NCBI GenBank assembly: GCA_965285935.1
Contig: OZ260662.1
Coordinates: 110,298,001 to 110,362,000, forward strand
Length of the DNA stretch: 64,000 nucleotides
DNA from: Ophelia neglecta
Taxonomy: Eukaryota
Reading direction: 5' to 3'
Below the pieces are notes generated by a model. It did no database searches. It was given only the letters and a program-made list of their open reading frames with translations, and had not been told where the DNA came from. This document shows, piece after piece, positions 1 through 64,000 of this stretch. The first letter of the stretch is position 1; each line of letters opens with the position of its first letter. Both the position numbers and the translations under genes were made by a program.

Positions 1-871
1 AGCATAATTCTAATATTATATAGGTAATTCATGTTTCACGCAAAATATATATTAGACACGTCAGAATAAAACTGTAATTTGTTTTCTCCATTTATAACGA
101 TGAATTAATATGGCCATTCCGGTGAGTCCTATTACATACACACATACACGCACCCCTTCGTTCTCTTTGTAATGCGGCGCAAGTTGCCTTTTACTGACGG
201 CCGACATTTATATATACCAAGTGAAATCTCAATGACCGGGGGGGGGGGTATTTTGCCTATTTTTGCGAATATCACATCATTGTTGTTCAGACAGGTGCAG
301 GTGGCAAGTCATGCATTGGAGAATTTCAGTGACTTCACTTGTTTTTGGCGGAAGTTGCATTTTACTGTAAGCCGACATATACATATATCAATTTAAATCA
401 CATGTCAATCACATGTTACAGAATCCTCCATGAAGGCGACACCGGCATCGCCGTTGACGGTTTTCAAGTAGATAGTTGTTAATCGTGCATAACCCTTACA
501 AAGTGAATTGGTCATCTTCAATAAGTTTTTGGTTCAGCGCTTTCATTGCGCTATGCAGTGATCCAGTTATGTAGAGTCGATCGGTCAACTTCTAGTATTA
601 TAACATACTTAGAGCCGTCCCACTACTCTCACTTCATGACCACTTCTTGACTAGTTTAAAGCAATTGCCTGGGTCTGAACAACGTAGTCCCTCCTCCAAA
701 ACTATCAGCAGATACACTTAGAAAGAATTCGACCGACATTCCGATAAATTTACTTGAAATTCTTTGTAGCTATGAGTAAGCCACATATCATCAAACTTTG
801 GGATCGCATTGTGGTCGACAAAGGGTTTTCAGCCAGTTTTCTCTACTTGACAGATATAAGTGACGTAGTAA

Positions 872-1154
872 GGGACGGACCATTAGATATCTAGGGGGGG
901 GGCCAGAAAAAAATGAAAATAAATTTTCTGGCTTTGATTTTCTCAAAAAAAAATAATCTGCCAGGAAAATATATGAAAAAAAAATAATCTGCCTATTATT
1001 TTTAAGTATAAAATAATATTATATAAAGAAAATAAATAATCTGGCAGATACCGTGGTGAAAAAAAATTTTCTGTCAACTATATTCATGAAAAAAAATTTC
1101 CTGACTAGAGCCAAGTTCTCTGGCCCCCCCCCTAGATATCTAATGGTCCGTCCC
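872..1154. mobile_element. PIF/Harbinger-type MITE
   Basis: ~36-bp TIRs GGGACGGACCATTAGATATCTAGGGGGGGGGCCAGA ... TCTGGCCCCCCCCCTAGATATCTAATGGTCCGTCCC, flanked by TAA on both sides (869-871, 1155-1157); A-rich non-coding interior. Confidence 0.85.
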
Positions 1155-1656
1155 TAAAACCAAGGCAGGTACAGTTTGTGCACGCGTACCTTTTAGTGAA
1201 GGAGAAAATCTCCGTGCAAAACGTCATCACTTTACTGCACCCCTTGGATTTCCCCTTTATATGACAAATGTGACAAACCTATAAATGTCCCTCTGCAGGG
1301 TAGCCGCAAATGTAAACATTGTTTGATGCCTAATAAGCGTTTTCCCAGTGAGTGACAAAACCTGAGACCATATGTTTATCGTATGGTTTTATTTTGGTAT
1401 ATTTTCAACAAGGTTTGTGTCTGCTGGTCAAGGTGTCTTCCATCAATCGAGAAGCATGCAAGAGACCCTTTGCGATGTTTTATCTCAGACACAACAGACA
1501 GGAAAACAGCCAAGCGTTACCGGTCCAGACTAGCACTACTAGGCCAAACAGGTTGACGACAGGCGTGTTCGGGCTAGTGTTCTAAACGCTGCACTTACAA
1601 GCGACCTGTACTACGAACGTTTACGTCACCCCCTGCGTCGTCAGTATGATAGCGCT

Positions 1657-2015
1657 CCGGGGGGGGGGGGCACTCTGTATACTGAGGTCATTACATATGT
1701 GCCGCCGTTTCGACCCCCCTTTTTCCACCTATGTAGAATTTCGACCCCTTGTTTTTTACCTACATGTAGAATTTCGACCCCTGTTTTTAGGGATATAAGA
1801 TATTCTTCGATCCATAAAGTTAGGTTAAATGTAGAATACTGACCTCTAGAATTTGTTGATGTGTCAATTTTCCCCTATATATCTGGCTGAAATGTAGAAT
1901 ATCGACCCCTGTTTTCAGCAATTTTGTAGAGTTTGCGCCTGTGATTTGAATACTGGGTGGCACATATGAACCAATTTCGAAACTGAGTGCCTCCCCTCCC
2001 CCCCCCCCCCCCAGG
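1657..2015. mobile_element. Non-autonomous DNA transposon (MITE) with poly-G/poly-C termini and 9-bp TSD
   Basis: Ends CCGGGGGGGGGGGGCACTC ... GAGTGCCTCCCCTCCCCCCCCCCCCCCCAGG; direct repeat GATAGCGCT at 1648-1656 and 2016-2024; four internal ATGTAGAAT..CGACCC-like repeats. Confidence 0.8.
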
Positions 2016-2037
2016 GATAGCGCTTGTACCACGGGCT

Positions 2038-2240
2038 ATGGAGGACTGTAGTGGTTGATAGGGGGGAGGTGGGTCCAATCAAAAATAATTTCAGAATTTC
2101 TCTTGAATCAATGTACTAGGTTTCGAAGCAATTAGAACAGGTCCATTGTTTTCTTGGCCGAGGTTTCAAAGACATAATCCCACCTCCACCCCCCCCCCCC
2201 CCACCTCCCCCTACAACCCTCCATCACTCCATCTTCCATA
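2038..2240. mobile_element. Degenerate MITE-like inverted-repeat element
   Basis: TATGGAGG...TAGGGGGGAGGTGGG at the left end imperfectly matches the reverse complement of CCACCTCCCCCTA...CTTCCATA at the right end; no clean TSD. Confidence 0.35.
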
Positions 2241-3512
2241 TTCCGCCCCAATCCACCTTATCCCCAATGAAGTACACATGGAATACCAACCCCTTCCTTC
2301 GGTCCCCCTTTCCCTCGACCACCACCACATCGTGCCGTCCCCACATTAATGGCTTTAAATGGTTTTAGATATTTACCAGGGGATCGTGTTTATGTACCTA
2401 GTAAAACCAAAAAGCAAAAATGTGGTTAGTTTATTGACATAGCTAACTTCCCAAGCCGAGTATGTTTGTTGCTCGAATTTAAACCCGTCCCCGGACCTTC
2501 AAGAACACTCGTTTGAACTGCACACTTCATAAAACCCTTCCCTTCCATGGTATCGGTCAACAAGGTCAGACAGAAATGTCCATATATTTGATATTAATGT
2601 GGCCATTGAAGGTGTTGAAAGACAATAGTTGTTTATCGTGGCAACTTGAATTGTTTTCTCGTTGTTTTGTTTCTTTGTATCACTTTTTGTTATACACAGG
2701 TTCCTCCGTACGCTACATGCCTGAACATTAAACCACAAGTAGTATCACTATACGTGTTACCAGCGAAAGGGTGCCAGTTATATGAAATAAGACAGCTAGT
2801 CCGGAACAACACACTCCAAGTAATAAGCCTTATAGTAGTAAATAATCATTGAGTTCTATCTGGCAAGCGATTTCCTTTCAGTGTATCCATTTCAATCAGG
2901 ATACTATTAGCTTTGTGTACACATACACAAAAGTGCATTTGCTTTCCCTTAATTAACATACATGGTTGGTGCCCTTCACTTACAGCTAGACGATCATTTG
3001 CAATGCTTTCTGTCGTGACCGTTTCTGATAATTTAGGGGAAGGGTAGGATATAAAGAAAGTATCATGTATGTCGTTTGCTTAATGGTCTTGTCTATGTTG
3101 ACCGTAGATAGAATGTTGTTAGCTTCAATGATTCTTGATGCTGTGTTGGTGTTTAAACGTAACAGGGAATAATTGCAATGCAGATATGGCAGCAGATATC
3201 TTGTGATTCTAATGCAATCAGCGATCATACATTCAACAAATATAGCCATATGTACAAGTAAGTTATTTGGCGCAATGCTGCCAGATATCAGTACTTTCTA
3301 CACTAGAAAATATTAAAGTATCACAGAAATCTGTTCCGAAAGTAACTATTTTACGAAGCCCCAAGCGTGCATCAGACTCAAATTGGTAGCCTGTAGTAGT
3401 ATCCCTGTAGGCGAAATGGCATTGACACAGATTAAACAACACAAACCAACGACCTCAGGAAAATCTTTCCTTTGCAGTCAAATAAATTATTACACAGTAT
3501 AAACATCTTATT

Positions 3513-3942
3513 AACAAGAAGGCTTTTGATGGCCGGCCGACGGGAGAAAGCTTGTGATAGTCTATTCGTATTTCATTCAGACCCATTGCCTGCTTTTCCA
3601 CAAACTTTAGACCCCAACTGTATTAATGTTAATAACAGGAAATGATAACTGGCAGACAAAGTATACTCGTTAATCAAGAAATCATCAGGAACCACCGTGT
3701 GCAGACCCACAAACACCAATCCCCGGCTCCTTAACAATAAAAAAAACATGTAGAAAAATAATCTCGTAAAAAATGTCAAATAAGTAAATAAACCTGTGAA
3801 ATGTCCCCCGACTAAAAGCAGGAGTTGTTCGGGAAAGTGAGTTTTCCACAAACTTTTTGGTTTCGCTGCCATGGCAACTACTAATGTCGAAGTTTTTGCT
3901 AGTGACCACCACCACGCTTATATCCCTTGCCTCGGGAAGTAG
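3513..3942 (+). repeat. Possible non-autonomous Helitron/Helentron-like interspersed repeat
   Basis: Starts AACAAGA in a TT context, has an internal CCATGGCAAC motif and ends with a short GC hairpin (TCCC TTGCCTC GGGA); pattern resemblance only. Confidence 0.25.
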
Positions 3943-4959
3943 TATGCACTTCTATTTACGATATGAGACTAATCCTAACACACACGAGTCATAGGTCAAT
4001 GAAGGACGGCTACCACTTTTAAAAAACAATTTGAGATTTATAGTTTCATACCCTATGAAAACTAAGAGTCTTACCGTTTAAGTTAAGCATCTGATTTGCC
4101 CATATTCTAGTATAACGAATAAAATTGCTTTTAAACGGCGAACATTGAGTTGTAGCTCTCCAAGCTTTCTCAATTAATACTAGGGAAGCAGACGTTTTCG
4201 CTATATAATTAACGAATACCACAAATATTTTTCAACTTTTTTCGCTAAATAAACGATTCACTAAATATTTTTCGAGCCCAGTTTTATTGTAGCTAAATAT
4301 ATTTTAAGCCCAGGACACAGCCATAATTATACAAACATCTAATTACTTAAACCATATACACAGAGTGTGTGGAATAGATTTGATAGGACCTTATATAAAA
4401 GCCTCACATTAATTTAAGCTTAAAGAATAGAGTGGAAAGGACCTTTGTATATCAGACACAGATACATATAACACCCCATTTGGAAATCGCTCAATTTGTA
4501 TGTATAATATTCAATATCCATCTAGAAGAAAGATTTCATTAAACTGTTCTGATACGCAGAGTAAGTAGGTTATGTATGAATTACATTATATAAGGTTAAA
4601 GCGTACTAGCGCTGAACACCAATATGAATTTATGATTTGTCCGAGGCACTGTTATCGTTAACAGGGGTATGTTAGTCAATACTATAAATCATATAATGTC
4701 GCAGACAGAAAAATATTGGCGAATTTTTAATTTTAACCCAATTTAGCACATCTATTGTTGGCGGGTTGGTCGAAATGTTGTAATGATGTGTGCATAAAAC
4801 TTACAACAATCTTTTATTCAGCACAGGAAATGTTGAGAGTTTTTATGTGAACCGATGAATCTGCCGAATTTTCCTGTCTGCCAACATTTATCGATTACAG
4901 TATTGCGACTACCATCCCTCGCCTAGTGTTATGTATTCAGACCTCTCGGTGACACAGTT

Positions 4960-5889
4960 TTATCCCTGGTAAATATGTACCTTTTTGAAATCTACACAAA
5001 CGGCAAGTCTTCGTGTGATAGGGTCAACTGTCACGTGACAAGTCTTACCTAAACATTGTTCTTTGGTCAACAGACAGCTCCATTGGTCTTTTTTGTTTTC
5101 TATCCAATAAGATACAACTCTCTCATTGTCCCTATCGCATACTATGATTCGTCCGGCCGGATCTATTGCTACCCCCAATGGATACATTAGTTGTCCATCT
5201 CCACGGCCCTGTCTACCGAATGTCTTTATGTGTTGTCGGTTTGTATCGAAGACCTTTACACAGTGGTTCCAACAGTCGCCGACAACAATAACAGGTTTAT
5301 CTATGCCAGACACTTTGCCTACACAAACATTGTACGGATCGTTGAACTGCATATGTCCATCGCCATGTGAGCCGAACCATTTGATCTCTTTTTTGGGGTC
5401 GTTGGCATCTATGACATACACCTTATGGACTTCTGCGTCGGACACAAAGTAAGAGTCGTTCTCTTTACAATATCCTACACCACGCAGGTCACGTCCTACC
5501 GGGACGCTATTCTGCACCACTCCTTTTCTGTCAAGCAGTTTCAGCGATGTCGAATATGGGACCATATAGAGGTCACGTTTGGTGTCCATGGCTAAGGCTC
5601 TATTGTGTCCCATCACCAACCCTCCTAAACCTTCTCCAATCTCCTCCTGCAGTGTCCAGTCATAGTTATATAGTTTAATAGGAGCCTTGGTGTCCTCGAC
5701 TCTGACTGCCAAGTTCTGACGCTTAATGTCCATAATGAGACTTGTGATATGTCCATTGAGGTCGACAAAACTGTTGATTTCGACCAGTTTATCCAGAGGG
5801 GCGTAATTGGAAGATGGATTTCCCTGTAACGTGTGACCTTGTAAGAGACAGTCGGTCCCTTGACGGACCTTGATATCGTGACAATTCAT
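4960..5889 (-). CDS. NHL-repeat beta-propeller protein (TRIM-NHL-like C-terminal region, no RING/B-box), intronless; possibly a truncated gene or pseudogene
   Basis: NHL repeats WFGSHGDGHMQFNDPYNVCV, IVVGDCWNHCVKVFD, TFGRQGRGDGQLMYPLGVAIDPAGRIIVCDRDNERV; first ATG at 5889 (the ORF track starts at GTG 5895); TATAAATA on the minus strand at 6015-6022. Confidence 0.8.
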   Translation of the reverse strand: MNCHDIKVRQGTDCLLQGHTLQGNPSSNYAPLDKLVEINSFVDLNGHITSLIMDIKRQNLAVRVEDTKAPIKLYNYDWTLQEEIGEGLGGLVMGHNRALAMDTKRDLYMVPYSTSLKLLDRKGVVQNSVPVGRDLRGVGYCKENDSYFVSDAEVHKVYVIDANDPKKEIKWFGSHGDGHMQFNDPYNVCVGKVSGIDKPVIVVGDCWNHCVKVFDTNRQHIKTFGRQGRGDGQLMYPLGVAIDPAGRIIVCDRDNERVVSYWIENKKDQWSCLLTKEQCLGKTCHVTVDPITRRLAVCVDFKKVHIYQG

Positions 5890-7194
5890 GATCACGGCTA
5901 ATGGTCCCTTATGAAGCTATGTACAGCCTTTGCTGATTCCGTCTGTGTGGTGCTTCACTGTGCTTCTATGTCTGGCCTGTGCGTCTATACAGCTGACGTG
6001 CGGCCGCTCACTGTTATTTATATCGATGTACTCGACTTGGCAGGAGAATGGAAACGACTGCTCCGGAAATACACAACCAAGCGGGTAGATTTCATATCAT
6101 AATGCGCGTTACATGAAGTAATAGCCTCGTGTGTGGAGTAATATACGTTATTTAAGGATTACATTAAGGGTAGAGTAAAAAAGAGACATTTATCAATAAA
6201 TAAGTGGACACTTCAAACAAAGAAAATGCTACAAATAAATGACAACAAATGCAGTGTTAGTACACTGCCTATCGATTGGAAATTAAATTTCTTAAATAAA
6301 GAAAACATCTAGGTATGAAATTATTTTTACTTTCTGAGGCCAAATATTTTATATAAAAGTGGTAGAGACGATAATGAAAATAACAGTAACCACTGTCCGT
6401 CCATTATGTGGATGTATGGTGTATTATAGCTATCGCTTTTATAATTATCATAAAGAAATTTACAAGTACTTTAAGGCTGGACAAAGGCGTACTTGTTTGC
6501 AGGAAGTAAATAGAAGCAAGCTACACAATGTAGTCAAACTATACATTGGTCTAAAGATAAGAAAGTCTCAAAAAAAGGCAATATAATTTTATCCTGTGTA
6601 AATGTATTTGTGGAATGCCGTAGATATGAAATATGCTATCCTACAGAACAATGATAAGCTGTCGGTTCGATGCAATGCAAACAAGCAATGACTATTCAGC
6701 GGTTATTATAGGCAAAACTGGCCACATTTAACGCCCGTTTGGAATATGAAGGTCATTTTGACAACCATGATGCCTTTTATCCTAGATCAATCACAGTTGA
6801 ACTCGCACATCATGCACCTAGGCCTATAATAGTCACAAATAACCTCCCCAGTGGCCTACAAGCTGATGTAGTAAATAGAATTGCTGTCAATTTTGTATTG
6901 ACGTCATATGGGTCAACCGAGCAGACGCCAGAATCGAAATCAGCGCACTAAACCCGTCTGCAAAGCATGATCTGAATTTTGTACTCGTAAATGCCTGAAC
7001 TTACTTATTTGGCCACATGTTGTTGATATCTGACTCTTTTAAACATCCTCTTTTTTATAATCATAACACGTAGCAGCGAGGCCTCGGTTGTCTTGTCCAA
7101 TTACAAACCAATTAAGGCCCCAGCTCAGACTACAAATGGACTGTAATTACTTCCGGAGTCTGAGAGATGGCTTGCTTAGCACAAGCGATACTGA

Positions 7195-7500
7195 CATTGT
7201 GGCTCAACCATGTGTCGGGGATAGGATTGGCAAGGAAACATGTATGTAAAATACAACATGGATGATACAGTAAAACAAACTATAAAATAAACAAAACAAT
7301 ATGTTAAAGTATTTAGTAGGTTGCATTGACACAGTACAATGTCGTACAATGCAATTAAATGCATCCTCATACAATATGAAAAATATATTATGATGCAATA
7401 TGAAGCAAATGAACCCAAAAAACGCCATTGTATACAATAAGATAGGATCATTCAATGCAACGCAATTATTGCCAGTAACGTTATGTGTACAAAACAATCT
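7195..7500 (+). repeat. Dispersed ACAAT-rich repeat, copy 1
   Basis: Shares TTGTGGCT and TACAATGTCGTACAAT..AA.TAAATG segments with 20590-20870. Confidence 0.45.
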
Positions 7501-9378
7501 GTGTGCATCAATCCATAATGTCTGTGTATCAATCAGCCCTAGCTGTACCAGTCTACCCCAGACTGAATGCTACAAATAACTAGTCTGGGCTCTTCCTCCA
7601 GTTAACGAGCTGTCGTGCATGTTAACCGGATAGAGGTGATAAATATACCATCAATCACAGAGGCAGTAGTACATTCCACTTATAACTTGGCCAGCCGTTC
7701 TCGTGTTAGCGATCGCTCGTAAACGGGGTAGACCTAAAAACTAGACCATCTATCACCGAGCCTATACAGGGACACAACATTAACAATAAAGCGGAGGCCG
7801 TGGGTAGAAGAGTTTAGACAAATTTAATTTGAGTTTTGATATTTGAAGAAAAAAATGTTGGTTACTCTGGTAGAGGCATCCTCTCATATAAGTATTTTCG
7901 CACACACAAAACATGCAGGTCAGAAGCCAAGCGAGAAAAATGGCTGCCAAAATTTTTATCCGAGCATTGAAAAACGATTGGCTTGCGGCTTGGCTTTTTT
8001 TTTGATGGTGGATGGTGCCTGGTGAACTTTGGCCGATTTAATGAACAGCTGTGGGTCGATCAGTGTGGTTTCACTACCGGGATTCCGCTCTTGCCTTTTA
8101 AACAAATCCACCTCCCTATTAATCTCAATTTTTCAACATCCCCATAATAGGCTTGTTTATTGCGCAGTCTCTCGAGAATGCATGTCCTCACATCTTTGCC
8201 AGGGGGAAATACCTGCGCTTTTCTGCCTCCCCCGGCTGGTTGCCAATATAGTTGTTAGCAGTCCTAACATACTGGCTATTCAGAATTGACAGAGCACTTG
8301 GAGCAGGCTGGCACCCTTTTTCTTCGTAGCCTGTGTCCGGCTTGGGTTTTTTTATACCTTTTTATAAACTGTTTCTACTGATATTAATAAATAGAACAAA
8401 TATAAACTGGTTTATTACCTGGTATAGTTGGCAAGACATCTAACCCTGAAATCCTCCCGCCTACACTTTCCTTTAGGTTATTCAAATTCCTGAACACCTT
8501 AAAAAGGGAACGGTCAATAACTCTTTTCATAAACTTTTCTTGAGTTGTTTAAGATGAGTTTTTCATTTATTAGGGACACACCATTTGCAGCGCATGCGCC
8601 TAATATCTTTGCTTATTACTATTTATTTACATTTCTATTTTGCCAAAATCCTTATAAAAACAAGAAAAAAAATTGCAATTTATAAAACAAAGTCCACCGC
8701 CATCAATACCCCCTCCCACCACCAATACACCACCATACCCCTTCCAAAAATGCACCCACAAACATGGCTATATACTGCGGTACAAGCATGTTGCAGATCA
8801 ATAGGATTCAGTATAAACATATTGATTTATGTAAAGCATACAATACTTATATTATCTGCACATATGATTGTTAATCTGTCCACAGACATAAAAAGGTAAT
8901 TCAAGTTTTCAATATTTAGCCATGATTGACATTTGGGTGAAAATGCTTTCTACAGATAAAAGAAATAAGAGCGAAACGACATAAGAATGAACGATATGCG
9001 CCACTATTTCTGACAAACACTATGAAATATTAATGTCATGGCTCATCGCGAGTCTGCAAAGGTTAGCTTATGACTAGACGACAGTCCAAAGGACTATGCA
9101 ATGCATTGCATTGGTTATTGTATGTGTAATGTTTATTTAATTAACCGGGACAATGAGTATTGGAAAATAGTGCCTGCCTAGGAACTCTAATGAGCATCAT
9201 TGTGGCAATATAAATTCTGCATTGAATTTGCAAGAATGGGTTGCGTTGGTGATTAGCACCATGAATAGAGACAAACATCTCAGTAGAATGCTATGTTTTT
9301 GGCCTATTAAATTTCACTAGCGCCGAATACCTAATTCATATTTAGTCATTTATCATTTTACTTTGTCGTCAAAACAAT

Positions 9379-9439
9379 ATGGCGCCGGTCGCTGCGTTTG
9401 TCTGCCTAGTATGGTGTTCTGTATCCACTCTAAATTATG
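9379..9439 (+). CDS. Kringle-PAN gene exon 1 (signal peptide)
   Basis: ATG in an AATATGG context; encodes hydrophobic MAPVAAFVCLVWCSVSTLNY; phase-1 donor G|GTAAGG matches the phase of the kringle exon. Confidence 0.65.
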
Positions 9440-12061
9440 GTAAGGACATTCTTATTTTTACTTTAATTCTAGTTTTGTGAATCAACTTGGGTCAACTTGC
9501 TTCCAGTAAGTCATCATTTTATGTACACGTGACCTATTAACTGATACATACGAAAAAAGACAATGGGAATGTTTCTCTTTGTGATTGCTTCCGCGGGAGG
9601 TAGGATTTAAAAACCATTTCTAAACCAAATTAAACAATGAAATGAAGTCTTGTACAAACTGATTCGAGATACGAAGGAAATACTAGATATGCAGATATGA
9701 AAACAGTTATGGCTGTGCTATGACAAGAGTTATGGGAAGGATGATCAATGTGCTTGTAACCGGAGCATGCGATCGATCCTAAACTCAGACAAACCTAATC
9801 CACATAGCAAAGTATAAAATACCTCGTCGCTAGTGAATGTGTCTCGTATAACCGATTTTTGCACCAATCAGGTTTTACAATACGCACAATCAAATACTAT
9901 TAAAATTAGTTGAACATGACAAAGTAGTGAGTCGATTGCATTGGTGTATTTTTTAATATATTTCAGGGTACTAACCACGACATATAATCGCTTTCATTTT
10001 TTACTATTATAAAATATCATAAAATACACACTTGTATGGTAAAACAACAACGGTCTGACGGTTTAGGCCATTTAGCAGGAGCTGCAAATCAAACACCAAA
10101 GGGCTCTATGACTAACTCATTCCTCGTGACATTTCGCTGTATGGGTCGAACCGAGGTCTAATGTCATATGGAAGGTTAAGCGATCACTGAAATTAATAAC
10201 ACTGGTTTGCTCCAATGTGATAAACATTCAGCATGTTGCAATAATAAATTATCACATTAATTTCAATGTAGGCGATCTAGATTATTTTGACACCATCATA
10301 TTCAAAATTCCAGAAAAAAACTGCCTAAGTTGATGCAATAGAAGTTAGACTCACTGAGATTGATCTTTGTTACGGCAATCTTTTATTTTTAGCTTCCTTT
10401 CACGCTTATATCGGAGTTACAAAGTTCATGTTGCTCCAAAAACTAAACATACTATGAATACCATCTCCCTAATTAATGTTGACAAAAAAGTCACGCCTTT
10501 ATAACAAAAGAGATGATTACGATTTTCCAATATTTGATTTACCGATCCTTGATAGATATATTCCAATACGTCGAGATGTCGCGGCCTTTGTAAGAACGGG
10601 TCCTCTTCTGTCTGATTTTAAGAAAAGACACGTAGACGTGGCGTCTTAAATACTAAACAAGGGCTGAGAACTCTGCAGATTAAACGAGCATTTTCCAAGT
10701 TCAAAGCTATGTTTTACAACAATTTATCCCAATTTATTGCAAGCCTTGAAGACTTAAAGAATCCTATGAAGTATTCTTAAGACTTAAGAGATAATATATA
10801 ATCGATGAATTTCTTTTAGACTCTTCATGTGTATGTTCTAGTTGCTATTGACTGCAGGGGATTTGAGCCATCTTTCCGGTCATACTCGGCTACGGGTCAC
10901 GTGAATTTGCTCCCTTATTAATATTACTTTGTCCAATGGTTTTTTAATATGGCTGTAAGTTCTGCTTCTCTTAGTGCAAATTACATACACCGGTTTTATG
11001 TGTGGTTTGGACTCCAAAGCGAACATTTGTGCGTTTTATTATGAATGGCCTAGTTAAAGATATAATAACAGAGTATCATATCTGGTTTTATTGTTATTAA
11101 GCATAATTATGCCAAAGAAATTTTAATTCATGGATAAACAAATTCAAATAAGGAGCGAATTTGTGGATTATGTCCATGTGTAACCAATGTGTTCTTTGTA
11201 ATTCGCATATAAGACCAATGTACAGTTCAAATATAATGCTGAGATTATTTGAGGACATTGAAATTACAGTGCAGGTAACTACTAGTTAGGTTATTGCTTT
11301 ATGTTTGACTTAAGCCATATTAAGACTAGACACAATAAATTGCCACCTCATTCTGACCACCAGCATCATTTTGATCCGACAGCTTATAAGAAAAAAAATC
11401 AATCTTATTTCAGAACAAAGTGCTTGAATAAGAATACAAGACCTTCGATATTTTATGAGCACATGATACAGATATGGCGCCAGAAAGATTTAGGGTTTGT
11501 ATTGTAGTACATATGCTTGTTGCCATAATCGATTTAACTAGTGGCATTCTGCACAGAAACTGCTGCCGTCGTGTATTGGGCAATAGAGCTAAGCACATAC
11601 ATTTATATAGTGAATCAATTACTATTGTTTTCAGACCATGTGCGATATGCCGATACGGACAATTAGTCTGAAAATTGTGCGGTTCGAAAACTGTTTTAAC
11701 ATTGTGTTGAAATTTCTCATTGGCGGCTACAACAGGACACAAAAGTAACAAATTTATATTGATTTGCAAGATTCTTTGTGTTTTGTATAATTCGTTCTCT
11801 GTACGCTGCAATAGGTACATATTATAAAGATATAAAATTGATTACATGACCCTTTGATATCTGTATAACTGGTATAAGTGTATGAATGGGTATAAATTTG
11901 CTTTTTGCCCATTACAGAGGCTCCAGGAACTGAGCTTATATAGAATCACATTTGCGTTTTCATTTATAGGCTAACTATAAGTTTTAAAACGAATGACGTT
12001 AGTATCTTGTTTGAACATTACACAGAAATTGACTACTATGCTATTATTTCATATATGACAA

Positions 12062-14844
12062 ATATTACTATTATTATTATTATTTATTATTTATTGACTT
12101 TTCTATAGCGCATTTTCCATAAAAAAATATGTTCAAAAGCGCTTTACAGACTAATATAAAACAAGATAAACAATCATCATAAAAGCACATAATGTATGTT
12201 AAATATAAGTTAGAAGCTGAGAGATAAAACACAAAGGTACATAAGAGATACTAACCAAAAACCAGAATAATTTATATGGCAGCAGACGGAAATTAATTAT
12301 ACATTAAAAGTCAATTTAAATAAATGGGTTTTTAAAGCGGTCTTAAAACTGCTGTGTGTTTTAATTTGCCGTAGCGAAACTGGGAGTCCGTTCCACAGAC
12401 GCGGGACGTGAATGGCAAATGCCCGATCACCAAATGTTTTGAGATTGGCTGGCGGCTGGACCAATCTGTGCAACTCACCAGAGCGCAGTGCTCGTGGTGG
12501 CACATACGGCACAAGGATCTCATCCAGATAGGATAGGCCCAGACCATTCAAAGATTTGAATACCAACATGCAAATCTTGAATACACTTCTTGCCCCAATG
12601 GGCAACCAGTGTAGTTCCCTCAGAATTGGGGTGATTGGTTCATCCCTCCCAGCCAGGACCACTAGACGGGCAGCGCGATGATGGACTGATCGATGTTTGC
12701 GCAGGAGATTTTCCGGCACACCACACAGAAGGGAGTTGCAGTAATCCAGCCTTGAAACTACTAGAGATTGGACCAGCATCAGCTGCTTGGTAGCATCCAG
12801 AGTAAGACATTTACGGACGCGGCCAATGTTTCTGAGATGATAACTGGACGTCTTGACAACTTTAGACACATGAGCAGACATGCTGAGGTGTTAATCGAAG
12901 ACAGCACCCAGGTTATTTATGGGAGAGTCAGACACACTCACACGGCAGCCAGCTACATAGAGCTCCCTAACATCAACATGCTTTAATGCAGAGGGCGTGC
13001 TATTGATTTGATAAGTGGAACCAGAGCATCACCGGCCTTTTTCACAATCCATGTAGGTATCGGGTCAAGAGAGCACCCTTTGTTTGGGGAGTCAGCTATG
13101 ACTTTGAGGATCTCCTCGGCTGAAGCTGGATTCAGATCTGTGAGTGTAGAGGCTGTGGGTGGAATGTTAAAAGTCAAGTTCTCGCGGACTATAGGTAAGT
13201 CAGCCCGGATCTTACTGACCTTTGCTTCAAAGAAGTCGGCAAATTTTTTTGCAATATCAGCTGATGAGGTGTGAGATGGTAACTTCATGTCCCTGTGTCT
13301 GTGCATGATGTCATCAAGGACAGTCGCAAGTGCCTTTGAGTCAGAACCAGACTCAGCTATTCTAGACAGGTAATGTTGAGACTTGCTCTCGGACAGTTTA
13401 TTATTGTAGGCTGTCCTGGCCTCATTATACAGCTGACGATCGATCTCCAGCCCAGTCGCCCTGCATCTGCGATCACGCATGCGCTTGAAACATCTGGCAC
13501 GGTGTAATTCATCAGAAAACCATGGCCGAGATGCACGGAGAGTGACAGTTCGCGTTTTCAAGGGGGCATGTCGGTCGAGTAAACCACAGAGAAAAGTGTT
13601 GTAGTAAAGCGTGAGTCCAGCAGCAGAGAGATCAGAGGGCACAATAGAATCACGTATTTCCTCAGATATGATCTGAAGATCAAGCCCCCGCAGCTTCCTG
13701 GTAGATGTGGTAATCCGTGTAGGTTTGGGTTTAGGATGGTTAACATGGCAGAGGAAATGATCGGATATTTGATCACCTATCTCGACGTGACTGACAAGAT
13801 CACTAGTTTCCCTTGTAATGATGACATCCAATATATGACCAGATCGATGGGTCGGAGATGAGACATGCTGAGTAAGATTGTTAGAACTCAATGACTCAAG
13901 GAATTATGCAGCCTCACGGTTACCAGGCACATCAAGGTGAAAGTTCAAGTCACCCACAATAACAAGATCACCGAGTTAGTAGAAACATCCTCGAGTAATG
14001 AACCGAACTCATCAAAGAATTGCCTTGAAGAGAATTTATTTTTCCTTGACGGGGGAGGCCTATACAAAACGATGAAGCGAAGGAGCCTTGATCCAATGTT
14101 GAACAAAAGTTCTCCATGTTCGAATGACAGACCGTCCCTAGAGGCCTTCGACATAAGAGGAATGCTAGCCCTATACAGGACAGCCACTCCGCCGTAGCCA
14201 CCAGGCCGTGGGACATTGAAGAGTCTGTAGCCTGGCAGTGGCAGAGCCTTAGTAAAGAAATCATCCTTGCTATCCGCAGAGAGCCAAGTTTCTGTGATGG
14301 CCAACACATCGAGGTTATGCTCCAGCAATATGCCATGTATCATATCAGTCTTGTTGCGGATAGACTGGGCATTCACCACACCAACATCAAGGCACCTTGA
14401 TACATGGGCTGGATTTTTGATACATGGGCTGGAAGACAATGCTACAGATATCAGATTATCACGCCTGACAGCTAGGCCTTGTTTACCTGATCAGCTGTCA
14501 CTTGCCCCACTGGCCGAGCTGAGGTGATCACCTGTATGCTTTGTTGATCCAGGTGAGGTCTAAGTTCATTTTGTGGGCCTGGAGTTGGATTTATGTGTAC
14601 CAGGTTTGCCTCATTAACTCCAGTCTGGACAGTATGGTTAAACTTGCATGGTTTGTACATCACAATGTTCACATGGTGGTAGTGTCTCTTGCCAGCAGGT
14701 TTCTTTAGAAGGCAAACACTCCTCAAGCTATCGATGAGCTTGTGGTCGCGTACAGACCCAGGCTTGTTTAGTCTTTTCAGCTGTAATGCTTTCAAATAAG
14801 CAAATAATAGACTGAGCAGTAGAAATGTTTATATGGTATGCAGC
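12062..14844 (-). mobile_element. L2/CR1-group LINE, degenerate, with the RT core internally deleted; lies in intron 1 of the kringle gene
   Basis: APE endonuclease motifs (NAQSIRNK, LAITETWL, YRPP, THRSGHILD, SDH); L2-type C-terminus (SRLDYCNSLL, LHWLP, FKTALKTHLF); 3' end TGTAAAGCGC...TGCGCTATAG followed by an (AAT)n tail; frameshifts and stops. Confidence 0.9.
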
Positions 14845-15648
14845 CAGGGACCGGCACGATTTCGATTTGAAATCGAAATCGTAATCGAAATGAAATCGTT
14901 TTTCCACAATCGAAATCGAAATCGTCCATCTGAAATCGTCACTGAAATCGAAATCGTATTCGAAATCGTCCATCTGAAATCGTCACATCAAACGATTTCA
15001 AACGATTTCAGGCGATTTCATTTGATAATTAAATTTAAAATTGTTCCGCCAAGACCTAATATTACTGATCAATCGAAATAGTTCATATGAAATCGCCACA
15101 GCAGACGATTCCAAACGCATTCAAGTGCGATTTCAACAGATTATCCACTCTACTATACTAAATTCCCGTCTTATCGGCCGGTCCACCGGTGCAAATTCGA
15201 CCCAATTACCTAAAAATATCTTTTATGCTAAGAAGTTTAGTTCATTTACGCCAAATACGAAGGAATCACGGGCCAAAAGGACGAACATGTTAGTATTACG
15301 CCGGCCGCCATGATGGTTTTGCCGCCGCCATTTGCCCTCACATTGTAGTGTACACTACTTGAAATGACGTCACGCTTTCATGTGTGGGGGAATTCCCTTT
15401 GACATGTGTGCTTCAGTTGGGTGACAATGGCACAATTGCAATCGCCCAGTCTCGGGTATTGTCGAGGATCTGTTGTCACTATATTGTTGTGCAATCGAAA
15501 TCGTAATCGAAATCGTTGTGGTGGAATCGAAATCGTAATTGAAATCGCCGATCTATGAAATCTAAAAGAATCGAAATCGTCCGATTCCACGATGTTCGAA
15601 ATCGAAATCGCAATCGAAATCGTCACCTCGGAATCGTGCCAGTCCCTG
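14845..15648. mobile_element. hAT-type non-autonomous element inserted in the 5' part of the L2
   Basis: TIR CAGGGACCGGCACGATT ... AATCGTGCCAGTCCCTG; 8-bp TSD TATGCAGC (14837-14844, 15649-15656); subterminal GAAATC hexamer arrays. Confidence 0.9.
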
Positions 15649-15784
15649 TATGCAGCTACTGGCCACCTAACACAGATGTTCATAGGATGTTTGCAAGATT
15701 TGGTTATTACGAGTATCTTCAATTAGAAAGTGCCAGAATCCAAATGTGCCTGATGAATATGTCTGTTTATGGTGCCGAAGGTAA

Positions 15785-15904
15785 TTCAGTGGTCTTCATC
15801 GGAGGTTATTTAACATGGTAAAGATATGACATGGGAATTCAAAAAGTGGCCTGGCATCGCAGGTGGCCCTTCATTTGAGGGGCCATACATCGCAGGGACC
15901 ACTG
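15785..15904. mobile_element. Tc1/mariner (pogo-like) MITE fragment, copy 1
   Basis: Ends ...CGCAGGGACCACTG|TA with repeated GG(C/T)C..CATC(G)..AGG units; similar to 30165-30286. Confidence 0.55.
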
Positions 15905-16387
15905 TATACTAGAAGTTCTGGTAGCTGGAAATAGCCACACAATTAATTTGGATACATTAATTTATTGCCGTAGAATATAAAGTCACCCTCTGATTACCTT
16001 GCCAATTAATACTTGGCACTGAGATGTTATTATTTTGGGACCTTCGCCGCGCACATATAATATCCTTGGCTTACCGTTGTTGAATTCTGCATAGCATAGC
16101 AAAGCTGGTTTGGAATACTAACATGTCAGTTAAAGGAACCCGATATTGTGTAAATATTTATGAATAATAATATAAAATGGTTAAAATGGCAAAGCGTAAA
16201 AGGATTTATGTTGCTTACCCAAGTTTTATGTAAAATGGGCTCTCGGTTTTATGATACCATTTTGAAAGCATTTTTCTTTGGGAGATAAAAATAATCTCAT
16301 ACAATTGTCATCATTGTTTCACTATCAGAATATTGCTATTGTTTCAGTAGTTCTGGAACACGCTAATTCATTGGACATTGTTTTCAG

Positions 16388-16657
16388 CATTCGAAACCAC
16401 CACGTGTAAGACCACAACCTTGGGCCGAGAGTACACAGGTTCTTTGGCCGTGACAAAGGACGGCCTCACATGTCAGAGATGGGACATGCAGTCTCCTCAT
16501 TCTCACTCAAGAAACCACCCAACTATGTTCCCGGACTCGACAGTGGCAGAATCTAATAACTACTGCAGGAACCCAGACTCAGAGCCTCTAGGTCCATGGT
16601 GCTACACCATGGACCCCAACACCAGATGGCAATACTGCGATGTCAAACAATGCCCAA
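16388..16657 (+). CDS. Kringle-PAN gene exon 2 (kringle domain)
   Basis: Complete kringle with six Cys (CKTTTLGREYTG...GLTCQRW...NYCRNPD...PWCYT...WQYCDVKQC); acceptor TTTTCAG| and donor A|GTAATC, phase 1-1 as expected for kringle modules. Confidence 0.92.
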
Positions 16658-17758
16658 GTAATCCACATGTTACATTCAGTTCTTTAACGAATATCTTTAA
16701 TGTAATCTATCAGCCATGGGACATATTACTACCTTCTTTTGGGGGATGGGTGTAAATGCGAGTAATTCTTTGTTTGTATATTAAGGTTACATAGGTAATT
16801 CAAACACTTTATCAATTTGGCATGCAAAGGTAATATATTTACAATGGTGAGTTATAGTTAATTTAGTTGTATGGAACCATGATTTACAACACCCTACACT
16901 ATTTGATAACACACTATTTGAGGGCTCTCTAACAGTTTTCTGTGTTTTAGCATGATTAGGATGCGTTTCCATTGTAGCCGGAGTGTATGTAATATTTTCG
17001 ATAATGTGCCTCCGTGCTTAACCTTCGATAGTGTACGTCCGTGTACATTCGGACTCGGTCTAGTTATCACAAACGGCCACTTTTGCCGCCTTGCCTGGAG
17101 CCCGTTGAACTACAAAAACATGCGAATTGGTTAAGTGAAAATGCCAACTGTCAAAGTTGTTCGTGTTCTGTGGTGATGCAGCTAGATTTAGCCTATTGGG
17201 GTCCAGTGTGTTAGGACCTCTGAAATGCAGATTCCTGTATAATTGACGCATGCAGCCAATCAACAGTTTAAAGCTTACATAATCATCCCGTTAACGATTA
17301 TTAAGTAGTGATGTTTTCGTGAGTAGGTCGGGCGTCTTCAAACACCGGTTTCAGTGTTAATGTCTTATAACTTAATGGAAATGTATGAATGATAATTAAA
17401 AGAGCTTGTGCTTGGACCGGTTGATTAGAGCAAATAATTACCTGGGTAGATGATTACACGCATAGCGCTTAGTGGAAACACTCAAATGCAATAATTGATA
17501 ACTTAGCAAGCCATGCGTTATTGTAAATGAATGTAGAAAGCAGTAAATCTCTCCTGTATATTTCCCTCCGATTCCGTGCATGTCTGCAATAGGATAAAGT
17601 CGACATCTGTTTTATATAACAGACCTTCATTAGTTATCAAAGTGCTGAAATAGAGCGACATAATCAAGTGTTGTATCTATTGAACTTGGTCAAACCAGCG
17701 GGGTTAGGCACCTTCGCCTCGATTTACTACCTACCTTATCCTAATATATCATACTAAT

Positions 17759-17782
17759 ACACACACACACACACACACACAC
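17759..17782. repeat. (AC)n microsatellite
   Basis: About 12 AC units. Confidence 0.9.
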
Positions 17783-18093
17783 CACAGTCTTACACAGCAA
17801 TGTCCCTCTTGTATAAATGGCCAGTGTTGTCTGATTCTTTTTTCTTCAATGAATAAACTATTCACCGCACTTTGTCCATACATCATGCAGCCGTCATTTG
17901 AGATTAACGGTTGTATTTTTCCTGCTCAAAGTGTCAACGCATATGTTTGCCTTTGGCTAATTTTAATAACACTTGGTTACTGAAAGCTTCGGCCCGATAT
18001 AATGGAACAATCTTTATTAATTATTATGCTGTGTCTACCGGATAGTCACTCCCATTTTTACAAATATTCTAAAATCGCATTCGTTTTTTTCAG

Positions 18094-18332
18094 CAATAGT
18101 CTATCAGAGCGCTAGCTTTGTTAGGGAACTCGCACCATCAAACGTGTCAGGTGTTGAAGTTCTATCTGTGGGATCCGCCGCTTCACGTCTGCAATGTGCA
18201 GCAATTTGTCTAAGCAATGACAAATGTCATCACTTTACGTTCGACATCGACAATCAAGAATATATTTTGTATGTAGAGACTACTGGACCATCATGGGGCC
18301 AGTTTAACTACTTCAGTCAAACCAAAAACTAA
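18094..18332 (+). CDS. Kringle-PAN gene exon 3 (PAN/apple-like domain, terminal exon)
   Basis: Acceptor TTTTTTTCAG| in phase 1; SRLQCAAICLSNDKCHHFTF...EYILY fits the C-x3-C-x5-C PAN pattern; stop TAA at 18330-18332; ATTAAA at ~18539. Confidence 0.75.
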
Positions 18333-19810
18333 ATAATCTAATTATGATGTGAAATGAACGAATGGCTGAATATAATATGGGTCAAACTGTTTCCCCTTGT
18401 ATCAAAGAGGATATAATACTACTATACTGTGAAAAAGGCATAAGTAATCTGATCATTGTTATTGTGAAAAATAACATATTTTATGTTTATTTCTGATGTT
18501 AACCATCAAGGAAAGTTGTCACAGACTATATCAAACACATTAAAGTTTTAGAGAAGCAGATATCCGAAAAACCATCGAAGTAAAACCTATGTCATACGAG
18601 GCAAAATTATGCTGACAAGCTGGGGGATTAAATTTCACCTATACTACTAATTGGTTGTTTGAGTTTTATATACATATCAAATTGAAAGCGTCCCATGTAT
18701 GATAGAAACTGTACTAATGCTACTCTATACTTTTTACTACTGACTGTTTGATTGAGTTCCTCTATACAACCCATTGGATGATTGAGTTCCTCTTTACTAC
18801 TTATAGGTGAATGAATTTCCTCTATAGTAAAAATCGAGTATATCTGATGGAAACTGTACCTCTCTTAAAAAATTTGTCTTGGACGTTTCCTATACTTAAA
18901 CATCAGCTGCATGCGAGAATGTCCTATGCAATAAGGCCAGCTGGCAATCATTAATATTTATGGATCGTTTTAGTGTTGAGTGTAAGGTAGGGGTATAATA
19001 ATCAATATAGGTGTGTGTGTGGGGGGGGGGGGGGGTACAATGTAAAGATACATTCTTAATACTGATTTTTATACTACACCGTACAGGAATACACGTTCTT
19101 GCTGATGGGATAGATAACATACATGTAATTTGATATACGTGTAAGTTTATAGGCAACAAGTTAGCTGGCTGAATGAATTCGGTTTTGTTAGAAGTGTACA
19201 CTGTTTTGTTTATAGACTGCAACAGAGCAATTTGGAAAATTTAATTACTTATTCATGAATCCCATTTTTGCATATTTTCAAATTTTATCTTTGTTGTGAA
19301 CAACAATTGCAGCGTGCCATTTGTAAATGACGTGTCTCCAAACAAAAAATACTCGTGACTACTTAGATTATTGTCTTTATTCTATCAGTATATATCAGTC
19401 CATAGGCCATTAGTTTGAAAGCACACAAATTGACTGGCCGACTTGGCCGTTAAACATGGGTGACGTAACGTGAAGTGGTTCAATCTAGAAAATGACAAAT
19501 TACATAATTTAGCTAAAAAAAAATGTGTTTTCGTTGAAGTTCATAGTTTATAAAGTTCATTATGCCTCAGTTTGTTTACAAACACACCAGGTGTTATGAT
19601 TGGGAAGTCACACGACCTATCGTGCATGACTGACAAAGATGCAATATCAATAAGCTCCTCCCATCTCTTCCCCCCCCCCCCACCCCCACAACTATAACAC
19701 TTGTAATAAACACAGATTAACACAAAGGTGAGAGATATTAGTACTTTTGTATGTTCATTTGGTACAAGACACACACTAAAATGGCTTCAAGCAAGAAGGA
19801 GACTGACAAT

Positions 19811-20488
19811 TGACCATACCTGCAATACCATACGCCGCCTGGTGGAAACCGCAGAACTACGATAACGCAATGCATTGTGGGGAAAAAGTCGACCACTCCA
19901 GTGGGCGTACCCAAGCTGTCATAAACATTGCATGGCGTTTTTCATGTTATGCTGAGGTCTGCGTCGTACAACCGTTATTTTGAGCTTTAAAACGAAATAA
20001 GGGACGATGGTGATTATCTGCGAGGCAGCAGAATTCTTCTCGCATAACAGTATTAAAGATGAAACACTTGGACAAATATCCTTGGATGGAACAAATATCT
20101 TGGGTTAAATGGCCCCGTGACAACCCGGCATCGGTTGCATTATGGCGGCGCCTTGTACGAAGAGAAGGCAAACCTTCGAAGGAAAACTGCACGATCGTAG
20201 ACAAATTGAACGTGAACAAACGATCTAGGCTGTGTTCTAGACATTTCGACCCAGAACAATTGGATAATAAACGAGGAGTCGCGATTGGAGATCCGAAATA
20301 CTTCGCGTGGAACAACTGGGGACAGCCTGTCAAGCCATCTTGATCAGCTGTTCGCATGTCCCTGGGCGACCTGCATAGCCTGCGCAGTGGGATGCGCAGT
20401 GTCTCGCCAAAAGTGGTCGACCGGGAAGTACGAAAACCGTAGTTCTGCGGTCACCACCAGGCGGCGTATGGTATTGCAGGTATGGTCA
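19811..20488 (+). mobile_element. THAP-domain-carrying non-autonomous DNA transposon (ISL2EU/PHIS-like)
   Basis: ~50-bp TIRs TGACCATACCTGCAATACCATACGCCGCCTGGTGG ... CCAGGCGGCGTATGGTATTGCAGGTATGGTCA, flanked by aAT / ATt (AT TSD); internal THAP-like ORF. Confidence 0.85.
20007..20343 (+). pseudogene. THAP zinc-finger remnant of a transposase
   Basis: MVIICEAAE..SHNS, then a +1 frameshift into ...KWPRDNP...LWRRLVRR...RLCSRHF...P; conserved THAP P, W and CxxHF; second Cys absent; no DDE domain. Confidence 0.7.
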
Positions 20489-20589
20489 ATTAAAAGCCTG
20501 TCTTATTCCGTATCTTATTGCATTTAAGACACAAGCCCGGAAAACAATTGGATTAACATGAACATCCGGAGTTTGAAAACACTACTCAG

Positions 20590-20870
20590 TTTGTGGCTAC
20601 ACCCTGTGGCAGGCTTTGACATGACATACATGTACAATACAACGCTTTAGATACGATGAAATACAACAAAAAATGAACAGAACAATATGACATAATAAAT
20701 ACTGGATACTATTGTAAGATACAATGTCGTACAATTCAAATAAATGTCAAACAGCATATTACGATCCAATACAATAAAATGAGAGAAAAAAACATTCTGT
20801 ACAATAGATGTATTCAATTCGAATCAATGCAAAGCAATAAACTCATCTAGTGTAATGCTATACATATTGT
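20590..20870 (+). repeat. Dispersed ACAAT-rich repeat, copy 2
   Basis: Similar to 7195-7500. Confidence 0.45.
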
Positions 20871-22626
20871 GGACACATTGTGCTCAATAAGCATTATTTC
20901 ATGTATTAAATATGAGGCTATCGCTTTAGTAAAGGTTGAAATGTGTTAGTGATGAGATCGCGGCTTGGCTGCCATTGGACTATTTTTCGGATTCGAAAGA
21001 TGGCGTGACCTTTTTCTCTCATTTTTGCTCTTCGTAGCGACCCGTTGAAGCTCACGAACAAAATTGAACAAGTATTAGATATTATTTATCAGCTTGAAAA
21101 TTCCAGGCCTTGAGACGTCAAACCTGATCTATCTATACATTAACAGAGGTTTGGACCTCTTTTTTTAACAAAGTAGTATATAATGTTCATGTTATTGCTT
21201 GGCTCCAGCTTCAGTGTATACTGTCTATCAATTTCTTATTTCATTACCTGATACTTTGCACTTCACACTGCTCTAATGTACTATTTGGAAGGTACATTCG
21301 AAAAGCATGACATCTAATCGTGAAATCAGTGCAGTTCCCTTTGTTACTTTTATAAGAAATGATAGACGCTTTTATTTATTCATTTGACATATTTGTATAA
21401 GCATAGTTAAAAGTATCAGTGGAACTGGGGATTGGTGCTGTCTGCACTGAATGCAAGGGATACAATTACTGCAGTTAGGGAATAGGGTATCGATGTTTGT
21501 TCATCTGGGTCGGGTTTCCGGAGGCACTCTTAATTTTAACGTTTAATTAGCATATTATCGACTATCCGAGACTGTTAAATGGTATTTCTGATTCCTACCC
21601 ATTGAGCACGATTTAGACCAAAATGCCTAGTTTAAAACCAAATCCAGCTTTTAGAAAACTCCACTTTGAAAATCAAGACCAATTACGCCATTTAATCCTG
21701 GATTTATTTTGATTAAGAGTCAAGAACGTTCCAGAGAACAGGTCTTGATGATTCATGATGGAATATTGTTTCTCACCAATTTTGGTTTTCTGTCAGGTAT
21801 CCACTCGCGTGTTTAACTATTAGCACTATGATACACTTAGTGTATGGCAGCACAATATATGAATGTGCAACGTAAGATCAATGCCCTAAATTAGTGGGTT
21901 ATGCATTGTATGCAATGACCATTAGGATGATATTGCAACCACATGACAGGTTATTGCTAAAAAATGTATGTTGGTTACTTCGGGGTTTGTTTTCTATACA
22001 CTCGCACCCATACTGTGAGGGGGTCTCTTTTCCATTTGTCCAATTAACAGTGTCAATATTGCCACAAAGCGTTTGCAGTCCTGTGTGCTTTTTACATGTA
22101 TCTTTGATCAATTTTTTCCGCCAACAAATATTTCCCCAATATGTCATGAACTTTCAATATAGCTTTTCATTCGAACTGTTTGTCCTGGTTGCCACGAGAA
22201 AAAAATAATTTGCGGTAATTGTTCGCCGATGTCCGATAAAGTAACGTTTGCTTTCCATTACTATATTTCGCTTAGTATTATATTCACTTCCTTGTTTGAG
22301 GCAATATAATGATAAAACGAGCCCAGATCGATTTGACGGCCTGCTTCACTGACTACTGGCTTCATGAAGAATCGTGTACATTAGCACCTGATTTATAAAA
22401 AGGTTAACGGTTCCGTCGCCGCCAACGATGATTCAAACACAATAACTAAGTAATTGGAAACATTTGCTCTGTCAGGTTGCACACGAAGGTGATATTTAAT
22501 GATCAATTATCATAGGATAATGCAAACATCATGTATTGATGTATCATGTCAACACAACCGTGAAGGGTGAGCATCATCCAAAGTGTTACAGCCATGTGAA
22601 GCTGTGGGATAGTTACTAGAGTAAGC

Positions 22627-22633
22627 TATAAAA
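22627..22633 (+). promoter_or_regulatory. Candidate TATA box of the TRPV-like gene
   Basis: TATAAAA about 40 nt upstream of ATG 22668. Confidence 0.3.
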
Positions 22634-22667
22634 CTGGGCAACCGGTCTCGAACAATTAGTGCCAAAG

Positions 22668-24545
22668 ATGAGATTCAAGGGAATTGCGACAAGGATTGGA
22701 GTCACCGAAAACATGCCTCAGCACAACAAGAAAATGTGTCTCCCGTTACCCCAGAATAAGAAGTGGTATGATATTATTGTAGGAGACCATGGAGAAGAGG
22801 CAATGGCTTTCTTAGGAAAATCCACAGCTTCTCAAAAGAAAAATCTGATGAATGGTGATTTCATATTTGATAATGCATTTCTAACGAATAGTTTGTTTAG
22901 CAAGTACGACTCGGTAAAGTTCCAACTGAAGAAGCCATTGTGCATAGCTGCTGCAATGGGTGCAAAGACTGTATTAAGAGTTTTAATAGAGAATGGCATC
23001 AATATCGACGGTGTCGAGTTTAATGATTACAATGTAATACACGTTCTAATAGGCATGGCGGTGTATTTTCCGGAGAGAGAAGAAAATTTAGTGGAAGTTT
23101 ATAGTTTGTTGTGTGAACTACTAACCGGAGACCAGCTCGGTGCCTTATTACACGCAGTGGATCATCTTGGGTTCAAGCCTCTCGAGAGTGCTGCAAAACA
23201 AGGTACCTTGAAACTGATGTCAGCTATTTTTGAAACCAAGGACATTTATCTAGCCAAGGTAGTTACAGTGAACACGTTTTCATACAAGTACTATGACCTT
23301 ACAGATTATGAGAACGCGTGCGTACCAGATGCTAAACATTTGCGGTCGCCATTGTTTCAGCTCATGTTCCTGGACAATGGTAAATTGGGTCTGCCCCATG
23401 TTGACGGGATGTTTGGGCCCGACATGCTCATACATGAATGGATTCGAGCAAAATACAATTGTAACCAACTGCTTGTACGCTTTTGGTTTTTACTACGGAT
23501 GAGTTTTTTCTTGGCTTATTTCATATATGATTCGGATGAGGAATGGGTTCGTCGGGCAGGCGGAATTCCAAGCGACCTTCCTATCGGAAATCTTACGACC
23601 AAAGGCTCCCACTTTGTCTACTGTGCAGGCTTTAGTAGTGTAGACAATGGGCCTGCCTTCCGTTATGGGCTTCTAATATTTCTAATTGTATACTGGTGGG
23701 GGTTCACCCTTGTGAGCCTTGTCGACTTGGTGCATACAATCAAACACTGGGCATTCTGGCAAGACTCATCTAAATACCTCCTTGGCAGGAAAGAGACCAT
23801 ACACAGCTACAGCTGGTATCGGATTTGCAACGAAATGACTGTGAATCTCATTGTTTTTAGTATCGCAATTCAAAACCATACCGTTGAGAGTAGGACTGAT
23901 TACGCAAAAGATTTGGCTAGAATCACAGCAACTGTCACAAGCATTTGGTCTCCTCTATATTTCATACAATTGATGCCACATGTCGGCCATTTTGTGATCA
24001 ATATTCAAAGAATGATCGGTGATATATTCAACTTTTCTATGGTGTTTATGGTCATAGTAATGCCTTTTACTCAAACGCTGCTGATATTTGTAAACTTAAA
24101 CTCGAAGCAAGGATGCATTGAGGATTTTTCTGGCCTCTGGAGAGGCGTCTACACTGTGCTGAAGACAATGCAAAATATTGGCGACATCTCCAAAATTGAT
24201 GTAGAAAAACAATTTATTGTCATTATTCTCCACGTTGCCATGATTTTCTTTATCTCAATTCTCCTGCTGAACTTTTTAATTGCGATAATGGCAAACTCTG
24301 TGTCTCAGATGAGTGATCGTGGAAAAGCTATCGTAGACCTACAATACCTTATTGTGTCCAGCCTTTTAGAGATGAGATTTAGGCGGCTTCTAAAGCCATA
24401 TTACAAATGGATGGTCCCAAGATCCTATGTTTGCGAGGGAGAGCGGATATATATTGTACTTACAGTTCCAGCTATACCTTCAGAAATAACTGAAAGGGGC
24501 TCTCATATCGAGCTAAAATTGATGGATGTAGAACATGACACCTAA
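22668..24545 (+). CDS. TRPV-like (TRPV/TRPVL family) cation channel, intronless, ~625 aa
   Basis: Ankyrin repeats (PLCIAAAMGAKTVLRVLIENG...NVIHVL; GFKPLESAAKQG); TRPV linker YYDLTDYE; S4-S5 YFIQLMPHVGHFVINIQRMIGDIFNFSMVF; S6 ILLLNFLIAIMANS; uninterrupted ORF. Confidence 0.88.
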   Translation: MRFKGIATRIGVTENMPQHNKKMCLPLPQNKKWYDIIVGDHGEEAMAFLGKSTASQKKNLMNGDFIFDNAFLTNSLFSKYDSVKFQLKKPLCIAAAMGAKTVLRVLIENGINIDGVEFNDYNVIHVLIGMAVYFPEREENLVEVYSLLCELLTGDQLGALLHAVDHLGFKPLESAAKQGTLKLMSAIFETKDIYLAKVVTVNTFSYKYYDLTDYENACVPDAKHLRSPLFQLMFLDNGKLGLPHVDGMFGPDMLIHEWIRAKYNCNQLLVRFWFLLRMSFFLAYFIYDSDEEWVRRAGGIPSDLPIGNLTTKGSHFVYCAGFSSVDNGPAFRYGLLIFLIVYWWGFTLVSLVDLVHTIKHWAFWQDSSKYLLGRKETIHSYSWYRICNEMTVNLIVFSIAIQNHTVESRTDYAKDLARITATVTSIWSPLYFIQLMPHVGHFVINIQRMIGDIFNFSMVFMVIVMPFTQTLLIFVNLNSKQGCIEDFSGLWRGVYTVLKTMQNIGDISKIDVEKQFIVIILHVAMIFFISILLLNFLIAIMANSVSQMSDRGKAIVDLQYLIVSSLLEMRFRRLLKPYYKWMVPRSYVCEGERIYIVLTVPAIPSEITERGSHIELKLMDVEHDT

Positions 24546-25609
24546 ACGAGACAAATAACAAACACAGCGTGCCACACTACTTATAAATACCATATGAGCT
24601 TGTAAGAATTTTAATAACGGACGGGTATTTGTTTGGGTTATATCTGTTATCAGAGGACAACACTGGGTACAAGCAGTGTGTTTATTGTTTTAGCCAATTT
24701 CGACAACCTTTTATCATTTAAAGATTTGGAGAAAACGGACCCAATCGAAGTAGACTAATCAAATGATGTTATTTATTTAAAATGTCTGACCCACACTTGA
24801 TGATTATTTCTGCAAGCGCTGATCTACAGGTAAGGCTCAATAATGTTAGCCTTATCAGCCTTTTTTTGCTAAATAGTGACTCTGAGGGCCATTAAAAACA
24901 AAACATACAATCGAACAATTCGATAACGTGCCATTTATGTAAGTACATTGTAATTAATGCGTATTTACGTAACCTTTGATCGGGGCATTTAAAACGAAGT
25001 CCCCACAACTGATGTCATCAAATTTATATCATTATCTGCTATGGAAAAGCCAAGCGAAATAACAAGTTTAATACATGTGATGGTGAATACTTTCCATTGG
25101 CACAAAGGCTTTGCTGTGGTTTAATACCCGTCAAATCTGGTAGATTATATGTGTAAATCTTATTATTAGTAGTAGTAGTAGTATTAGCAGTAGTATGAGG
25201 ACTATTATTATCATTAGCAGTCCATCGGTTGATCACAGCTCTTTTTATATATTCTATTACATTTAGAGGGCCTCATTGTTTTAATTAGATTGGATATTGT
25301 CGTAACTCATCCTGGATGCTTCAATTTGATATCATAATTTCCTCTTGTCATACATTCACCGCAGTTTACTAAGTTTAGTTAAAGTTCATTTAAAACTATG
25401 CACCAGATTAAATTAACTCATACAAATGTGTTGCCCACTTCCAAATAAATTAATCGTCAATATAAATATATATAGCAATGTCAAATGTAAAACGGAAACA
25501 AATTGGACCAACTTAACCATTCGCCACTTGACTTGCAGGACCGTATGGAACTAGTATGAGGTATCGACTTTATATACTAATAACATTATGACATTAGATA
25601 TACATGTGG

Positions 25610-27193
25610 CTATAATTCATCTTTAACATTTGAATTAGTGTTTTCCCTTGTGAGCATTGTTCTGAGTAAGGGGGCTGTCGAGTCTCATAAGGGACTCAAT
25701 GCGATCGCCCTGGAGAAGGAAGCCTCCCTGCCGATTGTAATCATCACAGCCGCACTGAGGGCGGTAGTACAGGAACACGTTTGCGTACAGGTCCCCGTTG
25801 TGCGGTTGAGGTCGTCCGTGAATGAGTTTAGCGGACTCCCGCACACCATACATAGGCTTTTACATCGACTGTCAGTTCTATCATGTCATTCGTAACTTCG
25901 TCGTAGTTTATAACGGAACCTGTAAAAGGTGAATTCTCTTCCCGAGAGAGGGGCTTGTGTGCGTCATAGAACTGACGTAGTAACTTATACCACTCATCGG
26001 GGATCTTTCTTAGGTGGTAGCCATGCTCAGTCAGTATGGGAACAAACAAGGGTTGTTTGAGTATCAGCATGTATCGGTCACTGTTCGTCTGTGACCACTC
26101 TTTTACTCGGGTTTCTTTCTTTGTAAACCGGTTCAGGATATCCAGTACTACAATGTCATCCGACTGGGTATCTCCATGGCTGTTCATGACGTTTATCACC
26201 AACGGACAGTTATTTCATAGGAACGGATGAATATCTCAGTCGGATCACTATAGGCCATCACAAGACTTGATTCATAAATAGAGATGTCTTTATTCTCCTC
26301 TGGCAGCATGCTGAATTGTGGGTAGGCTTCATGATCCGGTCCAGCCGGACCAAGATGGTCCACAAGTATCTTTACTGATATATCCTTGGAATTGGATATG
26401 GTGACCTTGACCTTGAGCTGGTCCCATACCCAGGTAAACAAAGTTGTTAAACGGGAATTTGTATCTACGTTCTGTTGCCAGGTAACAGCTGTTTCATTCT
26501 TAGTGCTGCCTCTTGGTATAAACAGTACCTTTAAAGCGCATGGTATAAAACATATCAAATATTAGTGCCGTAAATCTCAATGATCTCTCCGATATTGCAC
26601 GATGCTACATCTTCTCAACTAGGTTTCTATAAAATTACTATCGTGGATTCGCAGATACTGGGAATATTAATGGTTTTATTATAAATCAAAGAATCTTAAG
26701 GCTGTAATGTGTTTTGATCATAAGAACAGGAACTGACCTCGGGACAGTTGACGACATTGAACCTGAGGCGAAGGTCGTCTGCATTGTCCTTGAACCACGT
26801 GTGTTCCTGTGAGGTGCGGTAGTCATGCTGTAGATAGACCAGCCTTCTCGTAGGAGGCGCAGCAAGGGAAACTAACCCAAGTTTATTCATTTTGTTAGAG
26901 CAGCTGGAATCGTAAATCGCTAACAATCCATGTTTGTCACTAACAATCCATGTTTGTCACTAACAATCCATGTTTGTCACTAACAATCCATGTTTGTCAC
27001 TAACAATCCATGTTTGTCAATAACAATCCTTGTTTGTCACTAACAATCCATGTATGTCAGTGATTCCTGAGCCATCAGTCTTCATGATATGGTCATCAAG
27101 ATGCTCCCCACTCCACACGTTAAAATGGCTGTCCGTGTAAACGACAGATAATATACTACTGATCATCATGACCAGAGCAATGCACACAACCAT
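25610..27193 (-). pseudogene. Pseudogene paralog (copy A) of the ER 2OG-Fe(II) oxygenase; exons 27193-26738 and 26528-25610
   Basis: Collinear with 30974-32713 (FNVWSGE, YDSSC, QHDYRT, CPE|V, ESAKLIHGRP, KDEL). Lesions: 20-bp repeat expansion with a stop, 1-nt frameshift at ~26205, two deletions at ~25838/25851 removing HxD, and KDEL out of frame. Confidence 0.88.
26921..27060. repeat. 7 x 20-bp tandem repeat TAACAATCCATGTTTGTCAC inside the coding exon of copy A
   Basis: Directly visible; the paralog has a single corresponding unit (DKNALL). Confidence 0.95.
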
Positions 27194-27810
27194 CCTAGAT
27201 ATGATGCTCGGTAACTCTCTTCGAAAATACTAAGATAGGTGTTCAACCTGCGAGCATAAAAAAACTAAAAGCATTTCATGGTTGAGTCACAGATGTTTGG
27301 ATTTTTTTATCCGGTATACGTCCTGCAAAAGTAAGTTAAACCGTTTTTCTCCCTTTTAATAATTACTCATATGTAAAGAACTGTATAGATAGTTATTGCA
27401 TGTCAAACTAATAAAGGGAATTGAATTTAAATAAAACGTCCTTCTTCATCAAACCAATTTATAAATAGAATGAAAAGTATTTTTGTGGCACTCGGTATAG
27501 GTCCTATGTGTATAAGTATATTATTTTTTGAGAGTGAGTTTCGAACCTTTTTATGGTACTGTAACTGAAAATGTGTGTCATGTTGGTTGAAGGACGACAT
27601 TTCTATTGAATTCATATCTACAGATAGGGAATGGGGATTGATTAACACAACATAAAAGAACACAGCTTGGAGAAAGCTTTCATACATCAACTTATTCTCG
27701 TACACTATTTGTGATGGCACATTTTCAATGTCAAATAGATTATATGCTTCATATTTCAACCAGTGTAAGAACGAAACTTTGATAAATGTTTTGCTAATGA
27801 TAAATACAAT

Positions 27811-28899
27811 ACGGAAATCACACACACAACTGGCACACATGTAAGGATAAATACAGGACGGAAATAACACACCCAACTGTCACATATGTAAGGATAGGTG
27901 CAGTACGGAAATCACACACACAACTGGCACACATGTAATGATAAACACAGTACGGAAATCACACACACAACTGGCACACATGTAATGATAAACACAGTAC
28001 GGAAATCACACACACAACTGGCACACATGTAAGGATAAATACAGGACGGGAATCACACACCCAACTGTCATAAATGTAATGATGAACACAGTACGGAAAT
28101 CACACACACATCTGGCACATATGTAAGGATAGGTGCAGCACGGAAATCACACACACAACTGGCAAGTATGTAATGAAAAACACAGTACGGAAATCACACA
28201 CACAACTGGCACATATGAAATGATTAACACAGTATAGAAATCACATTCACATCTGGCACATATGTAAGGATAGGTGCAGTACGGAAATCACACACACAAC
28301 TGTCACATATGTAATGATAAACACAATACGAAAATCACACACACAACTGGCACATATGTAATGATAAACACAATACGGAAATCACACACACAACTGTCAC
28401 ATATGTAATGATAAACACAATACGGAAATCACACACACAACTGGCACATATGTAATGATAAACACAGCACGGAAATCACACACACAACTGGCACACATGT
28501 AAGGATAAATACAGGACGGAAATCACACACCCAACTGTCACATGTGTAAGGATAGGTGCAGTAAGGAAATCACACACACAACTGGCACACATGTAATGAT
28601 AAACACAGTACGGAAATCACACACACAACTGGCACACATGTAAGGATAAATACAGGACGGAAATCACACACCCAACTGTCACATATGTAAGGATAGGTGC
28701 AGTACGGAAATCACACACACAACTGGCAAGTATGTAATGAAAAACACAGTACGGAAATCACACACACAACTGGCACACATGTAATGATGAACACAGTACG
28801 GAAATCACACACACAACTGGCACACATGTAATGATGAACACAGTACGGAAATCACACACACAACTGGCACACATGAAAGGATACATACAGGACGGAATC
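27811..28899. repeat. Minisatellite, 23 x 47 bp (ACGGAAATCACACACACAACTGGCACACATGTAATGATAAACACAGT)
   Basis: Exact 47-bp period from 27811 to 28891 with recurring unit variants. Confidence 0.97.
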
Positions 28900-30164
28900 A
28901 TATTATGATAATAAAACTAAAAGGATCCAGGGGCAATTTAAATAGAAAATACGTGTCCATAAACACCGTGGGTAGATGTCTTTATATTTTACATAGGCAT
29001 ATTTACGGTATTATATATATATAGGAATATTGCAATCAGAATGAATGTGATTAAACTGTCTTCTTTAACTAACCGAAAGCAATGAATACAACACCAGTAC
29101 ATCGGGACATACAAACATGATTTCATAGACATTATTTTGGTAGAAGTATGCGATCACATCTCGCTGATCCTGTTTCGAGATTGGGTCACGTAGTTGTGTT
29201 GGTCCAATGCTTTCGATTACTTGGTAGTGTGATGATGAAAATTCTCTGGTGTCACTGAACACCAGTCATGCGTGCAAGTTAAGGTTCACGTTAAATTAGA
29301 AAACACATTATTTACGTATATAAGCATACATAAACGTTAACACTAAACTGGTAATAACTGTGAATAGAAAATGGTCGTATCAGAAAACCTAACGGAATCA
29401 ATAATTTTACAAGGAATTGTAGACAATTTTTGACAAATACACGTAAGTTAGATGCAATGTAACATTGGACGTGGGCGTCATGCCTGGACACCAGGCTTTT
29501 CAAGTTGTTGCTGTATTTACTTATCCCGTGGGCTTGGTTTCTGGAAGTCGTCCTAAATAAGTCTTAAGTTCTTAATTTGGTCTTAATTTAAAAGCGAGAT
29601 ATCAGCGATGCCCTAACTGTCGACCAGTTAGATAGACAGTAAGTCTTCTGAAACTTGACAATAGCTACCGTTTTTGGGGGACCTTATGGCGTTTTACAAT
29701 GGGGTTGATTCCGGTTGATTTTTGCGATTGGTCCACAACGATTGGCAGGCTGGAAGAAATCAATGGTGCTAGCTGAGGTTGTGGATCGTAAGAGAGACTT
29801 ATGGCAGACGGATATTTTAATTTTCGTTAGAGATGCAAAATGGAATAACTTGCTAATATGTTAGCGAACAAGTAAACGACTAGTTTCGCTTGATACCAAG
29901 AATCAACATTTGAATTCGAAATGGCGTTTGCCGATTAGCACACCTTTTTTTTCTTTAAGTAAGTAGTATAATACCGAGACGTCGGCAGTTTTGGCACTGG
30001 TAGTAATAACATAGACTAGGTTTTCCGTCTGATTGCAATGAACTGATCACAGAAATTAGCAATGTTGTCAAAAGCTGATACGGCAAACGACAAGCCCCTG
30101 TGGCCAGCGCAGCTTTCGACACTATTAATCCCGGGATTCTTTTGGACAGGATGCATAGGCTCCA

Positions 30165-30286
30165 ATATGGTCCTTTCATCGGAGGTACATAAACATGGAA
30201 AAGATAGGACATTGGAATTCAAAAACTGTCCTGCCATCGAAAGTGGCCCTTCATCGGAGGGGCCCTACATGGAAGTGACTACTTAT
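30165..30286. mobile_element. Tc1/mariner (pogo-like) MITE fragment, copy 2
   Basis: Shares TTCATCGGAGGT, GGAATTCAAAAA and GTGGCCCTTCAT..GAGGGGCC.TACAT with 15785-15904. Confidence 0.5.
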
Positions 30287-30973
30287 AGCCCAATGTTGCT
30301 ATAAGCGCATTATAAAGCAGAGATAGAATATAAACACATATTTAACACATCTTATTTTTTGATAGATGTAACACATCTTATATTTGGATAGACTTTGACT
30401 TAACATTATTTGGAGAAATAAGAGGAACCAGAAAATACCATCAGTTAAAATAATTCTATGCTACACATGTAGATAAATACTCCTTGTGATTAGTTAAATA
30501 AATTACTAATGAATCATGGGTGAGATAAAATTATGTGTACATTGTGAGAACCAACTAACCACCCAAAAAGACGATTAAACGTAAAATGCTGGGCAATTCA
30601 TAGCATTTTTAAACCAAAACTTAATGCAAAATCCATCGATTAATAGTACAATTTGCCCTAGCCATCCATTTATAAGCCGCTAGTGTTACTAAAAAAATAA
30701 CTTGAATATTGGAGTAAGCAAGGTTCTTCAAATAAAAATAAAACTATTGATCACAAATTCAAAAATAAACGATCAACTTTTCGCGAGTAAGTATCACAAT
30801 AGCAACATCAAAGTAATAAGCAATGAACATGCGCAAACAACCTTCCGTGGCACAAATCTAACGAACGTAGCATATGCGCATATCATTTGTTTTAACTCAG
30901 ATATGCAATTTGTAACAAGAAAAAATAACAAGTACAAGCAGGGTGTTTTCACTTTCGATTATAAGGTTAGAAG

Positions 30974-32152
30974 CTAAAGCTCGTCCTTGAACTTCGACTT
31001 AGTATAGAAGACTTTTCTCTTGTGGGCATTTTTCTGTGTCAGATGGCTGTTAAGCGGCATAAGAGACTCTATCTGGTCACCCTTGCTAAGCAGGCCTCCA
31101 TGACGTTTATAATCATTCCAGCCACTCTGAGGCCGGTAATGAAGGAAAACATTTGCGTACAGGTCCCCGTTGAGAGGCTGGGGTCGTCCGTGAATGAGTT
31201 TAGCGGACTCGTACATTAACATCTCTCCTGGAGACAGCTCAATATGGTGACGGTCTCCTTGGTAATCTATGACCTCCAGTAACCATGGGGTCCGGACCTG
31301 TTGATCTATCTGTAGAATTGCTGAAATGACGTGTGTTTCTATGCGGTCCACGTGATTCCGTAGTATACTGCCGTTGTGGTACACGCGCACCCCGTAAAAG
31401 GCAGTCATCTCCAACTTGCAGTCACACCATTCCTCCATCAGGGTCTTGAGTCCGTCAGCAACATAGGTTTTCACTTCAGAGGTCAGCTCTATCATGTCAT
31501 TCGGCACTTCATCGTAGTTGATAACAGAGTCTATAAATGGCCACGTCTCCTCGCGGGAGAGGGGCTTGTGAGCGTCATAGAATTGTCGCAATACGCTGTA
31601 CCACTGCTCTGGGATCTTTCTCAGGTGGTAGCCATGCTCCGTGAGCTCGTGGACAAGCAAGGGTTGTTTGAGATTCAGCAAGTAGCGATCACTGTTTGTC
31701 CGTAACCATTCTCTAATTCTGACGTCTTCCTTTTCAAATCTGCTCTGGATATCACCCCTTACCATTTCCTCCAATCTGTCATCTCCAGGGCTGTTTATCA
31801 GGTTTATCACCATCGGACCAGTTACTTCCCACGCGCCGATGAATGTTTCAGTCTGACGGTGCCTTCCGGCAGTATAGGTCATTACAAGACTTGATTCGTA
31901 TATAGAAATTTCCTTAGTTTCTCCTGGCATCATGCTGAATTGTGGGTAGAATTCCGGACTTGGGCCAGCCACATCAAGACGCTCCACGCGTACTTTTACT
32001 GCTAGGTCCTTGAAGTTTTTTATTATAACCTTGACCTTTATCTGATCCCATACCCAGGTGCGAAAGGGGACGGTTGAAATACTTGGATCTAGACTCCATT
32101 GCCAGGCGGCAACAGGATCACTTTTAGTTCTACCTCGAGATATGAACAACAC
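30974..32152 (-). CDS. ER-resident 2OG-Fe(II) oxygenase (copy B), coding exon 2
   Basis: Acceptor CTACAG|GTG; catalytic region FYGVRVY...RNHVDR...ISAILQIDQ...PWLLEV...PGEMLMYESAKLIHGRP...YANVFLHYRP with HxD (31346-31354) and distal His (31190-31192); C-terminal KDEL-stop. Confidence 0.9.
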   Translation of the reverse strand: MLFISRGRTKSDPVAAWQWSLDPSISTVPFRTWVWDQIKVKVIIKNFKDLAVKVRVERLDVAGPSPEFYPQFSMMPGETKEISIYESSLVMTYTAGRHRQTETFIGAWEVTGPMVINLINSPGDDRLEEMVRGDIQSRFEKEDVRIREWLRTNSDRYLLNLKQPLLVHELTEHGYHLRKIPEQWYSVLRQFYDAHKPLSREETWPFIDSVINYDEVPNDMIELTSEVKTYVADGLKTLMEEWCDCKLEMTAFYGVRVYHNGSILRNHVDRIETHVISAILQIDQQVRTPWLLEVIDYQGDRHHIELSPGEMLMYESAKLIHGRPQPLNGDLYANVFLHYRPQSGWNDYKRHGGLLSKGDQIESLMPLNSHLTQKNAHKRKVFYTKSKFKDEL

Positions 32153-32374
32153 CTGTAGTATATATTGTATTATATTACATTACATATGAACATTCATTGA
32201 AGTTCGTTGAGTAAAAATTTGGAAGTTCGAGAAGTTAACATAGATTGAGATGATCTTCACTAATTACTTTAAGATAAATAAAAAGCCAATGGTAAATATT
32301 TTGTAGCTCATATTTTGGCCTAAGGTGATTAGTATGTTACACAAACTAGAAGGAAAACCTTAACATGTACTAAC

Positions 32375-32713
32375 CTCGGGACATTTGCTGACCTTGAATC
32401 GGAAGCGAAGGTCGTCTCCATTGTCCTTGAACCACGTATGTTCCTGGGCTGTGCGGTAGTCATGTTGTAGATACACAAGAGTGCTGGTTGGAGGCAGAGC
32501 AAATGAAGATATGCCCAACTTATATGTCATGATTTGCGAGCAGCTCGAATCGTAAATTACCAACAAAGCATTCTTGTCCGTAGTACCGGATCCGTCAGTT
32601 TTCATAAGAATGTCATCAAGATTCTCTCCACTCCATACGTTGAAAATATTGGCCGTCGATGGTGATATCAGTACAAAAACCGTAACTACGGAAATGGTGA
32701 TGTGAGAAGCCAT
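32375..32713 (-). CDS. ER-resident 2OG-Fe(II) oxygenase (copy B), coding exon 1 (signal peptide + thioredoxin-like segment)
   Basis: MASHITISVVTVFVLISPSTA signal peptide; phase-0 donor GAG|GTTAGT joins exon 2 in frame (113+392 = 505 aa); same intron position in copy A; a 5'UTR acceptor (CAG|GTT) is conserved in both copies (32766, 27247). Confidence 0.88.
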
Positions 32714-33859
32714 CCTAACCGATCATATGTTTTAAGACTCTTCAATATATTTCAGATTTGTTGAACCTGGCAGGAAAGAGCAATGGAATCAATCAGGTTG
32801 GGTTACTTAATTCAGGCAGGGATACTTCGTTAACGGTTCTTGGAATAGAAAGTTTGGCTTTCACTTTAAGATGAACTTTTGTTTATGATATACATGTAAT
32901 CATATTGTACGAAGTAAAAAACGAACTTGGTTCGCTTTGGGCAATTATATTTCTGTTAGAGTATTTGGGGAGCTTCCCACGTTTTTATGAAAGACATTTA
33001 TGATTTATAGATGATAATTCTTAAATATTCACGTGAATATTATATCCATCAATTTTCGTTTCATTCATTTCATTTAGTTTTGTTTACGAATAAATGTGGT
33101 ATATAAATGTAAACTAGATATAAATGTAAAATTAATCATCTTGCATATATGGCATGAACGGTACAAGAATTGTAAACGATGAGAACATACACGAGATTGT
33201 CTTGATTCTTTAATGACAATAAGGGATTATTCCAATTCCTAATTGCTCAGGTTTTTACCAGAGTGCAAATTACTGATAGCAGAGAGATTGCTATCATAGT
33301 ATCAATTGAAATATAAATGACTGCAAACTGACGTCGTGTTTAAAATGGATGGTGACCCCTCCTTCTTAATTCCTTTACTGTTTACATACATAGGGAGCGG
33401 AATTATCATATAAGGAATACACACAATGAAAAATAAAAAAACCCAACACAAACCGCCTTCCTTTTGTTAGCTATGTATACCAAATAGAAGAGTGTGTATT
33501 GCCCCTAGTTTAGGTCTTATCTAGCAGGGGGACGTGCCTTGTACCTTTATCATTACTATGTTGTCATTATAACACCAAATACATTTTATTTATTAAAATC
33601 GGATGGAAAACCCGAGGAATGGTCATTAGCATAAAAAGATGCTACGCGATTCGTCAAATATGCTATCCATCAGAAATGTAATTCTCAGCGGTTGAGGGAC
33701 GATTTAGCGGATAATTGATTTGCCTGGGACCGATGAGTGGTTTTATGAGGTAGTGACAAGGTCTTTTCAGCTTTGGCCACCGTCCAGACAAGACGTATAT
33801 TTTTGACAGCGTTCCGTATATATACACGTGTGTTTTTCGGTTTGGTATGGAAGATGACG

Positions 33860-36800
33860 GTCAAGAGGCTGATGTTAGAGTTCCTACTCCTAGCAGCGGT
33901 GTATAATTTCAACTAAAGCAATTACTGTCTGAAATTAGGAGCCAAAGGGAAGAGGTGTCGGCATTGTGCGAGGAGGTACAGGGTGCGTCGTTCAACGTTT
34001 CAACTGAAGCTAAAAGGCTGAAGACTGAGAAAGACATAGCTTGGAAACATCAAGGCAACATTATTCGGTACGACTTCTACTGCTAGGTGGACGAGCTGGA
34101 AAAACAGACCAGCTGGGAGTTGCATCCTTCCATACAAGACTATTGTAAAGAGCTTTTAAAGTCAAGCGGCGTTAGTTAGACACTATGAGAGTAACCCTGA
34201 GGCCAGCGATAGTGAGAACGAGTCCAAGATTGTCAAGGCCGAGAACAAAGCTCTACGAAGGAAGAAGGCAACACGTGGTAGGACCAGTTCGGCCACTACA
34301 AACCGTAGCACTTTACCTAGTGCTGCTTTCATGTCAGCACAAGAAAGGCCATGGGGACCGACCAAATCATTTAGAGCTTTGCCTGCAGCGAATTCTTGCA
34401 TTTCCGTCGGGATTGTCCATACGTCAAGCCAGCCACCAGCAACAAGACTGGGACAGGAAAGTGAAGAACCCACTTTAAAAGATGAGTACAATACAGAACA
34501 GTTTACACATGAAAATTTCGAATACAAGCAAGGTCAGAAACAGATTATTGTTAAGAGTAGGCTTAGAGAATATGTTGGGTTCTGGCGCGATATAGGCGCA
34601 TCTTATTTCATATTTTATATCATTTAACACGGTTATAAATTACCTTTCTTTTCCAAGCCCCCTACAGTTTTACCTCGAACAACAGGTAGGCCTCGCTGAA
34701 TAGAGAATTTGTAAGCGAGGCCATTCATGAGTTATTGATCCAAGGCCTAATCCAGCAGTGTGAAGAGAAACCCATTATTGTAAACCCCTTAACAGTCTCG
34801 GAACAAAGTTCTGGGAAGAAACGACTGACCCTAGACCTTCGACAAGTTAACAAACACCTGTGGAAACGGTCTGTGAAGTTTGATGTTCTACCCATAGTTT
34901 TATAATTGGTCCAAAAGGGCCACTACATGGTAAAATTTGATATTAACAGCGCGTAACCTTTTTATAGACATTTTTGGTCCTCATACAAAGTATCAGTGGT
35001 TTGCTTGGGTAAACCCCAAATGAAAATTAAATTATTACAAATTTTTAGTTCTTCCATTCGGTCGTGCCCTATCCTACTGTCAAACCGAGTCACTGGCTTT
35101 CAAAGTTAGGTAAGATTTGATTTTATCAGGTTTAGTTCCAAATGCCGAGAAGTGTGTTTGGGACCCAGTCCAAAATTTGACAATATAAGGTGCGGCGATC
35201 AATACTATTGAGGGTACCAGTGCTGTCGCGTCCCATAGGATGTCGGGGGCACTTGTTACCATACAAGAACTATTGCAGGCTCTGAAAACTCACAGAGGAG
35301 CTCCTGTAAGAAATGTGCCAGGGTGGTAGAACAGATTATTTTCATGGCCCTGGTAATTGGTGATGTTACTCAAATAATGACCCGTTATCTCGGCTTAAAC
35401 ATCTTGAATGCAAAGACTTGGGATTCCTTCATTGCATTGTCATCAGAAAGTTTAGAGCATGTTCGGCTTTGTCATCAAAATTTGAGGTCGACAATCAGAG
35501 ACCATTGTTCGATTCATACAAGAGTCTAAAATAGTCTATTCAGATCCCAGTCATTCATGATTTGCCGTGTATGAGGTTAACACGTTAAACGAAATTTCTC
35601 ACGGCATGTGGACTCCTTCCGAGAGCCTAAGATCTTCCACCTGGCGAGAGTAAGCAGCCGTCCAGAGAGTGTTAAAAGTCCTTGTCCCAGAAATTGTCTT
35701 ATCAAACTGTAAAAGGCTGTCGATTCTATTGTCATAAAAGGCTCAATGATTAAAGATTTGCAGGTTATAGCAATAAGTATTTGCAAAATTTGCATGCTTC
35801 ACTGCATTAAATAGGAGCCGGAGTGGATCCCTAGATCAGAAAACGATAAAGCGAATTATCTGTCAAGACAAGTAGACCATGACGACTGGGGAATATCTAT
35901 TGAAACATTCAATTTGGTGGTTCGAAATTTTGCAAAGCCTACTTTAGACTGGTTTTCGTCGGGACACAATACAAAATTGCCGAAATTTTATTCGAAATTC
36001 TTGAATCTTTCAAGTTAAGGTATAGATGCTTTTCACTGAGGCCTGACATACAGAACTTGGCCTTTTTGTCCCGCCAGTATCACTTATAAGCAGCTTAATA
36101 AGGAAAATGAAAGCAGGCAAAGCAAAGGGGATCTTAGTAATCCCTGCCTGGACATCAGCAATTTTTTGGCCCGCAATTTGTCCCAACGGTTGCTTTATAA
36201 GTTCAGTTATGAGCTGGATTGATGTGCCAACAGGCAGGCATAACAATAGTACCTGCAGGAACGGAATGGGCAAATTTGGTAATATAGAATTGAAAGTTAA
36301 GACGCTCGCCCTAAAATTAGAGTGTTAAAGCTGGAACGGCTTTAAGCACAAACAGAATTTATACTGAAGTTGGTTGTGTGATTGGGCAATTGATTCGGCT
36401 TAATAGCACTGGCTATACAGAAGCCTGACGAGACAGCCTTGTCATTGTTTAGAGCAGCACTGGCTGAACTTACATTTCTACAGCTTATTTGTTACGAACG
36501 CTTGGCAACTTTGCAGCGTTGTACGTTTATAGTAATGGTAGCGAGTGAGCTAGTTTGATAGATCACTGTCAATACATTGTAAATAGAGTACAACACTGTC
36601 TAGTAGCCATATATTCCTTGTTATAAATTTCTTTTTTCCGTCTCACAAGGAGGCGATAGATGCGCTACCAGAGATGTTGGCGGACAAAGTGGACCTTACC
36701 AGACGCACTTTTAAAATCTAGAGCAGCAAACAACAGCCGGAAGTACCAAAGCGGTTTTGAGCGGTGGAAAAAATGGGCTGGAGCCAAGGGTTTGGGATCC

Positions 36801-37875
36801 AGGGTCATGTTCCCCTCAAGGAGCTTCTGGTAGCAATTTATTTATTGTCTTTGATACAAGTGCTAATTCTCTAAGTTAAGTAGTTTCAGCTTTTTATCCT
36901 ATTAAATGGTTCCATGATTTGTTCGGTGTTGCATCACCAACTGACTCGAAAATGGCAATTAATGTGTTAGAATCAGCAAAGAGAACGTTAGCAAAACCGG
37001 TAAAAATGAAAGATCCAATTACTTTAGACATACTTATGGCTACGTACTCAAAATTGTATAAAGAAGGCAATTTAAAAACATTTGCGCCTGTTTGTTAGAT
37101 TACGCTGGATTTTTACGCAGTGCAAAATTGTTAAATATAAGGGTGTCAGATTTAACAATTGAGCAAAATTACTTGTCAAATTTTCTGGAAACTGCCAAGA
37201 CGGACAAATAGAAACCGTTCACCGATCATGATCGCTAGAACTGGAACCTTTTTATGTCCTGTGATTAATTTAGAACGGATACTTATATGGTCTTGGTTGA
37301 AAGGTGATGAATATCAGTTTTGCAATTTAAGCGCAACTAAAGAGGGCTTTTTAAGTACGAATAGATAACTAAAGAATGTTTTAATCCAACCCCAGAGAGC
37401 AATTTAGATAAGCTTTAAGTTCTCATGTCGCTGACATCTCCCAATATTGTTTACATGTACAGAGGTCTGGCGGCGCTTCCGCCGCAGCAAACAATGAGAT
37501 AAGAGATCGTCTGTTTAGCGGCAAGGTCGCTGGTTGAGTGACAAGCGAGAGATGAGTATGTAAAAGACAACTTGGAGGAGGGATTAAAGGTATCTATGTC
37601 ATTAGGCTAATAAGAGAATCTGTTTATACCCATATTAAAGGTATTTATCCCGTTCTTTTTGTCTTCAGCGGTGGTCAAGTGCTTACGACCACGAACAAAC
37701 CATAACCATAGTTCTGTTATTACTGGGGCGAGGGCGACTAAGGTGTTAGGGAAATAGGGGGAATCCACGCGTTGCAAACTGTTATGCTCTGATGCAGCTC
37801 TACTTTCTTTGATATTTCAGCTATCAATGTGTTGAATATCGTATAATGGGTGGTTGTTGGACCACAAACAAAAAT
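33860..37875 (+). mobile_element. Decayed tyrosine-recombinase retrotransposon (Ngaro/DIRS group)
   Basis: gag-like (WKHQGN; YESNPEASDSENESKIVKAE); RT (GYKLPF; VNPLTVSEQSSGKKRLTLDLR; FLVLPFG, YxDD region missing); RNase H (SSTWRE; EWIPRSENDKANYLSR); methyltransferase-like (FVPPVSLI; LVIPAWTSAIFWP); YR (YAGFLR; RSGGASAAAN); many stops and frameshifts. Confidence 0.85.
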
Positions 37876-38140
37876 GCCTAAGCATGTTCAAGCTTCGAGC
37901 ATCAACCTAAGTGGTACACCAAAAGTCAATTGAGCTGTGGCTTTGTTAATCTGTTAATCAACTTTCTAATCCTTCACTCAGATTTCCAGAGTTCCCAATG
38001 GTCTTACCATTTGCAGACAGAATTTGCATTCAATGCCTACTTTCAGTCAAGAATGCCTGATCAGTGTACTAAATTTATAGCAAATTTTAGCTAGAACTCT
38101 TAATAACAAACAAAAATGCGGAAGTGTGTCCATTAGCATT

Positions 38141-38383
38141 AGAGACATACCATTAGAAATAAGGGTGGCAGTGAGGGGGGGGGAGGAGGGTTGAAAAGGG
38201 GGAGAAATATTGAAGGGGGTCGCTTGGAGTCCTTTTTTTGAAAACTTCTTATATCCAACTTTTTTGTTGACTTGGATCCAGCTTTTTCCCGCAAAATACA
38301 AGTCCATAATGAAGATTGTCCTTTTTTATTCAAAAATCTTCTTCTGCTCCCAGCCCACCTTCAATTTCTTAATGGCAGCCCCT
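38141..38383. mobile_element. Degenerate Harbinger-like MITE
   Basis: AGAGACATACCATTAGAAATAAGGGTGG at left versus the reverse complement of the right end, AGGGGCTGCCATTAAGAAATTGAAGGTGG; architecture like 872-1154. Confidence 0.45.
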
Positions 38384-39249
38384 TTAGTACTGGACGAAAT
38401 TAAGGGAGGTATAGAACAGGGGGGTCGTGAACTCTACCAAGAAGTGGTCTCGGGTTCAAGCCCTCCGCTTTTCCTAGGGAGAGTTCTTAAAACTCTCGAC
38501 AGTAATCTACAGAATTAAGCGCCGTGTACCAGAACAGGGACCCGTGGGTTCGAGCGGCGTTTATCATACCCCAATATACACTTAACTGGAAGGTGATAAA
38601 TTATGATCTAGCCTTTAAACACACCACGTTCACTTAGGTGTATCATAGTGTACCGCACACAGTGTGCGGGGTGTCCCGCGAGATTGTGTCCATTACCTGA
38701 TACTCGGGTGACACGTCAGCTCTTTGGGTCCGACGCATACTTGTTTATACAGTGTCGTTGTAATGTGAAGGCTCAGGATATCATATATGTGAGTTGGCTA
38801 GTCAAGAAACGTTACTTACCATACATTATATTATGGTGTTTCGCAGATCTAAGCTCGTTTTACAGCTTACATTCGGCTGAATAGTACACGTGATTCTCAA
38901 TGCCTGAATCGGTCAACATACATGGCTGTACCTCATTTGGCACCTGGTACACGTAGTGGTCACGAACCAATGACTTCAGGCTTGGAGAAACACTCTTTCA
39001 ACATGGTCATGCAACGCTCCTTTGGAACCGACAATACCTGATGTTATGTTGATGCCCTCGGAACGCTAACGTTACGTTACCAGAAAACAATATTGTCCGA
39101 GGGAATTTACACCGATGACCATTGTTTTCTGGTTATGTAGCCTTCCGAGATTTTTGACTTATGTAAAATCAGCTCAGAGGCATCAATGCTTCATTACCTG
39201 AAAGTAATGTAGCGTCAAGACAATGGAAAAAACAAACAGTAAATTTTAC

Positions 39250-39482
39250 NNNNNNNNNNNNNNNNNNNNNNNNNNNNNNNNNNNNNNNNNNNNNNNNNNN
39301 NNNNNNNNNNNNNNNNNNNNNNNNNNNNNNNNNNNNNNNNNNNNNNNNNNNNNNNNNNNNNNNNNNNNNNNNNNNNNNNNNNNNNNNNNNNNNNNNNNNN
39401 NNNNNNNNNNNNNNNNNNNNNNNNNNNNNNNNNNNNNNNNNNNNNNNNNNNNNNNNNNNNNNNNNNNNNNNNNNNNNNNNNN
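39250..39482. other. Assembly gap (N run)
   Basis: 233 N. Confidence 1.
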
Positions 39483-42400
39483 AAAAATACTTTATTTCAT
39501 TTGCTCTTCTCAACTTGGTTGGCATCCTTTTTTTTGCACTTATATTTTTAGTTATCATCATCACCAATGCAACACTACTAGTACCTTACTATTGCTGTAA
39601 ACCCTTTTATTTTGCAGCCCATAATATTCACAGTTTTGAAACTCAACTTATGTTGCTTCCCTTTAATTTTTCATTTCAGGGCTACCCTAAATAGACCTAC
39701 TGGTGAAGATTTTCAAAATATAGGGTGCATGAAAATTAAGGGTTAAGAGTATTCCGAATTTTACTCGACCAACTTCATCGAATCTTTTTCTGTTTTCGTG
39801 TATCAGTATATAATAATTAATTCTCGCTTGTTAGTTTTAGGATGTATTATTATTTATAGATAACATCCCAGATTTTCCCATAAGTTGTAATGATGTCTCT
39901 TATACTTTTAATAATATTTGCAAGGAAAAGTACTGATGTTTGAGGAAACAACAAAGTGTTGTAAATTTCGTGATTACCGTAAAATTTTAACAAATTTCCT
40001 GCTTGTTAAACTTTCTAACTTAAAGAATGAAAACTTTGATCAGATTTCTGATTTAATGAAAACTTACATTGCAAGTTAGCATGTATTTCTCTATCAACTG
40101 ACTGATAGACTCCAACCCATGAAGATTTATTGAATTACCATCAAACAATTATTCACATTGGCTGATGAAGTACATAAACTGGTATATGATTAACCCGGGT
40201 ACCATAAATACCTGCTCACACTTTAATTAAAAATGGCACTCCTAGTGGGGGGTAACATTTTCACTTTGGCAACAAGAGTGTTACCCACCAAAAGCCAGTA
40301 GTAATAAAAGCACAAGGAACCTTGTGCTGTATCATCGTTATACACCTACTATATGCTAATTTTACTCAGGTCCAAACAACAAAAGATGTCTTTAACATGT
40401 TAATATGCATGCAAACCCAGTTTGCTGGGGTACTTTGCCTTAATAGTTTATTTGTATGGAAAAATAATCTGCATAGTAACAATTATTACAATGATCAGAC
40501 CACTTACAACTTGACAATAAAAACTAAATATATAAAGAATAATATAGTTTTAAAATGTACATGAAATTAACATTTTCTTGATAGTAGAAGAGTAACATGA
40601 ACAAATGGTGACCGGCCAGCCGGCCTATACTGCAGTGGTAAGATGTTAACATATTCAAATACAATAACATACATTATCGTTAGTATACAATATAAAGTTA
40701 AACAAACTAGTTATGTTATTACTAGTTTCTAGGGCACAAAACTTATTAGCATTTCAGCCAATAATAATTAAACTGGAGGATAATTTCTTTTGGTAAAACA
40801 TATAAGGACTTTTCCAGAATATGTTCTCTGGTGGGGTGAGAAGCAAATATTTCATGTCCGGAGGTGGAAGTCCATGTCGAAAGGGGTTGATTCAGAAATA
40901 TTATGCTCCTCACCCCTCTCTGAGGACAAACTCTGGGAAAGGCCTTTAACTTAAGTAAATAAATTATGCATAGGTACATAGAATAATTATATAAATAAAG
41001 TTGATTACTTAAATGTGCAAGCTAAAAACAAATTTATGTGTAGCCCAGCAGCACATTATATAGTAGAAATACCCGTAACCCAAACATATCTAACTTCATA
41101 GATAATGCATAATAGTACATCTCTCACCTAACAGGTAACACTAACCAACATGTATCTCAAAAAACACAAGCCCCCCACCAATAAAAAGAGTGAGTCTGTC
41201 GCAAAATCCCTATTGGTAATGTCAGAGCTAGGGTAGGATATCCCCTCCCCCCCCCCCAAAAAAATAAAAATCATATTTGCTCCCCCACCCCCGTCTTAGA
41301 ATTGTCTGTAATGGCAAAAAAGGCAACAAAAAATTCGATTATTTTTGCCAATCACATTTCTCATTGCTATGGCAACTAAATATATTCAAATGTCTACCAA
41401 AAACCAAATCACATCATGTTAGGCCTACAACCATTCCTCCTTCTCAATTTCAGCCCCATAGCTAAAACATTTTCTTGTTAACCAGCTTTTCACAGTGCTA
41501 TATAGGAAGTAGTAAAGGCACTGGAGTGCCTCAACCTATCTGGTACAAATAGGGTCAGTCTGGGATGATGTAATAATTCTAGTTCAGCCTGCTAGCAAGG
41601 AGGTGACAGCACCGCATACCAATAGTCTGCACTTGAATGTGGGGCTAGACTACAGATTAGCAGCGGTTCCATGTTCATTGCAAAACCTGTAGCTATCACA
41701 CAAATGTGAAATTTACCTGAATGTTAAGCCCTCTAAAATGTTAATCATCCCTGAAAGTTTTGTTTTAATTACTTCAACAAGCACTAACTAAGGGCTTTTA
41801 AAACATCATTCCCATGTTAAATTCCCATATGAACAGCTGAAAGTAGCCCCACTTATCCCAGCCTTACCAGTGCCTTTTAATTGCAATCAGCTTTGGAGGT
41901 AAGAAAAGTGTTTGTTGGTCAGCAGTATGAAACATATCCGACTGGTCCTATTGTTCCCATGCCTGTAAACTTTATATGGGATATGGTTACTGTGGGCCTT
42001 ATGGTTGCAAAGTTACAGCCAATATATACAGTGGCAGCAGCAGAGGAACTGGCCCAATGCATATCTACCACTTTTTTCATAAAGGGGGGGGGGGGTAAAA
42101 AACTATCCTCCATTAGATGAATACCCGTTTTAACCATAATAATGCATCTGTACCTAATAATTTAAACACCTGTCTTCCAAATTTCCATAATTCTTTACCT
42201 TTTCCATTTAATCATTTGATTACTAACATTGACTGTCTTAAATTAAAACGATTGATTGTTTCATAATAATCTCACCCACTCCACCACCAACGCCCCTAGC
42301 CACACCGGACCCACCCAGCACAAATCCCAATACACTCTATTTTCTAGTTGGCATGGCCGCCTTTCTCCTATTCATGTGTTTCAAATCATACAGCCTATTA

Positions 42401-42499
42401 CTGAAACAAGGAAAATGTAGACCATATATTTGCACTTGCTGCTTTGGACCCCCCCCCCCCCCAACGAATATTGAATGTGACTTTGTACCTAAAAGTTTA

Positions 42500-44475
42500 T
42501 TTGCAATCTGGATCCGGCATTATGCTACAATTAAGCCGCCTCCCCTATGAACCAAATTTGTTCCAATATATTGACGCTCCCGTCTTGGCAGATTTTCAGT
42601 TCAATGTGGTGACCAGAAATTTAACACTTACCTGGGATGGCCCTTTAAAATCTCGCTTACAAGATAAAGATATTAAAATACACCTTCCACCTTCACTTAG
42701 TATTCCCCCAGCCCTCTGGTGTAAGGCTAGATCAGTTCTGACTTCAATAGCTGATGTACATTATGGCCTTTTGATTAAATATTCTGGCGTACCACATTTT
42801 TATCAAATCGACCAGGGTAGTCAACCTGTATTAAGTAAGTCCTTTGATCGGCCAGACAATACAACAATTGACACCCCATATGTCCTGCCAGGCATGACAT
42901 CAATCAATTCACCATCAGCCCCACATGACGCTAGGTTATTAGATAAATCCAACACCACTATACCACCAACAATCACTTTACATTCGTCACTCATTAATGA
43001 CTAGGTATGATATATCCTTCTTTACTTCTATTATATAACTAATGTTGCATTGACCAATCGCATTCCTGTGTATGTGTTACTATTTGAACCTGGCTTTGAT
43101 ATGGTTTGATTTTCTTCCCATTTATTGAGTTAACCATCTAGATGCCACTCCCGCCTCATAAACCCCACATGATGACCGACCGCCCCTCGACCACGACCAA
43201 GGACACCCTCGCACATGTATATCAATAGACCAATCACGATTCGGGAAAAAAGTGCCATTGAATCATTACACTATCAGGATACTCCACATGGATAAATTCA
43301 CAATTTCAGTTAAATATTCAAATGAATTGTATATATTCATGGATCACACGTGATATTCGATGATGTTTTTCAAATATGGACAAATTAATATACTTTCCTC
43401 ATTAACTATTTCATTAAACACAACGAACTTCTTTTCAATATCTACTAGTGGCTGACGTTGTTGTGTCGCCAGGCTATTTTATTTGAGACATATTGATATA
43501 TTATATTTACCTATATTATTATACCTAAAAGATTACTTATTAATTCGGTGTTGTATGTATATTAAATATTAGCAAGATTTTTATTGAATTTAATATGATA
43601 TATAATTTCTAGATTCATTATTCTAAGCTTTACAATACGAATTATCCTACTATAAGTGTTTGATTATCATATTTAAGATTCTTGCATCAATCTATATAGC
43701 ATATACAATTATATGTTATTTCAAATGTTTAGATATTGCTATAATAATTATGAGATGAATCAAAGATGAAAGAAAAATCTCATATAAAAATTATATCCAA
43801 GTTATATCTATAAGAATTATTTCAATCAATATAAATATTATTTTCATTTTACATTACATCTCCTCTTGACGTTTAGTTTTGGTTATTTCTTCTTCAAAAA
43901 TTAATAAGAATCATTTAGATCAACGAGGACGTTGAAATTAAAGCGTAGGGGGGTGTTGTAATTAATAACTATCATTTAACTTTATGCATATTTTGGAAGG
44001 CTAAGATGTCCCCCATTTTAGATGTGATACTTGGCTATAGGCTCGGTCACGACAATGATTAGTCATGATGAACAGGCCTAAGACAAAACAAGTCAAAACA
44101 GATCTATATGATTGATTGCACATCCAAACAAATTAACTTGGAACATGGATATCTAAGTAGTGAAGCCAGTAAACGTCAGGGGGCGAATTTAACTAATTTA
44201 TGCAGTAGTTGAATACGCTTAGAAACATAAATGTTGTTAGTTACGTAGATATAGAATATGTAGGATTATTTAGAAAAAAAGAGAGTTCTTGGTTGCCCTT
44301 GAGAGAGAAAGGACGTGTATAGTTTTCATGCTAGTGCTTGAATAAAACGGATTATAAAATATATTGAAGTTTGGCTGTTTATAAGATCCCCGTGCTACAT
44401 CCCCACCTAATGAGAACTCAACCTATAGTGGTTTCTCTAAATACTGTGAAAGAAACCAACTAAAACTTCACAACA
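42500..44475 (+). mobile_element. 3' remnant of an LTR (Gypsy-like) retrotransposon: ORF remnant (~42500-43004), AT-rich UTR, PPT and 3' LTR (43954-44475)
   Basis: GAGGACG...AAGCGTAGGGGGG purine tract directly before TGTTGTAA; the LTR ends TCACAACA (7/8 inverted match) and contains AATAAA at 44341; no 5' LTR or pol seen. Confidence 0.55.
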
Positions 44476-44634
44476 CAATGTTCAATGATGATTTTATATA
44501 TTCTTTTTCATTTTTCTACTTAATTCCAACTTTCCAATTATAATTCGATTGCATTACAGTGATTTGTAATATTTTTATTTTTGTGTAACAGTAAGTATGC
44601 ACAAGTCTGCCTTTTGAAGGATCAAAACCCTAAC

Positions 44635-44795
44635 CTGACTTAAGATGGGTTGGGGCATAACCAGTTCTATCTGACTTTAGCTGGGGTTGGGGCATAGCTT
44701 GTTTTTTTCTGACTTTAGCGGGGTTGGGGCATATCTGACTTTCAACCTGACTTCAGCGGGGTTGGGAGTAAATGCTTCAGCAGGGTTGGGAGTGT
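44635..44795. repeat. Five degenerate copies of CTGACTT(T/C)AGCGGGGTTGGG(G/A) overlapping an exon end
   Basis: Copies at ~44635, 44671, 44709, 44747 and 44775. Confidence 0.7.
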
Positions 44796-44976
44796 AGGTT
44801 GCCTTGATCATGATGTAGTCTATATCGGCCAATACCATCCATTCCCTGTACAAAAAGTCCGTGTCCGTATATGTGTAATGAACACGGGCCGTACGAAAAG
44901 TATGACGATCCGTGTTCATTGGGAGGACGTGTCTATCTGGTGCAAAAACACGGCTCGCATCAGTGTGCACCGCTTC
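44747..44976 (-). CDS. Exon with a laminin IV type A (perlecan/laminin-like) C-terminal motif; may be a pseudo-exon
   Basis: YREWMVLADIDYIMIKATY matches the laminin-IV motif RE..mVLa.l..ilIrAty; acceptor CTTAG|GAA and donor CAG|GTTGAA. Confidence 0.55.
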
Positions 44977-46806
44977 CTAAGTAGTTTAAAATATAACAAG
45001 CAAGCAATCAATTGTTATGTTCAAACTTTTGATTTTGTGGTAGTAATGACGAATATTATGAAACTTTTTCGAATATATATTTTGATATACAAGCTCCCCA
45101 GTGTTGCGAAAATGACTTTATTACAATCTATAATATTAATATATATATTTTTTTGTAAAACATTAAATTAAAAAAAAAAAAACAATATAAATAATTTCAT
45201 TTAACAGCGTGTAGTGCAAAAGACCCGTAGCAGAGGATACTACTAGCCGTTAATTTTATAAAAGCATGTTTACATTATAGTATATGTGTTTAATGGAAGG
45301 GTCAATTAACTTATCTATTTTTACGAGGCACTGATTAGCAGAATACATTTGCCATATAGAATAAAGACGCGTAGATAATGAATTTTAATAAATTATTTTG
45401 TTCCAATTCCCCAACCCAAGCGTTCCTTTTAGGTAGACAAATTGCCATTAGAGCATGCGCATGGGACTTCAAGGCTAAAAGCATAGCGATGAAGTTCTCG
45501 TGGGCCCTGATAAAGTGTTGCACCGTCTATTCTATTCCTTTGTTATTTGAAAAAGTGTGCTAAATACTATAAGCTTTGGAATTGTTACTATAAGAAAATT
45601 GATTTAATTTTGCCTTCTTCTTTTCTACAACTCCTATTATATCATATGTATTTCATCTATGTATTAATAAATGAAGAGAGCCATAATTGGGGCATTGACA
45701 TAACTGCCAAAAAACACCAGCAATATAGCAAATTTTAGTATTTTTATATGCTATCATGAGGGATTTAATAGTGTTATATATTTTTATGTACATTTAATTT
45801 TAATTGTAACATTTCCACCATATGCGTTGTGATCTGTTTTTATTTTATTTTTAAAACATAACTCGCAATTGGCAGGACCAATATGTTCACATTGGTTGAC
45901 TAATCAATATGTATGTGATTTTGGTTGGCACTTAAGTTAATAGAAGCTGATATTAAAACATTTTATTCCCCAGTCATTTAACATCTGATAAATCGGAACA
46001 ATTTAGTTTTAAGGATGCGATATGCCTAGTTATATAAACAGCATAGGAATATAAATGATGATTTAAGCGAAATATATGCTGTAATAAGCATTCTTACGAA
46101 TAATCAATATCTTAGTGAGACATTTCCCGAAAGTTTAACAGAAGGAAGCAACATAGAAGGATATATAAAATGATACTCTGCAGTTGATATAGTGTCGCCC
46201 TTATTATACGCTACCTGGACGCATTTCAAGCTACAATAGTAGCAACAATTGCATGTTTGTAATTAAGGTGACAGCCTAAATACCAGGGACAATGGCTTGA
46301 AGTTCAAACAAAGGCATTAACTCATCACAACAATGTCCGCTAGAACTAGTAGCTAAGAAATTTTATTATTAGTATCTATCTAAATAAAGTCCTCAGAAAT
46401 TATTTGATCCTTTTACAAAGAATTAGAGCGTAAGGCCCTTATGGTTATCCGGTATAGGGAACAATGTCCCATTTCTGGTTTGCACCTCCGTGATATATGC
46501 CGTACAAGATCACCTTAGTACCTGGATTTCTTCTTGCCTCGAAGACATCTAGGACCTGTGAAAATGATTTAATATATCTTAGCATAAAGTTCAGTCTCTT
46601 TTAAATCGGTCCGAAGCATATATTTTTTAGAAGTAACCCGTTATCTAACTTTAATATGAAATGAACAAATTAGCCACTTTAATAAGTAGTGCTACTATAT
46701 ATTTAATGAAAACAACTGTTCTTTGGTCATGGAAATTAGAATAACGGATTAAATCGAAAGAACCGATGATTTTATAAGATATAAGAATGAATGATGTTGT
46801 ATTTAC

Positions 46807-46898
46807 ATAATTTTCACGGTTGTGTATATTAGTGCCAGATATGTAAAACTGCTGACTTTTATCATCACAGCTATAATCTTGAAGTTCCGTCTTTGATC
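46807..46898 (-). CDS. Putative exon GSKTELQDYSCDDKSQQFYISGTNIHNRENY (possible ricin-type QxF repeat)
   Basis: Strong acceptor TGTTTTTCTGTTATAG|, donor TAT|GTAAAT, phase 1 to 0; in frame with the 44976 exon. Confidence 0.4.
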
Positions 46899-47418
46899 CT
46901 ATAACAGAAAAACACACCACGTTAAACGCATTTTTCTGACATAATTTATCTTACACAAAGTCATTTGGGGCAGGATGGATGGAAGAGTAAATAAGATTGC
47001 ACTTTTTTTGAGAAAAAAATAAGGACGCTTGTATCAGAAAGGAACTTTTGAATCACACATATGTCCCTGACACTCATACAATTTTAGAAGGCCTTAACTT
47101 TATTTTAATTTCCACAAACTGTACAACTAATACCAGCCTATTTGTCTGGAGTCCTGCAGAAACAGTTTTAAAAATTATACGATGTCTGCGTAAGATACTG
47201 CCGACACATACTGTCTATGTCTAATTGATTGTTTAAAAAAAGCCTGCGTCTTATTGATTTGATTCGTGTGACGTTTGACCTATTTCAACAAAGAGGCAAG
47301 TGACGCATTTTGCCAGGGCCCTGGCTGCAGATGTCAGATATCTCCCACCAGATTAGGTCGAACAATTGTGATCCGCAATGCCGACTTAGGTGACGACATC
47401 AAGTGGTAAATTATCTAC

Positions 47419-47576
47419 CAGAACATATATGGCAGGTCACTATCATTAATATGGGAAACCCATTTTCAGCGCACGGGTGATGTGTTAGCCAAGAGTCGTT
47501 CTGTGCGTCCATGTTATTCACATATAAGTAGGCCTTTGTTGAAATCTCCCTTACAGCTGTCCCAGATAATTGCTTT
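47419..47576 (-). CDS. Putative exon, product unknown
   Basis: Acceptor TTTTTTTTATAACGAATAG|, donor G|GTAGAT, open frame of phase 2 to 1. Confidence 0.25.
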
Positions 47577-48409
47577 CTATTCGTTATAAAAAAAACCAAT
47601 GTGGAAATTCTAGTATAGTAATTGCTAAATACGCCTTCTTTGTGCAGCTTTTACTAATTGAAGGTATTAGTAGTTCGCCATCCCTGCAATAACTACTGCA
47701 AAGTACAAGGTCTTATAACAAAAGGAATAATTGCGATTTTTCCAAATGAATTGATCTTAAGATATCATAAGCCATCCAATCTAATTTGTGTTTATATTAA
47801 TGAAAGTTCGAAGAAATCAATGTGTAATATGTCTTAAAGCTTTTAAATACGTCATGTGCCTCGGTGGTCTGTTTCTATGAAAACGATCTTGTGCATTAAA
47901 GGCCTGCTTTAAATGCGTTAGGTTATCTTCAAACTTTCTCATATGTGAGATTTCATGAAGGTTAATTAATATTGTTATTTCACTCTTCAAAGAAAATTGA
48001 ATTAGAATACTGATCTGAAATTTCAGTCAGGATAGTTCCTGCTGTGAATTGTGTCTGAATCAGACTAAACAAAAACATAATCAATAACGTCACAGGAGTG
48101 GGATAAGTGTTGTTATCATGGGAATGCAATTGTTGATTATAATTATATTAGAGAAGGTTGCTGCTTAAGTATGACTTTCACATTGTAACAAGTCGACAAA
48201 TTGTAATCCCCGCAAAAAAGAAAAGCGCCTTTACCACCTCCAGCAGTTTTGTTTGATTAATGTTTAAATTCAGATTAGAAGACTTGTGCATGAGCTAAAT
48301 GTTCATTTTTCAACGGTCAATAAAATATCTTTATTTGTTATAACATCAATCACCAAACTTTGATTAAAATCAAGTTGTTGTATCGAGAGTTCCAATTCAA
48401 ATTTCTTAC

Positions 48410-48535
48410 CAATGAGACTGAATGTTCAGGATAGTCAAAAGTATCTGATTTTACAACCTGCCTCGCCAGAACAATCACTTCCTCTACTGTAAAACCCTGA
48501 GAATTCCTTATCAATTCTATCTCATTATCTTGTAG
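48410..48535 (-). CDS. Putative 42-codon exon LQDNEIELIRNSQGF...HSVSL, product unknown
   Basis: AACAG| acceptor, TTG|GTAAGA donor, open phase 0-0. Confidence 0.35.
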
Positions 48536-49961
48536 CTGTTCAATCACAGGCGTATATAAAAGAAATTTGGTGAGTGACATGAATGGGGCATAAGATGAAG
48601 GTAATTGTTTCTAGTAGCTCTATTGGGTGCAATTGACAGCTTATCCAGTCGTTGCAAGGCAAAACCCCAATAACTGTGAATCTATGTATCTCCACTGCAC
48701 TCATACTGAAAAAACATACAGGAACGAAGCAAGTGCAAAAAAAGCAGAACATGTACCATGGGTTTTTAACATGTATATATTTACTTACATTTATATATAT
48801 TTATATATATTCACACTACATTTAATGTGACTGGATAAAAAAAAAGCTGAGGTGAGTCTGTTTTATTCTAGATCATCTCAAAACGATTTTGGTTATATAT
48901 CCCTTCCTATTTTGATATCGACAGTGTCAATATAATGACAATTTATATGTTTATGAGAGCACCAGTCATAACTGGATTATATGACAAAACTGACAGCGAC
49001 TCATTCACCTACAACCCTTCCAATACTACATTTAGGGTTACAAATTCTATGAATTGCATGACTGAAAATATAATGTGTGCATTGCAACGCGAAGGCAGTA
49101 AGAAAATTATATCGTGCGATCGAAGTACTCACTCAGGTAAAGATTAACATATTGCAAAATGTGCCGGTAATTTAAATATAATTTGATTTCTACCATGCAT
49201 TTAACAAGATTTAAGATTTGTCTCTCTATTCCATGTCCTGCTCCAATATTAACTTTAAATGGTGGCATTAAAAATGGTACACTTTACTCGACTCGAGTGG
49301 GATAGATCCCGAAGTAAATTCTTCAAACATTTCAATATTTATCACTGTCTATATCTAGTTACCTGCATAATATTGGGCTTGAGCCCAGGATGTACTTGCT
49401 AGTATATTTAGCAAATTAGGCAAGTGTACTACTTAACAGCTGTGAGTGAATTTGCTTAACAATATTGAGCATCACTAAAAGCCTCAGGCCTGCGATCAGA
49501 TTTGTCGAAGGAGAATACCCAGGATATACTATCAAACGCATGGGAGAATATTCCTTTCTGGAAATTTTCAAGTGTTAAAATTAGGCTGCATTTTGTATAA
49601 TCTTTGGTCAAACATGTGCTCCGATTGAAAATATTCAAATATCCTGGGATGAACATATTCCCCACTGAAATCCCCATTAAGTCTTGGGAGGGGGAGGGGG
49701 GAAGCAGTGCATGGTAGAAATTCGAGTATTAGACACGTAGCTTATACACCCGTTCAGGCTTGGTGTAAATATGATAGCCACCCCTCAATTATAACAATAT
49801 TATGAATCTTATCCGTTAACCTTTGCCCAAACATTCATCCTTTTCATTTTACTTAATGAATATAGTTACTGGCACTAGTCCGTTTTCTTACCTTTTGAAA
49901 ATCGGACCATGAAAACTGATATATAAGCATTTGAATTTTCACCAAAAGGTTCTGTCACCAA

Positions 49962-50012
49962 GGGGGTTTGAAACCAGGATGTGGCAGGCGAACGTTCTAC
50001 CCAGTACACTAC
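49962..50012 (-). repeat. Degenerate tRNA-derived (SINE-head-like) sequence
   Basis: A-box-like GTAGTGTACTGGG and B-box-like GGTTTCAAACC on the minus strand; no full cloverleaf. Confidence 0.25.
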
Positions 50013-50279
50013 GACTTTCATGTCGATAGTACGCCACAGATGGCGACACATCTGCTGTACAGCGTGTTGGCTAGCATGTAAACTTTCTAAGTGGTGCCGT
50101 GACCTTCACATTGAAAGAAGGTCAACCAAAAGTTGGGCAATTGGGGGCATGGACCAAGGCTACATTTTTCCAATATTTGATCAATATCAACCAGTAGTTT
50201 TTCATGAAGCTTCCCTATAGCCATACGCACACACGCGCATACACACAGGCACATAGACACTACAAAAACAAAACCTTTG

Positions 50280-50760
50280 CTTGCCCGAGCAAAGGTAGTT
50301 CTACGTCACAACTATCTTGTCACATGACAGGGAATTCCATGGGTTAACCTAGCTGCCGCACTTTATGCCAAGCCTTGGACGTGGAATAGAAGCTAAGCCT
50401 ACCAGGATACTTGTGATTGCAACCTTACATAATGGCAGCAGGAAGATTCAAAGGGCCAAAGACTCAGGCACTGAGACTGCAGAGGAGTCGCAGATGATAC
50501 AACAAATAGATGACCCGCTCAAAGGGCTTGGTCCTCAAAAAGATACCACAGGTATCTCCATGCAAAATATGCAGGAATCTATGGCCATGCTCTCTAACCA
50601 CACGGGTATTATGGGGACGGATTGGACGAGCATAGCCTCACAGGGGCAACTTCCAGGCCAAAACCATGGAAAGAGGAAGGCCCATGTGTCGGACTCTGAA
50701 GAGTCTGATGGAGCACTTTCCAGTGCAAACGAGCTGTTCCTTCATGAAGCCACATGCTCG
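50280..50760 (+). mobile_element. Possible 5' fragment of a DIRS1-type element (terminal sequence + gag-like ORF start)
   Basis: GCCCGAGCAAAGGTAGTTCTACGTCACA...CACATGACAGGGAATTCCATGG resembles DIRS termini as I recall them; followed by a low-complexity ORF with KRKAHVSDSEESDG. Confidence 0.35.
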
Positions 50761-51385
50761 GGTACAGTATGTATTCTCTATATCTATGGTTGTACGTTAT
50801 TATTGCCCGCATATCAAACCATAGGCCGCAGCCAACCCCGCGGCAAGCATGCAGCGGCGCACCGCCCGACAGCTAGCAAACAAGACCCCGAATACTAGGG
50901 AGACCCATCAGTGGGGCGCACCACCCGCCGACACGCAATACACCGCCGCCCGCCTGCCACCGAAGCAGACCAACGCCCGCGCATCTAACACAGAAATATT
51001 GACACATTACTCTCATTGAGAGGTTCACCACCAAGGACATGCACACACACACACGCATCGATGACAAATATAAATGCAACTATAGCCATATAATATATGC
51101 AGCCATAAAACAGCTAAGAATTCCGACACACAGCAATCTGCCAGCCTAAAGTCAGGTTGCCATTCATTTAAGACAGCATTCTTGATATGGGTAGAATAGC
51201 CTCCCATGCTCTGTGTGAGAACCTTCTCCTCTATCAATACCGAGGTTTCGTTTAATATCGAGATGATTATGTTTCTGATACACTTGTTTGCAAAATGATG
51301 TTTACTTTGTTCAATATAGAACTTCACCTTATGTCGTATATAATGATTGTGGATGTCACTGTCTAAACGAAAGGCAGCCATGTTT
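50760..51385 (-). mobile_element. 3' end of a Crack/Daphne-like (L2/CR1 group) LINE
   Basis: IHNHYIRH...KCIRN...QSMGGYSTHIKN.VL...ADCCV resembles the C-terminus of these LINEs; followed by a GC-rich 3' UTR. Confidence 0.5.
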
Positions 51386-53945
51386 CAATGTGGTGTCATA
51401 GGCCTTTTCCTTATCGAAGAAAATTACAATGTAGTGCTCGCCCCTTACAAAGGCTTGTCTTTTATAGAGGTTTTGAGCCGAACTAGATGATCTATGGTGC
51501 TCCTGCCCCTCCTGAACCCAGATTGGTACACCGTTAACAACTTGTTGGTTTCGAGGAACCAGACAAGTCTGTCGTTGATGATCCTCTCCATGATCTTGCA
51601 GAGACAGCTGGTGAGAGCTATGGGACGGTAGTTGGTACTTTCAGTGGCATCTTTTCCTATTGCTTTTTTCCACGAAGGTGGGAATGTTTGGAGGGAACTA
51701 GGGGGGAGATGTTTAAGGAATTGGTAGTGGATTTGATCCGGACCAGGGGCCGAATCGTGGGTTTTAGATAAAGAGCTCTGAAGTTCACGGACTGTTATTG
51801 ATCTATTGTAAGGCATGTCTTGTTTGGTGTGGAAGTTGAGTGGGTTTTTTCTTGTATTCTTTTATGTTGTTGAAATGAGTGGGTATAATTTTGAGAAGAG
51901 GAGTTTCGGGTGAAACTCTCTCCGAGGCAGTTTGCTATGTCAATAGTTTCGGTAATTGTTGAGTTATTGTGTGTGAGGTGGATTATTATTTGACTCACTC
52001 CTTTGCCACTGATTTTCCGAACTACGTCCCAGGTCTTTTTCAAAGAAGAGTGATGGTTCAGCTGGGACACGTAGTTTTGCCAGCTGCTCTTCTTTGCCAC
52101 AGGATTTTAAAAGAGTCCAAATTTGCCTGGATGGGATGACGTCTAAAACGTCTTAGGGCCTTTTGTCCTTCTTTTATAGCTGCTCTGCATTCTTCATTAA
52201 ACCATGGTTTGGATCGTTTTTTGGTGTACCACTGGACCTCGGGATGCACTCAGCAGCAATGTCATGGACAATGGTGGTGAATGCATCCATCGGATCCTCA
52301 GCACGTTGGAACGTCTCTGGAACAATCCTTTCTTCACAGAGAGTGGTGAATTTACTCCAGTCCGCTCTGCGCAGTTTCCACTGCGGGACCCCTTCTTTTG
52401 GCCTGGTTGGTTGGTGGTCAACCACACCGGGAAATGGTCACTGCCACAGAGGTCGGGCTGAACGGTCCAATTCAAGTCTAGGAGATGGGAAGGGTCACAG
52501 AGAGATACATCTATTGATGTCTGTGCCCCGTTTCCCGGGTGCAGGAAGGTAGGACCACCTGAGTTTAAAATACATAAATTATTTAAATGTATGAAGTCCT
52601 CTAGACGTCTTCCCTTGTCGTCTGTCGTGTCTCCTCCCCATAGTGGTATAAGAAAGCCCATTTTATTTATAGGTATATGTAACCTACCATTTGCAATTAT
52701 ACTTTGTCTTTGAATTAATGAAATTAATTAAATCGTAGGGGAGGTGAATTATAAGAAAGATGAAATTCAAGATTAATCATGTACAGCACATCCCTGTATC
52801 TTCCATATTAAAACACCCCCCATATATATTGTATGTATCTAAATACTCCGGTGCTGAGACCAAAGGCTTCTCCATAAATAAATCTAAAATATCTCTAGGG
52901 GTACAACGACATCAGTGACTAGAATGTGTTCTAATAATAATCAAGCTCTCCTCCTACTGATGTTGCCCGGGAGATCAGACCCCGCTATTATTGGTAGGAA
53001 CACACCAACGTCATCCGACAACAACCTTCTCCCTGCCCAACCAATTAAGGCGAAAATCAAAACATACCCCATAGCAAAATATAACCGCTCCCCTAGTTAT
53101 ATGAGAAGCCACGGTCTTGTAAAGCACCAGGAGAGAGACAACCACCGGGAAGAATAAACTTTGCTAATACGCTAGAAACCTCCAGGTAAGAACTTATGTT
53201 ATATGTTTAATATCAAACAATATAAGACCGAATTGTCTTATAGTGGGTTGTGGGCATTAAAGTCGCCGAGGAGAACGACAGGACTTGGGAGTTGGTCCAG
53301 GAGAGACTGTAGATCATCCATGTTTAATAGTTTTGAAGGGGGGCAATAAATGGTACAAATAGTGATTGTTTTATGTAGTGTAACCCTGATTGCAACCGCC
53401 CGCATGTTGGTGTTCAGGGTTACTTGGCTCTGAGGACTGCGATTTTGGACTAATATAGAAACCCCAACACAAGCTCTGCCATCAATAGTTGGGTTTTGTT
53501 GGTCGTCATCAGAGTCATCATGTTTTTGTCTTTTTTTGGAGGTGGTTGTGATTGGGGGATCCATGTAGCACATGGGTTTTAATGCATGCGGGCACCACCC
53601 TTACTTCTTTGAGCCCAACTAAGGGACACCGTCTGGGGATCGCTCCAGTCACAGACAAATGTCAGTGCTACGCATCCATATACGTCCAGATCAGCACCAA
53701 CTATGTCGGTAACTGGTCCAGACTAATGTGTCAGGCTGAACACCGCCTCCTGTCTAGGGGGAAATAAGGGCCGAAGTGGTGTGTTGCCGCTAAACACCGC
53801 AGTGATTAGGTAAGCTCAACCACCAGGATCCCGTCTTCCCCCCAACACAGGTCGCATCCCACGGCAAACAGGACGCCCCTTTTAGTCGCCTTTTACGACA
53901 CGCAGAGGTACGTCGGGCCTATTCTTTCCCCAATTTACAGGAGGA
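51385..53945 (-). mobile_element. I-group (Nimb-like) LINE, degenerate, with internal deletion and a nested insertion
   Basis: EN motifs IYCPP, LGDFNAHNPLWG, SIDVSLC, GSDHFP; RT N-half APGPDQIHY, NYRPIALTSCLCKIMER, QSGFRRGRSTIDHL, FFD.EKAYD; 5' UTR 53560-53945. Confidence 0.85.
52647..53239. mobile_element. Unclassified ~0.6-kb insertion splitting the LINE endonuclease
   Basis: ATAGTGG duplicated at 52640-52646 and 53240-53246; removing the insert restores HNPL-WGG. Confidence 0.7.
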
Positions 53946-54128
53946 TCCCAACAATGCGCTTTGCATCATTCAGACAGAAGTACCATGAGCTGTTGAAGAC
54001 TACAGGGCAAATTATGTACCCAGATTCGTAGTAACTGCAGCCGGGCGGTGCACTGTTTGTCTGGGGAGAAATTGCCATCATGCATTCTCAGGCATATGGT
54101 TATACGAAATCAGGTTAATATAACTTAC

Positions 54129-54196
54129 CATTGTTAGTGAGGCACATGTTTGCATTCATCAAACTGCGAAATGTCAGGGTTTCTTCATCTCTATAC
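54129..54196 (-). CDS. Putative exon YRDEETLTFRSLMNANMCLTNN (ricin-type beta-trefoil-like)
   Basis: CAATCAG| acceptor, consensus G|GTAAGT donor, open phase 2 to 1. Confidence 0.4.
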
Positions 54197-56370
54197 CTGA
54201 TTGCACAATTAAGAAAAGCTCACATGAGTCAAGGTTATGCAAGGTGTACTCAGTATTTTAATGTATATAACAATTTAAGTAAAGTCACGTCGTATCCCAC
54301 ATATATAATATAACAGACACAATGCTATGTTTGAAATTCTAGAAGTCTAATGTCATCATGAAAATCTTTGTTATGAGAAATAACCATACGTTATCAATAC
54401 AACATTATGGGGCACACGCTAGTTACAAGTTTCAATACTGTTGGTATATTTGCTTTCGAAAGTCATAACTACCATAGATTGGGTGCGTGGCGCCCTCTGT
54501 GTGTAACAACTCCTTGTGCAATTCCTCCATATCCCCCTTCTTTACCCAAAACCAAATCACCCAGATGGCTTTTTATGAAGAAGAAGACACGTTTCTAAAG
54601 AAATATAGAAGCGATTTAACTTAGGTATAAATATAACAACGGAAAAGAATAGTGCTGCAGGAAAACTGACAAAATAGTCAGTTCGGCGTGTGTGCTACAT
54701 TTTTGGTCCAGCCTTTTATAATTACTCTGTCCTACATGTCCATACTTGGGACTATATATTACTAAATTTAGAATAAAAAAATTACAAATAACACCATGCG
54801 TTTTAGAACACCTATCAAACGATGTGTGCATTTTTATAAATACCAAACTTCGTAATAGGACAACAAGACCTCCACCTACGAAGTGACCAATATAATCAAA
54901 CCGACAAAAAGGACAACCTTCAGCAGCCAAGGTGACACTTAAACTTGCTATCACTACAATAAGTGACTTCCTCTTTGCCCAAAATACGAGAGTGGATACC
55001 CGACCAAGGAAGGAAATTATTAATCAAGAAAATTCCATTAAATTTGTCCGAAATAATCTGGAACCAGCAGTCTCGGGCCAACTTATACAAATCCCAAGGA
55101 AAATGAGCGAATACCTGGCTGACTGTGCAATATCATTCAAGCATTTGGGTTCGCAATAAAGCAGGATCCGTTAGCTGCAGGCCCACAAAAACCAATCCTT
55201 ATGGAGAAGGATCGAGAACAATCGAGGCTGTGACGGGAGCAAAGATAAATATATCATATTAGTATCTCTCTCATAATAATGATACTATAGACGAATTTAT
55301 CTCGAAATGCTTGGATGAGTGTATAAGATCCCTGTACACTAAAGACGAAAGGGGTATTACATCTTCTCGATAGTGTTATACAATGTAAAATATGTAACGC
55401 TTTTATGCTTTTATATTGGCTCAACATGCTCATCTGCAACATGAGATGTTGCATACAGCATGTAACGCCGCTTAATGCTTCTACATCAGCTAAAACCACT
55501 TTATACTATTATAGTATATTTCGCCACTTATAGCGCATGAACAGATCTGGCTAAATGGATCAAACTAATACGCATTGTAATGAACCCTTGACATATGACA
55601 TAATATGAGATTTCAAAGGAAAACTAGTATGCCAGGGAGTCACGGCAGAAAAGCTGTGTTATAAGCTGTGGTGGGTTTGTGTAGTAGGGGAGGGGGGTGA
55701 AGGGAGAGTACAAAGACGGAGGGGGGAGGCAAGATTAAGGAGGTAGGGGAAATTTGTTCATATTGCAGACCAAAGTACGAAACACATTTCATGTTTGCAG
55801 TTATTGTTGTACAACGTGCAAACATTGTTTGTAGGTTTATGTGATGACTGGGTAAAACGGAGAGAATGAGCCAGATCGAGAAACTCATCAAAAAACTGTA
55901 CATTTGTTTTCGCCAATTTGTCAATAGAATAATATATAAATTGAATATAAAAAAAGATGGACTCTTATCTAAAGTTCCAACAAAGTAATACCTGTATCAT
56001 CGACATGGATGATATGGCTAATATAACGAAAAAGCATGTGACAAAATTTAGAAAACAAGGAGCGGCAGACAAATTAAAAACCAGGAATCACATGAACAGT
56101 GATCACAGTGATCAGGAATCACATGAACCCTTAGATTCCAGTCCACACTGACCATCTCCAGTTACACAATTAAAATAAAAAATGTATCAAATGAAGTTAA
56201 ATAAATAATTAGATGTGACAGTTTAAGTAATGCGGGGTAATCACAATTTTCATTCATCTGAGTAAAAAACCAAAACACACGAGTCAATGGTCAGGGTGCG
56301 GTAAATTATGCGCTAGGAGAATCAAGAAGACTTGAATGGTAAAGTCGTGATACAAAATGAACAAACGCAC

Positions 56371-56399
56371 CTTTTGATCTTCCAACTTCTTCTTTAAAT
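56371..56399 (-). CDS. Putative 29-nt micro-exon (N)LKKKLEDQK continuing the coiled coil
   Basis: TTGCTTTTAACAG| acceptor, AAG|GTGCGT donor; phase-compatible with exon 57033-57515. Confidence 0.5.
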
Positions 56400-57032
56400 C
56401 TGTTAAAAGCAATAATTGATTCCATTTGATAAAAATGTTACATGCACAATGAGGCCAATACGATTTAGCAGAAAACATAAACGTCCTCTTTATTTATCGA
56501 CACACAAACAGTTTCTTCACTGTCTGGAATTCTTAGAAACCACATTTAATTAATGCTATCTATGGGCTATTATCATGAACGCTTGAATATTGTATCCAGA
56601 AGTACGAGGTAGACACGATATATTTTTTAGAAAGTTACGCAAAAGTTTCACAGCATGGTTAGTACATAGTACCCGATTGCGGTAATTGGCATATATTTTA
56701 GTACGCATCTAATGTTAATAAGAAGAAGGCTACGTTTGAAAGAATATTTTTATAGATACGCGAACGACGATACTATGTATCAAATTAAAATCCTTTGGAA
56801 ACTTCTAGTATTAAAATTACTTTATCTAAACAATTTAGCACCATTTCCTACATATATTTCGGTTAGAGTCAATAATTTATTTACCTCAATTTTGATTTAA
56901 AATGGACAAATAACAAAGTGGTGGGCCGAGTAGTAAGTTAGACCGCTTTCTGAGAAATAGGGGAGGTTGAATTAATTATGATTTTTTTAACATGTTTGTT
57001 CCAGGAAAGTAATGAAAATATATTTTACTTAC

Positions 57033-57515
57033 TGCGTTGCTCAGTCTCGGCAGCTTTCTTATCCTTCTCTGCAGCATTTTTCCCCTCAAAAGCAGCTCTC
57101 TTATCCTTCTCTGCAGCATTTTTCCCCTCAAAAGCAGCTCTCATATCCTTCTCTGCAGCATTTTTCGCCACCACAGCTGCAATAATATCCTTATCGGCAG
57201 CTATCTTCGCTTTCTCTGCAGCGTATTGCGCCTCCATGGCAGCAAGCATTTTCTTATCAGCATCTGCCTTCGCCTTTTCTGCGGCAGTTTTTGCCTCAAC
57301 AGCTGCTATCCTATCCTTGTCGGCAGCTATCATCGCCTTCTCTGCAGCATTTTTCGCCTCCACAGCAGCTTCTTTATCCTTTTCGGCAGCTGCTTTTGCC
57401 TTATCTGCATCTTGTTTTGCCTCTTCGGCAAGTTTCAACTTTGTCATGGCATGTTCTGCCTTCTCTATGGCCTCATTCTGCTTTTTCTTAGCATCTTCGG
57501 CAATCTTTCGTTGTT
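57033..57515 (-). CDS. Exon encoding an Ala/Lys/Glu-rich heptad-repeat coiled coil (AAEKDKxAAxEAKN repeats)
   Basis: TTTAATTTAAAG| acceptor, A|GTAAGT donor, phase 1-1, 161 codons; 21/42/63-bp internal repeats keep frame. Confidence 0.75.
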
Positions 57516-59189
57516 CTTTAAATTAAAGCAATACTATTAATATGATCATTATTATTGTATATGAACCTCCTAATATTATGAAAGATCTGCTCATTTGCTA
57601 GTGTACTGCAAGTAACAAGTAGGGGCCGATATTAGGAATTATCAAGTACTGACAACACACATGATCTTGTTAAAAAATACTTTACATAAGTTGTGTAGGC
57701 AATGGCAACTACAGCAACCAGCATCGCGCTTGGTGCTATTAGTAAACACATGATTTTGTCTGCTAAATATGCACTTTTATGTCCATGATATTGGGCATAC
57801 TAGGGCAAGGTATATCTGGAAATTACAAATGCCACACATAAAACACAATTGGGCGTACTTGCAGTTAACGTCCATTTCATAGCCACACACAAGAGGTACA
57901 CACATGCATATATACATTGTAATATGTTGTAACAAGATCCCATATATCGTGAAATAAGAGGTACCAACCATTTGACATGATGGTGGTGGAGAACATCTTA
58001 AAACACTAATTTATTACACATATTTGCCAAAAGAGGTTTCAGACAATCAGGAGTAAACTGTTTTTTTTTTGTTTTTTTTTTTGCAGTAATGCGACATGCA
58101 ACAGTAGGCATTTGCCAAAATAGTATTCTTTCTTGTTTCACCGACCAGACGAGAAATATAATAGGGTGTTGGGCTGGGTTCATTGGGAGATGAGTGGGTC
58201 GTGGAGGAGGGGGTGGGGTGGGCTGGTTTGGTGGGGGGAGGCCCTTGTTTCTCAATTATATCAACCCCTTCCACCACCTGCCCATCCCCGCCCCCCGTGT
58301 AGGGCATTCGATACCTGGAATATTTTTTTCTAAGGAGAACTCATAACCCACCGACATATGACCATGAGGATAAATCCCAATACTATGTGACACTTGGACA
58401 TGAATTACAATGGATAGGCTATAGAACGGTATGGTCTACAAGTTCAATGGTGTTTGCAGATTTGACCTAAGTGTACGCTTTCTAGGTCAAATCGCTTAAA
58501 TCAAGATTTTAGGAGATTGAACCTAAAGCAATATTGGAAACTAATAGGAAATTATACCTAGCTCATCTTAACGAGTTCGCACATTTGACCTTGGTGTCCA
58601 TTTTTCAACGTCAAATCACTAAAGCATGATATCTACTGAGTGTATCTTTTACTTTATTTAGTCACGGTCTGCCAAACCCTTGGCAGTCATGTTCCCTGGA
58701 TAAATGCACTACTTTTCTAGCTTTCTATGACCTTGGGCTCTTAGTTTTCTTTTATATTCAATATCCTCGTCTAATCAATGCGTGTATTTCTTTTGCGCAG
58801 CATACATTTTTCCAAGTTTTCGAACCAGTGATATCATTCAATAATGATTCTGATGTGATCTTATGCTCATTTCATCTAAAAAGTAGTGTAGTACTCAGTT
58901 GCCTCGTACCATTAAGAATACTGTAACGGTTATAATGTTCACGTTTTGCTTTGCAAAAATGAAACTCCCCATGCTATTAATTTTCGGGGCAAGACATATA
59001 ACGGTCCTATATTTTATCATACACTTTATTCGGATATTTGCAAGTTTTAATTTCCCGACAGAGTGGTTTTTCAATAACTTTGCAAATTAAAACCTGCATG
59101 AAAACTTTTACCACTATACACAGGAACAATTGTGCCTTCCATAATACGAATTTATTTGCCTAAACATGATTTACAATTATTCGTCTTCC

Positions 59190-59340
59190 CCCAGCAGGCA
59201 CATAACAACAAATAAATGTTGAAACAACGTCGAAAATTGATTGATGGGTTGGTCAACATCATTCCAACGTTAATGCAATGTTTACCTTCTAACAATGATT
59301 TTTGGTTAACATCTGACGTTGAAATGTAGTAGAAATATCG
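59190..59340 (+). mobile_element. CMC/EnSpm-like non-autonomous element, left end only
   Basis: CCCAGCAGGCACA terminus followed by degenerate AACGTT-type subterminal repeats; matching right end not found. Confidence 0.3.
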
Positions 59341-61315
59341 TTAAAACGGATTTTTAAAAACATATGGTTAAGTTTGATCCAGTCTGAGGTTGAGATTTAG
59401 TTAACAAGTGGTTGGAATGAATATGTTCTTCATCTTAATAAGTGCATTTTATCTTATAAATATACACTATGAATATTACTGTAACTTTCAGTCATTCATA
59501 CTTGTAGGACTTCCATGAATACGGCGATCGCACAATTTTAATCAAATGCTTATTTATTTCTGAATGATTATATAACTAAGTATTATAACAATAATAACAG
59601 TAAAAGTTTTATTCTTTAAATGAGTTTGGCATAACTAACTTGTGTCATTAATAGGCGTTAAATTATTGAAAGTGTTCCTTGATTTGTTGGATAACCAGCA
59701 GCCACAAATATTAAATTACATTCATTCAAACAAAATATATACCCTAAATGCAGATATCTTACAGTAGGCCATTGCATTAATTAAATTACCCGCATTTGCA
59801 TTTCCTAGTCAATCGATTCCTCTTCTAAGTTGCAGATGTGCAAACACGTGTAAATGTGTGGATATAGGTGTAATATAGGATACTGACTCACAGGATTAAA
59901 ACACTTATTTATATACTGGCTGCCAGAGTACTCAGTGGCCCGGTAAAAACCCCACAGACATAGCGTGTACACTGGAGTGGACTTGTTTGCCAGTTTTCAT
60001 GTAAGGATCGAGTACTACATAACTTAGTGTCACTGCATAAATAAATATATAAAATCAATTTATAAAAGGTAAAATACTTATGGTTTTACTTTTAATATAA
60101 GGTAAACATAAATCACTGTAATAAAACTGAACTACTTTAATATTAAATGTAGGCCCCATTTTGACCTGTCGGCGCTGCCAATCTTTGGATTACCGAGGAG
60201 GACCGAACAAGGTCCCCTTAAGCATAATTATGAGAAATTGTCAAAACGCGCATTAGGTTTTCTATAAGCCACCATCATAACATTTTATTTTTTCGTCATG
60301 TTCGAAACATTCGTCCAGTATCAAGTCATAAATCAGACAAATATCGGTGTAAGTAATGGTCACTATTATGACCAATTAGCTTGCACGGTGTAAATAGGTC
60401 TTTAACACTACCCTATGTCACTTCAAAAACAGGCACTTGACTTTAACTACCCGGTTGTTCATGGCACCACGTAAAATATTTCGCCAGAAATGTGACAATT
60501 GTCTCATATATTACCCCATAGACGTGAATTAACTAATGGACTTGAGTTCAGAAATCCAAACCTGTCCACAACTAGATTTGATATCAGAAAATTCGAGAAA
60601 AAAAAAGCCGGGCCATGATTGGATATTTAATGGCGAATTAATCCCTAAACATACAGATAGGTATTTTCCTGGCCTCCCAACAAGATTACTTACCGTCTGT
60701 ACATCATGTACATGTACAGTACGAATACTGTAAAAGTTTAGATTTGGCTTGGATTAATTTGGGAATCTTTCAGACTTAACAGTGAGACTATTGCAACTAG
60801 TAATTTTTTTTGTCACAATCAAGAGTTATGATATAAATGAAATTTTGGTCAAATAAGGACTTAAGAATGAATCTGGGCATGTTCTAAAACTTGACTGGGT
60901 TAATATGTGTATTTGACATTTTGAACTTGCATTTTAAATTATTTGGTATATATGTGTATTAATCAACAACATAATATGATGAACCCACTCTAATCTAACG
61001 GTAAAAATGTATGCCTGCATTTAAATTCGGGAATTTCACAAAATACACCTTGGGTCGCAAAATAAAAACTCCCAAATATCGTTTCACATGTACATGTAGA
61101 GCTTATATATAACTATTGGCACGAAATGAAAAACTTGTGGTGTGTCATTTTTTGCCAAAACGCGAAATTAATCTTGGCCGAACACTTTAAACGTTTTTCC
61201 CAAAAATAAGGATACTGTCTGGCCATTCTGAGTCGGGACAAAACCGTCGAAATGCAGCCTGGAAATTTCATGTTAAATAACAACATTTGAGAAAATGAAT
61301 TAAAATTGGATTTGT

Positions 61316-64000
61316 ATTATTTGTTATTTATTTTATTTATTTATTTATTTATTTAATGACATTTATATAGCGCATTGTTTCATATAAAAATACAACATGT
61401 TCACAAGCGCTGTACAATAGATTAAGATAAGAATAAAAGAAAAATAAAGTAAAAGATAAAATAGTTAGAAGGTCTAAAACTGGCAAAAATGAAAATACAT
61501 GCAAGATTATAAATTAAGAATATGCACATTTAAAAAGGAATGTCTTCAGGTTTTTCTTAAAAGCACCAAAATTAGGGGACAGTTTGACTTCTGCAGGTAG
61601 TTTATTCCACCACCGGGGCGCGCAAACAGCAAATGATCGGTCCCCAGCAGTGGACAAGTGAGACACAGGCTCAACCAGCAGCACTTGGCTAGCCGATCTA
61701 AGACTTCGACTAGGGTTGTAAGGCACAAGGAAAGGTTTAAAATAGGCAGGCCCTGAGTTATTCAAAACCTTAAAAACTAGACATAGGATTTTAAATTTCA
61801 CTCTGAACTCAATGGGGAGCCAATGCAGTTCAAACATAATTTGAGTTATGGAATCATCCCTCCCAGCACGAACAATGAGTCTTGCAGCACGGTGATGGAC
61901 CATTTGAAGTCTGTGTGCAAGGGATTGGGTGATGTTGCACAGCAAGCCATTACAGTAATCTAGTCGGGAGATCACAAGACTCTGGACTAGTTGTTGAGCA
62001 GTTTCTCTTGTGAGCCGGGATCTAACACGACCTATGTTCCTTAGATGGAAACTAGCAGACCTGATGGTCTTGCTAACAAACTCAGACATCTTAAGCTTCT
62101 GGTCGAATACAGCACCCAGATTACCGATAGCATCAGCTGCCACTGACACACTAGTGCCAGCTACAGAGAGGGACCTGATGTTGAGCAGCTTGAGTCGCCT
62201 CTCAGTTCCAACTCGGTTTTCTCGGCATTTAGCTTGAGCTTATTAGCAGTCATCCACGAATGTATATCACTAAGACAGGATTCCAAACTTTCCAGCGCAA
62301 GATGAACATTATCGCTATTCTTGAGTTCATTGATTCGAAGATAGACTTGTGTGTCGTCAGCATATCCATGTGTTTCGAGTCCACGGGATATCACAAGACG
62401 GTGCAATGGTAGCAGGTACACTAAGAAAAGCAGTGGGCCAAGCACTGACCCCTGCGGAACAGAGCACGAAAGAGACGTGGGGAGTGACAATGCGTCACCA
62501 ATTTTCACTCTTTGGGAGCGGCCAGTCAGGTAAGATCTGAACCATTCCAGTGCTGTTCCGTGTACACCCAACACAGTCCTCATCCTGTCCAGGAGAACCG
62601 CATGGTCGATCGTGTCGAACGCTGCACTTAGGTCCAGTAACACCAGTACAGCGACACCATGATTATCAATTGTAGACAGAAGATCATTCTGCACTTTGAT
62701 AAGCGCAGTCTCTGTACTATGACCACTTTTATAAGCAGACTGAAAAGGGTCATGCAAGCTGTATTCATTCATGTACTTGTTTAGTGTAGAAGCTACAATC
62801 CGCTCAAGTACCTTTGAGAGAAATGTAAGGTTGCTCACAGGTCTGTAGTTCTTTAACAGCTCAGGGTCGAGTGATGGCTTTTTAAGCAAGGGAGTTACTA
62901 CAGCTCCCTTCATATAGTCAGGAAACACACATGTAGAAAGAGAAGAGTTCACCACTGCTGTAGCGAGCGGGACAAGCGAGTCTATGACCTCCTTAACCAT
63001 CCAGGTTGGCATTGGATCTACCGAACAACACTTGCTGGGGGCAGCACAGATAACTTTTCGGATCTCTTCATGGGTGGCCGGCTCAAAAAATGACAATGAG
63101 CCAGGTGGAGGAGGGACCACAATAGCAGGACAGTTGTTAACAACAGGAAGTCCTGTCCTAATTTTCTCAATCTTTGTGTGGAAGAAATCAACAAAACGAT
63201 TGGCCAGGTCTTCAGAAGAAGAGTGACAGGGCAGCTTTACCTCCTCCTTACGCTGCATAATTCTGTCTAACACACTCTTCAGCTTACGAGAGTCTGAGCC
63301 AGAGTCCTGTATTTGTTGAAGTAAGTATTTAGTTTTGGCCTTATCCAACATGTTGTTGTACTTGGTGGCAAGTTCTCTGTAGATCTGTTTGTGCACCGTG
63401 AGATTAGACTTCTCCCAGCGACGCTGAGCACTACGCTTGGCGCATTTAGCCCTGTGCAATTCATCACTGAACCAGGGCTGTGAAGGACGAATTGTGACAG
63501 TACGGCACCTGACTGGGGCGTGGCTGTCAAGTATGTCAGACATTATACTGTTGTAGCTGTCTGTGAGAGATGACGGTGATGGGTCAGTCAGTGACACTGT
63601 GGAACAAGCTGACGTCACGTCAGCGGACACCATATCCAGATTGATCCCACGGAGCTTTCTGGTGGATACAGTAACCCGTTGTGTAGCAGGCCTGGGATAA
63701 GAAACAGTACACCGAATAAAATGATGATCAGAAATAAGATCACTCACTTTAACATTTTTAAGAAAGTCAGCATTGTCCCTGGTTATAACAACATCAAGGA
63801 TATGACCCGACTGGTGCGTTGGGCTGGTTACATGCTGCTTATAGTTCAGGGAATGTATTAAGTTCCTGAAATTGCTGGCATCAGTATCATTTAACTTATC
63901 CAAGTGAAAGTTGAGATCTCCCATCAATAGGAAATCACCAGCACTGCTCATCCTATCATGGAGGAAAGGTGAGAATTCATTGAAGAATTGTGCGGAAGTA
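61316..64000 (-). mobile_element. L2-clade LINE, near-intact ORF2 (EN C-part + RT), runs off the window end
   Basis: GDLNFH, THQSGHILD, SDH; NYRPVSNL, LDLSAAFDTIDH, VPQGSVLGP, YADD; a single frameshift at ~62208; L2 3' end AGCGC...TGCGCTATATAA and an (ATAA)n tail. Confidence 0.95.

Follow-up and report, generated by a model that had tools for sequence, protein, structure and literature searches.

The window, a 64,000-nucleotide stretch of Ophelia neglecta DNA, contains a two-exon minus-strand gene (32713-30974) whose predicted product of 505 amino acids has a hydrophobic start and ends in KDEL. Exon 1 (32375..32713, with the ATG at 32713) comprises codons 1-113 and encodes a signal-like peptide (residues ~1-22, judged by eye) and most of a thioredoxin-like domain; it includes the letters ALLVIYDSSC, which hold Cys58 (32540..32542), and then DDLRFRFKVSKCP, which holds Cys111-Pro112 (32378..32383). 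A predicted phase-0 intron of 222 nt with GT..AG ends (32153..32374) interrupts the thioredoxin-like domain. Exon 2 (30974..32152), in which the segments follow each other in the order VLFI...KVIIKNFKDLAVKV...MMPGETKEISIYESSL...KDEL, ends with the stop codon at 30974. It encodes, on the same strand, the end of the thioredoxin-like domain (VLFI...TWVWDQI, last strands plus helix in the secondary structure of the model, 32039..32152), a VHL beta-like domain of about residues 152-232 recognized by structure and profile comparison (31795..32038), a long linker helix before the catalytic domain (31660..31794, approximate boundaries; H239-277, 39 residues, in the paralog model), a Syn9-gp54/PHROG2954-type 2OG-Fe(II) oxygenase domain with His380, Asp382 and His434 (31100..31659), and the C-terminal KDEL with the stop codon (30974..30988). 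The motifs lie where the first-pass annotation had placed them, on the minus strand. Because of the hydrophobic N-terminus and the KDEL end, an ER-lumenal location is predicted for the protein from its sequence.

Neither exon had a match in Pfam, and NCBIfam likewise gave nothing useful. In three sequencing runs intron and intergenic DNA were both covered, and no joint was seen at the predicted intron. Paralog L013 (P0020) is intronless, collinear with the window protein and 42-44% identical to its two exons. This paralog and 69 relatives with the same architecture rule out a fusion artefact of the gene model. When exon 1 was used, in a weak search, to look for longer proteins, none turned up.

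The 762 Mb source genome has introns, a pVHL match and loci for the N-domain of collagen P4H, a combination that points to an animal. Searching it with exon 2 yielded 29 matches, which correspond to about 20 loci, and most of these cluster on contig C2; eight of the 20 loci were analyzed for selection as intact exon-2 frames. The dN/dS value of exon 2 was 0.11 relative to the nearest paralog (L002), and that of the catalytic domain was 0.06-0.15 in six of seven pairs, the seventh being saturated. Exon 2 of the window gene is under strong purifying selection. A second copy in the window (about 25600..27193, minus strand) is a pseudogene: its exon 1 contains a 21-nt tandem expansion with stops in it, frameshifts occur, and the catalytic HxD region is deleted. 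The first-pass annotation had described both cysteines as conserved in two paralogs; they are indeed still present in this copy, but the copy is the pseudogene.

Structures were modelled with AlphaFold for the intronless paralog L013, not for the spliced window protein. The full-length model had a pLDDT of 91.7 and a pTM of 0.89 (86 sequences), and the model of the N-terminal part, which consists of a thioredoxin fold and a beta sandwich, had a pLDDT of 92.1. Residues 1-125 matched thioredoxins (46 of the 50 matches listed; best Z 8.3, rmsd 2.7, 104 residues aligned) and displayed a beta-alpha-beta-alpha-beta-alpha-beta-beta-alpha core. For residues 121-207 the best match in the VIA structure comparison was pVHL (Z 8.9, rmsd 3.1, 82 residues aligned), and Foldseek with the N-terminal part returned pVHL throughout the matches listed, with a best E of 1e-4. 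Since the Z values were moderate and a beta domain of the HGSNAT type, luminal and unrelated, tied at Z 8.2, the folds were also tested by sequence. The family profile of the N-terminal domain, compared with 19 thioredoxin/PDI pieces of the source genome, gave an hhalign Prob of 95.1 (E 3e-8), and the middle domain, compared with a profile seeded with the genome's own pVHL and restricted to 59 rows that the pVHL-seeded profile did not detect, gave 97.1 (E 5.7e-11). Twenty column shuffles reached a Prob of at most 0.78 (thioredoxin) and 0.92 (VHL) and cross-domain controls stayed below 1, which rules out chance resemblance. Direct searches were less sensitive: an iterated VHL profile misses the window domain, which profile-profile comparison and structure detect, Pfam VHL matched three of 86 members only, at E 0.06 or weaker, and the family profile had no match among PDB sequences at E 10. 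In the Atlas an annelid homologue pointed to thioredoxin too, though under the naming bar of that resource. Taking the structure and profile matches together, the thioredoxin-like and VHL-beta fold calls are confirmed, and with them two modules of the first-pass annotation, the thioredoxin-like one without CxxC and the VHL-beta-like one. The evidence supports a single chain made up of a signal-like N-terminus, a thioredoxin-fold domain, a VHL-beta sandwich, a 2OG oxygenase and KDEL, and the earlier proposal that one polypeptide carries its own PDI-like fold, sandwich, oxygenase and retention signal is thus supported, with the folds established on the paralog and by profiles.

The family profile detected 4619 representatives at E 0.001, 150 of which were among the matches listed; named carriers are Dimorphilus gyrociliatus, Ammonia and Reticulomyxa, and diatom clusters were found in the Atlas. 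The three-domain form with a degenerate VHL domain was present in 69 of 218 sampled relatives, 43 of which have a KDEL-like end; as the 218 were picked by likeness to the family profile, the sample is enriched for this form. The unusual domain architecture noticed earlier is therefore present but not peculiar to the window gene. No description of a thioredoxin-VHL-oxygenase architecture was found in the literature searched, which was mostly open-access; the supplement of PMC2938197 lay outside it and might hold one. The architecture is real and conserved, is apparently undescribed, and has as its oxygenase a member of Syn9-gp54/PHROG2954, a family that is known but has not been characterised. 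These proteins define a widespread secretory-pathway oxygenase family, largely missed by Pfam, that extends over foraminifera, an annelid, diatom clusters and other eukaryotes. A tree of the catalytic domain (198 of the 218 proteins) had weak deep support and yields no order of domain gain.

CxxC was found in none of 77 family rows, only the first cysteine being kept. In the profile alignment Cys58 corresponds to the first (attacking) cysteine of WCGHC and Cys111 to the residue preceding the cis-Pro, a position occupied by Pro112 in the window protein. Cysteine occurs at the Cys58 position in 72 of 77 rows and at the Cys111 position in 69 of 80; counted together without correction for kinship, 66 of 77 rows have both, six the first alone, five neither and none the second alone. 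This co-conservation fits a disulfide, structural or redox. The first-pass annotation had called the domain redox-dead, which agrees with the missing CxxC but is not established, because the co-conserved pair sits at thioredoxin active-site positions. Cys58 and Cys111 would probably form a disulfide, and the domain would act as a folding or substrate-docking module rather than a classical PDI. The pair could also be a working redox centre, with Cys58 attacking and Cys111 of the cis-Pro loop resolving, that couples thiol exchange to hydroxylation or to client retention. This would be compatible with the function proposed below, and the alignment of both cysteines and the lack of rows with Cys111 but not Cys58 speak for it; however, five rows, including an annelid protein, have lost both cysteines, as would suit a structural disulfide that can be dispensed with, and proline is kept at the cis-Pro position in only 44 of 80 rows, so that we regard a redox role as rather unlikely. 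ERp44, ERp29/Wind and PDILT, all present among the listed structural matches, are likewise ER thioredoxin folds without a full CxxC; the window family differs from them in having another conserved cysteine immediately ahead of the cis-Pro position, in its conserved W[YF] insert and in its fusion to an oxygenase.

A pVHL-seeded search detected 49 VHL domains in 46 of the 218 family proteins. The hydroxyproline pocket, scored at four of the six positions given in the available text of PMC6650433, was intact (W, S/T, H, aromatic) in 35 of the 49, in which Y98 is not conserved. In the window protein all four positions are replaced, W88, S111, H115 and W117 reading V169, I197, S201 and V203. A peptide-binding sandwich, as suggested in the first-pass annotation, is thus plausible for the family, whereas the window copy has lost the four pocket residues. 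The pVHL-detected domain precedes the oxygenase in 21 proteins, lies between thioredoxin and oxygenase in four, and follows the oxygenase in eight that begin with the thioredoxin domain, seven of these ending in xxEL. VHL-beta domains with intact hydroxyproline-pocket residues therefore occur in KDEL-type proteins. Ancestrally the domain may have been a hydroxyproline reader that presented chains with 4-hydroxylation in place to the active site; in the window protein it would by now have degenerated into a spacer or have changed its binding specificity. The combination of a prolyl-hydroxylase-like DSBH with a pVHL beta domain recalls the PHD/pVHL writer-reader pair. PHD and pVHL are separate cytosolic and nuclear proteins, whereas the window protein joins both folds in one KDEL-ending chain, has lost the pocket and, judging by the paralog model, has no VHL alpha domain.

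The catalytic domain adopts a DSBH fold: its best structural match reached Z 15.2, and several prolyl hydroxylases scored no more than 1 Z lower. The top matches include vCPH, PHD and PPHD, and prolyl hydroxylases stand there side by side with halogenase homologues and AlkB proteins, a few Z apart. It matched the PHROG2954 profile at E 2.1e-16 and contains the motifs RxY, LxxHxD and HxR, the top viral structure match being the 43% identical protein of S-SCSM1 gene 114. Syn9 gp54 matched the family at Prob 94.8 and is itself labelled 'ferrochelatase', and the accessible part of PMC11561400 treats PHROG2954 as ferrochelatase; this label of the phage records is contradicted by the DSBH fold. In the available text of PMC2938197, gp54 homologues are described as expanded in diatoms and secondary-metabolite roles are proposed, no substrate is named and VHL does not occur. 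The phage Syn9-gp54-like proteins examined have a catalytic domain homologous to that of the window protein and consist of it alone or of its fusion with a P4H-like domain; the window protein has in addition a signal-like peptide, a thioredoxin-like domain, a VHL-beta domain and KDEL, and its gene belongs to an intron-bearing family of an animal-type genome. These relationships suggest that thousands of marine phage 'ferrochelatase' genes encode protein-modifying oxygenases.

The window protein has an intact HxD...H triad, which is also frequent in the family (His 80/82, Asp 72/82, distal His 72/80), though some distant members have lost triad residues. Other family residues of the window protein are Arg369, Tyr371, Leu377, His387, Arg436 and His451; all 11 bacterial homologues retain its active-site residues, and 76 of 78 viral ones retain the three residues that were scored. 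A conserved Arg/Lys at distal His+10 to +12 is absent from the family (Arg at +10 in 8/79), and together with the lost triads this might indicate a non-catalytic or non-2OG protein. We consider that very improbable, given the intact triad and the purifying selection on the window gene and the wide retention of an arginine at distal His+2 (72/80 rows, 11/11 bacterial and 76/78 viral homologues, and Syn9 gp54). This arginine is a candidate 2OG anchor on alignment grounds: Arg436, together with Tyr371, may hold 2-oxoglutarate in place of the usual strand-VIII Arg/Lys.

At His+7, which from sequence spacing we tentatively take to be the position of the strand-III substrate arginine (PHD2 Arg322, OGFOD1 Arg162), the family has His in 73 of 83 rows and Arg in two. 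The final Trp position of P4H is His in 65 of 80 rows, and a P4H-like exon elsewhere in the source genome has Lys-Trp at the strand-VIII and final-Trp positions. His-3, also mapped by spacing, is Leu in 62 of 82 rows (Leu377 in the window protein), Val in 12, Ile in six and Tyr in none. According to the available text of PMC4396695, His-3 is Tyr in all P4Hs (PHD2 Tyr310, CrP4H Tyr140) and Leu in P3Hs, and an Arg is common to all P4Hs and P3Hs.

These residues bear on the proposal, made in the first-pass annotation, of a self-contained, one-chain version of collagen P4H with its own PDI-like domain and substrate-binding sandwich. Collagen P4H (alpha2-beta2, P4HA + PDI) is also an ER 2OG oxygenase associated with a thioredoxin fold, a peptide-binding module and a retention signal, and the thioredoxin fold, the VHL-like peptide-binding fold and KDEL are all present here; vCPH, PHD and PPHD rank among the top structural matches, and the pTM of the paralog model suggests fixed packing of the domains. 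C-P4H as described in the available part of PMC12433258, however, combines a dimerisation domain with a TPR domain for substrate binding and has its PDI in trans, and none of these was seen in the window family: neither P4Ha_N nor TPR matched the window exons or the family, the coiled-coil N-domain is likewise absent from the model, and the source genome has separate loci for P4Ha_N (the collagen-P4H N-domain). The single thioredoxin domain without CxxC is unlike the four-domain PDI, the sequence family is a different one, and the active-site hallmarks differ (no Tyr at His-3, few Arg at distal His+10, His for Trp). Because it has neither a TPR nor a dimerisation domain while P4Ha_N loci exist separately, the protein is not assigned to collagen P4H. 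That the protein is a collagen prolyl hydroxylase is unlikely, and the one-chain version of that enzyme is improbable.

The gene context of viral and bacterial homologues of the catalytic domain was analyzed for indications of function. Eighty viral loci, kin because all were found with the single query P0069, formed 10 clusters at 70% identity. In 78 of the 80 the catalytic domain is fused to a P4H-like PF13640 domain. Within 4 kb there were Pro-rich proteins at 75 loci, the commonest bearing a crAss muzzle domain, PF11397 glycosyltransferases at 51 by clustering and 23 by direct BLAST, HPAT-like proteins at 21 and O-FucT-like proteins at 24; counted per cluster, Pro-rich proteins occurred in nine, PF11397 in seven, and HPAT-like and O-FucT-like proteins in four each. 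Nucleotide-sugar genes and glycosyltransferases also surround the viral homologues, and the PF11397 family presumably includes a hydroxyproline GlcNAc transferase. In the source genome neither HPAT nor PF11397 gave a match, but the controls were silent as well, so that this carries no weight. Eleven Acidimicrobiia/Actinomycetota loci had a similar fusion together with HPAT-like (9) and O-FucT-like (10, by BLAST to such proteins) genes, and in six of the 11 a PqqD-leader protein with PTxx repeats is encoded beside the fusion. At 18 cyanophage loci, mostly close kin (11 were more than 90% identical to their query), a PF13640 gene adjoined in all 18 and O-FucT was present in 15; no Pro-repeat ORF was found near them. 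In 76 of 78 cases the P4H-like partner of the viral fusions carries Phe instead of Tyr at His-3, and this residue is therefore a weak guide and the partner a putative P4H only. In the available text of PMC11725842, PT/Sxx repeats are described in which one residue, modelled as 3,4-dihydroxyproline, bears two glycans. A second hydroxylase beside a P4H plus two types of glycosyltransferase is what a dihydroxyproline-glycan pathway would need.

The reading that we prefer, with a probability of roughly one half, is that the window protein is a putative ER hydroxylase of Pro/Hyp-rich secreted proteins: an ordinary prolyl 4-hydroxylase would act first, and the window enzyme would then add a second hydroxyl, most likely at C3, yielding 3,4-dihydroxyproline. 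The intact triad, DSBH fold, PHROG2954/gp54 membership and purifying selection speak for an active oxygenase, while the P4H-like fusions and the Pro-rich, PTxx and glycosyltransferase neighbours point to proline, as do the intact VHL pockets located before or after the oxygenase of relatives. Collagen P3H requires prior 4-hydroxylation. Leu at His-3, with no Tyr, corresponds to the P3H state of PMC4396695 as far as its available text goes. The family shares this residue and the proposed C3 chemistry with the prolyl 3-hydroxylases (OGFOD1/Tpa1, collagen P3H), but no sequence-family link to them was found, the accessory domains differ and their conserved substrate Arg is replaced by His. Leu at His-3 is moreover not specific to P3Hs, as AlkB and lysyl hydroxylase have it as well. 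The gene context comes from homologues of the catalytic domain alone, which are distant and partly kin, the window protein's own Hyp pocket is lost, and gp54 is linked to secondary metabolites in PMC2938197. Two enzymes are not required for dihydroxyproline, since fungal Tpa1 produces it by itself (PMC4543633, available text).

The same ER oxygenase might instead act on Thr, Lys, Arg or another residue, on an O-glycan sugar of secreted glycoproteins, or on a small molecule. The histidines at the Arg and Trp positions of prolyl hydroxylases, the glycosyltransferase and nucleotide-sugar genes around viral homologues, the mixed structural matches and the secondary-metabolite roles proposed for gp54 homologues would all suit such a target. 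The P4H-like fusions in viruses and Actinomycetota, the PTxx or Pro-rich and HPAT-like neighbours and the repeated pairing of eukaryotic copies with a VHL hydroxyproline-pocket domain favour proline, and another target, while a genuine possibility, is not what we expect.

Hydroxylation of Pro/Hyp-rich proteins can be extended to a more ambitious and distinctly tentative proposal, namely that Syn9-gp54 proteins make up the missing synthase of peptidyl 3,4-dihydroxyproline, with a P4H partner, an ER VHL-beta reader and a three-domain expansion in invertebrates. The enzyme would follow P4H in viruses and bacteria, often as a fusion; in eukaryotes VHL-beta would read 4-hydroxyproline in the ER, in a writer-reader fusion that has no part in oxygen sensing; and the invertebrate expansion would be the thioredoxin-VHL-oxygenase family with its non-CxxC cysteine pair. 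3,4-Dihydroxyproline has been known since 1969 in diatoms. It also occurs in mussel Mefp-1 (PMC4275877, available text), and no enzyme for it in secreted proteins was named in the literature examined. If true, the proposal would name the enzyme behind the dihydroxyproline of diatom walls and adhesives, TLP-4-type glycofibrils and mussel glue. The PqqD-leader PTxx peptide encoded beside the bacterial enzyme offers a candidate enzyme/substrate pair for 3,4-dihydroxyproline.

Downstream of the oxygenase pseudogene, and arranged tail-to-tail with it, lies an open frame of 637 aa on the plus strand (window 22632-24545) that encodes an ankyrin/TRP-like channel (Pfam PKD_channel, E 7.8e-7; Ion_trans, E 4.9e-6). 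The 3' end of this frame was found again next to four other oxygenase loci of the same genome (L003, L004, L005 and L015). Taking into account this recurrence, the sequences indicate that the channel gene was duplicated together with the oxygenase gene as a cassette. When exon 2 was compared between the oxygenase loci L001 and L003, dS was 0.16 in the catalytic domain and 0.6-1.3 upstream of it. This mosaic pattern suggests gene conversion or recombination between tandem paralogs. The pseudogene itself contains a tandem expansion of a 21-nt unit (window 26916-27037), of which 120 nt were skipped in contigs from all three runs (3/3); the contigs lacking this segment may represent another allele or a paralog.

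Phage genes of the PHROG2954 family annotated as 'ferrochelatase' (e.g. L021:22603-23145) match a 2OG-oxygenase domain, and the label looks wrong; PMC11561400 takes it at face value. In the viral contigs L065-L144, a fusion of P4H-like (PF13640) and gp54-like domains, the latter homologous to the catalytic domain of the main gene, was found with PF11397, HPAT-like and O-FucT-like glycosyltransferases, adjoining Pro-rich crAss-muzzle-domain proteins. This cassette suggests that the phages encode a system for glycosylating hydroxyproline in virion proteins. In six Acidimicrobiia loci (L145:3578-4177, L149:3526-4173 and four more) a protein that combines a leader, a PqqD domain and a tail of PTxx repeats is encoded beside a double oxygenase and HPAT-like and O-FucT-like genes. 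The cluster is a candidate for a bacterial pathway to hydroxyproline O-glycopeptides.

The Ophelia genome has a second VHL-like match (G000 C9:72695108-72695287, L024), which is interrupted by a stop or an intron. Immediately downstream of the main oxygenase gene there is a short repeat of very high depth (window 30106-30372). The window also contains an NHL-repeat open frame of 318 aa on the minus strand (4960-5916; Pfam) and, from translations judged by eye, LINE-like reverse transcriptase/endonuclease remnants (12297-14490, 61514-62239 and 52197-52727).
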